The notes beneath the pieces were generated by a model. It saw nothing but the letters and a program-made list of their open reading frames with translations, was not told the origin of the DNA and searched no databases. This document shows, one piece after another, positions 1 through 64,000 of a DNA stretch of 64,000 nt. This DNA comes from Bacteroidota bacterium. GTDB lineage: Bacteria; Bacteroidota; Bacteroidia; Bacteroidales; VadinHA17. The first letter of the stretch is position 1. Each line of letters begins with the position of its first letter. Position numbers and translations under genes: made by a program. The stretch is from positions 1,216-65,215 of the forward strand of contig DRFJ01000048.1 of assembly GCA_011050615.1 (NCBI GenBank). The letters run 5' to 3'.

Positions 1-79
1 CAATATAAAAGCTTACGGCTCCGAGGAGGAACCATATAAACCTGTTGGCGAAAATGATCTTAAGGTTATACCTTATCAT
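1..79 (-). CDS. First 26 codons of a further membrane protein (probable ABC-2-type permease), cut by the window edge
   Basis: Minus-strand ATG at 79-77, 31 nt after the stop of the fusion gene. Translates MIRYNLKIIFANRFIWFLLGAVSFYI..., a short basic N-terminus followed by a hydrophobic helix, the same layout as the N-terminus of the 1140-aa permease starting at 13972. Too short for the ORF track. Confidence 0.35.
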   Translation of the reverse strand, partial: MIRYNLKIIFANRFIWFLLGAVSFYI

Positions 80-110
80 TTTCACCACTATATCGGCCAG
101 GTTAGCTATA

Positions 111-3100
111 TTAGTTATTCTGCTCATTATATATTTCACTTTTACTCTTTCTCAGCAGCCAGAGGTAGGAATCCTCAAGGTTGGGCTTTACCTCCCTTGC
201 CTGCTCATGCGGTTTATTCAGGGATATGCATCTCACCCTTATGCTTCCTTTTTCTGACATATGGTGTACCACCATGTTCTCCGAGGCAAATTTCCTGAAT
301 TCAGCTGCGGGAATGTTAAACTGCCATACCCTGCCCTCGGCTTCTTTAGTCATTTGTCCGGGGTGACCCAGGTATTTGAGATAGCCCTTATCAAGCACAG
401 CCACCTTGTTACATGAGCTCGATATGTCTTCGATTATATGAGTTGAAAATATTACCACCCGTTCCCGGCTCAGTTCCACCAGGAGGTTTCTGAACCTTAT
501 TCTTTCCCTGGGGTCGAGTCCTGCCGTCGGTTCGTCCACCACCAGTATGCGAGGCAAATGCAGCAATATCTGTGCAATACCGATTCTCTGCTTCATTCCA
601 CCTGAGTAGGATCCGATTTTTTCATCCTTGCGTTCATGCATATGCACTGCATTAAGGACATAATGTACCCGTTCATCCCTGGTTTTTTTGTCGGTAATAT
701 TTTTCAATATAGCCTGGTGCTGTAGGAATTCCCAGGCTGTCATGTTTTCATAGGTCCCGAATTCCTGGGGGAGGTAGCCGATAAGTCCCTGCAATTCCTC
801 ACGTTTTTCGGCAACATCAAGGCCATTAATCCATATCTTTCCATAGCTTTGATCGAGTATGCCGCAGATTATTCTCATCAATGTTGTTTTTCCCGCACCA
901 TTTGGCCCCAGTAATCCAAACATCCCATTTCCAATCTCCATTGATACTCCCCCCAGTGCCTTGAATGGTTTACGAACCTTGCCTATGAGGGGAGTGGAAA
1001 GAACCAGTTTGTAATAAGCCTTCCTCAGATTCCTGAATCTTCCTTTCAGCCTGTAGATATCGGTAGCTTTTTCATTGAGAGATCTGCCTGTTGACCATAT
1101 CATAAGGCCCGCATACCATAGAAAACCCACAACAATGACTGCAGCAATATTATTCCATTTGGCCTGGAAGATAATCAGATTGGCAAAGGGGATAAGCCAG
1201 TAGACAGCTATATTCAGTATTTTTTTCAGGAAGGGGGGCAAGGTTTTCTTATCCCTCAGTATCGAATAAAGCGGATCCCAGATAAGGATTATCATAAACC
1301 AGCTGACAAGGCTGAAGAAGAATATCCAGAAGCCTTTCTGTAAATATATATATGTGAAATAAAGTAAGAAGCCCAGCAGTGGTATTTGCCAGATATACTG
1401 TTGTAAATCGCGTATTGATTGAGGTTTTGTATCAAGTCCCAGCCTGCTTCTGATTTTCTTTCCTGCTTTCCATTCCCTGATCATCCTTGGATCACGGTCA
1501 TATATTTTAACAAGGCTCCTGATAACTATATTTACCGGCTCGTCTTCGGCTATAACTGTTTCTCGTGCTTTCCTGAGGCTTGTCCTGATAAACCAGGTCA
1601 CTGCCGGCACAAGTATGATTACAAGTATGGTGCTTATAAGCTGCCACAGGAACTTGTTAATATAAAGGTATATCATTGTCACAAGAAAAACAGAAACGAT
1701 GAGCATTACTGTTTTTATCTTCCAGTTCTGTGACCTTATCCATGATATTGAATTTTCAAGTCCGGTATAAAAAGTAGGAATAAAGACCAGTGTAAGCATC
1801 GTACTGAGGGCAAGTCCGCCAATAACAGTTATTGCAAATGAGGCCCCTATTATGGATGCATATTCTGATTTTCCCATTGCCAGAGGCATTAATGCTACGA
1901 TAGTTGTAATTGCCGTAATAAGGATAGGCCTTACACGGGCCAGACCTGCCGTCATAAGAGCTCTTGACCTCCTGTAGCCTCTTTTCCTGAGTATATTTGA
2001 ATAATCGATAAGAATAATGCCATTATTGACCACCACGCCAAGCAGAATGAGAAAGCCGGTAAGTGTGTTGGCGTTTAGCAATGAATTGCCCGTAAGTATA
2101 AGTGCAATTAGTGAACCAAGTGCTGCCAGTGGTATTGAAAGCATGAGCACTACCGGTGTTGACAATGATTCAAAAACAGCAGCCAGTATCATAAAAATCA
2201 GCAGGAAGGCAATACCTATAAGGTAATAGAAGTCTTTTAACTGGTCCTCTTCATGTATAACTTCAATAGCTATACCCGAAGGAATATTCATTCCTGCAAT
2301 CAGCTGGTCTATTTCTTCCCTTGCACTTTCAAGCAAGGTCCTGGATGAAGTTATCTCATTATTAAACCTGTAGGTAATAGTAATACTCTTTTCCTGGTTT
2401 TCACGGTGGATATTACCCATGCCGTAGGAGAATACTATCGCGGCAATCTCTTCCATTTCAACAATGTTACCACTTGCACCGGATATCTGTAACCGTTTAA
2501 GGTCATCAATATTTTTATACTCTTCTTCCTCTTCCTCCGGCCTGTCGTATTTTATTATTATATCATATTCCTCCTCGCCCTGTTTGAATTTTACACCCGA
2601 TGAATATTCAGGTTGAAATGATGTCAGTTCCTGGGTAATATTATTCAGGCTGATATTATTCCTGCTCATCAGCTCAGTGTTGAAACTGAGCTGTACTTCG
2701 GGTGTATTGTCCTGGATATTAGCACTTACCGATCTGATGGTATTCAGGTCTTCCAGATAATATTCCATATCATCAGCCAGGTTTCTCATCTTGCCGAAGT
2801 CCTGGCCCTTGATTATTATGCTTTCAGACTCGGCACCTATGCCCAGCATACGGGTAAATCCCTCTCCCGGGTTAATCCCGCCGGCTCCACCGCCTCCTCC
2901 CATACCTGAGCCCGAGGAAATCTCACCCATAGTTATTTCAGCACCTCCGAAATTGTGTACCCGTTCGTAAATATCGTTTTTAATTTCAGCAAGTTCACGG
3001 TTACTTTCCTTATCCCAGTCTTCCTTCAGCTGGATTGTAAGGGAGGCCTGGTCTTCCTCAATCTTTGATATAATATCTCCTTTTTCGGGGAGGTTGTCGA

Positions 3101-4847
3101 GGCGTTTTTCAAGCTCGCTTACCAGTACATCTGTTTTTTCGAGGGTTGACCCGGCCGGCATAATAATGCTTACCGGGAAGCTTCCTGTTTCTATCTCTTC
3201 CAGGGTATTAATGCTTAATCCCAGGCTTATCAGCAGGGCGGCAAAAAAGACGACCAGGCTTCCAATAATAGTTGTAGCGGGACGGCGCATGCTGGCCTTC
3301 AGGATGAGAAGATAGGATTGTATCAGGCGGTCATGTATTGAGAGTTTTTTGAAGACCTGTGAATGACTCTTTTTGGACCATGAAAGCAGGTAATGTGTTG
3401 CCATGGGAATCAGCAGAAGGGCAACGGCCAGAGAAACCAGGAGGGTTGACACTATCGAAACTCCAATATTCTTACCTATAATTTTTACCAGGAAATTATC
3501 AGAGAATACAAAGGGAAGGAAGACTGTTATGGTAGTAAGTGTGGCTGCTATCACTGACCTGTACACTTCCTTAGTCCCTTTTTTCACTGCCTCGTCGGTA
3601 CCGGATCCACTTCCTGCGAGCCTGTAAATATTCTCGAGGACAACAACCGAATTGTCAATAAGCATACCTATGGCAAGGGCCATGCCTACCAGGGTAAGGC
3701 TGTTCACGGTTATGCCTGCTGCATAGAAGAAGTTAAAGGCTGTGAATACTGAAACAGGTATGGAAAAAGCAATGATGAAAACCAGTCTGAGATTTCTGAG
3801 GAAGAACCATAATATTACAACAGCAAGGAGTCCGCCCAGAAGGGCAAGGTTAATTATCTGGTCAATGTTCTTTTCCATAACCTCGGCGTTATTGTTCTGG
3901 ACAAGAACCTCCACACCTGAAGAAGCCAGTCGTTTGTTCAACTCATCTATGACTTCGAGGGTGTGATGGGAGAGATCGATGATATTAGCCTGGTTATCAT
4001 ATACCAGATTAATGGTTACCGCATCGAGGCCGTTTACCCGGCTGTACGACTCCTCCTCTTTTACACCGAAGAATATTTCTGCCACATCCTTTAGCAGTAC
4101 AGGTCCCTGGGGATTTACCACTATATTCCGGATATCAGTTACATTATCGAATTCAGCAGATATATTGACAAAAAATCTCTTATCTGATTCGTATACCAGT
4201 CCGGCGAACACCTTATCATTACTGTTTGAAGAAATCAGGGATCTGACCCTGTTCATTGTTATGCCATTTGCCTTGCAGGCTTCCTCATCCAGTCTTATTT
4301 CTATTGAGCTTTCCCTTCCTCCGAAGACTTCCACCCCTGCAATACCATCTATATTCTCAAGTTCAGGTTTGATTTCCCTGTCGGCTATATCCCTTATCCT
4401 GTCGACTCCTCCGCTGCCCCTGACCTGCAGGTCCATAAACCGGCTGTTGAGCTGTTCAAGGTCTATCCTTATTATATTCACAACAAATTCTTCAGGAAGG
4501 CTTGCTGACAACACATTCACTTTTTCCTGTAACTTGAGATAGGAGTATTTAAGATCGGCATTCTGGCTGTAATAGATCATTACCATACCATAGCGGGATG
4601 TAACTGTTGATTCTATCTTCTCCACGTCTTCAAGTGTCCCGACAGCTCCTTCAACGGGTATTATTGCCTGGTTTTCAATATATGAGGGGTCAACATCAAG
4701 GACTGAACTCACCTGGACGATAAGAGTGGGTAATTGTGCATTGGGATAAAGCTCAACCTGTAGTTGCTGATATGATACATAACCAAGAAGCGAGAGCCCT
4801 ATAAAGAGCATGCTTATGAGAGTCTTTCTTTTGATTATAAATTCCAT
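111..4847 (-). CDS. RND (AcrB/HAE1-like) efflux permease fused via six extra TM helices to an ABC-transporter ATP-binding domain
   Basis: Single uninterrupted 1578-codon ORF. aa 1-~1035 is a 12-TM RND permease with two large periplasmic loops. aa ~1043-1088 are two extra hydrophobic helices. aa ~1105-1118 (VNIVIRSLVKIYDR) is an ABC beta-1-like strand. aa ~1152-1252 are four more hydrophobic helices. aa ~1295-1578 is an ABC ATPase: Walker A GPNGAGKTT (nt 882-908), Q-loop YLPQE, signature YSGGMKQR, Walker B ILVVDEPTAGLD, H-loop STHI. Confidence 0.9.
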   Translation of the reverse strand: MEFIIKRKTLISMLFIGLSLLGYVSYQQLQVELYPNAQLPTLIVQVSSVLDVDPSYIENQAIIPVEGAVGTLEDVEKIESTVTSRYGMVMIYYSQNADLKYSYLKLQEKVNVLSASLPEEFVVNIIRIDLEQLNSRFMDLQVRGSGGVDRIRDIADREIKPELENIDGIAGVEVFGGRESSIEIRLDEEACKANGITMNRVRSLISSNSNDKVFAGLVYESDKRFFVNISAEFDNVTDIRNIVVNPQGPVLLKDVAEIFFGVKEEESYSRVNGLDAVTINLVYDNQANIIDLSHHTLEVIDELNKRLASSGVEVLVQNNNAEVMEKNIDQIINLALLGGLLAVVILWFFLRNLRLVFIIAFSIPVSVFTAFNFFYAAGITVNSLTLVGMALAIGMLIDNSVVVLENIYRLAGSGSGTDEAVKKGTKEVYRSVIAATLTTITVFLPFVFSDNFLVKIIGKNIGVSIVSTLLVSLAVALLLIPMATHYLLSWSKKSHSQVFKKLSIHDRLIQSYLLILKASMRRPATTIIGSLVVFFAALLISLGLSINTLEEIETGSFPVSIIMPAGSTLEKTDVLVSELEKRLDNLPEKGDIISKIEEDQASLTIQLKEDWDKESNRELAEIKNDIYERVHNFGGAEITMGEISSGSGMGGGGGAGGINPGEGFTRMLGIGAESESIIIKGQDFGKMRNLADDMEYYLEDLNTIRSVSANIQDNTPEVQLSFNTELMSRNNISLNNITQELTSFQPEYSSGVKFKQGEEEYDIIIKYDRPEEEEEEYKNIDDLKRLQISGASGNIVEMEEIAAIVFSYGMGNIHRENQEKSITITYRFNNEITSSRTLLESAREEIDQLIAGMNIPSGIAIEVIHEEDQLKDFYYLIGIAFLLIFMILAAVFESLSTPVVLMLSIPLAALGSLIALILTGNSLLNANTLTGFLILLGVVVNNGIILIDYSNILRKRGYRRSRALMTAGLARVRPILITAITTIVALMPLAMGKSEYASIIGASFAITVIGGLALSTMLTLVFIPTFYTGLENSISWIRSQNWKIKTVMLIVSVFLVTMIYLYINKFLWQLISTILVIILVPAVTWFIRTSLRKARETVIAEDEPVNIVIRSLVKIYDRDPRMIREWKAGKKIRSRLGLDTKPQSIRDLQQYIWQIPLLGFLLYFTYIYLQKGFWIFFFSLVSWFMIILIWDPLYSILRDKKTLPPFLKKILNIAVYWLIPFANLIIFQAKWNNIAAVIVVGFLWYAGLMIWSTGRSLNEKATDIYRLKGRFRNLRKAYYKLVLSTPLIGKVRKPFKALGGVSMEIGNGMFGLLGPNGAGKTTLMRIICGILDQSYGKIWINGLDVAEKREELQGLIGYLPQEFGTYENMTAWEFLQHQAILKNITDKKTRDERVHYVLNAVHMHERKDEKIGSYSGGMKQRIGIAQILLHLPRILVVDEPTAGLDPRERIRFRNLLVELSRERVVIFSTHIIEDISSSCNKVAVLDKGYLKYLGHPGQMTKEAEGRVWQFNIPAAEFRKFASENMVVHHMSEKGSIRVRCISLNKPHEQAREVKPNLEDSYLWLLRKSKSEIYNEQNN

Positions 4848-4853
4848 AGCAGT

Positions 4854-7800
4854 CTACCTGGCTTGCGTAATAAGGCTTTGTTTCTTTCCTCCCACCATGT
4901 CCTTCAGGGCATCCAGTACCCAGTATACACAGGGAATAACCACAAGGGTCAATATGGTAGACGTTACAAGTCCGCCTATCACTGCCAGGGCCATCGGCGA
5001 CCTGAGGGAGGCACTTTCGCCAAAGCCGAATGTCAGAGGTAAGAGTGCCAGTATTGTGGTAATACTGGTCATTACTATAGGTCTGATCCTTTGACCTCCT
5101 GCTTCTATTATTGCCTGACGTCTGCTTAAGCCCTCTGCCCGGAGCTGGTTGATCCTGTCAATCAGGATAATGGAATCATTTACGGCAATGCCCGCCAGCA
5201 TTATAATTCCAATATATGCCATGATATTGAGCGTTTTGCCAAGGAGGAAGAATATCCATACTGAACCGACTGCGGCAAGGGGAATTGTAAGCAATATAAC
5301 AAAGGGATGGATGAGTGATTCAAACTGTGAAGCCAGCACCATATAAACAAGGATGATTGAAAGGATGAGGGCAAAAGTCAGGTTTTTCATTGATTCTTTA
5401 CGCTTAAGTTCCTCTCCGGTGATAATGGTACGGTAGTCTGCCGGCAGACTAATACCTGCCAGTGTCTTTTCAGTATTCCTGACTATATGGTCAAAAGGAA
5501 CCTCCTTATCGGCCATCGCATATACATAGCTTGTTCTTACCTGGTTATTCCTGCTAATTTCACGTGGTGCACTTACTTTTTTTATATCTGCCAGTTCACT
5601 GAGCGGCACCGATACCGAGCCGGCCTTTATCAAAAGGTTTTGCAGGCTCTTCAGTGGTAATTCTTCCAGTTTAATGGTTATATCCTTCAACTCACCACCC
5701 TGCTCAAAGTCGCCCGCTTTTATCCCGGTGAGGTAAGACTGCACCTGTGAGATTATGCTTTCCACACTCACACTGTAATGACTTGCCTTGTAACGGTCAA
5801 TTACTATATCAACCTCTGGAGTTCCTTCGTCCAGTGAGCTGGTGATATTATAAAGGTTTTCTGATTCTGCGAGCCGGGCCTTTACTTCTTCTGTCAGGTC
5901 CCGGATAATGTCAAGATCCTCACCCCTTATTTCAATTACCAGGGGAGCCTTATCCGTTCCAAGAGTTGTTTGCAGGGATGTTTCTTCCCTTTTAAAACTG
6001 ATTTCAATGTACTTCATGGAAGAAAATTTTTCCTGCAGCAGGAGGATGGCTTCATCGGAACGGGCTGCATATTCATCACTAAGAAACACTCTTATCACAG
6101 AAGTGTTTTCGTCCCTGAACAGGTCTGATTCGCCTGAACCCGTTGTGGTTGTAAAACCGGAATGGCTGTACAGCATCTCGACCCTGTCTCCAAGAAGTTC
6201 CCTTGTGATATTTTCCATCTTCCGCGTTGTTTCTGCTGTACGTTCAAGCATCGTACCTTCCGGCATTTTCATCTCGATGGTAAATTCTGATGATTCTGCC
6301 CCGGGCATAAATTCACTGCCCACTTTTGGAAGAATATAGGCCGTAGCAGCCAGCAATATTAAGGCAAGAATTATTACCGGTCCCTTGCGGGCTATTATTT
6401 TTTCCAGCCAGGAGGAATACCATCTGAAGCTTACTGCCCTTTCTTTCCTTTTTGTTTTTCTGTCTTTAAAGAAGGTTGTCACGAGCAGTGGTATTACCAG
6501 TATGGCAACAAAGAGGGACGACAGGAGGGAAAATGCCACTGTCCACGCCTGGTCTTTGAACAATTCACCGGAAGCACCCTGGAGATATACAATTGGAAGA
6601 AACACAACTATTGTAGTTATTGTTGAGGCTGTTATGGCTCCTCCCACCTGGGCTGTCCCTTCAATGGCAGCTTCCCTGAGGGACATCCCCGATTCATAAT
6701 TACGGAATATATTTTCCAGGACGACTATAGCATTATCAACCAGCATCCCGGCTCCGAGGGCCAGTCCCCCGAGGGTCATTATATTTATTGTAAGGTTATT
6801 GAAATACATGAGGTTGAAGGTTGCGATAATTGAAATGGGTATCGCAATGCTCACAACAAGGGTTGTTCCTATGCGGCGCAGGAAAATAAAGAGTACGAAT
6901 ACAGCCAGTATTATACCAAAAAGGGCAGTTTTTTCCACTTCATTGATAGCCCGGTCAATAAACTGGCCCTGGTCCTGGACAATAATAAATTCATAACCGG
7001 GCAAAGCCTTCTTCAGTATCTCAATGGCTTCTGTCAGTTCCTCCACGGCATTAACGGTATTATAGCGGGGCTCTTTATAAACTGACAAGCCCACACATCG
7101 TTCGCCGTTGACGGTTACAATGTTTTCCGGATCCTTATTTGCAATGTAAATATCTGCAACATCGCTGAGGTAAACCGGTATTCTCTCAGCCGCATCCAGA
7201 GTTTCTGCGGTGCTTCCTGCCTGTGATCCTTCTGCAATTTCCCTGAAGCCTATTATAATGTGTTTAAGATCATCGGCCTCTTCTATAACACTGACTCCTT
7301 TAACAACATACCGGGTTCCCAGGTCGGTAATTGAGCCGCCCGACACATTGCGGTTATAGCTGTTTATCTGCTGGGCAATGTCGGAGGTTGACATATCATA
7401 TGCCTGGAGCAGGTATTCATTTGTTTCTATCACTACTTCACCCTCTTCATGACCGGAAAGCTGTATGTCGGCTATACCTTCCAGCCGGATAAGCTCATTG
7501 CGTATGTAATTTTCCGCTGTCTGTCGCAATTCATCCATATTGCTTATCCTGTCATGTTTCAGGGCTATGATCATTACGGGGGTGGCATTGGGATTGTACT
7601 GAGTTATATTGAACTCATCAAGATCTGCATTCTGGCTGAATGAACTTATATCTTTCTGCAGGTCGAGAAAGGCTTCGTCCATATCCTTGTTCCAGGCATA
7701 TTCAACAATTACCTGGGCAGTACCCACCATCGAAACAGATGAAACATTAATTGCATCCTTCTGTCGCATTGCTATTGATTCAACCTGGTCAACAAATTGT

Positions 7801-7985
7801 TTTTCCATCTCTTCGGGCGGTCGCTCACCGGCCTGCAGTTCAATATAGATTTTCGGATTATTCAGGTCGGGGAACAGGTCTGTTCCCAGCTTGCCAAAGG
7901 AAATTATTCCAAGCAGGATTATGCCCAGTACCAGCATAAGTATAGTTACCGGATTTTCAACTGCAAATCGGACTATTTTTTTCAT
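4854..7985 (-). CDS. RND family efflux transporter permease (AcrB/HAE1-like), stand-alone
   Basis: 1043 aa. N-terminus MKKIVRFAVENPVTILMLVLGIILLG is typical. 12 predicted TM helices with two large periplasmic loops. Conserved TM4 region GGLALGAGMLVDNAIVVLENI. Starts 12 nt after the MFP gene. Confidence 0.92.
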   Translation of the reverse strand: MKKIVRFAVENPVTILMLVLGIILLGIISFGKLGTDLFPDLNNPKIYIELQAGERPPEEMEKQFVDQVESIAMRQKDAINVSSVSMVGTAQVIVEYAWNKDMDEAFLDLQKDISSFSQNADLDEFNITQYNPNATPVMIIALKHDRISNMDELRQTAENYIRNELIRLEGIADIQLSGHEEGEVVIETNEYLLQAYDMSTSDIAQQINSYNRNVSGGSITDLGTRYVVKGVSVIEEADDLKHIIIGFREIAEGSQAGSTAETLDAAERIPVYLSDVADIYIANKDPENIVTVNGERCVGLSVYKEPRYNTVNAVEELTEAIEILKKALPGYEFIIVQDQGQFIDRAINEVEKTALFGIILAVFVLFIFLRRIGTTLVVSIAIPISIIATFNLMYFNNLTINIMTLGGLALGAGMLVDNAIVVLENIFRNYESGMSLREAAIEGTAQVGGAITASTITTIVVFLPIVYLQGASGELFKDQAWTVAFSLLSSLFVAILVIPLLVTTFFKDRKTKRKERAVSFRWYSSWLEKIIARKGPVIILALILLAATAYILPKVGSEFMPGAESSEFTIEMKMPEGTMLERTAETTRKMENITRELLGDRVEMLYSHSGFTTTTGSGESDLFRDENTSVIRVFLSDEYAARSDEAILLLQEKFSSMKYIEISFKREETSLQTTLGTDKAPLVIEIRGEDLDIIRDLTEEVKARLAESENLYNITSSLDEGTPEVDIVIDRYKASHYSVSVESIISQVQSYLTGIKAGDFEQGGELKDITIKLEELPLKSLQNLLIKAGSVSVPLSELADIKKVSAPREISRNNQVRTSYVYAMADKEVPFDHIVRNTEKTLAGISLPADYRTIITGEELKRKESMKNLTFALILSIILVYMVLASQFESLIHPFVILLTIPLAAVGSVWIFFLLGKTLNIMAYIGIIMLAGIAVNDSIILIDRINQLRAEGLSRRQAIIEAGGQRIRPIVMTSITTILALLPLTFGFGESASLRSPMALAVIGGLVTSTILTLVVIPCVYWVLDALKDMVGGKKQSLITQAR

Positions 7986-7997
7986 TTTTCGGGATGC

Positions 7998-9050
7998 TTA
8001 TTTCAGTATTTTTACCTTGGCATTATGGCTGAGCGTTTCAAAGCCGTCAGTAACGACTCTTTCATTGGTGTTCAATCCCCTTATCACTTCAACCTCTTTG
8101 TTGTTTTCTAGTCCGGTGGCGATTATGCGTTCATTGGCAACACCCCTGTTTACAATGAAAACGGTCATTCCTCTTTGCCTTGACAGGATAATATCTTTAG
8201 GTATTACAATAACCGAGTCGGCACGGTGGGTAATTATATCAGCCTTAACAAACATCCCCGGCCTGAGTTTTAGCTCCGGGTTGTTTATTTCAATGCTCCC
8301 CCGGAAAGTTCTTGTCTGTGCATTTATTGCAGGTGACAATTGAGTAATCTTACCCTTCAGGGTGTCTCCGGGAAGGGCATAATTAGTTATTCTGACAGTC
8401 TGCCCGGTGCGGATATCATTTATATATTTTTCAGGGAGGTTAATATCCAGAAGCATGGACTTGTAATCCATAATGCCTGCAACCTTGGTTCCTGACTGTA
8501 TTTCTGAGCCCTGGGTATAATATGGCAATTCGGTAATAAACCCGTCAAAGGGAGATGTGATTTTCATCTTTTCGATTTGAAGGCGTGCATTTTCGACTGT
8601 AATCTGGGCGTTGATATAATCATAGCCAGCCTGCTTCAATTCATTAAGTGTAACACCCCCCTTTTCATATAATGACTCCTGTTTTTCAAGATTACTCTTT
8701 GCGAGTTCAAGATTAAGCTCATAGAGTTCCAGCTTAATATTATTTTCATATTCTTCATCTTCGAGGCGGACAATTAATGAACCTTTTCTAAGCCTGTCAC
8801 CAAGCTGCCATTGCCTTCCTGTTTCCGCGTTATTTTCCAGGTAGTACCTGGCGGCTATCTCAGCCACAAGTTCAACATCCACCACAGGATAGACAGTGCC
8901 TGTAGTGCTTACAAATTCTTCAATTGATTTGAGTTTTATGTCTTCTACTGAAACAGGAATTTCAACGTCAGCCTCCAGACCGGCATCCTGGTTATTGCAT
9001 CCTGCGAATAGGAAGGAGAAGAATAAAAGATATATCAGTCTTATTTTCAT
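7998..9050 (-). CDS. Efflux RND periplasmic adaptor subunit (membrane fusion protein, HlyD/AcrA-like) lipoprotein
   Basis: 350 aa. Signal peptide with lipobox FLFAGC, a coiled-coil hairpin segment (NIKLELYELNLELAKSNLEKQESLYEKGGVTLNELKQA), and barrel-sandwich/beta-barrel C-terminal part. Lies between OMF and RND genes. Confidence 0.85.
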   Translation of the reverse strand: MKIRLIYLLFFSFLFAGCNNQDAGLEADVEIPVSVEDIKLKSIEEFVSTTGTVYPVVDVELVAEIAARYYLENNAETGRQWQLGDRLRKGSLIVRLEDEEYENNIKLELYELNLELAKSNLEKQESLYEKGGVTLNELKQAGYDYINAQITVENARLQIEKMKITSPFDGFITELPYYTQGSEIQSGTKVAGIMDYKSMLLDINLPEKYINDIRTGQTVRITNYALPGDTLKGKITQLSPAINAQTRTFRGSIEINNPELKLRPGMFVKADIITHRADSVIVIPKDIILSRQRGMTVFIVNRGVANERIIATGLENNKEVEVIRGLNTNERVVTDGFETLSHNAKVKILK

Positions 9051-9071
9051 GATATTATATTGTTTCGTTAT

Positions 9072-10538
9072 TTATTGTTGTTCAAGTATCTTTATAGGTG
9101 TTACTGCTTCCTTCTTTTCAAAATCATAAAGGGTTTGTATTTTGAGATTAAGTAATTCCAGTTTATATGATATTATTGCATTGGTAAGAGACAGTTGTTT
9201 TTCAGATAGCTGGTTCTGGTAGATATTAAGATCCATACCTGTAAGGTCGCCGTTCTCATATTTTTCAAGGTTAAGCTCATAGGTCAGTTGTGCATTTTTG
9301 ACATTCTGCCTTGCTATTTCAATCTGGTTTTTAAGATTGGTCAGATTCCTGTATACTTTTCTTATGTTAATTATTATATTGTTTTCTTCCTCTTCATAGC
9401 CTATCATCTGTGATTCGATTGAAGCTTCGGCGGCTTTTATCCTTGATTTACGCTCACCCCAGTCCCACAGGGGTATGGAAAAAGATACGGATACCTGCTG
9501 GTTGTCGGTTGGACTTGCATATATATCGGTAAAATTTTCATTATCACCGAACAAGCCGACCGAGAGGTTAAGGTCGCCCCGAAATTCATTGAGAGCCTTG
9601 GTTTGTATAAGTGAAAATTCTGTATTCTCAATATCTATTTCCCTTTGCCTGAGTTCCATCCTGTTTGCCAGGCCATGATTAATGGCAAAGGTCACATCAA
9701 CATCAATTGTATCGACAGAAATATCGGGGATAACTATTATATCGTCATACAGGCTCATTCCGATCAGCAATTTGAAATCATCCTTGGCATCTTCGAGGCT
9801 TACCCTCTGGTTGTCAACATCAGAACTTGAGGTCGCGAGGTTGAGCTCAGCCTGGTAAAGTTCTTCCCTGGCTGATAATCCGGCATCAACTTTATTCCTG
9901 ATTATATCATAGCTTTTCGTCATATTCTGATAAGCCTCTTCTGCTATAATAAGGCTTTGCTGCTGCTGGTATACGAGATAGAAATACTGGGCTACCTGTC
10001 TTTCCAGTGAAAGCCTCTGTATGGCATAATTGAGCTGTGAATTTTCAAGAGCCAGTTCCAGTTCGCTTATCTGCAGCTTTGTCCTGTTATATGTAAACAG
10101 GGGCTGGTTTATGTTGAGGGACAGGTTATTACTAAATCCTTTGGTGCGCGAGTCATTATACTCGCTGTAGGAGTTTTGCCACGAAAACCTGTTGTTCAAT
10201 GATATTGTGGCATCAGTGGCAACTATGGGTTGAGATATTCTGAAGGTGCCGAAACTGCGTGTTGTTTCACGGGTATTCCATCTTGAAACAAGATCGTTGA
10301 ATTCCCTGTTGTGGGTATACTCAAAAGGGTTTACCGAAAGAGAGAACTGGGATTTGAGAGCAGCCCTCTGGGCATTGAGGTTTTCCCTGCTTCTGACAAG
10401 ATTAAGCCTTGTTCTCTTTATTGAAGGGCTGTTTTCTTCGGCTATATCCAGTGCCATTTCCAGGGTGAGGCCCTGCTGCGCTGTTACATTAAGAGCAAAA
10501 TTAAGGACTACCGGTAATAATAATATTAACTTCTTCAT
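9072..10538 (-). CDS. TolC-family outer membrane efflux protein
   Basis: 488 aa. Signal peptide MKKLILLLPVVLNFALNVTAQ, then LTLEMALDIAEENSPSIK typical of the OMF N-terminus. Two internal repeats rich in coiled-coil-forming Q/L/N/E. Confidence 0.85.
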   Translation of the reverse strand: MKKLILLLPVVLNFALNVTAQQGLTLEMALDIAEENSPSIKRTRLNLVRSRENLNAQRAALKSQFSLSVNPFEYTHNREFNDLVSRWNTRETTRSFGTFRISQPIVATDATISLNNRFSWQNSYSEYNDSRTKGFSNNLSLNINQPLFTYNRTKLQISELELALENSQLNYAIQRLSLERQVAQYFYLVYQQQQSLIIAEEAYQNMTKSYDIIRNKVDAGLSAREELYQAELNLATSSSDVDNQRVSLEDAKDDFKLLIGMSLYDDIIVIPDISVDTIDVDVTFAINHGLANRMELRQREIDIENTEFSLIQTKALNEFRGDLNLSVGLFGDNENFTDIYASPTDNQQVSVSFSIPLWDWGERKSRIKAAEASIESQMIGYEEEENNIIINIRKVYRNLTNLKNQIEIARQNVKNAQLTYELNLEKYENGDLTGMDLNIYQNQLSEKQLSLTNAIISYKLELLNLKIQTLYDFEKKEAVTPIKILEQQ

Positions 10539-10549
10539 ATAGTATTATA

Positions 10550-13500
10550 TTATTTAAGCGTATTCTGTCTTACCCATTTTACTGCATCTCCGGTAACTGT
10601 TCTTCCTTCTGACTGGTTTGTCATTATCACCCTTGCGGTGTCAGGTGAGAGATAATATGAACCCAGGTGATTCCATCCGTTTTCCGCGTTTTCCCAGTTT
10701 ACTGTCATTTCCTCGCTCCCATCATCATGCTCAACGCTGAAATGCAGGTCCTGCATTACATTCCTGCCTTCCCCGCCCCGCCCCATCATCATTCTTTGTC
10801 CGCCCCGCTTGCCTATAAAAGTATACACATCGTAGTATCCGGGCTCCGGGATACTGGCTGTCCAGCTTATATATCTTTCCCCGCTGCCGGCGCGTGTATA
10901 TACTGCTGACTTGACATATTTACCATAATAAATGCTCTCAACCGTCTTTTGCCAGTATTCCGGTGCCCACCATATGAACATTTCACGGTAATCATTACCA
11001 TTATCACGCCTGATATTCAGCCATTCTTTCAGTTTACCTGATGATGTTTCCTGGTAGATTCTGAATCCCGGATCTTCATTGTCAACAATTATTTCATTTT
11101 CCTCCTCCATGAGAGGTATTTTGTCAAGTATTATTTCCCCTTCGGTATTGTCATCTGTTTTGCCCTGCATAAGATCCATCAGTGGAAACTGCAGCTCACC
11201 GGGATTATTAATTGAAAAGAGTGTATTTACGAACATACCCCGTGGCTGGGCATCAAGTATCACACTTATTCTTTTGGCCTGGTTTGCTTCAAGCTTTACA
11301 ATTTTTTCCACATCATTGGTCTGCATACCCCTGCCTTCCATACCTATTGACATACTACCCCTTCCTGAGGCGCTTATGGTAATTGATACATTGCCCCCCA
11401 TGCCTCGTCCTCCACCTTGTCCCGGCCTACCGGTACGGAAGCCGACATTGAAAATGCCGGGTGTCTTTTCAGGATTGGATGCAGTAAAACTTACTTTGTA
11501 CCTGGTGCGGTTTCCTACAACTATTTCGTTAACTATAATATCAGTAAAAAGAAAACCCGGCTGCCCTTTACCATTATACCATTGATCAAGGTAGCTCTTG
11601 AGGTCGAAGCCGAACCTTTCGCCGAGATCGCTGTTAAATTCATCTATACTGACATTCCTGAATTTTTTCTTTTCGAGGTATGATGAAAACCAGTTGTTAA
11701 ACTCTTCCATCCCGGCCTCCGCACGAAGGAGGTTAAACAGGTAATCACCTTTTAATGTGAGTATAAGTCTTGTAGTGTCTGTCGACGGGTTAAGGGCGAG
11801 TATTTCCTTCAGGCTGTGATCCTTGAGGATGGTATTTGCCCTGTCATTCTCACTGAGTCCTCCCAGAAGCATCCTCTGGAATCCTCTCTGAGGCGTTTCC
11901 ACTTTCTGAAGGTGTGTTTCAAAAACAGCATTGATAACAGGATATTCATCGGAATAGAAATTATTCTTGTAAAAATAGAAACTGGGTCCCAGCAAATATC
12001 TTCCCGGGGTCATAGAAGTGTTTCCCCTGTTAAATCGGAAACCGGAGCTGGTGATGAAGGTATTTCTGACAAAATTATTAAAAGCCCTGACCTGGAGTTC
12101 CCTGTCGGTTATTACCTCGTTATTCCTTTCCATCCTTCTTTTTTGCCTCTTTATTGTACCGTGGAAGCCGGCATCATTTATTGTAGCCAGCTTTTCTGGC
12201 AAGAGTATAAGTGAAGGCTGAACTTCAGCCCTTGTCTGGGTATTTTTTCTTTCTATCGAGTGAAAATAAACCGGCACTTCCACGAGACTCAGGCTGTTAA
12301 AGGGATATTCAGTGCTAAAATTTGTTTCGAGCTCTGTCATAATCCCTGATATGAGGTTACCGAGGGTGTCACTCAGTTCATTCAGATCCTTCCTGAAGTA
12401 GTCGTGTCCCCTGTAGTAATGTGCTATAAAGCCGGTTGAATCAACTGTAATGGTATCGCTGATATAATTACCTTCTATTAGACTGATTCCGGTCAGAGGC
12501 ACCTCATTCTTGAAATACCAGTAATCATTGTCAGATGATCTTACTCCCTGTGATACAGCAACAAGTTTATTGTTTCTGGCAACCTTTAATGTATAATATG
12601 TAAAGTCAATGAGGATCCTTGCCGGATTGCCCGGATAAAAGTTGAGCCCTGCTACGGGGTACCAGTGAGTTTCAGGTGTCAGCAAGAGAAAATTGTCTTT
12701 TTGAATAGCCTGTCTTTTTTCAACCCTGACGGGCCCAATGGTGAACGGATCCTTCTTTATATCTTCCGTATGCCAGGGATAGCAGTAAGCCTCTTCTACC
12801 AGGCCCTCATAGGTGAAACTAATACTTAAAGATGAATCGGGTTCAAGGGCTTTCCCGAGATCAACAATAATTATATGGCCATCGCCTGTAAATGAAGCAG
12901 GCGAACCATTTACGTCAATCTTTCTGACCGCCAGTCCGGGGTTTAATGAAAAGGGAGATTCACTGAGCGGCCTTCCCGTGTTATTTACACAATTTAATGT
13001 TGCCAGGGCAGTGATAGAACGCTTTGAATAATCAATTTCAATATCTGCCTCCGTAACTTTAAGGAAATCGCTGCTTTCGTATTTCCTGTTGGTTTCTGTT
13101 ATGGAAGTTTTAAGGTTTTGGGTCCTGTAATAATCATCCAGGAAATAATATGCTGTGAAAGCGGTAATGGCTAAAAATATAATCAGGGAGACAGAGCTTA
13201 TGATCCTGTGTGTTCTTGATTGTGGCAGCCTTTTAAATATAAGTATTGTTGCGAAAATAAAAACAAGACCCAGGGCTGTATACATAATTCTCTGGGCAAG
13301 AATCAAATCTAAATTACTGAATCCCGTTATATTGCTTTTAAAGACAGGAAATCCAAAGAGCATATAGTCGAAAAATGAATTCATCCTGTTATAGAGATAG
13401 AACATATCAAGTGCCGCAAGGCCCAGCAGCAGGAGGAAGGTGATTGCCTGGTTGCGGATGATGGACATCAATATATAGGCAAAGCCAAGGCTGAAGATCA

Positions 13501-13972
13501 ATGTCGGGATAGTGATTATAAAAATATATTCAATATAAGCAGCTGCATCTATACTTGCCTGTTTAGATATTATGTTAATTATGAGGCAGATGATAAGGAT
13601 TAATATATTTACGCCCAGGAAAAGCCTCAGTATGCCAAGTGATTTTCCGAATATATACTCCATGTTTGACATCGGCCTTGTATAAAGAACCTCATTTGTA
13701 TCCAGCTTTTTATCTCTTTTAAGGAAGTCTGATGCCAGAAATATTACTATAAGAGCCTGGGCAATATTAATTATGTAAAGGTTAAACAGTGGCAGGGATG
13801 AAGGGATGGCAAGGAAGGACCAGTCTTCATCTCCCACGGGGCTGAAAATCCCGATATTCATTATTGAAAGGATAAACAGTGCTCCAAATGAGAACAACCT
13901 GAAAAGCCAGCTGCGGCGTAATGTTTTAGCCTCATAGTGGGCAACAGTTCTGATATTGTGAATGGAAATCAT
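10550..13972 (-). CDS. ABC-2-type permease (about 7 TM) fused to a large periplasmic M1-aminopeptidase-like domain without HExxH and a golvesin-C-terminal-like domain
   Basis: 1140 aa. aa 1-~285 hold about 7 hydrophobic helices. The ectodomain carries M1-like landmarks (THWYPVAG...FTYYTLKVARNNKLVAVSQG; ...SYLDQWYNGKGQPGF). No HE dipeptide occurs anywhere, so no HExxH zinc site. The C-terminus ...ENGWNHLGSYYLSPDTARVIMTNQSEGRTVTGDAVKWV resembles golvesin/Xly C-terminal-like carbohydrate-binding domains. Start codon lies 1 nt after the ATPase stop. Confidence 0.75.
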   Translation of the reverse strand: MISIHNIRTVAHYEAKTLRRSWLFRLFSFGALFILSIMNIGIFSPVGDEDWSFLAIPSSLPLFNLYIINIAQALIVIFLASDFLKRDKKLDTNEVLYTRPMSNMEYIFGKSLGILRLFLGVNILILIICLIINIISKQASIDAAAYIEYIFIITIPTLIFSLGFAYILMSIIRNQAITFLLLLGLAALDMFYLYNRMNSFFDYMLFGFPVFKSNITGFSNLDLILAQRIMYTALGLVFIFATILIFKRLPQSRTHRIISSVSLIIFLAITAFTAYYFLDDYYRTQNLKTSITETNRKYESSDFLKVTEADIEIDYSKRSITALATLNCVNNTGRPLSESPFSLNPGLAVRKIDVNGSPASFTGDGHIIIVDLGKALEPDSSLSISFTYEGLVEEAYCYPWHTEDIKKDPFTIGPVRVEKRQAIQKDNFLLLTPETHWYPVAGLNFYPGNPARILIDFTYYTLKVARNNKLVAVSQGVRSSDNDYWYFKNEVPLTGISLIEGNYISDTITVDSTGFIAHYYRGHDYFRKDLNELSDTLGNLISGIMTELETNFSTEYPFNSLSLVEVPVYFHSIERKNTQTRAEVQPSLILLPEKLATINDAGFHGTIKRQKRRMERNNEVITDRELQVRAFNNFVRNTFITSSGFRFNRGNTSMTPGRYLLGPSFYFYKNNFYSDEYPVINAVFETHLQKVETPQRGFQRMLLGGLSENDRANTILKDHSLKEILALNPSTDTTRLILTLKGDYLFNLLRAEAGMEEFNNWFSSYLEKKKFRNVSIDEFNSDLGERFGFDLKSYLDQWYNGKGQPGFLFTDIIVNEIVVGNRTRYKVSFTASNPEKTPGIFNVGFRTGRPGQGGGRGMGGNVSITISASGRGSMSIGMEGRGMQTNDVEKIVKLEANQAKRISVILDAQPRGMFVNTLFSINNPGELQFPLMDLMQGKTDDNTEGEIILDKIPLMEEENEIIVDNEDPGFRIYQETSSGKLKEWLNIRRDNGNDYREMFIWWAPEYWQKTVESIYYGKYVKSAVYTRAGSGERYISWTASIPEPGYYDVYTFIGKRGGQRMMMGRGGEGRNVMQDLHFSVEHDDGSEEMTVNWENAENGWNHLGSYYLSPDTARVIMTNQSEGRTVTGDAVKWVRQNTLK

Positions 13973-13973
13973 T

Positions 13974-14879
13974 TTATTTAACCTGTACGTTAATGTTTGT
14001 TCCGTTTATCTTATGCTCCATGTAATAAACATAGGCATGTTCCAGGTTGGGCTCAATTTCCTGGCTGTCAAATCCTGACACGTCATCGGCCACTACCTGG
14101 GCATCCCAGCCAATATCACTGGGTATGGATGAGATTATATGGTAAGTGTCTTTAATCCTGTCATATTCTTCCTGGGTCAGTCTCAGGTTAAATACATGAC
14201 CCTCAGCCTGTTTTACCAGTTCGTCAGGTGATCCTGAAAAAACCATTTCACCCATGTTCAAAAGCGCCATTCCCTGGCATGTAGAGGAAATATCTCCTAC
14301 TATATGCGTGGAAAGGATAATTGTAACATCATGTTGACTCAGGTCTGACAGTATATTCCTGAACCGTATTCTTTCATCAGGGTCAAGGCCCGTTGTTGGC
14401 TCATCCACAACTATAATTCTTGGGTCACCTATCAGTGCCTGGGCAATGCCAAGTCTTCTTTTCATCCCTCCTGATAATTTATTTGCCTTCCTGTCCCGTG
14501 CTTCAAGCAGGCCTACCTTGTCAAGAAGCTCATCAACTATGGACAGCCTTTGCTTCCTGTTTTTTATACCAGCCAGCGAGCCTGCATAATCAAGGAATTC
14601 CCATGTTTTTAAACGTGTAAAGAAACGAAAATCCTGGGGGAGGTATCCCAGGTAAGAACGCAGTTTTTTCCTGTTCTTCTGTATGTTTTCTCCATCGACA
14701 AGCACCTCCCCGGAGCTTGGTTTCATAAGGGCGACAAGTACCTTCATGAGGCTGGATTTACCTGCGCCGTTCGGACCCAGCAGACCGAACATCCCTTCTG
14801 CAATTGTCAGATTGATGTTTTTAACAGCGTGATTACCGTTTTTATATATTACATCAAGACCTCTTATCTCGATCTTCAT
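13974..14879 (-). CDS. ABC transporter ATP-binding protein (ABC-2 subfamily type)
   Basis: 301 aa. Walker A GPNGAGKSS, Q-loop YLPQD, signature LSGGMKRR, Walker B IIVVDEPTTGLD, H-loop STHI. C-terminal accessory domain ends in EPNLEHAY. Visibly paralogous to the C-terminal domain of the 1578-aa fusion. Confidence 0.92.
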   Translation of the reverse strand: MKIEIRGLDVIYKNGNHAVKNINLTIAEGMFGLLGPNGAGKSSLMKVLVALMKPSSGEVLVDGENIQKNRKKLRSYLGYLPQDFRFFTRLKTWEFLDYAGSLAGIKNRKQRLSIVDELLDKVGLLEARDRKANKLSGGMKRRLGIAQALIGDPRIIVVDEPTTGLDPDERIRFRNILSDLSQHDVTIILSTHIVGDISSTCQGMALLNMGEMVFSGSPDELVKQAEGHVFNLRLTQEEYDRIKDTYHIISSIPSDIGWDAQVVADDVSGFDSQEIEPNLEHAYVYYMEHKINGTNINVQVK

Positions 14880-15043
14880 TGGATATTAAATTTATGAATG
14901 AAATGCTTTACAATATATTCGACTCCTTAAAGACCTGAAATATTTCAAATAGATGGTAATATTTATATAGATTTTCTGTTTTTAAATATGCTTAACATTT
15001 TGCAATGATTTTAATTATCCTGCAAGGGTGTAAAAGTAATTTC

Positions 15044-15051
15044 TAATTTTG
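15044..15051 (+). promoter_or_regulatory. Candidate Bacteroidota -7 promoter element (TAnnTTTG)
   Basis: TAATTTTG lies 19 nt upstream of the TTG start at 15070. No convincing -33 TTTG at canonical spacing. Confidence 0.3.
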
Positions 15052-15069
15052 TAAAACAAAAGAATAAGG

Positions 15070-16332
15070 TTGGATACGGGAATAAACAAGCTTAAAATAT
15101 TAAACGATCCTGTACACGGGTTCATAAAGATACCCTCGGAATTTATATTTGATCTTCTGGAAGATCCGTGGTTTCAGCGTCTCAGGTTTATCAAACAGCT
15201 GGGTCTTACAGATATGGTATATCCCGGGGCCACCCACAGCAGGTTTCTGCACAGCCTGGGTGCTTTACACCTTATGGGACAAGCTCTGACCACCCTCCGT
15301 AAAAAGAAAGTAGAAATAAGTGATGAAGAATTTGAAGCAGCCCTGATAGCAATACTGTGCCATGACCTTGGACACGGTCCGTTTTCCCATTCTCTTGAAT
15401 TCAATATCTCCGGGAAGATCAGCCATGAAAACATATCTTTGCTGGTAATGAAAATCCTCAACGATAAATATGCAGGAAAGATGGAAATGGCAATTCAGAT
15501 CTTCAGTGGCGAATATCACAAAAAGTTTTTTAATGATCTTATTTCAAGTCAGTTAGATATGGACCGGCTGGATTACCTGCTTCGGGACAGTTTTTATACG
15601 GGTGTGATTGAAGGATCTGTTGGATCGGACAGGATAATAAGTATGCTTAACACTTCGGGCGCCAGGCTTGTTGTAGAGGAAAAAGGAGTATATTCAATAG
15701 AAAAATTTCTTATAGCACGACGGTTTATGTACTGGCAGGTATATATGCATAAAACTGTTCTGGCTGCTGACCAGATGCTGAAAAAAATTCTGAGCAGGGC
15801 AAGATTTCTGATTGATAACGGTGAGTCCGTCAGGTCGACTGTGCCTGTAGACTATTTTATCCGTACAAGGATAGACAATGAAGAAATATTAAAGTTTAAA
15901 AACAGTGAGTTTGCAGAAATGTTTTTTAAACTTGATGATAATGAGCTTATTTCTTCCATAAGGCAATGGGCCGGGAATGGCGACAGGATACTGTCTGACC
16001 TTGCAAAATCATTTCTTTCTCGCAGGCTACCTGCAATAGAACTTTCTGATCAACCTTTCCCGGAAAAATCGATTAATAAAATAAGCGCTTCTTTGAAGGG
16101 GCTGAATGATTTCAGATCGCAGGATACCGGAAGTTATATTTATTCTGGTTGCATATCAAACTTAACCTATGCTCCTGCAGCGCCCAGTATCAAAATACTG
16201 AAGAAGGACGGATCACTTAAGGAGCTTACAGAATTATCAAGTATACTCAGGCATGAGACTTTATCGAAAAGTACCCTAAGGTATTATCTTTGTTATCCGA
16301 AGGATTTAAGGGATAGTGTGGTAAAACAGTAA
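15070..16332 (+). CDS. HD-domain phosphohydrolase (dGTPase/SAMHD1-like family, COG1078-type)
   Basis: 420 aa. N-terminus KILNDPVHGFI, HD motif region RFLHSLG...ILCHDLGHGPFSHSLE, and later LDMDRLDYLLRDS. Only a TTG start is available. Sits upstream of lpxD as in many Bacteroidota. Confidence 0.8.
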   Translation: MDTGINKLKILNDPVHGFIKIPSEFIFDLLEDPWFQRLRFIKQLGLTDMVYPGATHSRFLHSLGALHLMGQALTTLRKKKVEISDEEFEAALIAILCHDLGHGPFSHSLEFNISGKISHENISLLVMKILNDKYAGKMEMAIQIFSGEYHKKFFNDLISSQLDMDRLDYLLRDSFYTGVIEGSVGSDRIISMLNTSGARLVVEEKGVYSIEKFLIARRFMYWQVYMHKTVLAADQMLKKILSRARFLIDNGESVRSTVPVDYFIRTRIDNEEILKFKNSEFAEMFFKLDDNELISSIRQWAGNGDRILSDLAKSFLSRRLPAIELSDQPFPEKSINKISASLKGLNDFRSQDTGSYIYSGCISNLTYAPAAPSIKILKKDGSLKELTELSSILRHETLSKSTLRYYLCYPKDLRDSVVKQ

Positions 16333-16359
16333 TAATTTTCAAAGAGAAAAATATAGAAA

Positions 16360-17397
16360 ATGAAATTTACAACAAAGGAAATTGCACAGTACATTAACGG
16401 GGACATCGAGGGTGACCCCGGGATTATTATTGACTCAGTAGCCCGGATTGAAGAAGGGCATAAGGGAGCTCTCTCCTTTCTTTCAAACATGAACTATGAA
16501 AAATACCTTTATACCACCGGCTCATCTGCAGTTATTGTTAACAGGGATTTCAGGCCGGCTTCACCTGTAAAGGCAACATTGATAAGGGTTGATAATTCAT
16601 ATGAGGCTTTTGCTGCATTGTTAACCGTGTATGAGCAATCAAAACCCAGGAAAAAGGGCATTCATCCCACTGCCGTTATTGAGTCTACGGCCAAACTGGG
16701 AAAAGATGTTTATGTCGGACCTATGGCTTATGTCGGGGAAAATGTAATCCTGGGCGATCGTTGTGCTGTGTATCCACATGCAAGAATAGGTGATAATTGC
16801 AGGCTTGGTAACGATACCATGATTTACCCGGGTGTAACTGTTTACCATGAATGCATTATAGGTAACAATTGCACTGTTCATGCCGGCTCGGTTATAGGAA
16901 GTGACGGCTTTGGCTTTGCTCCGCAATCGGGTGAGAATTATAAAAAAATACCACAGATAGGTAATGTTATTCTTGAAGATAATGTTGAAATAGGTGCCAA
17001 TGTGGTGGTTGACAGGGCAACAATGGGGTCAACGGTAATAAGAAAGGGCGTTAAACTGGATAACCTTATACAGATAGGGCATAATGTAGAAGTGGGTGAG
17101 AATACTGTGATGGCCGGACAGACGGGGATAGCCGGGTCGACAAAAATTGGCAGAAACTGTATGTTCGGAGGACAGGTGGGAATTACAGGGCATGTTAAGA
17201 TAGCAGACGGAACCAAAGCTGCTGCAAAATCAGGTGTGAACTCCAATATACTGAAAGAAAATACTACAGTTTACGGTTCACCTGCATTTGAGTATCGCAA
17301 GGCACAACTGTCCTGGATAATCTTCAGGAGACTGCCTGAGCTGAAACAGCAGGTGGAGAGACTTGAAGAGGAGATTAAAGAGATAAAAAACAGATAA
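16360..17397 (+). CDS. lpxD: UDP-3-O-(3-hydroxyacyl)glucosamine N-acyltransferase
   Basis: 345 aa. N-terminal LpxD domain, a long run of hexapeptide repeats (left-handed beta-helix) and a C-terminal helix. Context lpxD-lpxC/fabZ-lpxA. Confidence 0.92.
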   Translation: MKFTTKEIAQYINGDIEGDPGIIIDSVARIEEGHKGALSFLSNMNYEKYLYTTGSSAVIVNRDFRPASPVKATLIRVDNSYEAFAALLTVYEQSKPRKKGIHPTAVIESTAKLGKDVYVGPMAYVGENVILGDRCAVYPHARIGDNCRLGNDTMIYPGVTVYHECIIGNNCTVHAGSVIGSDGFGFAPQSGENYKKIPQIGNVILEDNVEIGANVVVDRATMGSTVIRKGVKLDNLIQIGHNVEVGENTVMAGQTGIAGSTKIGRNCMFGGQVGITGHVKIADGTKAAAKSGVNSNILKENTTVYGSPAFEYRKAQLSWIIFRRLPELKQQVERLEEEIKEIKNR

Positions 17398-17512
17398 TCA
17401 GAATCGTTCCAAACGAATTTGTTTGATATAAACCAGGTTGGAAAGGTTTTTTATAGTACGTTCGAAAAAAAATTCATTTCTTTGCATGCAATATAAATAA
17501 TTAGAGACTTAA

Positions 17513-18913
17513 ATGAGTATAAAGAACCAGAGAACTCTTGCCAGGGGAATCAGCCTGAAAGGTAAAGGCTTACATTCAGGAATCGATGTTACCGTTACCT
17601 TCAAGCCCGCTCCCGTGGATCATGGTTATAAGTTTTGCAGGGTTGACCTGCCCGGGAAACCCGTTATCAGGGCACTGGCAGAAAATGTTACTGACACCAC
17701 AAGGGGTACAACCCTGCAGGAGAATGGAGTATCCGTAGCAACAATAGAGCATGTGCTCGCGTCTTTCTACGGTATGAACCTCGATAATGTTCTTGTTGAA
17801 ATTGACGGACCCGAAGCCCCGATAATGGGTGGGAGCGCAATGAAGTTTACCGAGGCAATAATAAAAGCTGGTATAGTCGAACAAAAATCACTCAGAAAAT
17901 ACTTTGAGGTAAAGGAAAAAATTGTTTACTCCGATGAAGAACATGGTGTTGATCTAATAATATATCCCGATGACCATCTAAGTATTAATGTCCTGATCGA
18001 CTACAATTCGAAAATACTTGGCAACCAGTATGCGGTGCTCAACAACAAGGATGATTTTGTTAACGAGATATCAAGGAGCAGGACTTTCGTCTTCTTCCAT
18101 GAACTTGAACCTCTGTTCAAGGCAGGCAGGATAAAGGGAGGAGATCTCGATAATGCTATAGTTATTCTCGAGAGAGAAGTGCCACAGTCCGAGATCGACC
18201 GTATTGCCAGAATGTTTAACAAGCCCAATATTACTGCTCATAAGGAAGGTATTTTAAATAATACGGCGCTTCGTTATCCCAATGAGCCGGCACGTCACAA
18301 ACTGCTTGATTTACTTGGAGACATGGCACTTGTAGGGCAGCATATCAAAGGGAAAATTGTTGCTACAAGGCCGGGTCACATGGCCAATACAAACCTGGCA
18401 AGACTGGTGAGGCAGGAAATAAAGAAGGCTGCATCCAAAAAAGATATTCCTGTTTATGATCCTGCTGCTGAGCCTGTATTCGGGATTGACGAAATCAAGA
18501 AAAGACTTCCTCACCGCTATCCCTTCCTGATGGTTGATAAGGTCATTAAGATGGATGAAAGCACAGTGGTGGGAATTAAAAATGTTACCTTTAATGAACA
18601 TTTCTTCCAGGGGCATTTCCCTGATGAACCGGTAATGCCGGGAGTATTGCTTGTTGAATCAATGGCCCAGGTAGGGGGAATGCTTGTCCTGGCCGAGGTG
18701 GAAGATCCTGAAAATTGGTCAACATATTTTCTTAAAATTGATAAGGTAAAATTTAAACAAAAAGTTGTACCTGGTGATACCCTGATAATTAAGCTTAATA
18801 TGTCTGAACCCCCAAGAAGGGGTATTGTCTCAATGTACGGGCATATTTACGTAGGGAACAAACTCGTTGTGGAAGGAGAAATGGTTGCCCAGGTAGTTAA
18901 AAATAAAGAATAA
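17513..18913 (+). CDS. lpxC/fabZ: Bifunctional UDP-3-O-acyl-GlcNAc deacetylase / 3-hydroxyacyl-ACP dehydratase (LpxC-FabZ fusion)
   Basis: 466 aa. LpxC part has GKGLHSG, TIEHVLA, HELEP..., HKLLDLLGD. FabZ hot-dog part has LPHRYPFLMVD...FFQGHFPDEPVMPGVLLVESMAQ. This is a known Bacteroidota architecture. Confidence 0.93.
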   Translation: MSIKNQRTLARGISLKGKGLHSGIDVTVTFKPAPVDHGYKFCRVDLPGKPVIRALAENVTDTTRGTTLQENGVSVATIEHVLASFYGMNLDNVLVEIDGPEAPIMGGSAMKFTEAIIKAGIVEQKSLRKYFEVKEKIVYSDEEHGVDLIIYPDDHLSINVLIDYNSKILGNQYAVLNNKDDFVNEISRSRTFVFFHELEPLFKAGRIKGGDLDNAIVILEREVPQSEIDRIARMFNKPNITAHKEGILNNTALRYPNEPARHKLLDLLGDMALVGQHIKGKIVATRPGHMANTNLARLVRQEIKKAASKKDIPVYDPAAEPVFGIDEIKKRLPHRYPFLMVDKVIKMDESTVVGIKNVTFNEHFFQGHFPDEPVMPGVLLVESMAQVGGMLVLAEVEDPENWSTYFLKIDKVKFKQKVVPGDTLIIKLNMSEPPRRGIVSMYGHIYVGNKLVVEGEMVAQVVKNKE

Positions 18914-19692
18914 TGATTTCAGACCAGGCTTTTATTCATCCGGATGCCAGGCTCGGAAAGGATGTCACTGTCGATCCCTTTGCTTACATTGCCGGGGATG
19001 TAATAATAGGTGATGGCAGCCGGATAGGTCCCAATGCAACAATCCTTGATGGTGCACGCATGGGAAAAAACTGCAGGGTTTTTCCGGGTGCAGTTATATC
19101 AGCCATACCTCAGGACATGAAATATGCGGGTGAGAAAACAACCACTGAAATTGGTGATAACTGTACCTTCAGGGAAGGAGCTACCATAAATAAAGGCACG
19201 GCTTCACTGGGTAAAACCATTATGGGGAATGACTGCCTTATGATGGCCAATTCTCATGTTGCACATGACTGTATAATAGGAAATAATTGCATACTGGTGA
19301 ATAATGTCCTTCTGGCAGGTGAAGTACATATAGACGATTATGCAATTATGGGAGGAGGATCGGCAGCTCACCAGTTTACGCATGTGGGTGCCCACGCCAT
19401 GATAAGCGGCGGAGCCATGTTTAAAAAGGATATTCCACCCTATGCGATGATAAAGCATGACCCGGTAGGCTTTGCCGGAATAAATAAAATTGGCCTTAAA
19501 AGGAGAGGTTTCAGCCAGGAAAGCATTGATCAGATTGAAGAAATCTATAAAATAATATATTTCAGTGGGAGGAATATAAGCCAGGCCATGCAATACCTTA
19601 AAGATAATTTTGAATCCACCGCTGAATTGAATTATATTATTGGATTCATAGAAAACTCAAAACGCGGAATCCTAAAATCGGCAATCAGGTAG
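18913..19692 (+). CDS. lpxA: Acyl-ACP--UDP-N-acetylglucosamine O-acyltransferase
   Basis: 259 aa. Hexapeptide repeats followed by the helical C-terminal domain (GLKRRGFSQESIDQIEEIYKIIY). ATG overlaps the lpxC/fabZ stop (TAATG). Confidence 0.92.
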   Translation: MISDQAFIHPDARLGKDVTVDPFAYIAGDVIIGDGSRIGPNATILDGARMGKNCRVFPGAVISAIPQDMKYAGEKTTTEIGDNCTFREGATINKGTASLGKTIMGNDCLMMANSHVAHDCIIGNNCILVNNVLLAGEVHIDDYAIMGGGSAAHQFTHVGAHAMISGGAMFKKDIPPYAMIKHDPVGFAGINKIGLKRRGFSQESIDQIEEIYKIIYFSGRNISQAMQYLKDNFESTAELNYIIGFIENSKRGILKSAIR

Positions 19693-19809
19693 AGACCTTG
19701 ATAATCGCGCCTCTACACCGTCCTCCATTCACCGGTCGTTGACCCCGTTCGTCGTTAGTCGTTCACCGTTCGTCGCATTTTATTTACCTTTACATATAAT
19801 TTTACAGTC

Positions 19810-20802
19810 ATGCCGGATAAAGAACAATCAAATGAAGAGGGTTTCGGAAAATATATCCTGATAGATAAATTAAAAAATAAATACCCGGAAGCATTTGGTG
19901 ACACCGGATCATACGGTGCTGTTTCGGGCATACTCTGCCTCGAGGGTATACATTTCAATCTTGTTTATTTCCCCCTGCAGCACCTGGCTTATAAGACAGT
20001 CATAAATTCAATAGCTGATCTTTACTGCAGAAATGTTTTGCCTCTTAATATTATCGTCAATATAGGGTTGAGCGCCCGTTTTAAAAAGCCAGATATAGAA
20101 AATCTTATTGAAGGTATGTTATTAGCATGCAAAAGATATGGATTAAAGATCTCTTCACTGGATATAAGCAGCTCACTGACAGGACTGGCTATCAGTATTG
20201 CCTCAACAGGAAAAAGGACTGATGGTTTCAGGCAGGTAAAAGCTGAGGAGACTGACCTTATTTGTGTCACAGGTGATCTTGGCGCTGCCTTCCTTGGTCT
20301 GCAGTTGCTCGAACGTGAAAGAAAGGTTTTTGAAGCTACCGGGGGAGCACAGCCAAAGCTGGAGGGTTTTGAATATGTTATCGGGCGGCAGTTGAAGCCT
20401 GATATAAAAGTAAATGTGCTGGAAGAAATAAAAGAAGAAGGAATAGCTACCGGTGTGATCAGGACTGTCAGGGATGGCCTGGCATCAGAAATTATTCATA
20501 TAAGTAGGGAAACCGGTATGGGATGCAGGATTTACCACGACAGGCTGCCGATTGACCGTGATGCCTCAGCGGCAGGCCGGGAGCTTGGCTTCGAGCCTCT
20601 TATTGCTGCCCTTAATGGAGGAGATGATTTCGAATTTGTTTTTACCGCACCGGTTAGTGAACACGCAAAGATCGAAAAGATCGAAAAATTGAGCATAATA
20701 GGTCATCTTGTTCCCCGCAGTGAAGGGAATAGCCTGGTGCTCCAGGATGGCAGCCTGGCTGAACTGAAGGCACAGGGCTGGACCGAATCCCCGATTCGCT
20801 AA
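19810..20802 (+). CDS. thiL: AIR-synthase/PurM-fold protein, thiamine-monophosphate kinase-like
   Basis: 330 aa. LEGIHF, SIADLYCRN, VTGDLGAAFLGLQLL and LNGGDDFEFVFTAP match ThiL-type motifs. The N-terminal metal-binding DDAA-like motif is degenerate (GDTGSYGAV). Confidence 0.55.
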   Translation: MPDKEQSNEEGFGKYILIDKLKNKYPEAFGDTGSYGAVSGILCLEGIHFNLVYFPLQHLAYKTVINSIADLYCRNVLPLNIIVNIGLSARFKKPDIENLIEGMLLACKRYGLKISSLDISSSLTGLAISIASTGKRTDGFRQVKAEETDLICVTGDLGAAFLGLQLLERERKVFEATGGAQPKLEGFEYVIGRQLKPDIKVNVLEEIKEEGIATGVIRTVRDGLASEIIHISRETGMGCRIYHDRLPIDRDASAAGRELGFEPLIAALNGGDDFEFVFTAPVSEHAKIEKIEKLSIIGHLVPRSEGNSLVLQDGSLAELKAQGWTESPIR

Positions 20803-20805
20803 TCA

Positions 20806-22422
20806 TCATTCAAGAATGACTTTCTGGTTCTTCGGATACTTAACGGCATAAGTTAAGATAAATACCTTTGAGCTGCCCGCGGGGATAGTAGTGTCCCATA
20901 CCACTTCTCCGCTTATTTCATTAAGTCTTCCTCCGGAAAGTTCTGTTACCTCTACTTCTATGTCTTTATTTTGTGACACGGGTATCTGATCGTAGACAAT
21001 GATATGTATATCAGAAGACTTGTTGTTTCTGATGCTAATTTCAAATGAGCGGGTATCAATCCTGTTGCTCCCAATTGTTCTGACAAGTGTATACTCTTTT
21101 CGTCTCTCCCTTTTAACCGTAATATTATTATCCGTTCCCAGTGAAACATTAAGAGTGTCAGAAATCTGGTTTGTGTTCAGGATGGTGGTACCGGTAAAGG
21201 TATTCCCAAAATAGATATTGGTTTCCCCGTTCATAAGGTTCAATGCTTCCCATTCCGGTATGTCTGCAGTAAGGAAGGCATCCTCACGCAATTTGGGCAC
21301 TGCAATGTATTTATAACCTGCTTCAGCACTTAATTGTTGCAATTCAATTGTGTTGATCTTTCCATCGGAACTGATTTTTTGTGGTATGTCTACTTCGAAG
21401 GAAAAACTGGTGTTAGTCCTGGCAATATTAACCGGGGGTGCGTCTGCTTCCTGAACCGGAACGGCTTCCTCGAGTGTGAAGAACATTTCTTCTTCATCCG
21501 GAATATCCATCGTTTGTGGCCGGGCTATTCCTTTTGCTGACTTAAAGTTCGCAGAGGGCTGCACATAAAAATTCAGATACAAGGGCAGCAGTACCGGCAG
21601 GCTGCCTGACATGGATGGATTGGCACTGGAGAAGCTGAGTAATACATTATCCCATTCTTTGCCCGTATTCTGGTGTAAGTTAGCCTTATAATATAATCTG
21701 ATATCCTCGTCTATGTCATCAAGCCTTATATCATATGAGGGATACCATCCTGCATTTGAGACAAGGTAGCTGAGAGTTATTTTGCCCCTTGCAGGAGTAG
21801 GTGAGCTTACTGATACCAAAAGCTCTGAACTTGGCATTTTTGATTCGCGTAGTGTCAGGTTTAGCTGGTTCTCAAGCTTTTGTTTTTCTTCCTCATATTT
21901 TTTTATCAGCCTGTTTTTCTCAAGGATGCCCTTTCTGACTGACTCTATTGAGGATGTATAGAGGTCAGTAATATTTTTTAATTCCTGGGCACTGATATTC
22001 TCATTTTTTCCCGTAACAATCCTGTTTGCGGTCAGGAAACTCTCCTTTTCCTTTAATATGCCGATCCCGGTTTTTTCATCCTCAATACGGGTTTCTAGTT
22101 CCTCTATTCTTCCGCTGATTTTTTTTACTTCCTCAGATTCCCCGGTTGGTTCAAGGAAATTCATCCTGGTGTTTACGGAAATAATCATAAAATCCCCTTC
22201 TCCCTTTACCTGCATGCTGGAAGGCTCGGCATAGGGCGACAAACCGCTTATTCTTAGAATTGACTTACCCTCGCCTTTACTGAATAATGCTTCCCTGTTG
22301 ATCTGGGCCCTGTCGGGAAACACAGTCACACTGGTTATTTTCGAGTCAATATTCACGTATTCCTGTGAACTGATTGTCATAGTTGCCAGCAACAAGGCTA
22401 TGAAGGGAATTATTGTTTTCAT
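20806..22422 (-). CDS. DUF4139/DUF4140 (MuiA-like) secreted protein
   Basis: 538 aa. Signal peptide, N-terminal TSVTVFPDRAQINRE motif typical of DUF4140, central coiled coil, and a beta-rich C-terminal two thirds. Recognition-level call. Confidence 0.6.
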   Translation of the reverse strand: MKTIIPFIALLLATMTISSQEYVNIDSKITSVTVFPDRAQINREALFSKGEGKSILRISGLSPYAEPSSMQVKGEGDFMIISVNTRMNFLEPTGESEEVKKISGRIEELETRIEDEKTGIGILKEKESFLTANRIVTGKNENISAQELKNITDLYTSSIESVRKGILEKNRLIKKYEEEKQKLENQLNLTLRESKMPSSELLVSVSSPTPARGKITLSYLVSNAGWYPSYDIRLDDIDEDIRLYYKANLHQNTGKEWDNVLLSFSSANPSMSGSLPVLLPLYLNFYVQPSANFKSAKGIARPQTMDIPDEEEMFFTLEEAVPVQEADAPPVNIARTNTSFSFEVDIPQKISSDGKINTIELQQLSAEAGYKYIAVPKLREDAFLTADIPEWEALNLMNGETNIYFGNTFTGTTILNTNQISDTLNVSLGTDNNITVKRERRKEYTLVRTIGSNRIDTRSFEISIRNNKSSDIHIIVYDQIPVSQNKDIEVEVTELSGGRLNEISGEVVWDTTIPAGSSKVFILTYAVKYPKNQKVILE

Positions 22423-22550
22423 TGACCTGAATGTTTTAATTGTTTCCTCTGATGCAAGTTAATGAAAAAAATCAGCATTATTCGGCAAGACGGTATTGTC
22501 GCTTCCGGTATATGCATATTTTTTTATTTTTGTCTGTAAATGGATAATTT

Positions 22551-23126
22551 ATGAAAACAACTTTCGGGCCTCAAAAAATAATGTTTCCATGCCCCACAGC
22601 ACTGGTAGTGACGGGAACCATGGAAAGAGCCAATATTGTGACCATAGCCTGGGTTAGCCTGCTTGCCAGCCAGCCCCCCACCCTGGGAATATCGGTTGGG
22701 CAAAAAGGATATTCAGGCCGGGAGATAAAAAAGAATGGTGAATTTACAGTGAATATTGCATCGGTTGATATAATGACCGAAGCAGATTTTTGCGGTATAA
22801 GCTCAGGCAGGGATACCGACAAGTTCCGGGAGACCGGTCTGACTAAGATGGCTTCAAAAGTTGTTAAATCACCGATAATTAAAGAATGCCCTCTCAACCT
22901 TGAATGCGTACTAATTGAGTCGAATATAGTAGGAATAACCAATCATTTTATCGGCAGGATAGTGGAGACACATATTGACACTGACAAGCTGGCCGACACA
23001 GGTGAATATACATCCTTTGACATAGAGGCCATTGATCCTCTTATTTATATAGGGGGAGCAAGGGAATACCGTAGTCTGGGTGACAGGATAGGTGATGCCT
23101 ACAGTGCCGGTAAAAAACTGAAATAA
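22551..23126 (+). CDS. Flavin reductase-like (flavoredoxin) domain protein
   Basis: 191 aa. PCPTALVVTG...NIVTIAWVSLLASQPPTLGISV...EFTVNI matches the FMN-binding split-barrel flavin reductase family pattern. Confidence 0.75.
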   Translation: MKTTFGPQKIMFPCPTALVVTGTMERANIVTIAWVSLLASQPPTLGISVGQKGYSGREIKKNGEFTVNIASVDIMTEADFCGISSGRDTDKFRETGLTKMASKVVKSPIIKECPLNLECVLIESNIVGITNHFIGRIVETHIDTDKLADTGEYTSFDIEAIDPLIYIGGAREYRSLGDRIGDAYSAGKKLK

Positions 23127-23136
23127 TACGCTGTAG

Positions 23137-23355
23137 ATATTTCTGGAAACTGCTCCTGATCCTATTGATGCAATCAGGTTCAGAATGGATCAGATGAATC
23201 TGAAGCAGAAGGACATTGCTCCTCTTTTTGGTGGAGAGACAAGGGCCCCGGAAGTTCTAAAGGGGAAATGCCAGCTTACACTTAAAATGATAGTTATGTT
23301 AAACCACTACCTTGATATCCCTCTTGAATCATTAATCAGCGGCAACAAAACCTAC
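23137..23355 (+). pseudogene. N-terminally truncated HigA-like (COG5499-type) HTH antitoxin remnant
   Basis: The frame is open from 23137. APDPIDAIRFRMDQMNLKQKDIAPLFGGETRAPEVLKGKCQLTLKMIVMLNHYLDIPLESLI matches the C-terminal half (linker plus XRE-type HTH) of this antitoxin family. The approximately 55-aa N-terminal domain and the partner toxin gene are absent. Confidence 0.5.
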
Positions 23356-23729
23356 AAACTGGAATCCTTCTGCAAAATTATTCCAGGTAGCACCATAGCC
23401 CCGGCTGAAATATGTTCCGTTCCGCCTTCCGGTCCCGGAGAAAGCTGTGTCCGGCTGTGACTTAAAGCCTGTATTTCGTTAGTGTTGCTGTCATCGGCAT
23501 CTGTTATTCCGTTGGCAGGACTGGCAGAAAATACCGGATCAGACTCAGCAGAGAGACTTTCCACTGTTTTGGCATGCATTGCATAGGGAACACTTAACAA
23601 CTGGCTTGTTCCGGTTATAGTGTAATTGGATCCGCCAGCAGGGTTTGTTTCTGTCTTCAGGAAGCAGGTCCAAGAAATCACAACGGATTTTACGATCTTC
23701 AATTTAGGAAATGGAGGAATACAAGTCAA
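23352..23729 (-). pseudogene. Fragment of a repeat-containing surface/tail-fibre-like protein
   Basis: Contains SVPYAMHAKTVE and DSNTNEIQALS motifs, which I recognise from long repetitive Bacteroidota surface proteins. It has no signal peptide and no complete repeats, and is only 125 codons long. Confidence 0.35.
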
Positions 23730-23962
23730 TAAAATGAAAACTATATGCTATCATTTTTAATAAAGCCCCAGTAACTGTATGGCCAGCCTTTGTAAGAGGC
23801 TTCGGAAGGTAAATCAAGAAACAAACAGGCATAATTCAGTAGCTGCTTAAAATTTTGTATTTTTGTTGATTCTTTATCCGGATTAAATACATTTAAAGGA
23901 ACAATATGTAGATCCTGACTGTTAAGTAATAGGGCAGTAATGGATTAAATTGATGAGAGACG

Positions 23963-25411
23963 ATGGAAAAGGAGCAGGATAAAATACTGAATGAAGTAAC
24001 TTCAGGCGATTACAAGTATGGTTTTTATACCGATATAGATATGGAGACCATTCCGAAAGGGCTTAATGAAGATGTGGTCAGGCTCATTTCGGCAAAAAAG
24101 CAGGAGCCTGAATGGATGCTTGAATTCAGACTTAAGGCATATAAGGCCTGGCAGGGGAAAAAGATGCCTCAGTGGGCACACCTGAAGATTCCTGAGATAA
24201 ATTACCAGGATATAATTTATTATGCTGCTCCTAAACAAAAGGCAGGCTTAAGTAGCCTGGATGAGATTGATCCTGAACTCCTGGAAACCTTCAATAAACT
24301 CGGAATACCGCTGGAAGAGCAGAAGAGGCTGACAGGGGTGGCAGTGGATGCAGTTATGGACAGCATTTCAGTTAAAACAACATTTAAGGAAACACTTGCT
24401 GAACTGGGGATTATTTTCTGTTCATTCAGTGAAGCAGTACGTGAACACCCTGACCTGGTTAAGAAATACATGGGTACAGTGGTGCCGTACACCGATAATT
24501 ATTTTGCGGCACTTAACAGTGCTGTATTCAGTGACGGCTCATTCTGCTACATACCAAAAGGAGTAAGATGTCCCATGGAACTATCAACCTATTTCAGGAT
24601 AAACGCTGCCAATACCGGGCAATTTGAGCGCACCCTGATTGTGGCTGAAGACGACAGTTATTTAAGTTACCTTGAAGGATGCACGGCACCCATGAGGGAT
24701 GAAAATCAGTTGCATGCAGCAATTGTTGAAATTGTTGCGGAGAGGAATGCCGAAGTAAAATATTCAACGGTACAAAACTGGTATCCCGGTGATAAGAACG
24801 GTAAGGGGGGGATCTATAACTTTGTTACCAAGCGCGGAATATGCAAAGGGGAAAATTCTAAAATCTCCTGGACCCAGGTAGAAACGGGATCTGCAATAAC
24901 GTGGAAATATCCTTCATGCATATTGAAGGGGCATAACTCAAGTGGTGAATTTTATTCAGTTGCTGTTACAAACAATCACCAGCAGGCCGATACCGGGACA
25001 AAAATGATACATATGGGTAAAAACACAAGGAGCATTATTGTATCAAAAGGTATATCTGCAGGTAAAAGCCAGAACAGTTACCGGGGACTGGTGAAAGTAC
25101 TTAAAAACGCGTCTAACGCACGTAATTTTTCCCAATGCGACTCTCTCCTGCTTGGCGATAAGTGCGGTGCTCATACCTTTCCTTATGTGGAGGTGGATAA
25201 CCAGACAGGTATTGTAGAGCATGAAGCCACAACTTCAAAGATAGGAGAGGACCAGATATTCTATTGCAACCAGAGAGGCATAAGCACTGAGGATGCAATA
25301 GGACTGATAGTGAACGGTTATGCCAAAGAAGTGCTGAATAAACTGCCAATGGAGTTTGCAGTGGAAGCACAGAAGCTCTTACAGATAAGCCTGGAAGGAT
25401 CAGTAGGCTGA
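23963..25411 (+). CDS. sufB: Fe-S cluster assembly protein SufB
   Basis: 482 aa with highly conserved SufB sequence ([38 protein letters not shown]). Confidence 0.95.
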
Positions 25412-25439
25412 TAATTTAACGATTCAACAATAAATAAAT

Positions 25440-26204
25440 ATGTTACAGATAGAAAACCTTAAGGTTGAAATAGAGGGTAGGGAAATACTGAAGGGTATAA
25501 CACTCAGTGTTAAAAAAGGTGAGATACATGCCATTATGGGACCAAATGGTTCGGGCAAAAGCACCCTTGCTTCGGTGCTGGCAGGGAAAAACTTTGGAGA
25601 GATTACAGGGGGCAAAATAACATACATGGGTAGAAACCTGCTGGAGATGGAGGCGGAAGACAGGGCAAAGGAGGGGATATTCCTGGGCTTCCAGTACCCC
25701 ATTGAAATACCCGGTGTCAGCATGGTTAATTTTATGAAGACCGCCGTAAATGAACACAGGAAATACAGGGGTGAAGAACCTTTGTCTTCATCGGATTTCC
25801 TTAAATTGATGAGGGAAAAGAAGGAACTTGTTAAAATTGAATCAGGCCTTACAAACAGATCAGTAAATGAGGGATTCTCGGGAGGAGAGAAAAAAAGAAA
25901 CGAAATATTCCAGATGGCCATGCTCGAACCAAAACTGGCAATTCTGGATGAAACAGATTCAGGACTGGATATTGATGCGTTAAAAATAGTGGCCAACGGG
26001 GTTAATGAACTGAAGACTCCCGAAAATGCTGCAATAGTGATTACTCACTACCAGCGTTTGCTCGATTATATAATACCTGACGTGGTACATGTGCTGTATG
26101 ATGGAAGGATAGTAAAAACAGGTGGTAAGGACCTTGCTGTTGAGCTTGAAAAGCTGGGATACGACTGGATAAAAAAAGGTGATGATACCGTAAAGTATGG
26201 ATAA
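25440..26204 (+). CDS. sufC: Fe-S cluster assembly ATPase SufC
   Basis: 254 aa. Walker A GPNGSGKST, signature FSGGEKKRNEI, Walker B AILDETDSGLD, H-loop ITHY. Confidence 0.95.
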   Translation: MLQIENLKVEIEGREILKGITLSVKKGEIHAIMGPNGSGKSTLASVLAGKNFGEITGGKITYMGRNLLEMEAEDRAKEGIFLGFQYPIEIPGVSMVNFMKTAVNEHRKYRGEEPLSSSDFLKLMREKKELVKIESGLTNRSVNEGFSGGEKKRNEIFQMAMLEPKLAILDETDSGLDIDALKIVANGVNELKTPENAAIVITHYQRLLDYIIPDVVHVLYDGRIVKTGGKDLAVELEKLGYDWIKKGDDTVKYG

Positions 26205-27558
26205 AAAAACTCAGACAATAAAGAGGTTCTCAAAACTGTTCACCGATAACAGCAGCAGGATTGAGAATAATTCTGCCGGACTGATAAACAGCTACCGCGG
26301 GGATGCCATGAAACAGTTTGTTGAACTGGGAATACCCGACCGTAAAAATGAGTCGTACAGGTATACAAATCTGGATCCCTGGTTCAATGCAGATTATAAA
26401 TCCTATTTTGTTCCCGGGGAAGAGGACTTTAAGGCAGCTGAAAATTTTGAATGTGAGGTTGCTGACCTCAATAGTTATGACCTGGTTTTGCTGAATGGCA
26501 TTCCTCCCAGGTATAATGGCACACTGGATGGCCTGCCTGAAGGTATATGGGTGGGCAGCCTTGTTGAAGCCGCTGAAAAATATCCCGATCTGGTAGCCAG
26601 GCATTACGGCAGATACGCACAGAATGGCAAGGACGGGCTTATCCCCCTGAATACTGCCCTTGCCTCTGATGGAATATTCGTATATATTGAAAGAGGAGTA
26701 ACACTGACAAATCCCGTTCAGATAATTAACCTGGTACATTCTGACCGGGACATGTTTGTGCAGCATCGTAACCTTATTGTTGTTGAAGATGAGGCGAAGC
26801 TGCCAATGATAGTGTGCGACCATGCCCTGTCCCCGCAGAAGTTTCTTACAAATGCAGTTACTGAAGTCTACGTTGGAGAAAATGCACATTTCGATATTCT
26901 GAGGGTGCAGAATGAACATAATAATGCTGCCAAACTTACTCATACATTCATACACCAGGAAAAGAACAGCTATGCCGTATCCAATAATATTACCCTACAT
27001 GGCGGACTTATCCGTAACAGCACATATCACAGGCTGAATGGTGAGGGAGCCGGGAGTAATGCCCTTGGCCTGTATCTGACTGACAGGTGGCAGCATGTAG
27101 ATAATTTTGTAAGCATAGATCATGCCTCTCCGAACTGCACAAGCAACCAGCTCTTCAAAGGAGTGCTTGATGATTTTGCAACCGGGGCTTTTAACGGGCG
27201 TATACTGGTTAACAGGGAAGCACAAAAAACCCTGGCTTACCAGAAAAATAATACTATCCTGCTGACTGATGATGCCAGGATGGATACCAAACCACAGCTG
27301 GAAATATATGCAGATGATGTGAAATGCAGTCATGGTGCAACGGTCGGGCAGCTTGATGAGGATGCAATGTTCTACCTGCGCTCCAGAGGTATAAATAAGG
27401 ATGAAGCCCGGCTTATGCTTATGTTTGGCTTTGCCCGTGAAGTAATAGAAAAAATAAGCACTGAAGCATTAAAAATCAGGATTGATGACCTGGTGCTGAA
27501 ACGCTTAAGAGGAGAATTGAGCAGGTGTGCAACCTGTAGCATAAACTGTGATAAATAA
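26197..27558 (+). CDS. sufD: Fe-S cluster assembly protein SufD
   Basis: 453 aa. C-terminal half is SufB/D-like (KPQLEIYADDVKCSHGATVGQLDEDAMFYLRSRGI). Overlaps the sufC stop by 8 nt. Confidence 0.9.
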   Translation: MDKKTQTIKRFSKLFTDNSSRIENNSAGLINSYRGDAMKQFVELGIPDRKNESYRYTNLDPWFNADYKSYFVPGEEDFKAAENFECEVADLNSYDLVLLNGIPPRYNGTLDGLPEGIWVGSLVEAAEKYPDLVARHYGRYAQNGKDGLIPLNTALASDGIFVYIERGVTLTNPVQIINLVHSDRDMFVQHRNLIVVEDEAKLPMIVCDHALSPQKFLTNAVTEVYVGENAHFDILRVQNEHNNAAKLTHTFIHQEKNSYAVSNNITLHGGLIRNSTYHRLNGEGAGSNALGLYLTDRWQHVDNFVSIDHASPNCTSNQLFKGVLDDFATGAFNGRILVNREAQKTLAYQKNNTILLTDDARMDTKPQLEIYADDVKCSHGATVGQLDEDAMFYLRSRGINKDEARLMLMFGFAREVIEKISTEALKIRIDDLVLKRLRGELSRCATCSINCDK

Positions 27559-28783
27559 AAGTGCCGTGTTCGATATAGATAAAATAAGATCCGACTTTCC
27601 TGTACTGTCCTGTACTGTCTATGGTAAAAAACTGGTTTATTTTGATAATGGCGCCACAACCCAGAAGCCTAAACAGGTAATAAATGCCATTACAGAAGCC
27701 TACAGTAAGTATTACAGCAATATACACAGGGGAGTGCATGCACTGAGTGATATCTCATCAGAAAAATATGAGTCGGCCCGGGAAAGAATAAGATCTTTTA
27801 TCAATGCATCAGCAAAGGAGGAAATAGTTTTTACATCCGGAACAACCGCTTCCATTAATCTTGTTGCTTTTTCCTTCGGTGAAAGGTATATCAGCCAGGG
27901 TGACGAAGTACTGATATCGGAACTGGAACATCATGCCAATATCGTACCCTGGCAGATGATGTGCGAAAGAAAAGATGCTCATCTGAGGGTCATACCTGTA
28001 AATGATGACGGCACCTTACATCTTGAAGACCTCGATCACCTTATAACAGAAAAAACAAAAATTGTGGCTGTAAGCCAGGTGTCAAATGCCCTGGGTGTTA
28101 TAGTCCCGGTGAAAGAGATTATTGAAAAGGCCCATGAGAAGAATATACCTGTCCTGGTCGACGGGGCACAGGGCATACAACACGGGCATGTGGATGTGCG
28201 GAAACTGGACTGTGATTTTTATGTTTTTTCGGGACATAAGGTATATGGTCCGACGGGAATTGGTGTACTGTATGGGAAGAGGGAATGGCTTGAAGAAATG
28301 CCTCCTTGCCAGGGAGGAGGGGATATGGTCGAGCGTGTTACCTTTGAGAAAACAACCTATAATGAGCTCCCTTTTAAGTTTGAAGCCGGGACGGTGAACT
28401 TTGTGGGAGCAATTGGCCTTGCCACTGCCCTTGAGTATATTGAGGCAACCGGGATGGACAACATAGTAAGACAGGAGGCTGATCTTAAAGTATATGCCGA
28501 TGAAAGAATAAAAGCAACAGGGGGAATAAGGGTTTATGGCAATACGCAGAATAAGATTTCAATAATATCTTTTCTTATCGATAAAATACATCCCTACGAT
28601 GCGGGTTTGATACTTGATAAAATGGGTATTGCCGTAAGAACGGGATCACATTGTGCCCAGCCCATAATGGCCAGGTTTGGAATTGACGGCACGATACGTG
28701 CTTCCTTGTGTTTCTATAATACAAGAGAAGAAATAGATATACTTATTGCGGGAATAGAAAAAGTAAAGAGCATGATGCTATGA
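27548..28783 (+). CDS. sufS: Cysteine desulfurase SufS (class V aminotransferase)
   Basis: 411 aa. YFDNGATTQKP, HHANIVPWQ, PLP-lysine region FSGHKVYGPTGIG, active-site RTGSHCAQP. GTG start overlaps the sufD end; an in-frame GTG at 27566 is an alternative start. Confidence 0.93.
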   Translation: MINKSAVFDIDKIRSDFPVLSCTVYGKKLVYFDNGATTQKPKQVINAITEAYSKYYSNIHRGVHALSDISSEKYESARERIRSFINASAKEEIVFTSGTTASINLVAFSFGERYISQGDEVLISELEHHANIVPWQMMCERKDAHLRVIPVNDDGTLHLEDLDHLITEKTKIVAVSQVSNALGVIVPVKEIIEKAHEKNIPVLVDGAQGIQHGHVDVRKLDCDFYVFSGHKVYGPTGIGVLYGKREWLEEMPPCQGGGDMVERVTFEKTTYNELPFKFEAGTVNFVGAIGLATALEYIEATGMDNIVRQEADLKVYADERIKATGGIRVYGNTQNKISIISFLIDKIHPYDAGLILDKMGIAVRTGSHCAQPIMARFGIDGTIRASLCFYNTREEIDILIAGIEKVKSMML

Positions 28784-29220
28784 GTTACCATGATTTAACA
28801 GTCAGGGAAGTACAGGATGAAATAATCAAGGAATTTTCACTGTTTGACGACTGGATGGACAGGTATGATCATCTTATTGAAGAAGGCAAGGAACTTCCTG
28901 TTATGGATGAAAAGTTCAGGAAGAGTGAATACCTGGTAGAGGGTTGCCAGTCAAGGGTATGGCTCTACCCGGAATTTACAGATGGGAAAGTTTATTTCAA
29001 AGCCGAAAGTGACGCATTAATTGTCAGGGGCATAATAGCACTCCTTGTAAAAGTATTATCAGGGAGAACCCCCGATGAAATAATGGATGCTGATCTTTAT
29101 TTCATTGAAGAAACCGGCCTGAGACAAAATCTTTCCCCTACAAGGTCAAACGGTCTGCTGGCAATGCTGAAACAGATGAAATTGTATGCAATAGCCTATA
29201 AGGCAAAAAAGGAAAGCTGA
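28780..29220 (+). CDS. sufE: SufE-family sulfur acceptor
   Basis: 146 aa. VEGCQSRVWL active-site cysteine motif and the SPTRSNGLLAMLKQMK C-terminal motif. Confidence 0.85.
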   Translation: MSYHDLTVREVQDEIIKEFSLFDDWMDRYDHLIEEGKELPVMDEKFRKSEYLVEGCQSRVWLYPEFTDGKVYFKAESDALIVRGIIALLVKVLSGRTPDEIMDADLYFIEETGLRQNLSPTRSNGLLAMLKQMKLYAIAYKAKKES

Positions 29221-29227
29221 GAATAAT

Positions 29228-29548
29228 ATGGGGAATAATGATTATCTTGAAACTGAAGGGAGGATCATAGAAGCCCTGAAAACCATTCATGATCCTGAAA
29301 TACCTGTCAATATCTATGACCTGGGACTGATATATGAAGTGAGTCTTGATGAAAAAAACGTGGCAAACATAATAATGACCCTTACGGCTCCCAACTGTCC
29401 CATGGCGGAGATGCTGGTTGAAGAAGTTAAGTATAAGGTTGCGGGCACAAAAGGGGTTAAAGACTGTAATCTTACCCTTACATTTGATCCCCCCTGGGAT
29501 AAAAGCATGATGACCGACGAGGCAAAGCTTGAACTGGGATTTCTTTAA
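29228..29548 (+). CDS. sufT: DUF59 (SufT/PaaD-like) Fe-S assembly protein
   Basis: 106 aa. DPEIPVNIYDLGLIY...TLTAPNCPMAEM is the typical DUF59 motif. Last gene of the suf cluster. Confidence 0.8.
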   Translation: MGNNDYLETEGRIIEALKTIHDPEIPVNIYDLGLIYEVSLDEKNVANIIMTLTAPNCPMAEMLVEEVKYKVAGTKGVKDCNLTLTFDPPWDKSMMTDEAKLELGFL

Positions 29549-29555
29549 TTAATAT

Positions 29556-30479
29556 ATGATGGCAGGTAAGCCTGAGTTAAGCCTGAAAATAAAAGATAAG
29601 GCAGCGGGGCTCGGTTTTGATCTGTGCGGGATAGTAAGTGTGAGACCTCTGCATGAGCACAGGGAAGAGATCGGGAAATGGCTGGAAAAGGGATATCATG
29701 CCGGCATGACATATATGTCACGGCATTATGAAAAACGTATCGATCCCTCCCTGCTTGTTCCGGGTGCCCGTTCGCTTATTGTTGTTGCCATGAATTACTA
29801 CCATGAATATAATCCTGAAGATGATAAACCGGTGTTTTCCAAATATGCCCTGGGGCAGGACTATCATAAGGTGCTCAAAGATCGCCTTTACAGCTTACTC
29901 GATTTTATCAGGGGTAAAATACCCGGTACTGAAGGAAGGACTTTTGTAGATACAGCCCCTGTGCTTGAAAAGGCATGGGCTGCTAAAGCCGGACTCGGAT
30001 GGATTGGCAGGAACAGCATGCTTATAAACAGGGATAAAGGTTCTTATATTTTCCTGGGAGTACTTCTTATAAATGCCCCTCTTGAATATGACAGGCATTC
30101 ATTGAAAGATTATTGCGGCTCCTGCAGGAAGTGCATTGATGCCTGTCCCACAGGTGCCATAATGGAAAACCGGATGATCGATTCAAATAAATGCCTTTCA
30201 TACCTGACAATTGAGAATAAAGGGAAAATTCCTCAGGAATATGCTGAAAAAACCGGGAACAGAATATTCGGCTGTGATATCTGCCAGGAAGTCTGCCCAT
30301 GGAATAATAAGGTTAAGGAAACCACGATCAAGGAATTTGACCCCCTGCCGGAAATACTAAATTACACCACAGAACAGTGGAGAAATATCAGTGAGGAGGA
30401 ATATCACTCGATATTTAAGGATAGTGCAGTGCTCAGGGCAGGTTACAGAGGGTTTATGAGAAATTTAATCTCAGGCTGA
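29556..30479 (+). CDS. queG: tRNA epoxyqueuosine(34) reductase
   Basis: 307 aa. Ferredoxin-type clusters CGSCRKCIDACPTGA and CDICQEVCPWN, with a HEAT-like C-terminal tail. Confidence 0.9.
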   Translation: MMAGKPELSLKIKDKAAGLGFDLCGIVSVRPLHEHREEIGKWLEKGYHAGMTYMSRHYEKRIDPSLLVPGARSLIVVAMNYYHEYNPEDDKPVFSKYALGQDYHKVLKDRLYSLLDFIRGKIPGTEGRTFVDTAPVLEKAWAAKAGLGWIGRNSMLINRDKGSYIFLGVLLINAPLEYDRHSLKDYCGSCRKCIDACPTGAIMENRMIDSNKCLSYLTIENKGKIPQEYAEKTGNRIFGCDICQEVCPWNNKVKETTIKEFDPLPEILNYTTEQWRNISEEEYHSIFKDSAVLRAGYRGFMRNLISG

Positions 30480-30482
30480 GGC

Positions 30483-30530
30483 TCCGCCTTCGCTGGCGCG
30501 GTTTTGCATCCTATGCCCGGATAAGGCGGA
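30483..30530. repeat. Isolated GC-rich imperfect palindrome, REP-like
   Basis: TCCGCCTT (30483-30490) pairs with AAGGCGGA (30523-30530). The right arm CCCGGATAAGGCG and the internal CGCTGGCGCG resemble enterobacterial REP consensus pieces (from memory). GC content is far above the flanking DNA. Lies immediately after the queG stop. Confidence 0.3.
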
Positions 30531-30835
30531 AGAAGAAGGCTCAGGCCGGGGATAGGTATACATTTTATAGTTATTATAGTATCTTACCTGTTAACCCTGG
30601 CAGGGGCTTCTTTTTACATAGGAATACCCGGCGATCAGGAAGTTTTCTTATTAATATCAGCAATATTTTCAACAGCCGGCATTGGCTTTTTATGGTGGAA
30701 AACTCTTTCAGTAACATACAGTATGGCCAGGATGAAAGGGCTTAAGAAGTAGATTTAAGATTTAAGAAGAAGTCAGGAGTATAGAAAAATTATTGATTTG
30801 TTTAAAAATCGTAAATTGTCTGGAAAACCTAAGCT

Positions 30836-31289
30836 ATGAAAAAATACCTCCAGCTTTTCTTTCTCTCTTACGTGCTTTTTTCCGCATGCAGGGACTACAC
30901 CTATAAGACCTGGCGAATCAACACGGTGGATTTTGAAGGCTTTAAGGGATGATGATTGGATTACCGCCAATTCTGCAATGGACAGCCTGATTACCTCTGC
31001 TTATTTTGATGCTGCGAAGCTTCTTGAAACTTATAATGAACCCGGTATCAGTGAGGAGGTGCAATGGCGTATAGTATATGTTTTTGGTCATCGTCATGAG
31101 CCTGAGTCAATACCCCTGCTGACAGAAGCCTTACAGAATGAAATCTGGCTGGTCCATACTGAAGCAGCCGTGGGGCTATGCCGCTTTGATCCTGTATACG
31201 TAATACCTGAAATGAAGAAGCTTGGAAATAATTCTGAAAAACACATCCGCAACAATTCCAGATGGGTAATAAAACAGATAAATCATTGA
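30836..31289 (+). pseudogene. HEAT-repeat lipoprotein interrupted by a frameshift
   Basis: Frame A, 30836-30952, encodes MKKYLQLFFLSYVLFSAC... (signal peptide plus lipobox Cys) and then stops. The +1 frame is open from 30840 and encodes HEAT/PBS-lyase-like repeats (LKALRDDDWITANSAMDSL...PLLTEALQNEIWLVHTEAAVGL) to 31289, but its only start is a TTG at 30933. Confidence 0.5.
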
Positions 31290-31348
31290 ATCATTAATTC
31301 AAAACCTGAAATTGTATTGGAAGAATAAAAAACACTTAATTTTATGAA

Positions 31349-32098
31349 ATGGTAAAATGGTTTATGAAAAACAGGATAAGATATTACCTCTTCACAGTAC
31401 TTTTTATTATTGTATGCTCTGCCGGTGCCCGTGCCCAGGTATCCTTATCAGCGTATATTGATGCCGGGGCCAATAATGTATCTGAAGGGCTCTTTATAAA
31501 AACCGCTGGCTTTGGATCTTACAAATTGGGAAAAATGGAATTTGCCGGTGGCATGCAATTCGATATCCTCAATCAGGGTTCCAATATTTTATCAGGTTTT
31601 AAAGTCAACATAACCAGGGAGTTCCGTGTAAAGGGCTTACCTCTGCAGATACAGGGGCTCTATGCTTACAACAGGTTTTCCGAATTGATGTATGAATATA
31701 ACCTGGGACTCCTGGCTCATATTAGCCCCGGTCATTTTACCTTCAGTATTGGCAATAGTTTCAGGACCTATGGCATTACAAGGTATGCGGCCGAGGAATA
31801 TGTCATTGACAGAGCTAATAAGATCCGTGAGAACTGGAACCTGATGTACCTTGTAAGCTACAGCCTTAAACCTGCTGATCATAACTGGAATGTTTCTTTA
31901 TCAGTTACCAATATCGATCATTTTATTATCGAACAGGAAACAAACCCTGTGCTTTTCTTGCGAGGACAATTTAAAGTCAGTGCCCCGCTAAGCCTTTTTG
32001 CTGAATCGTGGTATAAAACAGCAGGTTCATTTAATTTGAGCATTAATTACTTCGGATTTTTTTTAAGAACGGGTCTTATATGGGACATAAATTTGTAA
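31349..32098 (+). CDS. Hypothetical secreted beta-rich (outer-membrane barrel-like) protein
   Basis: 249 aa. Signal peptide ending SAGARAQ, alternating hydrophobic pattern, aromatic C-terminal end. The likely true start is Met6 at 31364. Confidence 0.5.
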   Translation: MVKWFMKNRIRYYLFTVLFIIVCSAGARAQVSLSAYIDAGANNVSEGLFIKTAGFGSYKLGKMEFAGGMQFDILNQGSNILSGFKVNITREFRVKGLPLQIQGLYAYNRFSELMYEYNLGLLAHISPGHFTFSIGNSFRTYGITRYAAEEYVIDRANKIRENWNLMYLVSYSLKPADHNWNVSLSVTNIDHFIIEQETNPVLFLRGQFKVSAPLSLFAESWYKTAGSFNLSINYFGFFLRTGLIWDINL

Positions 32099-32931
32099 AA
32101 AGCTTCCTGGTCATAATCCTGGTTTCAGCCTTCCTCTCCGCATGCGAGAAGGTTGATATGAGAGGAATGTTCCTTTCTTACGAATCGGCGAACTCCCGTT
32201 TTGAGCAGTCAATGGAGTGGAATAGTACACATCCCTTTAAGGAGCTGGTTGTTCCCTCGGATGAATATACCATCTTTGCTATGAGCGACAGTCATGTAGG
32301 CGGCACACAGAACCTGGATACATTCTTCGAGAATGCTGTATCTGGGAATGCCGTTGCAGCGGTAATGACCGGTGATTTAACAACGGGGCAGGCTGATGAT
32401 TACGAGGTTTTTGAACAGCACCTGCCGGATCCGGTAACAATTGCTCTCTTTCCCGTTGTGGGGAATCATGACCTGTATTTTAACGGGTGGGATCAGTTCA
32501 ATTCAAGATTCGGTTCATCTACTTACCTGTTCACAGTAATTACACCTGCAGGGAAAGATATTTTTATCTGCCTCGACTCAGGTGGCGGTACTTTAGGTAG
32601 TAAACAGCTTGACTGGTTGAAGGATATACTTAAGACAGAGCGATCTGACTGCCGTCGTTGTATCATATTTACACATAATAACCTGTTCCGTTTCAGGCGA
32701 ACTGCCGCAACATCACCGCTTGTTGAAGAGTTGCATGTGTTAATGGACCTGTTTATCCGGCACAGGGTGGATATGGTGGTAACTGGTCATGACCACAGGA
32801 AGGCTTCAGGGCTTATTGGCAATACAATCCTTATAATTCTTGATGCCCTGCTGGATGGCTACAGCGATGCTGGTTATATGGAAATAAGAATTACTGACGG
32901 GGGAATTGATTACTCGTTTATTAACCTGTAA
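32080..32931 (+). CDS. Metallophosphoesterase (calcineurin-like) lipoprotein
   Basis: 283 aa. Lipobox FLSAC. Phosphoesterase motifs SDSHVG, GDLT, GNHD, FTHN and TGHDH. Confidence 0.8.
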   Translation: MGHKFVKSFLVIILVSAFLSACEKVDMRGMFLSYESANSRFEQSMEWNSTHPFKELVVPSDEYTIFAMSDSHVGGTQNLDTFFENAVSGNAVAAVMTGDLTTGQADDYEVFEQHLPDPVTIALFPVVGNHDLYFNGWDQFNSRFGSSTYLFTVITPAGKDIFICLDSGGGTLGSKQLDWLKDILKTERSDCRRCIIFTHNNLFRFRRTAATSPLVEELHVLMDLFIRHRVDMVVTGHDHRKASGLIGNTILIILDALLDGYSDAGYMEIRITDGGIDYSFINL

Positions 32932-32961
32932 ATTATTTGAGAAAAGCATAAAGAGATAGTA

Positions 32962-33645
32962 ATGTCATTTGCTGAAAGAGTCATAAAATTTAACCAGGGG
33001 GTTGATTTTACAGGGAACTTACCACCGGGTATAAAGCTTATGAACCCCTTCAGGGAAAACCCGGAAATCCTGGCTGTCAGCAGTGCCTTTTACAGGAAGT
33101 TTTATGATGACAATAATCCCAGGAAACTGATCCTGGGGATTAATCCCGGACGCCTGGGAGCCGGTGCAACGGGTATACCATTTACCGATACAAAACGCCT
33201 TTCAGGAATATGCGGTATTGAAATTGCATCAATAAACACACATGAACCCTCATCAGTATTTGTGTATGAATTTATTGACAGGTACGGGGGGGTGGAAGTA
33301 TTCTACAAGGATTTCTTCATAAGCTCTTTCTGCCCACTGGGCTTCATCAGGAAAAACCTGAAGGGAAACTGGGTTAACTGCAATTACTATGATTATGAAT
33401 ATTTATACACAGCAGTTGAGGAATTCATGATCTCAAGCCTTAAGGAACAGATCGGATTTGGAATTGATACAGGTGTTTGCTACATTCTGGGAAAGAAGAA
33501 TGCAAAATACTTTGAGAGACTAAATGCCCGGGAAAAATTATTCAGCTCCATCGAGGTTCTTGACCATCCCCGGTATATTGAGCAATATAGGTCAAAGTAC
33601 CGGGATGAATATATAAATCAATATCTTAAGATCCTGTATAAATAA
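32962..33645 (+). CDS. Uracil-DNA glycosylase superfamily protein (DUF4918/SMUG-like)
   Basis: 227 aa. ILGINPGRLGAGATGIPFTD resembles the UDG-superfamily motif-1 region. Recognition-level only. Confidence 0.5.
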   Translation: MSFAERVIKFNQGVDFTGNLPPGIKLMNPFRENPEILAVSSAFYRKFYDDNNPRKLILGINPGRLGAGATGIPFTDTKRLSGICGIEIASINTHEPSSVFVYEFIDRYGGVEVFYKDFFISSFCPLGFIRKNLKGNWVNCNYYDYEYLYTAVEEFMISSLKEQIGFGIDTGVCYILGKKNAKYFERLNAREKLFSSIEVLDHPRYIEQYRSKYRDEYINQYLKILYK

Positions 33646-33697
33646 TTTACCAGGAGTGGTCAGTGATTATGAAGATTTAATAACTTAGTCTCATCAG

Positions 33698-34567
33698 ATG
33701 AATACACATGCACAAAGGGAAAAGAAAGTAGTTGCTGCTACTTCTGTAGTAGCTGCAATCTTTCTTACGGGATTTAAACTGGTAGTAGGGATTATCACGG
33801 GCAGCCTTGGGATACTCTCTGAAGCCCTGCATTCCGCACTCGACCTGGTGGCAGCAGGAATTACATGGTTTGCCGTTAGGGTGTCTGACAAGCCTGCAGA
33901 CAGGGACCATCAGTACGGCCACGGTAAGGTTGAGAATCTTTCAGCCCTGATAGAGACTTTCCTGTTGTTAATAACCTGTGCATGGATCATCTATGAGGCG
34001 GTAAGCAGGTTGATATCCGGGGAGACACATATAGAGGTGACGGTATGGAGTTATATTGTTGTTCTCACCTCCATAGTAATCGATATATCAAGATCACGGG
34101 CACTTAAGCGTGTAGCCGTAAAACATAAGAGCCAGGCGCTGGAAGCGGATGCACTACATTTTTCAACCGATGTTTGGAGCTCGGCTGTGGTACTGCTGGG
34201 CCTTATCTGTGCAAATTTCGGTATTTATATAGCCGACAGTATTGCCGCCCTGGGAGTTGCCTTAATTGTAATTTTTATTTCATATAAGCTTGGAAGAAGG
34301 GCTATAAATGTACTGCTCGACCGTGTGCCGGACGAGACCTACGGAAAAATAAAAACAATCCTGGATGATTTTACCGAAATAGAACGCTATCATGACCTGA
34401 AGGTAAGAGCAGCAGGAGCGGAGATTTTTACCGAGCTGAATATCCATGTAAAAAAAGAAATGGGCATTAGCCAGTCGCACGAAATTTCTACGAGAATCGA
34501 GAAAATGATCAAATCAGAAATCCCCCGCTGTCACGTCCATGTACATATTGAACCGGAGGAGCACTAA
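33698..34567 (+). CDS. Cation diffusion facilitator (CDF) family metal efflux transporter
   Basis: 289 aa. Six TM helices with SLGILSEALHSALD and ADALHFSTD metal-site motifs, plus a cytoplasmic C-terminal domain. Confidence 0.9.
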   Translation: MNTHAQREKKVVAATSVVAAIFLTGFKLVVGIITGSLGILSEALHSALDLVAAGITWFAVRVSDKPADRDHQYGHGKVENLSALIETFLLLITCAWIIYEAVSRLISGETHIEVTVWSYIVVLTSIVIDISRSRALKRVAVKHKSQALEADALHFSTDVWSSAVVLLGLICANFGIYIADSIAALGVALIVIFISYKLGRRAINVLLDRVPDETYGKIKTILDDFTEIERYHDLKVRAAGAEIFTELNIHVKKEMGISQSHEISTRIEKMIKSEIPRCHVHVHIEPEEH

Positions 34568-34791
34568 GCCGGGTTTTAAATAAGGATTGAATTTAGGATT
34601 TATAGGTAAAGCTGATTCCCGGCATCTCCTTGAACTGTACTTTAGGCCCACGGGAATTTCCTCCCGGGTCAATCCGGCCAATATCATCATCGTATATAAG
34701 ATAGCTACGGATATTTGCAGAGAGGCACTCTCGTTTCATTAAAAAAATTAATCCATCCCTTAAACGAGACGGAAGAAAGTGGGATACTAAT

Positions 34792-35196
34792 CTAAGATTC
34801 TATAATTGTTACGGCTATTTCCCTCCTGGTTCTGGGGCCGTCAAACTCACAAAAAAATATGTTTTGCCAGGTTCCGAGAACCATTTTGCCTTCAATTAGA
34901 GGGATGGTCTCGGAAGGGCCCACCAGACCGGATTTAAGATGGCTGTCTCCATTATTATCCTGCCTGTCGTGTTCCCAGACACCAGGCGGAATTAATTTCG
35001 CAAGCAGGTTTACCACATCAGTCTGGACTGATTCATCCCAGTTTTCCTGTATCATAATGGCAGAAGTTGCACCGCGGGTAAATATATTAACCAGGCCATT
35101 TTCAATACCAGAGCGCTTTATAATTTTATTAACCTCTGGTCCAATATCATATAAACAATTTCTCTGCCTCGTGCTTATTGTAAAAATTTCTGTCAT
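34792..35196 (-). CDS. yjbQ: YjbQ/UPF0047 family (secondary thiamine-phosphate synthase) protein
   Basis: 134 aa. TSAIMIQENWDESV...DNNGDSHLKSGLVGPSETIPLIEGKMVLGTWQNIFFCEFDGPRTR matches the family signature. Confidence 0.85.
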   Translation of the reverse strand: MTEIFTISTRQRNCLYDIGPEVNKIIKRSGIENGLVNIFTRGATSAIMIQENWDESVQTDVVNLLAKLIPPGVWEHDRQDNNGDSHLKSGLVGPSETIPLIEGKMVLGTWQNIFFCEFDGPRTRREIAVTIIES

Positions 35197-35285
35197 ACTG
35201 TCCTTATTAACACCTAAATATAATAAAAATAAGATAATTTTTTACCTTTCAACTGTTCAAGCGTAATATAATAAAACCGGATACT

Positions 35286-35834
35286 TTGAGCATAAGCTAT
35301 AATATAAGCGAAATTAAGTCAGGAAATAGAAATGAATTCGGGAAACTGGTAGAGGAGAATATGGATTATATCTATAAAACAGCTCTCGTAATAATGGCAA
35401 ATGAAGAAGATGCCAGGGATATAGTACAGGATACATTCCTGAATGTGTGGGATAAAAGAAAGGCGATAAAAACCAGGGAATCCCTGAGACCCTACCTGAG
35501 AAAAATTGCCGTAAATAAATGCTATGATCAGTTACGCAGGCGAAAAATAAGGAAGATGGAGTCATGGATCGAAGATGAATCCAAAATCAAATCAATAATA
35601 AGTGATGAACATCCTGATAAAAAACTCGAAAATGATGAAGCTCTTTCCTTATTAAAAATTCTGGTCTCCGGATTAAGTCCTAGCCAGAGAGTAGTATTCA
35701 CCATGGTGGAATTAGATGAAATGAGCCATGATGAGGTCAGCGAACTAACCGGAATGAAAAAAACCTTAATAAAAAGCAACCTGAGGCATGCCCGGAAAAA
35801 ACTGGAAGAGAAATTAAAAGATTATCTAAGCTGA
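35286..35834 (+). CDS. ECF-type RNA polymerase sigma-70 factor
   Basis: 182 aa. Region 2 (DARDIVQDTFLNVW...LRKIAVNKCYDQLRRRK) and region 4 HTH (MSHDEVSELTGMKKTLIKSNLRHARKKL). TTG start. Confidence 0.85.
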   Translation: MSISYNISEIKSGNRNEFGKLVEENMDYIYKTALVIMANEEDARDIVQDTFLNVWDKRKAIKTRESLRPYLRKIAVNKCYDQLRRRKIRKMESWIEDESKIKSIISDEHPDKKLENDEALSLLKILVSGLSPSQRVVFTMVELDEMSHDEVSELTGMKKTLIKSNLRHARKKLEEKLKDYLS

Positions 35835-35840
35835 GAAATA

Positions 35841-36320
35841 ATGAATGGATTAGACAAATTAATAAGGCAATTACGTATGCATATGCCGGAAATACATGAA
35901 AGGGACTTATTGAAGGAAAGTATTATGCACAAAATAAGCAATAAGAACAGGAAACTGGATTATGTATTCGGCTGGACTGAAATTGCATGGTTAAGAAGGT
36001 CACTGTCCATTGCTGCCATTTTAATTACAGGACTCTTTGTGGGACAGCAATTATTTTTAATTAGAAGTATAAATAAACTGGAGGAACGGATGGTAAGTTT
36101 CAATACCGATAAAATACTGGAATTTCATAGAGAAAATGTAATTGCAAATCAAGTTATTATGCAGGATCCCGAGGCTTCAATCCTTGCCGATAGTATTAAG
36201 ATTTCCACAGATGACCTTCTTAAGCTGATGAGGGAATATCGTGAGTTGCAGGATAAATATGATCAAATTATGGGATCGAAAAAGAAAGGGATAAAGAATC
36301 ACACAGTACAAAAACTATAA
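35841..36320 (+). CDS. Hypothetical single-pass membrane protein, positional anti-sigma candidate
   Basis: 159 aa. One TM helix (LSIAAILITGLFVGQQLFLI). Starts 6 nt after the ECF sigma gene. No recognisable zinc-finger anti-sigma motif. Confidence 0.4.
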   Translation: MNGLDKLIRQLRMHMPEIHERDLLKESIMHKISNKNRKLDYVFGWTEIAWLRRSLSIAAILITGLFVGQQLFLIRSINKLEERMVSFNTDKILEFHRENVIANQVIMQDPEASILADSIKISTDDLLKLMREYRELQDKYDQIMGSKKKGIKNHTVQKL

Positions 36321-36323
36321 GCC

Positions 36324-37361
36324 ATGAAAGGAAAGATCATTATAATGTTACTCGGCTTCGCAATGTTTATTACGTATTCATGCGGAAGGCCCGATGCCCT
36401 TGTAATAAATATCGTAAGGCAGGATGGGTCAGTAAGCAGGAAAATTATCCTTACCTATTCGAAAAATGAATTCGACCTTGATGATTGCCAGGTTCCTGTT
36501 GACAGCACCTGGAATATAACAAGAGAATCTGATATCTCTGAAAAGGGAGACACCACCTATACCCTTACAGCCATCAAGGATTTCAATTCGGTACAGGAAT
36601 TAAATCTGATGTATGATAGCTGTCGGGGAGCAAATGAAGGGTTGACCAGAAGAGCTGATTTTAAGAGGAAGTTCAGGTGGTTCAATACACATTATTATTT
36701 TAATGAGCATGTAGGCAGGGCAATAGAAGGAATAAGCCCGCAAGAATTTTTTAACGCGGAGGAACTAAATTACTTTTATATGCCTGAGAAACTGGTTGAA
36801 CTGGAAAAGGAAGGACCCGACAGCAGCTATATAACAGAAACAATTTTACAGCCACTCGAAGAAAAAACCGAACAATGGATTGGAAGAAGCCTGGCAAGAG
36901 CTTTTGTGAATAAAATAATCGATACCGTAAGTGCCAATCCTGAAATCAAGATCGATACCGGCCGCATTCGCCTTAGGGAAGATGAAATCGCTGCTTCTAT
37001 ATTGTTTGATGAGATGGAAGAGCAACAGCTCATAGACAGCCTTATAGGTGCGGGTTTATATGAAGCCCACAGTGCACTGAATGATACACTTATTTCACAG
37101 ATTGAAGATGAATTCAGTATTGCCCTTAATACCGATTCATATCTTATACAGACGGTTATGCCAGGAGAACTGGTAGCTACCAATGGTTATGTCGATGAAG
37201 ACGATAATGTTGTCTGGGAAGTAAAGGGGGAAGTAATACTGTCGGCTGATTATAATATGTGGGCCGAATCAAAGGAGAGAAATACCTGGGCATGGATTGT
37301 TACGGGATTATTTTTACTATTTGTTATACTGGGCTTGATCATCAGGGTACTCAAGAGATGA
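36324..37361 (+). CDS. Hypothetical lipoprotein with C-terminal TM anchor
   Basis: 345 aa. Signal peptide with lipobox TYSCG and a C-terminal helix WAWIVTGLFLLFVILGLII. Third gene of the ECF cluster. Confidence 0.5.
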   Translation: MKGKIIIMLLGFAMFITYSCGRPDALVINIVRQDGSVSRKIILTYSKNEFDLDDCQVPVDSTWNITRESDISEKGDTTYTLTAIKDFNSVQELNLMYDSCRGANEGLTRRADFKRKFRWFNTHYYFNEHVGRAIEGISPQEFFNAEELNYFYMPEKLVELEKEGPDSSYITETILQPLEEKTEQWIGRSLARAFVNKIIDTVSANPEIKIDTGRIRLREDEIAASILFDEMEEQQLIDSLIGAGLYEAHSALNDTLISQIEDEFSIALNTDSYLIQTVMPGELVATNGYVDEDDNVVWEVKGEVILSADYNMWAESKERNTWAWIVTGLFLLFVILGLIIRVLKR

Positions 37362-37442
37362 CCGGTGCAGGATGTCCGTTGAAGATCTGAAAAATCCTGA
37401 ATCACATCATTCCTGGCAGTTACCCAAAATGTTAAATATAAA

Positions 37443-37469
37443 CGGCAGGCTCCATATTGGGGCCTGCCG
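37443..37469 (-). terminator. Hairpin between convergent genes, probable terminator of the sigma-factor gene
   Basis: 8-bp GC-rich stem CGGCAGGC/GCCTGCCG with an 11-nt loop. On the minus strand it is followed by GTTTATATTT. Confidence 0.4.
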
Positions 37470-37498
37470 CCGACATTAATTGGAAACTGACTGTCTGG

Positions 37499-38014
37499 CT
37501 AACGGTAATCATCAAGTAATTCCATCAGCTTCTTCCTGGTGAAAAATATACGACTTTTTACTGTCCCGATTTTAAGATCAAGCTTTTCAGCAATTTCTTT
37601 ATATTTAAATCCCTGTACGTGCATCATAAAGGGTACCTTAAACTCATCCTCAAGGCTTTCAATTACTTTCTCAAGCTCATTGACCGAATAATTTGACTCG
37701 GGAGAAATAAAGCCGGAATCCTGTGGGAGATTCAGAAAATAAAGATCCTGTGAACCGTCAATTATCGTGTTTTCCTTGACTGAACGCCTGTAATTATTTA
37801 TAAAAGTGTTCTTCATTATCGTAAATACCCATGCCTTAAGGTTGGTGTAGTCAACAAATTTATCCTTGTAGGTTATAGCCTTCATGTATGTATCCTGCAC
37901 CAGGTCTTCAGCCCTGGTCTGGTCTGTAGTCAGGCTGAGTGCAAACTTCATCATGTTATCTTCAAGGTTTACCAGATTCTTATTGAATTCAACTGTTGTC
38001 ATTGTTTTTATCAT
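37499..38014 (-). CDS. Sigma-70 family (ECF-like) RNA polymerase sigma factor
   Basis: 171 aa. Region 2 (AEDLVQDTYMKA...KAWVFTIMKNTFINNYRR) and region 4 (FKYKEIAEKLDLKIGTVKSRIFFTRKKL). Confidence 0.85.
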   Translation of the reverse strand: MIKTMTTVEFNKNLVNLEDNMMKFALSLTTDQTRAEDLVQDTYMKAITYKDKFVDYTNLKAWVFTIMKNTFINNYRRSVKENTIIDGSQDLYFLNLPQDSGFISPESNYSVNELEKVIESLEDEFKVPFMMHVQGFKYKEIAEKLDLKIGTVKSRIFFTRKKLMELLDDYR

Positions 38015-38305
38015 TTTGGGTGTTTAATTGAAATTAAAATTAATTGAACAAATTCGGATAAACAAATCCTAATATCTTAAAATACTTTTTTTCGTGAAGG
38101 AGTATAAATAAGGAATTATATTTAATAATCAAGTAATCAATATAATAATCACAATAATTTAAGGTTTTGTACAAATTATTTATAAATAATTGCCACACGT
38201 GGCATTGCACAGAGAATATTTGTTTGGACTTATAGGTATTCTTAAGGAAGACTGCTTAAAATATTCTTTTGCTATATTTAGATTAATTTAACAGGCTAAA
38301 TCGGG

Positions 38306-39142
38306 ATGCTTATGGAAATAAAATTAAAACCTGCCGGCATGGATGAATTATATGGTATTTATTTACCGGTTAAGAATGCCCTGGCCTGCATAGTGCTGGT
38401 CCATGGACTGGGGGAGCATATTGGCCGTTATAAGGAGTTGGCAGCATTTTTTAACGAGAATAAGTATTCGTTTATCGGGCTTGATTTGCCTGGCCATGGT
38501 AAATCCCCCGGGAAAAGAGGGCATATAAGAAATTTTATTTTGTACCAAAATATCCTTGATGCAATAGCCGCTTATGTGAGGGAGAATGAAGGTGGTATTT
38601 CCCTGGTTTTATACGGACACAGCCTCGGAGGAGGTATAGCTCTTAATTATCTGGTCACCGGGAAAAATATGGATAGCGGGATAATAACTTCCCCATGGCT
38701 TAAATTGAGTTTCGAGCCACCAAAAATTAAAATACTTCTTGCCCGGGTCCTTAGCGGATTGATTCCCTCTCTTTTACAATCTTCAGGGCTAGATCCTGTG
38801 GATCTCTCTTCAGACAAAAATGTAGTTAAAGAATACAGGTCGGATCCACTGATTCATTTCTTGATATCTATAAAACTCTATGTTTCTGCAACACGTAATG
38901 CTGCAGCTTTGTTAAATTGCAGGGACAAGCTGCAGGTTCCTGTTCTTATGATGCATGGAGAGAATGACAGGATAGCGTCTCTTGAAGGATCTGAAACCTT
39001 TGCCGGGAATAACAGGATGGCAGAATTAAAGATCTGGGCAGATGGATACCATGAGCTTCACAATGAGTTATTCCGTGAAGAGGTTTATGATTATATATTA
39101 AAATGGTTAAATAAAAGGTATGAAATTCAGAACAGAAATTGA
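38306..39142 (+). CDS. Alpha/beta hydrolase (lysophospholipase / monoacylglycerol lipase-like)
   Basis: 278 aa. HGLGEHIGRY, nucleophile elbow GHSLGG, and a C-terminal GYHELHNE histidine motif. Confidence 0.85.
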   Translation: MLMEIKLKPAGMDELYGIYLPVKNALACIVLVHGLGEHIGRYKELAAFFNENKYSFIGLDLPGHGKSPGKRGHIRNFILYQNILDAIAAYVRENEGGISLVLYGHSLGGGIALNYLVTGKNMDSGIITSPWLKLSFEPPKIKILLARVLSGLIPSLLQSSGLDPVDLSSDKNVVKEYRSDPLIHFLISIKLYVSATRNAAALLNCRDKLQVPVLMMHGENDRIASLEGSETFAGNNRMAELKIWADGYHELHNELFREEVYDYILKWLNKRYEIQNRN

Positions 39143-40106
39143 CCTGAAGCCTTCCCTTCTAAAAGTCGGGTACGACACACCTGTAATGTTGACAGGTTCC
39201 TGCTTTGCCGAGGAAATAGGGAAGCACTTCTGTAATGGCAAAATGAAAGCCTTGATTAATCCTTTTGGAGTTTTGTATAATCCCTTATCAACATTACGCT
39301 CCCTGGAGCTTATCATGGATGCTGAAAAATTCACCGGAGATGACCTCTATCATTTCGATAATAAATATTTGAGTTTTTATCATGATACAAGCTTTTCTTC
39401 AAGGGACAGCAGTGAAAGCCTTAAGAAAATTAACCGTTCTCTGGCAGATGCCAACAGGTTCCTTTCAGGAGCTTCCTTCCTTTTCATAAGCTTTGGCACA
39501 GCCTGGGTTTACAGGTGGAAGGAGGATAACAGGGTGGTGGCCAACTGCCATAAAATACCGGCTGCCAGGTTCACCAGGCAGCTGCTTAAACCGGAGGATA
39601 TTATTTCGGGGTGGCTCAGTTTAATTGAGAAACTGGAAAATTTCAACACCAGGCTGAACATTGTTTTTACTGTCAGCCCGGTTCGTCACCTTAAGGATGG
39701 TGCCCATGGCAACCAGCTCAGTAAGTCTACCCTCCTGCTGGCAATAGACCGGTTAATGTCATTAAACAATAAGCTGTCTTATTTCCCTTCATATGAAATA
39801 ATGCTGGATGAACTCAGGGATTACAGGTTCTACGGGAAAGACATGGTTCATCCTTCGGAAACGGCAGTGGATTATCTGTGGGAAAAGTTTAAGGATTACT
39901 ATTTTACTGATCATACAAGGACCATATATGAAAGGCTTTTGAAAATTACTGAAGCAACAAAGCATATCATTACCGGGAATGACAGTGAGGATAATGCAAA
40001 ATTCAGTAAAACAATGCTGGGTAAAATAGGAAGTTTATTAAGAGATTATCCTGGCATTGACCTGACAGAGGAAGAAAAATATTTCAAAAACCTTCTTAAG
40101 AAATAA
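39120..40106 (+). CDS. GSCFA domain protein
   Basis: 328 aa. Carries the eponymous motif (LTGSCFAEEIG) near the N-terminus and SGNH-like features. Confidence 0.8.
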   Translation: MKFRTEIDLKPSLLKVGYDTPVMLTGSCFAEEIGKHFCNGKMKALINPFGVLYNPLSTLRSLELIMDAEKFTGDDLYHFDNKYLSFYHDTSFSSRDSSESLKKINRSLADANRFLSGASFLFISFGTAWVYRWKEDNRVVANCHKIPAARFTRQLLKPEDIISGWLSLIEKLENFNTRLNIVFTVSPVRHLKDGAHGNQLSKSTLLLAIDRLMSLNNKLSYFPSYEIMLDELRDYRFYGKDMVHPSETAVDYLWEKFKDYYFTDHTRTIYERLLKITEATKHIITGNDSEDNAKFSKTMLGKIGSLLRDYPGIDLTEEEKYFKNLLKK

Positions 40107-40149
40107 TCTTTTTGTCTAAATAAGTGTTTTTAATTTAAAACAAAAAGAA

Positions 40150-40738
40150 ATGACAGGAGACTGCAGGACAAAGTCATTGGGATCCTGGAAAATACGATTA
40201 TACTTCTTAACAATCTTTCTGGTTTTAATTTTTATTCCTGTATTATCCTATTTCACAAAAAATGAAAACAGTGAAGGACCCCGGATAAGAGTTGAATTTC
40301 AGAGGGGAGAGTCTTTTTATTATCCTTTGATGGCAATCTGGCTGGAGTACCCGGAAGGTAATTATATCCGGACCCTCTTTGTTCCGGAATCGGTTGCCAC
40401 TTCAGTTTACAGGTTTTATTATGCCGGCAAGGACCGATGATTCCCTTGAAAGGCCGGTAAATGTGATGCTGGAGTTTAACCAGAACCGGGACTGGAACGA
40501 ATACTGGACCAATGACAAGTATCCCGGGGATGAGTATTATCTGAGATCCTGTCAGCCGGCTGTTATTTATCAGGCAACAATTGATCCGGCCATGCCGGGC
40601 GGGGAAGTTCTGATGAAGACAATTGGCCACAGCCATCCTTCAGGCAAAACAGGCGAGCTCTTTGATGAACTCAGCACCTTAACAACAGCTCTCACTATTG
40701 CAGATTCAATAACTATATATACTGGTAAGGTGAAGTGA
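40150..40738 (+). pseudogene. Small secreted/membrane-anchored protein split by a +1 frameshift
   Basis: ORF 40150-40440 encodes a signal-anchor plus ...YYPLMAIWLEYPEGNYIRTLFVPE.... ORF 40379-40738 is in the +1 frame. The two overlap by about 60 nt and would join smoothly near 40425-40440 (...VYRFYYAGKD / DDSLERPVNVMLEF...). Confidence 0.45.
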
Positions 40739-40740
40739 TA

Positions 40741-41112
40741 CTAAGGTGAATCTATCAGTATCTTTTTTACGGTACGGGTTTTATCCTCAAATTCAATGGT
40801 AACAAGATAGATTCCTTTCTGGACATTGGAAAAGCTTATTTCAGCCCGGTTACGTGGATAATTATATTTTTCCCTTGTGGTCTCCTGTCCGATTATATTG
40901 GTGAGCCTGACAAAGGTGAAAGCTTTATCACTGGTAATTGTAAAACGGTTGTTGGTTACGGGCACAGGGAAGATTTTTGTATTTGTATCTTCTTCAAGGG
41001 AATTTTCAGTAATCATGGTTTTTTCACCGGCAGAGTTTTTCTCCCGGGATTGGCCTGCAGCAAGTCCTGAGCCAATAAAGATCAGTAATATACAAAGCGT
41101 AATTAACCTCAT
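40741..41112 (-). CDS. Minimal T9SS type-A sorting-domain protein
   Basis: 123 aa. Signal peptide, about 25 residues of acidic linker, then a complete approximately 80-aa Por/T9SS C-terminal domain (IFPVPVTNNRFTI...VQKGIYLVTIEFEDKTRTVKKILI). Confidence 0.7.
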   Translation of the reverse strand: MRLITLCILLIFIGSGLAAGQSREKNSAGEKTMITENSLEEDTNTKIFPVPVTNNRFTITSDKAFTFVRLTNIIGQETTREKYNYPRNRAEISFSNVQKGIYLVTIEFEDKTRTVKKILIDSP

Positions 41113-41249
41113 TTAAAGGCCAGATTTTCTTGTTTATACGCAAATATCGTGCTAAAGATACAAATTTTTATCTAATTTGAGATTTTAAGCCAACTCCTAT
41201 GTTCATGTGACTCAGATTTCTCAATGTTTTAAAAAAACATTAATTTCGC

Positions 41250-42518
41250 ATGAACGAGATTAACTATATGAAAGATTTACAGAGTATAAAACAAAGATTC
41301 GGCATTATTGGGAACAACATCGGGCTTAACAGGGCAATAGATTTAGCAGTGCAGGTTGCTCCCACTGATCTTTCTGTACTTATTTTAGGTGAAAGTGGAA
41401 CCGGGAAAGAAATTTTTCCCCAGATAATTCATTATCACAGCAAGCGTAAACACGGTCAATATATAGCAGTCAATTGCGGAGCAATACCTGAAGGGACAAT
41501 CGATTCAGAATTATTCGGACACGAGAAAGGATCTTTTACGGGTGCAACGGACAGTCGCAAGGGTTATTTCGAAGTGGCTAACGGAGGAACGATCTTTCTT
41601 GATGAGGTAGCAGAACTGCCCCTGTCAACCCAGGTAAGGCTGCTCAGAGTGCTTGAATCAGGTGAGTTTATACGGGTAGGTTCTTCAAAAGTGCAAAAGA
41701 CAGATGTAAGGGTTATTGCAGCTACAAATATAGATATATTGCAGGCGGTTAATTCGGGAAAATTCAGTGAGGATCTTTTTTACCGCCTTAATACAGTCCC
41801 GATAAATATACCTCCCTTAAAAGACAGGGGAGATGATATTCTCTTATTATTCAGAAAATTCGCTGTTGATTTTGCAGAAAAATACCGCATGCCTGCAGTG
41901 AAGCTTACTGAAGATGCAAGGCTTTTGCTCACTTCTTACTCATGGCCCGGTAACGTGAGACAGCTTAAAAACATAACCGAACAGATTTCAATTATTGAGG
42001 GATCAAGGGAAATAGATGGAGAAATATTAAAATCATACCTGCCTGATTACAGCAGCGTAAAACTGCCTGCAGTAATTAAAAGAGATGCAGAAAGTTCATT
42101 TTCATCTGAAAGAGAAATTCTTTATAAGATACTCTTTGATATGAAAAATGATATGAATGATCTCAAAAAGCTGGTCCTGGATATGCTTCGTGAAGGATCA
42201 TCATCAGTTCATCTTGATGACAGGAATTCCGGCGTTATTCAACGTTTGTACAATGATGCGGCTGTTAGTGACATAAACGGTGGTGACACCGGAAGAGATA
42301 ATACAGAAATGAAATATTCTCATGATAAAAGATCGGGCCAGATACAGGATACGGAAGAGATAGTTGAAGAATCCCTTTCCCTGGTCGACAAGGAAATTGA
42401 ATTGATAACCAAGGCGCTGGGAAAGTATGGTGGTAAAAGAAAACTTGCCGCTGAAGAACTGGGAATATCTGAAAGAACACTTTACAGAAAAATTAAGGAG
42501 TATGGAATTAATCTGTAG
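41250..42518 (+). CDS. Sigma-54-dependent transcriptional activator (AAA+ bEBP) without N-terminal sensory domain
   Basis: 422 aa. Walker A GESGTGKE, GSFTGA (GAFTGA-type loop), Walker B IFLDEV, and C-terminal Fis-type HTH ([21 protein letters not shown]). The AAA+ core begins about 25 aa from the N-terminus. Confidence 0.9.
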   Translation: MNEINYMKDLQSIKQRFGIIGNNIGLNRAIDLAVQVAPTDLSVLILGESGTGKEIFPQIIHYHSKRKHGQYIAVNCGAIPEGTIDSELFGHEKGSFTGATDSRKGYFEVANGGTIFLDEVAELPLSTQVRLLRVLESGEFIRVGSSKVQKTDVRVIAATNIDILQAVNSGKFSEDLFYRLNTVPINIPPLKDRGDDILLLFRKFAVDFAEKYRMPAVKLTEDARLLLTSYSWPGNVRQLKNITEQISIIEGSREIDGEILKSYLPDYSSVKLPAVIKRDAESSFSSEREILYKILFDMKNDMNDLKKLVLDMLREGSSSVHLDDRNSGVIQRLYNDAAVSDINGGDTGRDNTEMKYSHDKRSGQIQDTEEIVEESLSLVDKEIELITKALGKYGGKRKLAAEELGISERTLYRKIKEYGINL

Positions 42519-43047
42519 ACATTTCCGTGCAGCTTTTGTGGTAAGATCGGTCATTATACCGGTCTTTGTCTTCCTTGCCTTTACAGGGGAGGGATGTACC
42601 GTAACCTATTCGATGAGCGGAGCGAGTATTTCACCTGATGTCAAGACTATTAACGTGGAATATTTTGAGAACAGGGCAGGCCTGGTTCAACCGGGCCTGA
42701 GCCAGTATCTTACAGATGAACTGATGGATAAATGCCGGGCCCAGACTAATCTTAAATTTGTTAATGAGGCCGGTGATGTGAGCTTTGAGGGAGAAATAAG
42801 CGATTACAGGAATGAACCTCTTACGATATCGGGTGACGCCAGGGCTGCAATGAACAGGTTCACAATTTCGGTTAGTGTAAGATTTACGAACCTTGTTGAA
42901 CCTGATTTCAGTTTTGAACAAACATTTACAAGGTATGAGGATTATGACAGTGCCAAAGAGCTGAGCCAGGTGGAGCAGGAGCTTACCGAAAAGATAATTG
43001 AACAAATTGTTGAAGATATATTTAACAGGGCATTCGTGAACTGGTAA
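42502..43047 (+). CDS. lptE: LptE-like LPS-assembly lipoprotein
   Basis: Start chosen at ATG 42502, preceded by AAGGAG and overlapping the activator stop. Lipobox GEGC followed by [11 protein letters not shown]...[10 protein letters not shown] and ...[11 protein letters not shown], the typical Bacteroidota LptE pattern. Confidence 0.65.
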
Positions 43048-43049
43048 TT

Positions 43050-43958
43050 ATGAATAAGGCTGACTTTATAAATATTATTAAGGGACATAAGGTCTTGTCT
43101 GATAATGAATTCAAAGATGTTTACAGGATCAGCACAAACTATCCTTATTTCCAGTCAGCCTACATAATCCTGCTGAACTCACTTTACAGGAAAGATGATA
43201 TTGAATTTGCAGAGAAATTAAAGGAAGCTGCTATTTATATTGCCGACAGGGAAGTCCTTTATAATTTGTTAAATTCTGAAGAATGGATTTCAACCGCGTG
43301 GGGAAGGAAGGAGCAGGAGATTGAAGCGGCCCCCGAAAGGCTTTATGATAAACAGGATAATAAGAAAGTTCAGGATAGGGAAAAGGGAGAGTACAAAGAA
43401 GCTGATGCCGCTAATAGGGTTTATGAATATGAACCGGTATCAGGCAGATCGCGCGAAGAATTGATAAGGGAAATACAGAATCGCCTTAATGAAATCAACA
43501 GCCTGGATATTTTACAGATCGACGAATCGAACGACGACCAGGAAGTACTAACTGAAGATGGAAACGGCAGCCTGGATAATGATATCCTGGCAGCGGGCAA
43601 TGACTTGCTTGATCTCGATCTTGAGGACGATGACCATTACGATGAAAAACAGGGTCATGATAAGGAGAAAAGAGATTTTATAGATGATGATGAACTGGTA
43701 GACAGGTTCATTAATGCTAACCCGAGGATCGAACCGGGGACAGGCAGTGACAATACACAGCAGGAAGATATCTCTGCCAGAAGCAGCGAAGAGTCGCCTC
43801 ATCTCGTATCCGAAACACTTGCAAGCATTTACCTTTCCCAGGCTTACTATTCAAAGGCCATTAGTATTTATGAAAAATTAAGTTTGAAATATCCGGAAAA
43901 AAGTAGTTACTTTGCGTCGCAAATTGAAAAGATAAAAGAGATATTAAAAACTGATTAG
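43050..43958 (+). CDS. Hypothetical acidic protein with TPR-like C-terminal end
   Basis: 302 aa. Very acidic centre ([12 protein letters not shown]) and C-terminus [24 protein letters not shown]. Conserved position between lptE and secG. Confidence 0.5.
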
Positions 43959-44309
43959 ATGGGTATATACGTTTTTATTTCAATTATAGTAATTATTGCC
44001 TGTGTTCTACAGGTAATGGTGGTACTTGTACAGAATTCGAAAGGAGGAGGGCTGGCGGCAAATTTTACTTCCACGGGTCAGTCAATGGGAGTCAGGAAAA
44101 CAGCTGATTTTCTTGAAAAAGCTACCTGGACCCTTGCAGCAATTATTCTTTTACTGAGTATTGTTTCCACGGCAGCTATACCTCATGGGATAGAAGAAGA
44201 ATCGTCAAGAATACAGGACCAGATTGAAAATGCTGTTGATCCTACTGCCATTCCTAACCTTCCAACAGCTATACCTGACCAGGGAAGTGGAAACCAGGAG
44301 GAAGATTAA
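43959..44309 (+). CDS. secG: Preprotein translocase subunit SecG
   Basis: 116 aa. Two TM helices flanking the LVQNSKGGGLAANF motif. Confidence 0.8.
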   Translation: MGIYVFISIIVIIACVLQVMVVLVQNSKGGGLAANFTSTGQSMGVRKTADFLEKATWTLAAIILLLSIVSTAAIPHGIEEESSRIQDQIENAVDPTAIPNLPTAIPDQGSGNQEED

Positions 44310-44330
44310 TAAAATATATTGAACAGAAAA

Positions 44331-44363
44331 ATGTCAGTTTGTCATCAAACTGACATTTTTTTT
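44331..44363 (+). terminator. Rho-independent terminator after secG
   Basis: 10-bp stem ATGTCAGTTT/AAACTGACAT, 6-nt loop, followed by a T7 run. Confidence 0.7.
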
Positions 44364-44474
44364 GCAATTATGACGTACATGCTACGGCAAATTGGCAGAA
44401 ATATTATTTGGCACAAATTCTGTAAAATAATGATGTCGATAAAAAATTAATGTTTAACAAATCAAATAAGTAAA

Positions 44475-44753
44475 ATGGCAAAATTAAAAGGTAAAATACT
44501 GGCAGGTAAAGTACTTGTTAAGCCTCATGAGGCAGAAGAAAAAACTGCAAGCGGCATCATTATCCCTGACAGTGCTAAGGAAAAACCACAACAGGGCACA
44601 ATAATACTGGTTGGTGCAGCAAAGAAAGACGAAGAAATGGAGGTAAAACCCGGCGATGTAGTACTCTATGGCAAATATGCAGGTCAGGAACTAAATATCG
44701 ACGGTGAAGATTACCTTTTGATGTCTCAAAGTGATATCTTATACATAGCATAA
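44475..44753 (+). CDS. groES: Co-chaperonin GroES
   Basis: 92 aa. [16 protein letters not shown] mobile-loop region, followed by groEL. Confidence 0.95.
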
Positions 44754-44762
44754 ACGTAATAA

Positions 44763-46412
<1,650 letters not shown>

Positions 46413-46443
46413 TAAACATAACTTATTGAAAATTTTTCTTAAG

Positions 46444-46477
46444 GCAGGGAACTTGTGCACGCAAGTTCCCTGCTTTT
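46444..46477 (+). terminator. Rho-independent terminator after groEL
   Basis: 12-bp stem GCAGGGAACTTG/CAAGTTCCCTGC, 6-nt loop, then TTTT. Confidence 0.75.
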
Positions 46478-46554
46478 ATTTACACTCCTTTTCAACCTTC
46501 TCTACCCATTCTCAACTTATTCTCCGCCTGCTCTCAACTTTTCCAACTATTAAT

Positions 46555-46562
46555 TATATTTG
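46555..46562 (+). promoter_or_regulatory. Candidate -7 promoter element (TAnnTTTG) for lepA
   Basis: TATATTTG lies 28 nt upstream of the ATG at 46590. Confidence 0.3.
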
Positions 46563-46589
46563 CGCTTAATCTTAGGAAGGATACAAACG

Positions 46590-48377
46590 ATGAATAATAT
46601 ACGGAATTTCTGTATTATAGCTCATATCGATCATGGTAAAAGCACTCTTGCAGACAGGTTGCTTGAGGAAACTGACACCCTGAGTGAAAGAGAAAGGAAA
46701 GACCAGGTTCTTGACAATATGGAACTGGAGAGGGAAAGGGGCATAACCATAAAGAGTCATGCCATACAGATGAGGTATGTTTACAGGGGATCCGAGTATA
46801 TACTTAACCTTATTGACACTCCCGGGCATGTTGATTTCTCCTATGAAGTCTCAAGATCAATAGCGGCGTGTGAAGGAGCGTTGCTGGTTGTTGATGCTAC
46901 ACAGGGGATACAGGCACAAACGATATCAAATCTGTATATGGCTGTCGACCATAATCTCGAAGTGATACCCGTACTGAACAAAATGGACATGGCAAGTGCT
47001 ATGCCTGATGAGGTTAAAGACCAGATAGTAGATCTTCTGGGCTGCAGCAGGGATGATATCATAGAAGCAAGTGCTAAAACAGGTACGGGTGTTGAAGCCA
47101 TACTTGAAAGGATAGTAACTTCCATACCTGCACCGGAAGGAGATCCTGATGCGCCACTGCAGGCACTGATCTTTGATTCGGTATTTAATTCCTTCAGGGG
47201 AATTATAGCATATTTTAAAATAGTAAACGGAAGCCTGAAAACAGGTGACCTTGTTAAATTTTTTAATACAGGCAAAAAATACAATGCAGATGAAATAGGT
47301 GTGCTTAAAATAAAGCAGGAAGCCCGGGAGTATTTAAGTGCCGGTAATGTAGGATATATTATTTCAGGGATAAAAGAATCAAGGGAAGTCAAAGTAGGTG
47401 ATACCATTACTCATTATGACAAACCATGCGAGAAAGGGATTGCCGGCTTTGAGATTGTGAAACCTATGGTATTTGCCGGAATATATCCTGTTGATGCTGA
47501 TGATTATGAGGACCTGCGTTCGTCTATTGAAAAACTTCAGTTGAACGATGCCTCACTTTCTTTTATTCCTGAATCATCAGCAGCCCTGGGCTTTGGGTTC
47601 AGATGCGGATTCCTGGGGCTTCTGCATATGGAGATAATACAGGAAAGACTCGACAGGGAATTCGACATGGATGTTATCACCACCGTTCCCAATGTATCCT
47701 ATAATGTTTATACCACATCAGGTGAGATGATTGAGGTACATAATCCATCGGGCCTGCCTTCCGTCACACATATTGACAGGATTGAAGAACCATATATAAT
47801 TGCCCAGATAATTACAAAGTCCGAATTCGTGGGGAATATAATGACATTGTGCATTGATAAGCGGGGAACTTTCAAAAACCAGGTCTACCTTACGAGTGAC
47901 AGGGTGGAGATTACTTTTGAACTCCCACTTGCCGAAATAGTATTTGATTTTTATGATAAGTTAAAGAGCCTTTCCCGTGGTTATGCTTCTTTTGATTATC
48001 ACTACTCATCCTACCGCAAGGCCGACCTTGTCAGGCTTGATATCCTGCTTAACGGTGAAATGGTAGATGCTCTTTCAACCCTTATCTTCAGGGGACATTC
48101 GTATGACTTTGGACGGAGGATGTGTGTTAAACTGAAGGAACTGATACCAAGGCAGCAATTTGACATAGCCATTCAGGCAGCCATCGGGGCAAAAATAATA
48201 GCCCGTGAGACCGTAAAGGCTGTCAGGAAAGATGTTACGGCAAAATGCTATGGAGGGGATATTACGCGAAAAAGAAAACTCCTTGAAAAACAAAAGAAAG
48301 GGAAGAAGCGTATGAGACAGGTTGGTAATGTTGAAATACCACAGCAGGCTTTCCTGGCGGTTCTTAAGATGGATTGA
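46590..48377 (+). CDS. lepA: Translation elongation factor 4 (LepA)
   Basis: Start taken at [23 protein letters not shown], the canonical LepA N-terminus. G-domain motifs DTPGH and NKMD, and the LepA-specific C-terminal domain. Confidence 0.95.
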
Positions 48378-48388
48378 TGCTTTGATAT

Positions 48389-49069
48389 CTATTCGCACAG
48401 AAGCCTGTAGCCCTTCCCGTGAACATTAAGTATTGTTATTGAAGGGTCAGTTTTAAGATACTTCCTGAGCTTGGTAATGTATACATCCATGCTCCGTGCA
48501 TTGAAATAATTGTCATCTACCCATATTGTACGCAATGCATAATTCCTTTCAAGCACCTCGTTCTTGTTATGACAAAGCAACTTAAGTAATTCTGACTCTT
48601 TCGTTGTCAGCTTCTGGGAGCCTTCATCAGAATCAAGTATCTGTGTACGTGGATAGAAAGTGAATTTTCCAAGTTTAAATTCATCAGGCTCTTCATCTGT
48701 AAATGACTTCGTTCTTCTCAGGATGGCTTCTATTCTGTATAAGAGCTCCTCCATGGAGAAGGGTTTTGTAATATAATCGTCGGCGCCTGCTGAAAATCCC
48801 TCTATTTTATCCTTTTCCAATGACTTGGCTGTCAGAAAGATGAATGGAACGTCCTTTTCAATTTTCCTTATCTTCTTTGCAAGACTTATTCCATCAAGTT
48901 CCGGCAGCATGATATCGAGCAGGCACAGATCGAAAGTCTCTGTTCTGAAAGTGTCAAGCGCCTTCTGACCGCCGGTCAGATGTACTACCCTGTAGTTTTT
49001 TGCTTCCAGATAATCGGTGAGCAGTGTTCCAAGATTAGAATCATCTTCAGCCAATAAAATTTTTGCCAT
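48389..49069 (-). CDS. OmpR/PhoB-type response regulator
   Basis: 226 aa. Receiver (ILLAEDD...DIMLPELDG...LTAK) plus a winged-helix output domain (...VHGKGYRL). Confidence 0.9.
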   Translation of the reverse strand: MAKILLAEDDSNLGTLLTDYLEAKNYRVVHLTGGQKALDTFRTETFDLCLLDIMLPELDGISLAKKIRKIEKDVPFIFLTAKSLEKDKIEGFSAGADDYITKPFSMEELLYRIEAILRRTKSFTDEEPDEFKLGKFTFYPRTQILDSDEGSQKLTTKESELLKLLCHNKNEVLERNYALRTIWVDDNYFNARSMDVYITKLRKYLKTDPSITILNVHGKGYRLLCE

Positions 49070-49071
49070 GG

Positions 49072-50619
49072 TCAGTTGTTTTTAGGGAAACTGATATCAA
49101 ACCGTGTTCCCTTGTTAATCTGGCTATGAACGGCGATGTTGCCATTATGTTCCTCAATTATTTTTTTAACGTAGCTCAGCCCCAGTCCAAAGCCCTTAAC
49201 ATTATGAATATTCCCGGTGGGAACCCTGTAAAATTTATCAAAAATTCTTTTTAAGTCATCTTTTTTTATTCCGATGCCATTATCCAGGATTGAAACCGTG
49301 AGTTGCTTCTCGTCATCGGTTGTTATAATCTTAATCTCAGGATTGCCATTTGAATATTTTATTGCATTATCAAGGAGGTTGGATATCATGTTAAAAACGT
49401 GTGTTTCATCTATTTTAAGGTGAGGTTCTGCTGCATTTAGTTCCCTGATGAGTACACCTTCGGTAGCGGAAATCTGTAAGCTGAAATTATCAACTGCATT
49501 ATTTATAATGCGGTGTATGTCTGTGTCAATCATTTTCAACTTCATTGTTTCCCTGTCAAAGGCTGAGGCCTGCAGGACCTTCTCAACCTGGTATCTGAGC
49601 TTTAACGATTCATCATGAAGTATGCCGGCTATCTTGTCTAGGTTCTTCTTGTTTTGGGATATACTGGTGTCACCAATCATCTGTGAAGCGAGGGATATTG
49701 TAGATATGGGTGTTTTTAACTCATGGGTCATATTGTTTATAAAGTCATTCCTGATTTCTGATATCCTTTTCTGCCTCAGGATTGTTAAAATATTGCTTAC
49801 GGAGAAAACAATGAGGAAAAGAGTTACTATAATTGATGAAATGCCCATGAATCCAATCTGCCTGAACAAATAGTTCTTTTCTTTCGGGAAGTAAAGGTAA
49901 ATCATATTCCGCCCCGGGACAGGGTCATTGGGAAATAATTGCCTGATATATTTATTTGCATCCGATCCCATATTAAAGCCGTCACTGCTGTAAACCGGAT
50001 TTCCTGAGGATGTAATTGCAAATTCATAGTCAAGTGATATTCCAAGCCTTCCGAGCATCTGGTCAATCTGGTCATTTACCCTCTCAGGATTAACACGCTC
50101 CGACAGTTCCGGAGTATCGGCTATTATTTTTTCCATAATACTTTCAAGCAATACCGTTTTGTTTGTTATCCTGTCATTGATGCCTGCCCTGAGACTTTGT
50201 GATGATAGTTCGGGTATCTCTTCCTCGGGATAAAAAAATTCATCATCCGAGTAAAAGAGTATTTTCTGACCTTCCCTGCTTATTGTCAGGGAGGCAATTA
50301 CATCATCATGATCTTCAAGGAGGGGTATGTTCGATTCAGACCTGTAACCACGCAACTGCCGTGCGAGGGCCGACCTGGAAGGTACGATGGCAACAACTGA
50401 ATCGACCAGGGGCATATCAATCTCCTCAACAATCCTCTCAATTGTTTCCTGCTGTTCCATGTCAAGCACTACAGCATTCAGTGCATTGTTAACATATACC
50501 CTGAACTGCTGGTTTTTTACTTCTATCGAATTGTTTATCCAGTATATCTGAATCAGTATCAGCCCTGACAAAACCATAGAGAAAATAACAGCAAGTATTA
50601 TAATGGTCTTCTTCTTCAT
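49072..50619 (-). CDS. Sensor histidine kinase
   Basis: 515 aa. Two TM helices flank a periplasmic domain. H-box NMTHELKTP, N-box LLDNAIKYS, G1 DNGIGI, G2 GFGLGLS. Its stop lies 2 nt from the regulator start. Confidence 0.9.
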   Translation of the reverse strand: MKKKTIIILAVIFSMVLSGLILIQIYWINNSIEVKNQQFRVYVNNALNAVVLDMEQQETIERIVEEIDMPLVDSVVAIVPSRSALARQLRGYRSESNIPLLEDHDDVIASLTISREGQKILFYSDDEFFYPEEEIPELSSQSLRAGINDRITNKTVLLESIMEKIIADTPELSERVNPERVNDQIDQMLGRLGISLDYEFAITSSGNPVYSSDGFNMGSDANKYIRQLFPNDPVPGRNMIYLYFPKEKNYLFRQIGFMGISSIIVTLFLIVFSVSNILTILRQKRISEIRNDFINNMTHELKTPISTISLASQMIGDTSISQNKKNLDKIAGILHDESLKLRYQVEKVLQASAFDRETMKLKMIDTDIHRIINNAVDNFSLQISATEGVLIRELNAAEPHLKIDETHVFNMISNLLDNAIKYSNGNPEIKIITTDDEKQLTVSILDNGIGIKKDDLKRIFDKFYRVPTGNIHNVKGFGLGLSYVKKIIEEHNGNIAVHSQINKGTRFDISFPKNN

Positions 50620-50673
50620 CTGTTATCTGTCTACCCTCCGGTTCCTCACTGTTTTTCAGTGAATATTTTAATA

Positions 50674-50681
50674 CAAAAGTA
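50674..50681 (-). promoter_or_regulatory. Candidate -7 promoter element (TAnnTTTG) for the kinase-regulator operon
   Basis: Minus strand reads TACTTTTG, about 55 nt upstream of the kinase ATG at 50619. Confidence 0.3.
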
Positions 50682-50810
50682 TTTCATCAAATTAACATTA
50701 AGAGCTTTTTAACTTAATTTAACGTCATTTTAGGATTTTTATGAAACAGTTCAATGCCAATGGTACACCTTTTGTTCAATATAATCAAAAGATCTCATGA
50801 TGCTCATGAT

Positions 50811-50825
50811 TGGCACGATATTTGA
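50811..50825 (+). promoter_or_regulatory. Sigma-54-like -24/-12 motif (weak -12)
   Basis: TGGCACG-ATAT-TTGA compared with the consensus TGGCACG-N4-TTGC(A/T). The -24 half is perfect; the -12 half has A instead of C. Confidence 0.2.
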
Positions 50826-50844
50826 TTTGTTTTTAGTGAGGTTT

Positions 50845-50998
50845 TTTTCATAGGTTAGGTTAGTTGGTTTTTGGGTTAAGAAGGTTATGGAGGTGAGCCA
50901 TCACCTCCATTCTTAACAAAAACCAGAGGTACACTTTTCATAACTTAGGTTTTAGGGTTAGTTAAGAATGAGCGGATAATTGCTATTCGCTCATTCTT
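50845..50998 (+). ncRNA. Tandem approximately 90-nt repeat, each unit ending in a strong hairpin; candidate small RNA
   Basis: Unit 1 starts at 50845 and unit 2 at 50935. Both begin TTTTCATA..TTAGGTT...GTTAAGAA. Hairpin 1 (50875-50917) has two 8-bp stems; hairpin 2 (50964-50998) has an 11-bp stem followed by TATT on the plus strand. There is no ORF. Confidence 0.3.
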
Positions 50999-51028
50999 TA
51001 TTGAGGTATTAAGCCTGGGATCTTCCAT

Positions 51029-51466
51029 TTACGGCATAATTTGAAGAACAGAATTATCTATTTGAGTGTCTTTATCGAGTTTAAAGACTCCTGTTATCTC
51101 CTTTATTTGCCTTATCTGACTTATGATCTTATCGGTGCTCAGGGCAGGGTTCAAGCCTTTAATTCTTAAAATATAATCAATTGAAGGAATTCTGGGAATA
51201 AGTTTGTCATTACCTGAGTCGTTACTTATCAGCTCGTACGAGGTTTCACTGTAACCTGATTCCGAAGTAAATCTTGAAAAGCTGCTTTCTCTCTTATTAA
51301 GGGCTTTGGTAACAGGTGTGCTGCTTTTGAAATTCAGCCTCAATTCCTTATTCAGAAGCAGTGACACCCTGTAATCGGCTTCAGCTGATGCCAGCCCCAG
51401 ATACAGATCAGAATCATGATCTTTAACACTCAGCTTATGTCTGATCTTTTTTTGTGGAGTTTTCAT
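51029..51466 (-). CDS. IPExxxVDY-family-like small protein
   Basis: 145 aa. Contains IPRIPSIDY, which fits the IP-x-xxx-(V/I)DY signature I recall for a Bacteroidota family usually found next to rnc. Recognition-level. Confidence 0.5.
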   Translation of the reverse strand: MKTPQKKIRHKLSVKDHDSDLYLGLASAEADYRVSLLLNKELRLNFKSSTPVTKALNKRESSFSRFTSESGYSETSYELISNDSGNDKLIPRIPSIDYILRIKGLNPALSTDKIISQIRQIKEITGVFKLDKDTQIDNSVLQIMP

Positions 51467-51508
51467 CTTATGGCTTAATTGCCACTTAAAGGTAGTAAAA
51501 ATTTGGAT

Positions 51509-52255
51509 TTAAATAAGAGGACCTGCATGATTGATTTTTGTCAGCGCCCGGAGCGAAGCCTTTTGTTCGGCTTCTTTTTTTGAAGAGCCGGTTCCTTTTC
51601 CGAAAACTTCATGATCAATGCTTAACACGGTGGTGAAGACATATTTTTTGTCATTGAAATCATAATCTTCATTGTAATTGAAACTGATCTGCCTCTTCAT
51701 TTTTTGAGCCCACTGGAAGACCTGGCTTTTGTAATCGGTTTCAGTGTTAATTACACTGTTAAGATCAATATGGTCGGATAATATATGTTTGATGACGAAC
51801 TTTTTTGTGTTTGAGTATCCTTTATCTATGAACAGAGCTCCGATAAGGGCCTCCAGGGCATCTCCATATATATTTTTTGATGTAGGGTTATTTTTTACCT
51901 GGCTTATTAACAGCTTGTCGAGCTTCATTGAAAGGGCAAGTTTATTAAGGGTACTCCTGTTAGCCAGTCTCGATCTCAGCTTGGTAAGCTCACCTTCGGG
52001 GGCTTCAGGGTAAAATCTGAAAAGATATTCGGACAGGACAGTGTCAAGAACTGCATCACCAAGGTATTCAAGGCGTTCATTATTAATATTCCCACCTCCT
52101 GGTATTTCGAAGGTTGCAGAACGATGAATCAGGGCAATTTCATAAATGCCGGGTCTTGAGGGTTTGAATCCGAGTATTCTTTTGAGGTCAGACCGGAAGG
52201 CCTTTTTATCAAGGATTATTGTGTTCTTCCTGGTTATCCTTTGATTTCCTGACAC
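51509..52255 (-). CDS. rnc: Ribonuclease III
   Basis: 248 aa. Signature ERLEYLGDAVLD plus a C-terminal dsRBD (GKGTGSSKKEAEQKAS). Confidence 0.92.
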   Translation of the reverse strand: MSGNQRITRKNTIILDKKAFRSDLKRILGFKPSRPGIYEIALIHRSATFEIPGGGNINNERLEYLGDAVLDTVLSEYLFRFYPEAPEGELTKLRSRLANRSTLNKLALSMKLDKLLISQVKNNPTSKNIYGDALEALIGALFIDKGYSNTKKFVIKHILSDHIDLNSVINTETDYKSQVFQWAQKMKRQISFNYNEDYDFNDKKYVFTTVLSIDHEVFGKGTGSSKKEAEQKASLRALTKINHAGPLI

Positions 52256-52263
52256 AACGCTTA

Positions 52264-53505
52264 TCAGATTTTCTTGATAATAATTGAAGCATTATGTCCC
52301 CCGAAGCCAAAGGTATTGCTGATAGCACTTGTTATTTCCCTTTCCTGCGCACTGTTTACGGTAAGGTTCAGTTTCTGATCAATATTTGGATCAGGAGTGC
52401 TTTGGTTTATGGTGGGCGGAACAATGTTATTTTGCATTGCCAGGATGGCGGCAATAGCCTCAATTGCCCCGGCAGCTCCCAGCAGGTGCCCTGTCATCGA
52501 TTTGGTGGCGCTGATATTCATTTTATATGCATGCTCACCAAAAAGGTTGACTATGGCCCTTGTTTCCGAAATATCACCCAGGGGTGTTGCAGTACCATGC
52601 ACGTTTATATAGTCAATATCTTTCTTCCTGAGGCCTGATTCTTCAAGGGCAATTTTCATCACTTTATACGCTCCAATACCTTCCGGATGAGGAGCTGTGA
52701 TATGGTATGCGTCTGCGGTCATTCCCGTACCGCAAATTTCACAATATATTTTTGCTCCGCGGGCTTTTGCATGTTCATAGTCTTCAAGAATGAGAGCCCC
52801 TCCACCTTCACCCATTACGAAACCATCACGGTTAAGATCCATAGGCCTTGAGGCGTTTTTATACTCTTCATTATTTGTTGACATGGCCTGCATCGAGTTG
52901 AAACCACCTATGCCGGCCTGTGTGATGGCAGCTTCAGAGCCCCCGGTAATAAAGAGTTTTGCCTTACCCAGTTTTATCAGGTTGAAGGCATCAATAATGG
53001 CATGGGTTGATGAGGCACATGCTGATACGGTACCATAATTAGGACCCTGGAATCCATACTTTATGGATATGTGGCCCGCAGCAATATCAGAAATCATCTT
53101 GGGAATAAAAAAGGGACTGAAACGGGGAACCCCGTCCCCCGTAACAAACCCTGCAATTTCATTAAGAAAGGTTTCTATTCCTCCAATACCTGAAGCCCAT
53201 ATTACCCCGGCCTGATCCTTATCTATTTTTTCGTGACCGAGGCCGGAATCATTCATTGCTTCGGCAACGGAAATAAGAGCATACTGGGCATAAACATCCA
53301 GCTTACGTGACTCTTTACGGTCAAAATAATCGACAGAGTTATAGTTTTTGATCTCACAGGCAAACCTTGTCTTGAACTTTTCAGCGTCAAAACGGGTAAT
53401 CCAATCCGATCCGCTGGTCCCGGATTTCAAACCCGTCCAGTATTCCTCAATATTTTTCCCGATCGGAGTTATGGCTCCAATACCAGTAACTACAACCCTT
53501 TTCAT
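52264..53505 (-). CDS. fabF: Beta-ketoacyl-ACP synthase II
   Basis: Start taken at MKRVVVTGIG (ATG 53505); the ORF track start at 53532 adds nine atypical residues. Active-site ACASS, HGTATPLGD, and the GFGGHN C-terminal motif. Confidence 0.93.
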   Translation of the reverse strand: MKRVVVTGIGAITPIGKNIEEYWTGLKSGTSGSDWITRFDAEKFKTRFACEIKNYNSVDYFDRKESRKLDVYAQYALISVAEAMNDSGLGHEKIDKDQAGVIWASGIGGIETFLNEIAGFVTGDGVPRFSPFFIPKMISDIAAGHISIKYGFQGPNYGTVSACASSTHAIIDAFNLIKLGKAKLFITGGSEAAITQAGIGGFNSMQAMSTNNEEYKNASRPMDLNRDGFVMGEGGGALILEDYEHAKARGAKIYCEICGTGMTADAYHITAPHPEGIGAYKVMKIALEESGLRKKDIDYINVHGTATPLGDISETRAIVNLFGEHAYKMNISATKSMTGHLLGAAGAIEAIAAILAMQNNIVPPTINQSTPDPNIDQKLNLTVNSAQEREITSAISNTFGFGGHNASIIIKKI

Positions 53506-53534
53506 GTGTTCTTGATTTCTCTGGTTATGCAATC

Positions 53535-53771
53535 TTATTTTGCATTTTCCTCGATGTACTTAATGGCTTCACCAACAGTGCTGATGTTTTCTGCCTGATC
53601 ATCAGGAATTCCCATATTGAATTCCTTTTCAAATTCCATGATAAGCTCAACAGTGTCAAGAGAATCAGCACCCAGATCGTTAGTAAAACTAGCTTCAGGG
53701 GTCACCTCAGATTCGTCAACTCCTAACTTGTCAACGATGATCTCTTTTACTTTTGCTGCAATATCAGACAT
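53535..53771 (-). CDS. acpP: Acyl carrier protein
   Basis: 78 aa. Phosphopantetheine site [17 protein letters not shown]. Confidence 0.95.
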
Positions 53772-53958
53772 AATCTCAAATTTTGGTTAATAATAATTAA
53801 TTTTAAAACCTTGCAAAGAAATATATTTGCGCAATATTATTCAAACAAATTTAGAAATATTTATTGGAAATATAATACATTTTATTGATATTCAAATAAA
53901 TATGTATATATTTTATTGATGGGTTCATAAGCCGAACTGTTTTAGTAAAAGCCAGATA

Positions 53959-54546
53959 ATGAAAAACATAGCTATTTTCGCCTCGGGTTCCGGGACCAAT
54001 GCTCAAAAGCTTATTGAATATTTTTCGACCAGTAAAACGGCAAAAGTTAAACTAATACTGTCGAATAAGGCTGATGCATTTGTATTAGAACGGGCTAGGA
54101 AGTACTCTATACCTGCCAGGGTTTTCGACCGGGATGATTTATATGAAAACGGGGAAGTGTTGAAAGTATTACTTGAAAATGATATATTTTTCATTGTCCT
54201 TGCCGGGTTTCTATGGCTGGTTCCCGGGGAAATACTTAATCATTACCCCCGCAGGGTGGTGAATATTCACCCGGCTCTGCTTCCGGATTACGGTGGAAAA
54301 GGGATGTATGGCAGCAGGGTACACAGGGCCGTTATTCAAAATAAAGAGAAAGAATCCGGGATAAGCATTCATTACGTTAATTCCATGTATGACGAAGGCG
54401 ATATTATTTTCCAGGCAAAATGTGAAGTAAGGCCTGACGACAGCCCGGAATCACTTGCTGAAAGGATACACAGGCTTGAACATAAATACTACCCGGGGAT
54501 TGTTGAAGAACTGATAATTGAAGCTCAGAATGAATCCAGTAAGTGA
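53959..54546 (+). CDS. purN: Phosphoribosylglycinamide formyltransferase
   Basis: 195 aa. IAIFASGSGTNAQ, VLAGFLWLV, NIHPALLP. Confidence 0.9.
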   Translation: MKNIAIFASGSGTNAQKLIEYFSTSKTAKVKLILSNKADAFVLERARKYSIPARVFDRDDLYENGEVLKVLLENDIFFIVLAGFLWLVPGEILNHYPRRVVNIHPALLPDYGGKGMYGSRVHRAVIQNKEKESGISIHYVNSMYDEGDIIFQAKCEVRPDDSPESLAERIHRLEHKYYPGIVEELIIEAQNESSK

Positions 54547-55757
54547 ACCATCACCGTGCTGATCTTTTTAAATTTTTCCCTGTTCTCCATGGCTACAGGC
54601 TCCACAGGTGGTGCTTCTACCTTTAAAGGGTCTACAGGCTTTCCGTTCCTGTAAAACCTGAAATCAAGATGTGGACCTGTTGATAGTCCGGAGCTTCCAA
54701 CGTAACCGATTATATCACCCTGCTTTACATAATTACCTACACTTACACCTTTACCATAGCTGCTCAGGTGCATGTATGAAGTTGTATAAACGCTGTTATG
54801 CCTGATCTTTACTATCCGGCCTGACCCGCTCCGGGCTTCCTTCATTATAACCCTCCCGTCCCCGATGGCCATAACCGGAGTGCCCACAGGTGCTGCATAA
54901 TCAACACCATGATGTGGCCGGCGTACCCTCAGGATGGGATGCATCCTGCTGTTTGAGTACCTGCTGCTGATTCGTGAATATCGAAGTGGGGCTTTAAGAA
55001 AAGCCTTCCTCAGGCTGTTGCCTTCGAGGTCGTAATAGCTCTCATTCCCATCCTGTAAGAGTGGAATGGCATAAAACTGGTTCCCGGCATGTTCAAATAA
55101 GGCTGCGTAAATACGGTGTACTCCATTGGAAGTTGTGTCGATATATTCCTCTTCATATATAATTTTGAACCTGTCGCCTTTCTGCAAAGCAAAAAAATCA
55201 ACAGACCAGGCATAAATCTCCGATAACTTAACTGCAAGCAAGGGATGCAAACCATTGTCGAGCATTGCATTCCACAGGGATGTTTCTATTGTTCCCGAGG
55301 CATATTTAAGTTCAAGCCTTGACGTTCTTTCAATTTTCCTGATATGGGGTTCTTCCCTGAAGTCAAATATGAAATGATTACCAATATCATGTTCATAGAT
55401 CATGTAATCCAGACTATTAACAGTATCAGGTTTAATATAAAGCGTATACCTGTTACCTGCTTTGATTTTCCTTATGTCAAATACATCACCGGAGTTCTGC
55501 AACAGTTTTACAATATCATTATAGCTTATCTTATACTCGTCAAGGATTTCTCCAAGAAACTGATTATATCTTACCCGGGCTGTTACTACTTCATAAACTG
55601 TAGTATCTATACCATAAGCATCATACTTTTGTTCCGGTCTTTCTTCCCCGGGTACCGGTTTTTCTTCAACGGTGCTTATATTACCTGATGTTTCAGAGCA
55701 GCCATAGTGAATAATTGCAGAAAATAAAATAAGCATGCCGTAGTGCCACCTGTTCAT
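54525..55757 (-). CDS. M23-family peptidoglycan metalloendopeptidase
   Basis: 410 aa. [14 protein letters not shown] and [14 protein letters not shown] zinc-site motifs, with an N-terminal signal/anchor. Confidence 0.85.
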
Positions 55758-58414
55758 ATCACAACATTTATTATTCTTCCTTTAACAATAATTATCCTGC
55801 GGGGTTTATTACCTTCCAGCCACCTTGAAGCTCTTTCATCACCCAGTACGGCATTTTCTATTTCATTGTTTTCCATGTCAAGGGGTAATTCGAGCCTGAA
55901 TCTGAGCTTACCGTTAAATGATACAGGGTATTCAAAGGTATCCTCTTTCAGGTATTTTTCATTCACTTCAGGCCACTCCTCATTGGCCAGGCTTTCCTTA
56001 TTGCCATATGCTTCCCAGAGTTCCTCGGCCAGGTGTGGTGCGAAGGGGTGGAGTATTCTGACAAATGTTTTGGCAGTATCCCTGTTGACTTTGCCCTTTT
56101 TTACAGCAAGGTTTGTAAATATCATAAGCGAAGAAATTGCAGTATTGAACCTGAGATTCTCAATATCATTCTCAACTTTTCTGATAGTTTTATGCAGGGC
56201 CTGCAATATCTCATCACTCTCTGTTTCATCGCTTACACAGGATAAATCTCCGAATAATCTCGCTACCCTTGTCAGAAAACCGAATACGCCTTTTACTCCT
56301 TTTTCATCCCATGGCTTGCTGGCATCGAGCGGGCCCATGAACATTTCATATAATCTGAATGCATCGGCCCCGTATCTTTGAATAATATCATCGGGGTTTA
56401 CAACATTCTTCAATGATTTGGACATCTTAGCCACTATCTGTGTAAGCTCTTCGCCTGTATTCCGGTGAAAATACCTTCCTTCTTTTTCTTCCACAAGATC
56501 GGCCGGTACTTTTGCTCCGGTTTTTGTCTCATAGGCAAACGCCAGTATCATTCCCTGGTTGAATAGTTTAAGGTAGGGTTCATCATGAGAGGTATAAGCC
56601 AGGTCGTAGAGGACCTTATGCCAGAAACGGCTGTACAGAAGGTGGAGGACGGCATGTTCAGCACCTCCTATATAAAGGTCAACCGGCATCCAGTATTTTT
56701 CCTTTTCCTTGCTGAAAATGGCTTTACTGTTATGGGGGTCTATGAAGCGCAGATAATACCAGCATGATCCTGCCCACTGTGGCATAGTGTTTGTCTCCCT
56801 TCTTCCCTTCATCCCATTTTTCCCCGTAACCATAAGCCAGTCGGTGGCATTGGCCAGTGGTGATTCGCCATTCTCACCGGGTTGATATTTCTCCAGTACT
56901 GGCAGTTCAAGGGGTAACTCAGCTTCATCAAGCAGGCTTATGGTGCCGTCTTCCCAGTGTATTACGGGGAAGGGTTCTCCCCAGTACCTTTGCCGGCTGA
57001 AGAGCCAGTCGCGTAACTTGTAGTTAACTGTAGCTTTGCCCAGTTGCCTTGATTCAAGCCATTCAATGGTTTTCTTAATGCCTTCTTCCTTCTTCAGCCC
57101 GTTTATGTCGAGGCCGGTTTTTTTATCGGATGAATTGACATAAGTACCGTCTTCGGTCCAGCATGCCTTTCCTTCCAGAGTTTTTTCCTTCAGTTCCTGA
57201 TCATCCGTATCAGGGTTCATGATACATTCAACCGGTAGTTCATATTTAAGGGCAAATTCAAAATCCCTTTCATCATGTGCGGGAACGGCCATAATTGCCC
57301 CTGTTCCGTAGCCGGTAAGGACATAATCTGCTATCCAGACTGGTATTTTCTTGTTATTGACAGGATTTATAGCGTATGAGCCGGTAAACACACCAGTTTT
57401 TTCCTTGGCAAGGTCGGTACGGTCGAGATCCGATTTGAGGACAGCATCTTTTATATATTTCCTTACTTCTTTTTCTTTTTCACCGGTAGTTAGCCTGGCT
57501 GTCAGTTCGTGTTCCGGTGCCAGTACCATATAAGTGGCACCGAACAGGGTGTCGGGCCGGGTGGTAAAAACGGAAATTATATCTCCTGTATTTTCAACAT
57601 GGAATTTTACCTCTGCACCGGTAGATTTACCTATCCAGTTTCTTTGCTGGTCTTTTATTCCTTCAGGCCAGTCAAGGTCATCTAGTCCGCTGAGCAATCT
57701 TTCGGCATAAAGGGGTATTCTCAGCATCCATTGTTTGAGGTTCATTTTTTCCACCGGGTGACCGCATTTTTCATGCGAACCGTCGGTCAGCACTTCTTCA
57801 TTTGCACATACTATTTTACAGCTTGAGCACCACCATACCAGTGCCTTGTCGTAATAGGCCAGCCGTTTGCCATCAATATAAGACCTGACATAATCATCCC
57901 CCCGGCTCTTTATGTCGGCCGGTACTTCCAGCTCGTTTATATGCCTGCCCTTCTGAAGTTTTTCATCATACCAGGTGTTGTATAACTGAATAAAGATCCA
58001 CTGTGTCCATTTAAAATACCCCGGATCAGTGGTGTTTATTTCCCTGTCCCAGTCATAACTGAGGCCTATGTCCTTGATCTGCCTCCTGAAAGTGTCACAA
58101 TTCTTGTTTGTGATTATTGCCGGATGGGTTCCTGTATCCATGGCAAACTGTTCAGCCGGCAGCCCGAAGGCATCCCAGCCCATAGGATGGAGTACGTTAT
58201 ACCCCTTCATTCTTTTATACCTGGCCATTATATCGCTTGCGGTATATCCTTCGGGGTGGCCAACATGAAGACCTGAACCGGAAGGATAAGGAAACATGTC
58301 AAGGATATAATATTTTTTGGGGTTCTGAAAATCATCAAAAGCCTTGAAGGTTTTGTTCTTTTCCCAGTATTTTTGCCATTTCTTTTCTATTTCCCTGAAT
58401 TTATATTCCATCAC
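55754..58414 (-). CDS. leuS: Leucine--tRNA ligase
   Basis: 886 aa. HIGH motif (HVGHPEGY), KMSKS motif ([11 protein letters not shown]), CP1 editing domain. Confidence 0.95.
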
Positions 58415-58532
58415 GGCAGTTTGATTACGGTAATTATTACGGTTTGCGAAATTAGGAAAAACTTATCAATTATCATTATGGGGCCTGCGCTTTGAAATAT
58501 CAATGGCAGGAGTTAATTTAGCACCCTGTAAT

Positions 58533-58606
58533 GGTTCCGTAGTTCAATTGGATAGAATGACAGATTCCGGTTCTGTTGGTTGGGGGTTCGAGTCCCCCCG
58601 GAATCA
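58533..58606 (+). tRNA. tRNA-Arg (anticodon CCG)
   Basis: Hand-folded cloverleaf, 74 nt. Acceptor GGTTCCG/CGGAATC, D stem GTTC/GAAT, anticodon stem ACAGA/TCTGT with loop TTCCGGT, 5-nt variable loop, T arm GGGGG-TTCGAGT-CCCCC, discriminator A. No encoded CCA. Confidence 0.9.
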
Positions 58607-58673
58607 CTAAAAAGCTGAAAGTAACGACTGAGCACCATGGTTACGTTTCAGGAGAAAGTGTAAAAAATGATAA

Positions 58674-59606
58674 ATGTATAAATATTTATTTGGCCCGGTG
58701 CCGTCAAGGCGCCTGGGAATGTCACTGGGCGTTGACCTGGTACCACGTAAGGTGTGTTCTCTGGACTGTGTGTATTGTGAGGTTGGAAAAACAAGCAAAC
58801 TGACCACCCGGAGAATGGAGTATATACCTTTTAACAAGGTCAGGGATGAACTTATGCATTTTTTTAAAAATAATCCGGATCCCGATTTTATTACTTTTTC
58901 AGGCTCAGGAGAGCCAACACTGAATAACAGGCTTGGTGATGTGCTGACTCTTATCAAAGAGTTAAAACCCGGTGTTCCCGTTGCCGTTCTCACCAATGGC
59001 ACACTGTTGTCAGTCAGGAATGTCCGGGATGAGCTAAAAGGGGCTGATGTGGTACTGCCCTCTCTTGATGCTGCCACGGAAGATACCTTCAGGAGGATAA
59101 ATCGTCCTGCACCGGGGCTTAAAATTGATGAATACATCCAGGGGCTTGTTGATTTCAGAAATGAATACGAGGGGAAAATATACCTTGAGATATTTATATT
59201 ACCGGCTTATAACTATACCGATGGTGAACTGGATGAACTTAAGAAGGCTATAAAAAGAATAAAACCCGATTCGGTTCAACTCAATACACTTGACCGGCCC
59301 GGGACTGTAAGTGGTCTTAAACCTGCCTCAAAAGAAGAACTTGAAAGAATAATCAAATACTGGGGAATGCCCCGGGTTGAAATTATTGCTGCTGCGGTAA
59401 AGAGGAAGGAGTTAAAGTCATACCGTGAAGATGCAGAGGATGCCATAATGGGAATGATATCCAGGCGCCCCTGCACTACTGACGATCTGAGCGAAACACT
59501 GGGGATGCACCTGAGTGAGATCAACAAATATCTTGATGTCCTGGAATCACAGGGGAGGATAAAATCTGCTCGCCAGGAGAGGGGAATTTTTTACAGGCCT
59601 GCCTGA
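58674..59606 (+). CDS. Radical SAM protein with C-terminal winged-helix-like domain
   Basis: 310 aa. FGPVPSRRLGMSLGVDL then the CSLDCVYC (CX3CX2C) cluster motif, GSGEPTL, and C-terminal ...TTDDLSETLGMHLSEINKYLDVLESQGRI. Confidence 0.85.
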   Translation: MYKYLFGPVPSRRLGMSLGVDLVPRKVCSLDCVYCEVGKTSKLTTRRMEYIPFNKVRDELMHFFKNNPDPDFITFSGSGEPTLNNRLGDVLTLIKELKPGVPVAVLTNGTLLSVRNVRDELKGADVVLPSLDAATEDTFRRINRPAPGLKIDEYIQGLVDFRNEYEGKIYLEIFILPAYNYTDGELDELKKAIKRIKPDSVQLNTLDRPGTVSGLKPASKEELERIIKYWGMPRVEIIAAAVKRKELKSYREDAEDAIMGMISRRPCTTDDLSETLGMHLSEINKYLDVLESQGRIKSARQERGIFYRPA

Positions 59607-59638
59607 AAGTTTTTATTATCTCTACCAAGCAACAGACC

Positions 59639-61393
59639 ATGAAAAGAACCCTGAGCCTTGTAATATTTCTAGTCTTTTTTACAGCAATACTGGATGCCCA
59701 GGATGAAGCCATCCTGCCTCTGAAAATTTCTGATCCTCCGGTGATTGACGGAAACATGGATGAGCCTGTGTGGGAAAGCGCTCCTTCAGTGAGCGGCTTT
59801 AAATCATTTATTCCTGACTTTGGCAATGACCTCGATTTTAAAACTGTGGTTTACATGGCCTATGACGAGGAGAACCTGTATTTTGCCTACAGGTGTTATG
59901 ATGATGAACCGGGAAAGATAAAAGCATCGGTAAATTCAAGGGATAATATACTAAATGATGACTGGGTTTGTATAAACCTGGACAGTTTTAATGACCAGCA
60001 GTCCTTATATGCATTTTATATTAATCCTCACGGAATTCAGATGGACAGCAGGTTTGCCTCGGGACAGGAGGACAAGAGCGTAGATTTTGTCTGGTACAGT
60101 GCAGGCTTGATTAATGATGATGGATATACAGTTGAAATACGTCTCCCTCTGAAAAGTATACGTTTCTCAAACAGGGAACCTGTAAAGATGGCAGTATTCT
60201 TTGAGAGAAAAATAAGCAGGCAGGCTATCCACGGATCATACCCCCACATGGACCCTGAAAAGGGCTATGCTTTCCTGACACAGATGAAACCAATGATTTA
60301 TTATGGTGTAAAACATTATACCCTGCTTGAAGTCCTTCCGGCTTTCACCTATGCCTATCGTAATGTACACAGCGACGGTGAGATGAAGAGAGAAGAACGG
60401 AATCCCAGGTTAAGCCTTACCGCAAAATACGGGATAACTTCCCAACTCATACTTGACGGGACACTTAATCCTGATTTCAGCCAGGTGGAAGCAGATGCAG
60501 GTCAGGTTGATGTAAATCTGAGGTATAAGCTTTTCTACCCGGAAAAGCGACCCTTTTTCCTTGAAGGTCATGATAATTTTAATTTTGCTGCAACTCAGGC
60601 TGATGAGCATGATCCTGTGAATACTCTTGTTCATACCAGGACTATAATCAATCCTTATGCAGGTGTTAAGCTCAGCGGCAAGGCAGGGGAGAGGGTAAAC
60701 GTGGCTGCTGTATATGCTGCTGACCGTGTAAGCAGCGGTTCAGACCGGAACTAAACTCACTGGCTCATTTTCCTGTATTCAGGATAAAATACAGCCTGTC
60801 TGATGACAGTTACCTGGGTGTATTTCAGGGGATCTACTTATATCAAAGTTAAAGCTGAATATTCCACTGAGGTATTCATGGGGCAAAGATTTAAGACAGG
60901 AGGTTTCCATTCACTGCTGAATAGCCAGCTTGGGAAGAAAGTTACGCTGGCAGGTTTATACCGGCATCAGGGTTCCGTATATTATCCCGGCGATCCTCCT
61001 TTCCAGGGAATAAGTAATCACCTCCTGTTAATGGGGAACTTCAAACCGTCTGAAAAAATTCATTTTGATGTCAGCTACAGGTATTCAGGTCTTAAACTTG
61101 CCTCAACAGGTGAGTCTGTATATGATTATTCAATACTGCGGGGCAAGCTTACTTTCCAGATTAATAAGTATTTCTTCCTGAGGCTTATAAGCGAGTACAA
61201 CAGTTACAGGGAAGACCTGCTTACTGATTTTCTCGCTTCTTTTACTTATATCCCCGGTACAGTGGTTTATCTTGGTTACGGCTCATTATATGAAAAGCTA
61301 AGATGGGAAGACGGCCGCCACATAACAGATGACCGCTTCCTTGAAACAACGAGGGGCTTCTTCTTTAAATGCTCATACCTGCAACGGTTTTAG
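59639..61393 (+). pseudogene. CBM9-like/DUF5916 outer-membrane protein, disrupted
   Basis: The N-terminal ORF (59639-60754) has a signal peptide, a CBM9-like module and the DUF5916 hallmark NPDFSQVEADAGQVDVNLRYKLFYPEKRPFFLEG. Stops occur at 60752 and about 60782. The expected next motif (LAHFPVFRIKYSLSDDSYLGVFQG) lies in the +1 frame. The C-terminal barrel end resumes in the original frame (60803-61393). Confidence 0.6.
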
Positions 61394-61959
61394 CCTGACT
61401 GCAACATCCTTATACCAGTTATAATACTTGAGGCTGATTCAATGTTCCGAAGAGGTGAGAGAGCGAGCATCTTTCTGACAGAGTTTAGATCAGAAAAAAG
61501 AATATCACCTTTATCATAAAGTATTGTATAGAGTATTGCCGTTTTAAGTGAATTTCCCCTGCTGCGGGCAGTCAGTTCTATATTTCTTCCCGGAAAAATA
61601 TGAAAATATCTTTGTTTATCATCAAGATATTTAAGTACCCAGAGGGATGAATCTGAGAGCCTGAATTTACGGTAGTCTTTTTTGGATTGTGCTATCCATT
61701 CCATGAATGATTTTTGGCTTAAGATATCTTCCTGTTTCCTGAGTAGGTTCAGCTCACTGACAATCTCCTCCAGGTGCAGGCTACCTGTATAAATATCTGC
61801 AACCGATGTTCCAATATGCCTGAGAGCAGGAACAATATCCTTTATAATTTCCTCTTCAGAAAGGATGGAACATTCAGATGTAAATGACCTTATATATCCA
61901 AGGTGATGTTTAAGTGGATTTAAATTGAAGGGTTCCGGTATATTATCCCAGTTATGCAT
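61390..61959 (-). CDS. Hypothetical protein
   Basis: Start moved to MHNWDN... (ATG 61959) because the ORF-track start at 61986 lies inside the upstream terminator hairpin. No recognisable motifs. Confidence 0.45.
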   Translation of the reverse strand: MHNWDNIPEPFNLNPLKHHLGYIRSFTSECSILSEEEIIKDIVPALRHIGTSVADIYTGSLHLEEIVSELNLLRKQEDILSQKSFMEWIAQSKKDYRKFRLSDSSLWVLKYLDDKQRYFHIFPGRNIELTARSRGNSLKTAILYTILYDKGDILFSDLNSVRKMLALSPLRNIESASSIITGIRMLQSG

Positions 61960-61973
61960 AGGTTCCAGACAAA

Positions 61974-62004
61974 AAAGCCCTGACATGTAACAAGTCAGGG
62001 CTTT
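61974..62004 (-). terminator. Rho-independent terminator after exbD
   Basis: On the minus strand: stem AAAGCCCTGAC/GTCAGGGCTTT (11 bp), 9-nt loop, T run (six T including the stem end). Lies 19 nt after the exbD stop. Confidence 0.75.
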
Positions 62005-62022
62005 AATATTTTGCTTGCCAGG

Positions 62023-62508
62023 TTAATCCATGTGAGTGATTTTGTCAACCGGCATATTTGCATACATGATTTTCAAGGCATTAGCCCTTCGTAAGGCTTG
62101 TTTAACTTCGGTCACTATTTGCATTCTTGTCTCCCTGTCTATTTTCAGGGATACAAGCATTTTACCCTGGTCGGACTCATTAAGAGATTCTCTCTCCTGG
62201 ACTATAAAATCCTGAATATCATCTATCTCTTTGAATGCATCATTTAGCTGGATTTTTGGCTCTGAGCCAAATGTAGCCTGGAGTTGAGGCAAGGGTTTCC
62301 CAATATAGATAAAGCTTGCCAGTGATTTTTTCTCCAGTTTTTTCCCCTGAGTGGCGTCAGGTAGTCTGACCGTTATTTTCAGTTCCACCTCCCTCATAAC
62401 TGTTACTGTCATGAAGAAGAACAACAGCATAAACACTATATCAGGTAGTGATGCGGTGTTTATTTTACCAACACCGGCTTTCCCTGTATGTCTTTTGAAT
62501 TTGCTCAT
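62023..62508 (-). CDS. exbD: ExbD/TolR-family biopolymer transport protein
   Basis: Start taken at MSKFKRH... (ATG 62508), 1 nt after the upstream stop. INTASLPDIVFMLLFFFMTV TM helix typical of ExbD. Confidence 0.85.
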   Translation of the reverse strand: MSKFKRHTGKAGVGKINTASLPDIVFMLLFFFMTVTVMREVELKITVRLPDATQGKKLEKKSLASFIYIGKPLPQLQATFGSEPKIQLNDAFKEIDDIQDFIVQERESLNESDQGKMLVSLKIDRETRMQIVTEVKQALRRANALKIMYANMPVDKITHMD

Positions 62509-62509
62509 C

Positions 62510-63094
62510 TTATTCTCCTCCAATCTTTTTAGGTTCTGCTTCTGAGATAGGTGCATTATAATACTCATCCACCGCGGCCATCCTTTCCTCACTCAGATCA
62601 TCATAGGGGATTCCCCAGGTCTGCATCGCCAGGTCATTTCTCACCTCATCCCTTGCAGCAAGGAGCTCATTCTGCACTGCGATGTAAACTCCGTAGGTTG
62701 TACCGTAGTCGTTCTGGAGAGAGATAACAGCCTGTTTAGCTACCCTTACAACACCAAAATAAGGAATATTCTTTTCCACTTTCTCAGGAAGGTCTGCAGC
62801 ATCGTTGGGGTTCAGGATAAATTCCTTGGCAATGTCCTTGAGTTCACCAATCTGGATTATTTCTCCTTCAACCAGAAGCATATTATCCTTATTTACTTTT
62901 ACAACGAGTATATTTCGCTCATGTATTTGCTGATCGTCGCTTTGTTCTTGATCCGGATCCTGCAGGGGCGGGAGTTTTCGCATGAGTCCCGTATCAGTTT
63001 CCATGGTTGTTGTAACAAGGAAAAAGATGAGCAGGAGGAATGCTATATCCGCCAGTGAGCCACCAGGTATATCCGGTACTTCCCGTCTTGCCAT
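62510..63094 (-). CDS. exbD: ExbD/TolR-family biopolymer transport protein
   Basis: 194 aa. N-terminus GGSLADIAFLLLIFFLVTTTM, with a periplasmic domain. Confidence 0.85.
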   Translation of the reverse strand: MARREVPDIPGGSLADIAFLLLIFFLVTTTMETDTGLMRKLPPLQDPDQEQSDDQQIHERNILVVKVNKDNMLLVEGEIIQIGELKDIAKEFILNPNDAADLPEKVEKNIPYFGVVRVAKQAVISLQNDYGTTYGVYIAVQNELLAARDEVRNDLAMQTWGIPYDDLSEERMAAVDEYYNAPISEAEPKKIGGE

Positions 63095-63136
63095 AATTTT
63101 ATTTTTTTTATTCCCGCCGGGGGAGTTTATTAATCA

Positions 63137-63595
63137 CTACTTAAAAATTCTCGAAACCGATGACCATAATATGGCGAGAAAAGCAAGTCCAACAAGGAAA
63201 TAAGCAGTAATCAAACCTGTGCCAACAATTTTAAGGGTACCCGGTTCATTACCTCCGCCAGTATAATGTGGCATTCTCAATACCGTGTCATCAGCCAATA
63301 CGTAAGCGGCTATAATAACCACAGCTGCAATGACAAGAGCTATAATACCTTTCTTAATGCCTTTCGGGTTAATAATAATATTTATTATTGAAAAGACAAG
63401 TGTTAACCCTATTGCAGCAGCGAAAAGTATATAAGCATATGTCAGGAATGTGTTTGTAACAAGCGGTTCTTCAAGTCTGGTCCCTGCGGTTCCTTCTTTC
63501 ACATTGCCAAAATAGAACATAATGGCAAATACGATTGTTACAGCCATGAGCAGCCAGAGAATTATCTGTATTATTCTGCTAGTTAAATTTGACAT
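63137..63595 (-). CDS. Hypothetical four-TM membrane protein within the exb cluster
   Basis: 152 aa with four hydrophobic helices. Lies between the exbB-like and exbD genes. Confidence 0.6.
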   Translation of the reverse strand: MSNLTSRIIQIILWLLMAVTIVFAIMFYFGNVKEGTAGTRLEEPLVTNTFLTYAYILFAAAIGLTLVFSIINIIINPKGIKKGIIALVIAAVVIIAAYVLADDTVLRMPHYTGGGNEPGTLKIVGTGLITAYFLVGLAFLAILWSSVSRIFK

Positions 63596-63600
63596 AGTTT

Positions 63601-64000
63601 TTACTTTTTAAGATTATGCTTAACCAGTATGTCAATGAGTGTTATTGACGAATCTTCCATCTGATTTGTCAGGCTATCTATTTTTGAAAGGATAGTATTA
63701 TAGAATACCTGCAGGATAACTGCAACGATAAGACCTGATACGGTAGTAATAAGGGCTATCTTAATACCTCCTGCAACCAGACCTGCAGAAACGTTACCTG
63801 CCTGCTCAATACTGTCAAAAGCTGCGATCATACCAATAACCGTACCCATGAAACCGAGCATCGGGGCTATTGCTATGAAAAGTGAAATCCAGGAAAGGTT
63901 TTTCTCAAGCAAGCCCATTTGTACACTACCGTATGATATGATGGATTTTTCAGCCATATCGATTCCTTCTTCTGCCCTGTCAAGGCCCTGGTAGAATATG
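63601..64000 (-). CDS. exbB: MotA/TolQ/ExbB proton-channel protein, C-terminal part (5' end beyond window)
   Basis: The frame stays open to the window edge (...IFYQGLDRAEEGIDMAEKS...). Conserved IAPMLGFMGTVIGMIAAF and GIKIALITTVSGLIVA helices. Confidence 0.8.
   Translation of the reverse strand, partial: IFYQGLDRAEEGIDMAEKSIISYGSVQMGLLEKNLSWISLFIAIAPMLGFMGTVIGMIAAFDSIEQAGNVSAGLVAGGIKIALITTVSGLIVAVILQVFYNTILSKIDSLTNQMEDSSITLIDILVKHNLKK

What the first reader, a model, noticed from the sequence alone, without database searches (positions are those of the whole stretch)
1092..1535. The fused ABC domain is split: about 180 aa with four TM helices lie between its first beta-strand and the Walker A region
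**Comparison with the paralogue.** In the stand-alone ATPase the N-terminus reads IEIRGLDVIYKNGNHAVKNINLTIAEGMFGLLGPNGAGKS, so the first strand runs directly into the rest of the domain.

In the fusion the equivalent strand VNIVIRSLVKIYDR (nt 1494-1535) is followed by about 180 residues before the domain resumes at KPFKALGGVSMEIGNGMFGLLGPNGAGKT.

**The insert.** It contains four strongly hydrophobic helices:
- IWQIPLLGFLLYFTYIYL
- FWIFFFSLVSWFMIILIW
- ILNIAVYWLIPFANLIIF
- IAAVIVVGFLWYAGLMIW

**Why it matters.** A membrane domain inserted inside the fold of a nucleotide-binding domain, rather than before or after it, is highly unusual. It would clamp the ATPase directly against the bilayer and the RND helices.
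Basis: partly seen in the sequence, partly recalled or inferred. Interest (0 to 1): 0.7.

Follow-up and report, generated by a model that had tools for sequence, protein, structure and literature searches.

The report
ABC ATPase split by four membrane helices
A 1578-residue efflux-pump protein carries an ATP-binding domain whose first strand, including the residue that stacks on ATP, lies about 175 residues and four membrane helices before the rest of the domain; this layout is conserved in uncultured bacteria of several phyla and I found no description of it.

Summary

**What is there.** ORF 111-4847 (-) encodes a 1578-aa protein:
- a complete RND permease (aa 2-1028)
- two extra TM helices
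- a cytoplasmic strand, VNIVIRSLVKIY (aa 1105-1118)
- an amphipathic helix
- four TM helices (aa 1145-1260)
- a return helix
- the rest of an ABC nucleotide-binding domain (NBD), from aa 1293

**Evidence that the strand is the NBD's beta-1 and A-loop.**
- Splicing it onto the core extends full-length NBD profiles to positions 1-5. Two rival segments nearer the core do not.
- In 24 of 26 family representatives it is the best of about 1270 possible 18-residue windows.
- In divergent members it reads as the canonical I.IRNLTKIYG.
- An AlphaFold2 model (pLDDT 91.8, pTM 0.81) makes it a 10-residue beta-strand. Every other strand in the model lies in the NBD or its C-terminal domain.

**Distribution.** The fusion is intact in more than 60 Bacteroidales MAG species. 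Source names also place it in KSB1 and Latescibacterota. A second RND gene precedes it and an ABC-2-like permease gene follows.

**Limits.** Four literature searches found no description. Strand docking rests on a model, and the mechanism is inferred.

The parts
111..4847 (-). Whole ORF, 1578 aa: RND permease, 2 TM, beta-1, 4 TM, rest of the ABC NBD
   Evidence: ACR_tran 553 bits at aa 2-1028; ABC_tran 99.9 bits at aa 1301-1442. ORFs of about 1570-1610 aa were found in more than 50 of the 80 genome loci scanned.
1764..4844 (-). RND (AcrB-like) permease domain, aa 2-1028
   Evidence: TM4 reads IDNS against MexB VDDA. TM10 reads VVNNG where AcrB/MexB have SAKNA.
1563..1724 (-). Two extra TM helices after RND TM12 (aa 1042-1062 and 1066-1095)
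   Evidence: Hydropathy. AF2 helices H7-27 and H31-60.
1494..1535 (-). Displaced beta-1 strand with the A-loop aromatic (VNIVIRSLVKIYDR, aa 1105-1118; Y1116)
   Evidence: Splice test. Sliding-window null. AF2 strand at aa 1107-1116. Canonical I.IRNLTKIYG in divergent members. BLAST to the paralogue starts at this strand.
1443..1487 (-). Basic amphipathic helix after beta-1 (aa 1121-1135, RMIREWKAGKKIRSR); the REW motif is conserved
   Evidence: AF2 H86-100. 7 K+R in 15 residues. Conservation.
1068..1415 (-). Four-TM insert (aa 1145-1260: helices 1145-1168 with a break, 1172-1199, 1205-1231, 1234-1260)
   Evidence: No relative outside this family in 1.84 billion representatives. No similarity to the downstream permease.
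972..1067 (-). Return linker (aa 1261-1292), containing rival beta-1 candidates B (1263-1272) and C (1280-1292); AF2 makes aa 1272-1284 a helix
   Evidence: Candidate B is absent in P0120.
333..971 (-). NBD core from beta-2 (aa 1293-1505): Walker A GPNGAGKT 1314-1321, signature YSGGMKQR from 1414, Walker B VVDEP 1436-1440, H-loop STH
   Evidence: The fold search gives NBD structures.
114..332 (-). C-terminal domain of the ATPase (aa 1506-1578)
   Evidence: AF2 strands and helix. Best structural matches are TM_1403, NosF and ABCA, aligned over 274-295 columns or more, longer than a bare NBD core. That these carry a C-terminal domain is from my own knowledge.
1..126 (-). Start of the downstream ~239-aa six-TM gene (ABC-2-like permease), overlapping the fusion's stop; cut by the window edge
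4854..7985 (-). Plain RND permease (1043 aa) immediately upstream
7998..9050 (-). Membrane fusion protein (350 aa)
9072..10538 (-). Outer membrane factor (488 aa)
13974..14879 (-). Stand-alone ABC ATPase paralogue (301 aa) with contiguous beta-1

Best explanation
**Structure (the core claim).** The C-terminal ABC nucleotide-binding domain of this RND-ABC fusion is discontinuous in sequence.
- Its first beta-strand and A-loop aromatic (aa 1105-1118, Y1116) are separated from beta-2 (aa 1295-1305) by about 175 residues.
- Those residues form a basic amphipathic helix, a four-helix membrane bundle with both ends in the cytoplasm, and a return helix.
- The strand folds back and completes the antiparallel beta-subdomain of the ATPase.
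- The insertion sits in the beta-1/beta-2 hairpin loop. By my reading this is where CFTR NBD1 carries its soluble regulatory insertion.

**Mechanism (inferred, not shown).**
- The ATPase is held on the inner face of the membrane by two tethers: TM14 to beta-1, and TM18 to beta-2.
- The residue that stacks on adenine lies on the N-terminal side of the bundle, and the P-loop on the C-terminal side. ATP binding and release should therefore change the spacing of the bundle's two ends. This would be a coupling route additional to the usual coupling-helix groove.
- The likely partners of the bundle are the neighbouring RND helices and the ABC-2-like permease encoded immediately downstream.
- The conserved set of genes (plain RND, RND::ABC, permease, with MFP and OMF) would then be one envelope-spanning export machine containing both an RND and an ABC module.

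The confidence given refers to the structural claim.
For: **Shown**
1. Contiguous alignments to full-length NBD models stop at profile position 5-16, at aa 1294-1296.
2. Splicing aa 1098-1120 onto aa 1293-1578 extends alignments to profile position 1-5 and raises scores. GldA goes from 172.1 to 176.6 bits, GlcV from 103.7 to 114.9, and PRK13637 from 101.8 to 106.8. Splicing candidate B, or keeping the native upstream sequence, does not extend most of them.
3. Sliding-splice null test with an HMM of 120 orthologues of the stand-alone paralogue: the strand ranks 1 of about 1270 windows in 24 of 26 representatives, with gains of about +4 to +17 bits.
4. In divergent members the motif becomes the canonical I.IRNLTKIYG. 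Candidate B is not conserved and is missing in P0120.
5. AF2 with 51 sequences gives pLDDT 91.8 and pTM 0.81. It predicts a strand at aa 1107-1116 (pLDDT about 97), four long helices, and beta-2 at aa 1295-1305. All other strands of the model lie in the NBD or its C-terminal domain, so the strand must pair there.
6. The spliced sequence is 38% identical to the paralogue, with the alignment starting VNIVIRSLVKIY / MKIEIRGLDVIY.
7. Loop charges fit an in/in topology.
8. Weak covariation: strand columns couple best with aa 1326-1347, a strand of the antiparallel subdomain (rank 1-4 of 490 blocks). The top single pair is R1118-K1296.
9. The ORF is intact in more than 50 independent MAG assemblies, and the gene neighbourhood is conserved.
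Against: - No coordinates of the model could be inspected. Pairing of the strand with beta-2 is deduced from the DSSP string, not seen.
- The model is a monomer fragment without the RND part.
- The first AF2 run, with 15 mostly fragmentary sequences, was unusable (pLDDT 57). The result therefore depends on the alignment.
- Bit-score gains from a 12-residue strand are small. In the window protein alone an unrelated window scores nearly as well (+9.3 against +9.6). Two representatives rank the strand second or third.
- Covariation rests on about 40 effective sequences, and the beta-2 block ranks only 44 of 490.
- Nothing tests ATP binding, NBD dimerisation (RND pumps are trimers) or any coupling to transport.
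Confidence: 0.82

Rival explanations
1. The resemblance of VNIVIRSLVKIY to beta-1 is fortuitous. The real first strand is contiguous with the core: either DIYRLKGRF (aa 1263-1272, candidate B) or KLVLSTPLIGKVR (aa 1280-1292, candidate C). The membrane helices simply precede a normal NBD.
For: - B and C are both well conserved within Bacteroidales. Mean column entropy is 0.31 for B and 0.67 for C, against 0.52 for A.
- Two PDB alignments, to LptB and pgp-1, reach back to aa 1275-1288.
- B-splicing extends two of about 25 profiles, WtpC and PotA.
Against: - Native sequence does not extend most full-length profiles.
- B and C never rank among the top windows, except one fourth place.
- B is not conserved in divergent members and is absent in P0120.
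- AF2 makes aa 1272-1284 a helix and the rest coil.
- Neither candidate supplies an aromatic at the A-loop position in the LptB alignment, where Y13 falls on R1292 (my mapping from the aligned ranges).
Confidence: 0.05
2. The strand is a true beta-1, but it completes the NBD of a neighbouring protomer (strand swap) rather than its own. The insert would then cross-link protomers of the RND oligomer.
For: - The long linkers on both sides would allow it.
- RND pumps are oligomers and NBDs must dimerise (established knowledge).
- The monomer model cannot tell intra- from intermolecular docking.
Against: - AF2 docks the strand in cis with high confidence (pLDDT about 97, pTM 0.81).
- I know of no precedent among ABC proteins.
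- It was not tested here.
Confidence: 0.08
3. The strand is a relic of a once-contiguous NBD N-terminus, or of a second degraded NBD left by the fusion event. It is conserved for another reason, for example as a binding site, and is not part of the active fold.
For: The residues that follow it (RF.REW and a basic helix) are also conserved and have no counterpart in canonical NBDs.
Against: - The core has no other beta-1 or A-loop.
- The motif keeps the exact canonical pattern, including the aromatic residue, in lineages that source names assign to three phyla.
- AF2 places it in a sheet.
- Catalytic motifs of the core are intact, so the domain is expected to need an A-loop.
Confidence: 0.05

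Closest known systems
CFTR NBD1 regulatory insertion (residues 404-435)
   Same: An extra segment inside the antiparallel beta-subdomain of an ABC NBD, absent from the other NBD structures known at the time (PMC2217481). From my own knowledge it follows the A-loop aromatic W401 and lies between beta-1 and beta-2, which is the same loop as here.
   Different: It is about 32 residues long, soluble, mobile and phosphorylated. Here the segment is about 175 residues with four membrane helices and two amphipathic helices.
ABC-2 / DrrA-GldA-NosF type ABC ATPases, including the stand-alone paralogue in the same gene cluster
   Same: Best profile and structure matches are drrA, GldA, TM_1403, NosF and ABCA NBDs. 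The spliced sequence is 38% identical to the paralogue. All catalytic motifs are present, and an ABC-2-like permease gene lies next door.
   Different: Scores are far below the equivalog and subfamily cut-offs. Beta-1 is not contiguous. The domain is fused to the C-terminus of an RND permease.
Tandem-RND tripartite pumps such as MdtBC / MuxBC
   Same: Two RND genes in tandem sit behind MFP and OMF genes. The plain RND's best equivalog-type hits are MdtC and MdtB/MuxB.
   Different: Scores are far below cut-off. One of the two RND genes carries six extra TM helices and an ATPase. TM4 has D-N and TM10 has N where AcrB/MexB have D407-D408 and K940.
MacB-type tripartite ABC pumps
   Same: An ABC ATPase in one polypeptide with membrane helices, encoded with an MFP and an OMF (established knowledge).
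   Different: MacB has a contiguous N-terminal NBD followed by four TM helices and a periplasmic domain, and has no RND part. The MacB NBD is only one of many generic NBD matches.
P-type ATPase actuator domain (from my own knowledge)
   Same: A cytoplasmic domain assembled from two sequence segments that are separated by a pair of membrane helices.
   Different: Unrelated fold and family. It is cited only as a precedent for a soluble domain split by membrane helices.

Membership tests
ABC transporter ATPase (Pfam PF00005 ABC_tran) | Profile match above the curated gathering score | tested here: met
   99.9 bits against a cut-off of 25, at aa 1301-1442.
ABC transporter ATPase (Pfam PF00005 ABC_tran) | Walker A, Q-loop, signature, Walker B with catalytic Glu, H-loop | tested here: met
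   GPNGAGKT 1314-1321, YLPQEF, YSGGMKQR from 1414, VVDEP 1436-1440, and FSTH, read from the sequence.
ABC transporter ATPase (Pfam PF00005 ABC_tran) | A-loop aromatic on beta-1, about 25 residues before Walker A and contiguous with the domain | tested here: not met
   No aromatic-bearing beta-1 is contiguous with the core. The motif with Y1116 lies 198 residues before Walker A, across four TM helices. The function is probably kept, but the contiguity is not.
GldA (TIGR03522) and DrrA (TIGR01188) ATPases | Score above the NCBIfam curated cut-off | tested here: not met
   GldA scores 168.8-176.6 bits against 402.6. drrA scores 170-175 bits against 312.45.
RND permease (Pfam PF00873 ACR_tran) | Full-length profile match above the gathering score | tested here: met
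   553 bits against a cut-off of 28; aa 2-1028 covers profile positions 3-1018 of 1021.
RND permease, HAE-1 type (AcrB/MexB) | Proton-relay residues D407, D408 (TM4) and K940 (TM10) | tested here: not met
   TM4 is I-D-N-S against MexB V-D-D-A in the HMMER alignment. TM10 is VVNNG against SAKNA by motif spacing. The same holds in divergent fusion members and in the plain RND. NCBIfam RND subfamily cut-offs are also not reached: 474 bits against 1250.
MdtBC/MuxBC heteromeric RND pumps | Two tandem RND genes whose products reach the MdtB and MdtC equivalog cut-offs | tested here: not met
   The tandem genes are present. Scores are 260 bits (MdtB) and 248 bits (MdtC) for the fusion, and 338 bits (MdtB) and 374 bits (MdtC) for the plain RND, against cut-offs of 1584 (MdtB) and 1774 (MdtC).
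ABC-2 family permease (downstream 239-aa gene) | Pfam ABC2_membrane match above the gathering score | tested here: inconclusive
   The Bacteroidales protein has no hit. Its homologue in L081 has a sub-threshold ABC2_membrane_3 hit: 20.5 bits against 31.6, E 2.8e-4. The two proteins are homologous, E 4e-22.
Functional ABC ATPase dimer | Two NBDs forming a head-to-tail ATP sandwich | not testable with these tools
The partner could be a second fusion protomer or the stand-alone ATPase. It is unknown.

The most novel reading that the evidence does not exclude
The family is a new type of envelope-spanning exporter in which an ABC motor is built into an RND protomer.
- The four-helix bundle inserted between the adenine-stacking strand and the P-loop would act as a direct mechanical link. 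ATP binding in the split domain would move membrane helices packed against the RND and/or ABC-2 permease helices.
- An RND-type pump whose canonical D408 and K940 proton-relay residues are missing would then be driven or gated by ATP instead of, or in addition to, the proton gradient.
Probability: 0.15. Interest if true: 0.92.

Novelty: new variant of a known kind. Interest (0 to 1): 0.74.

Why it matters
- **A new exception to NBD architecture.** ABC nucleotide-binding domains are among the best-studied protein folds, and in all described cases the fold is contiguous. Membrane domains come before or after it. A conserved family in which four membrane helices are threaded through the beta-1/beta-2 hairpin puts the adenine-stacking residue and the P-loop on opposite ends of a membrane bundle. 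This suggests a second route for coupling nucleotide state to membrane helices.
- **Two pump classes in one polypeptide.** The host protein is an RND permease. The same polypeptide therefore joins the two main energy classes of Gram-negative efflux pumps, proton-driven RND and ATP-driven ABC. It does so in a gene cluster that also has an MFP, an OMF, a second RND and an ABC-2-like permease.
- **A testable question.** An RND-type machine may be gated or driven by ATP. In support, the D408 and K940 relay residues are replaced in these proteins.
- **Annotation.** Public records call these proteins simply 'efflux RND transporter permease subunit' or 'hypothetical protein', which hides the architecture.

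Tried and rejected
- **AF2 with the first 15-sequence alignment (A1).** pLDDT 57, with even the Walker A region below 50. Discarded.
- **AF2 with 69 locus-derived sequences.** Replaced by 51 database proteins.
- **The search for related loci with the fragment-rich alignment A2.** It had no conserved stretch. Repeated with a six-sequence block, A3.
- **Stand-alone ABC ATPases from the fetched loci, for a null model.** The flanks contained only two. I used a homologue search of the paralogue instead.
- **Candidate B (DIYRLKGRF) and candidate C (KLVLSTPLIGKVR) as the true beta-1.** Considered seriously, because Wzt/TagH-type NBDs have a longer beta-1/beta-2 connection (from memory). Rejected.
- **The four-TM insert, or all six extra TMs, as a copy of the downstream permease.** hhalign probability below 1%.
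- **A stand-alone form without RND.** P0030 (526 aa) looked like one, but it belongs to a cluster with a 1567-aa member and comes from a 2.4-kb contig, so it is a fragment.
- **Foldseek against the PDB.** It returns only generic NBD matches and no residue ranges, so it could not show where the strand aligns.
- **Column conservation within Bacteroidales.** It does not discriminate between A, B and C, because everything is conserved.
- **Literature searches for RND-ABC fusions or membrane insertions in NBDs.** Nothing relevant.
Full report
**1. What is in the sequence**

The finding lies in one long ORF on the minus strand, nt 111-4847, encoding 1578 aa.
- Pfam finds a full-length RND permease: ACR_tran, aa 2-1028, 553 bits.
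- It also finds an ABC ATPase: ABC_tran, aa 1301-1442, 99.9 bits.
VNIVIRSLVKIYDR is aa 1105-1118 (nt 1494-1535). The four hydrophobic segments are aa 1152-1169, 1173-1190, 1210-1227 and 1234-1251. The domain resumes with KPFKAL at aa 1293, and Walker A is at aa 1314-1321.
- Two further hydrophobic helices (aa 1042-1095) lie between RND TM12 and the strand.
- The stand-alone paralogue (13974-14879 -, 301 aa) starts MKIEIRGLDVIYKNGNHAVKNINL, with beta-1 running straight into the domain.

**2. Is the NBD really missing a contiguous beta-1?**

Full-length NCBIfam NBD models align to the fusion only from profile position 5-16, at aa 1294-1296. PDB sequences mostly align from aa 1288-1309.

Reading the homologues, I found two other segments that could be a contiguous beta-1:
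- B: DIYRLKGRF, aa 1263-1272.
- C: KLVLSTPLIGKVR, aa 1280-1292.

The question became which of A, B and C, if any, is beta-1.

**3. Profile test by splicing**

I scored four constructs against NCBIfam: the core alone (aa 1293-1578), the native sequence from aa 1253 (which contains B and C), A spliced to the core, and B spliced to the core.
- Only the A-splice extends alignments to profile positions 1-5.
- The A-splice raises GldA from 172.1 to 176.6 bits (profile 3-209 instead of 16-209). It raises GlcV from 103.7 to 114.9 (from position 1), PRK13637 from 101.8 to 106.8, ECF_ATPase_2 by 3.0 bits and phnC by 3.0 bits. LptB aligns from position 5.
- The native and B-spliced constructs stay at the core score and start at positions 12-18 in nearly all models. 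B extends only WtpC and PotA.
- BLAST of the A-splice against the paralogue gives 38% identity over 290 residues, starting VNIVIRSLVKIY / MKIEIRGLDVIY.

**4. Null distribution**

I built an HMM from 120 orthologues of the stand-alone paralogue. For each family member, I spliced every 18-residue window upstream of the core onto the core and scored it.
- In the window protein, A is first of 1276 windows at +9.6 bits. An unrelated window at aa 268 reaches +9.3, so one sequence alone would not be convincing.
- Across 26 representatives of 50%-identity clusters, the homologous A window is first in 24, with gains of about +4 to +17 bits. It is second in P0089 and third in P0020.
- B and C never appear among the top windows, apart from one fourth place.

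**5. The family**

- A search with aa 1036-1300 found only 14 close proteins, mostly fragments.
- A pattern scan of one genome per GTDB species found 120 matching stretches, the 80 kept being distinct loci. All are uncultured Bacteroidales or Bacteroidota MAGs.
- More than 50 of the 80 fetched loci carry an uninterrupted ORF of about 1570-1610 aa. The fusion is therefore not an assembly or frameshift artefact.
- A profile search of 1.84 billion representatives found 119 clusters, including full-length members with strongly diverged linkers. Source names place some in candidate division KSB1 and Latescibacterota.
- In these divergent members, A reads LDIAVRELKKVYGE, ISIRNLTKIYGL, ISITNLTKIFGV and ISIRNLTKIYNE. 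This is the textbook NBD N-terminus, including the aromatic A-loop residue.
- B is replaced by unrelated basic sequence and is absent in P0120. The return always ends in P..G......AL.GV.L.I..GMFGLLGPNGAGKT.
- Every full-length relative of this linker region has the insert. The search could not have detected an insert-less RND-ABC fusion. The one apparent short form (P0030) is a contig fragment.

**6. Structure prediction**

The first run, with 15 sequences, was unusable (pLDDT 57). With 51 database sequences (A5), the model of aa 1036-1578 has mean pLDDT 91.8 and pTM 0.81. Converted to protein numbering, DSSP gives:

| Element | Residues |
|---|---|
| Helix | 1042-1062 |
| Helix | 1066-1095 |
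| Ten-residue strand (block pLDDT about 97) | 1107-1116 |
| Helix | 1121-1135 |
| Helices | 1145-1151 and 1154-1168 |
| Helix | 1172-1199 |
| Helix | 1205-1231 |
| Helix | 1234-1260 |
| Helix (over the B/C region) | 1272-1284 |
| Strand (beta-2) | 1295-1305 |
| Strand | 1308-1313 |
| Walker A helix | follows |

- Every other strand of the model lies in the NBD or its C-terminal domain. A strand assigned by DSSP needs a partner, so A is docked into that sheet.
- Foldseek finds ordinary NBD structures such as TM_1403, NosF, LptB and ABCA.
- Loop charges agree with four crossings and both ends inside. K+R counts are 16, 5 and 12 on the cytoplasmic side, and 1 and 1 outside.
- A mutual-information scan (about 40 effective sequences) is weakly supportive. 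The block that couples best with strand A is aa 1326-1347, a strand of the antiparallel subdomain, ranking 1-4 of 490. The best single pair is R1118-K1296. The beta-2 block ranks 44 of 490.

**7. Context**

The minus-strand gene cluster reads as follows:
1. Stand-alone ATPase.
2. A 1140-aa protein with about seven N-terminal hydrophobic segments and a Golvesin_C domain.
3. OMF.
4. MFP.
5. Plain RND (1043 aa).
6. The fusion.

- The window ends inside a seventh gene. A 239-aa six-TM ORF overlaps the fusion's stop codon (window nt 1-126).
- This ORF follows the fusion in 67 of 81 loci.
- It also follows the fusion in a divergent locus that has an RND gene upstream. The two proteins are homologous (E 4e-22).
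- The divergent one has a sub-threshold ABC-2 permease hit of 20.5 bits.
- The insert shows no similarity to this permease.
- Orthologues of the stand-alone ATPase lie on contigs whose lengths match those of several fusion loci.

**8. How it most likely works**

Shown:
- The NBD has all catalytic motifs.
- Its beta-1/A-loop motif lies before a four-TM bundle.

Inferred:
- The strand folds back into the NBD, so the ATPase is stapled to the membrane on both sides of the hairpin.
- Y1116 should stack on adenine while the P-loop is on the other side of the bundle. Nucleotide binding could then be transmitted to the bundle, and through it to the RND helices or the ABC-2-like permease.

Not known:
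- How two NBDs would pair in a trimeric RND scaffold. A 2:1 heterotrimer with the plain RND, or pairing with the stand-alone ATPase, are possibilities I could not test.

**9. Comparison with what is known**

- The closest precedent for the site is the CFTR NBD1 regulatory insertion (residues 404-435). It lies in the antiparallel beta-domain and was absent from the other NBD structures known at the time (PMC2217481). It is short and soluble.
- The NBD is of the ABC-2 / DrrA-GldA-NosF kind but is below all curated cut-offs.
- The RND part is a clear ACR_tran member. It has D-N in TM4 where MexB has D407-D408, and N where AcrB/MexB have K940.
- Four literature searches and one review gave no description of an RND-ABC fusion or of membrane helices inside an NBD.
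- Public records call these proteins 'efflux RND transporter permease subunit', 'AcrB/ABC-type ... ATPase subunit' or 'hypothetical protein'.

**10. Verdict**

They are not fully independent of one another, because they draw on overlapping family sequences.
- The physical docking of the strand and the functional consequences remain predictions.
- I rate it a new variant of known kinds (ABC NBD, RND pump), with high interest for transporter specialists.

Noticed in passing
window 1-126 (-); L001:11484-12203; L027:11518-12237; L081:7723-8493: A conserved ~239-aa six-TM gene overlaps the stop codon of the fusion and follows it in 67 of 81 loci. It has no Pfam or NCBIfam hit in Bacteroidales. Its homologue in a divergent locus has a sub-threshold ABC-2 permease hit. 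It is probably the membrane partner of the fused ATPase.
   Followed up: partly
window 111-4847 (-), aa 397-400 and aa 937-948; window 4854-7985 (-): Both RND proteins have D-N in TM4 where MexB/AcrB have D407-D408. They have N (VVNNG / AVNDS) where AcrB has K940 in TM10. The same holds in divergent fusion members. The canonical HAE-1 proton relay is therefore incomplete.
   Followed up: partly
window ~2870-2920 (-), aa ~645-660 of the fusion: A glycine-rich loop (GSGMGGGGGAGG) sits in the periplasmic part of the fusion's RND domain. Similar Gly-rich runs occur at the same place in the distant members P0109, P0120 and P0073. The neighbouring plain RND has none.
   Followed up: no
window 10550-13972 (-): A 1140-aa protein follows the stand-alone ATPase. 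It has about seven hydrophobic segments in its first 275 aa, a weak Peptidase_M1 match without an HEXXH motif, and a C-terminal Golvesin_C domain. No NCBIfam model matches. It may be an unusual ABC permease fusion.
   Followed up: partly
window 1443-1487 (-), aa 1119-1135: The residues just after beta-1 (R.[FW].REW followed by a basic helix) are conserved across the whole family. They have no counterpart in canonical NBDs, and their role is unexplained.
   Followed up: no
P0002-P0009; contigs of 47-743 kb: Several long-contig MAG assemblies carry the gene as short ORF fragments with out-of-frame tails. This looks like frameshift errors in the assemblies (or pseudogenes) rather than a naturally split gene.
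   Followed up: no
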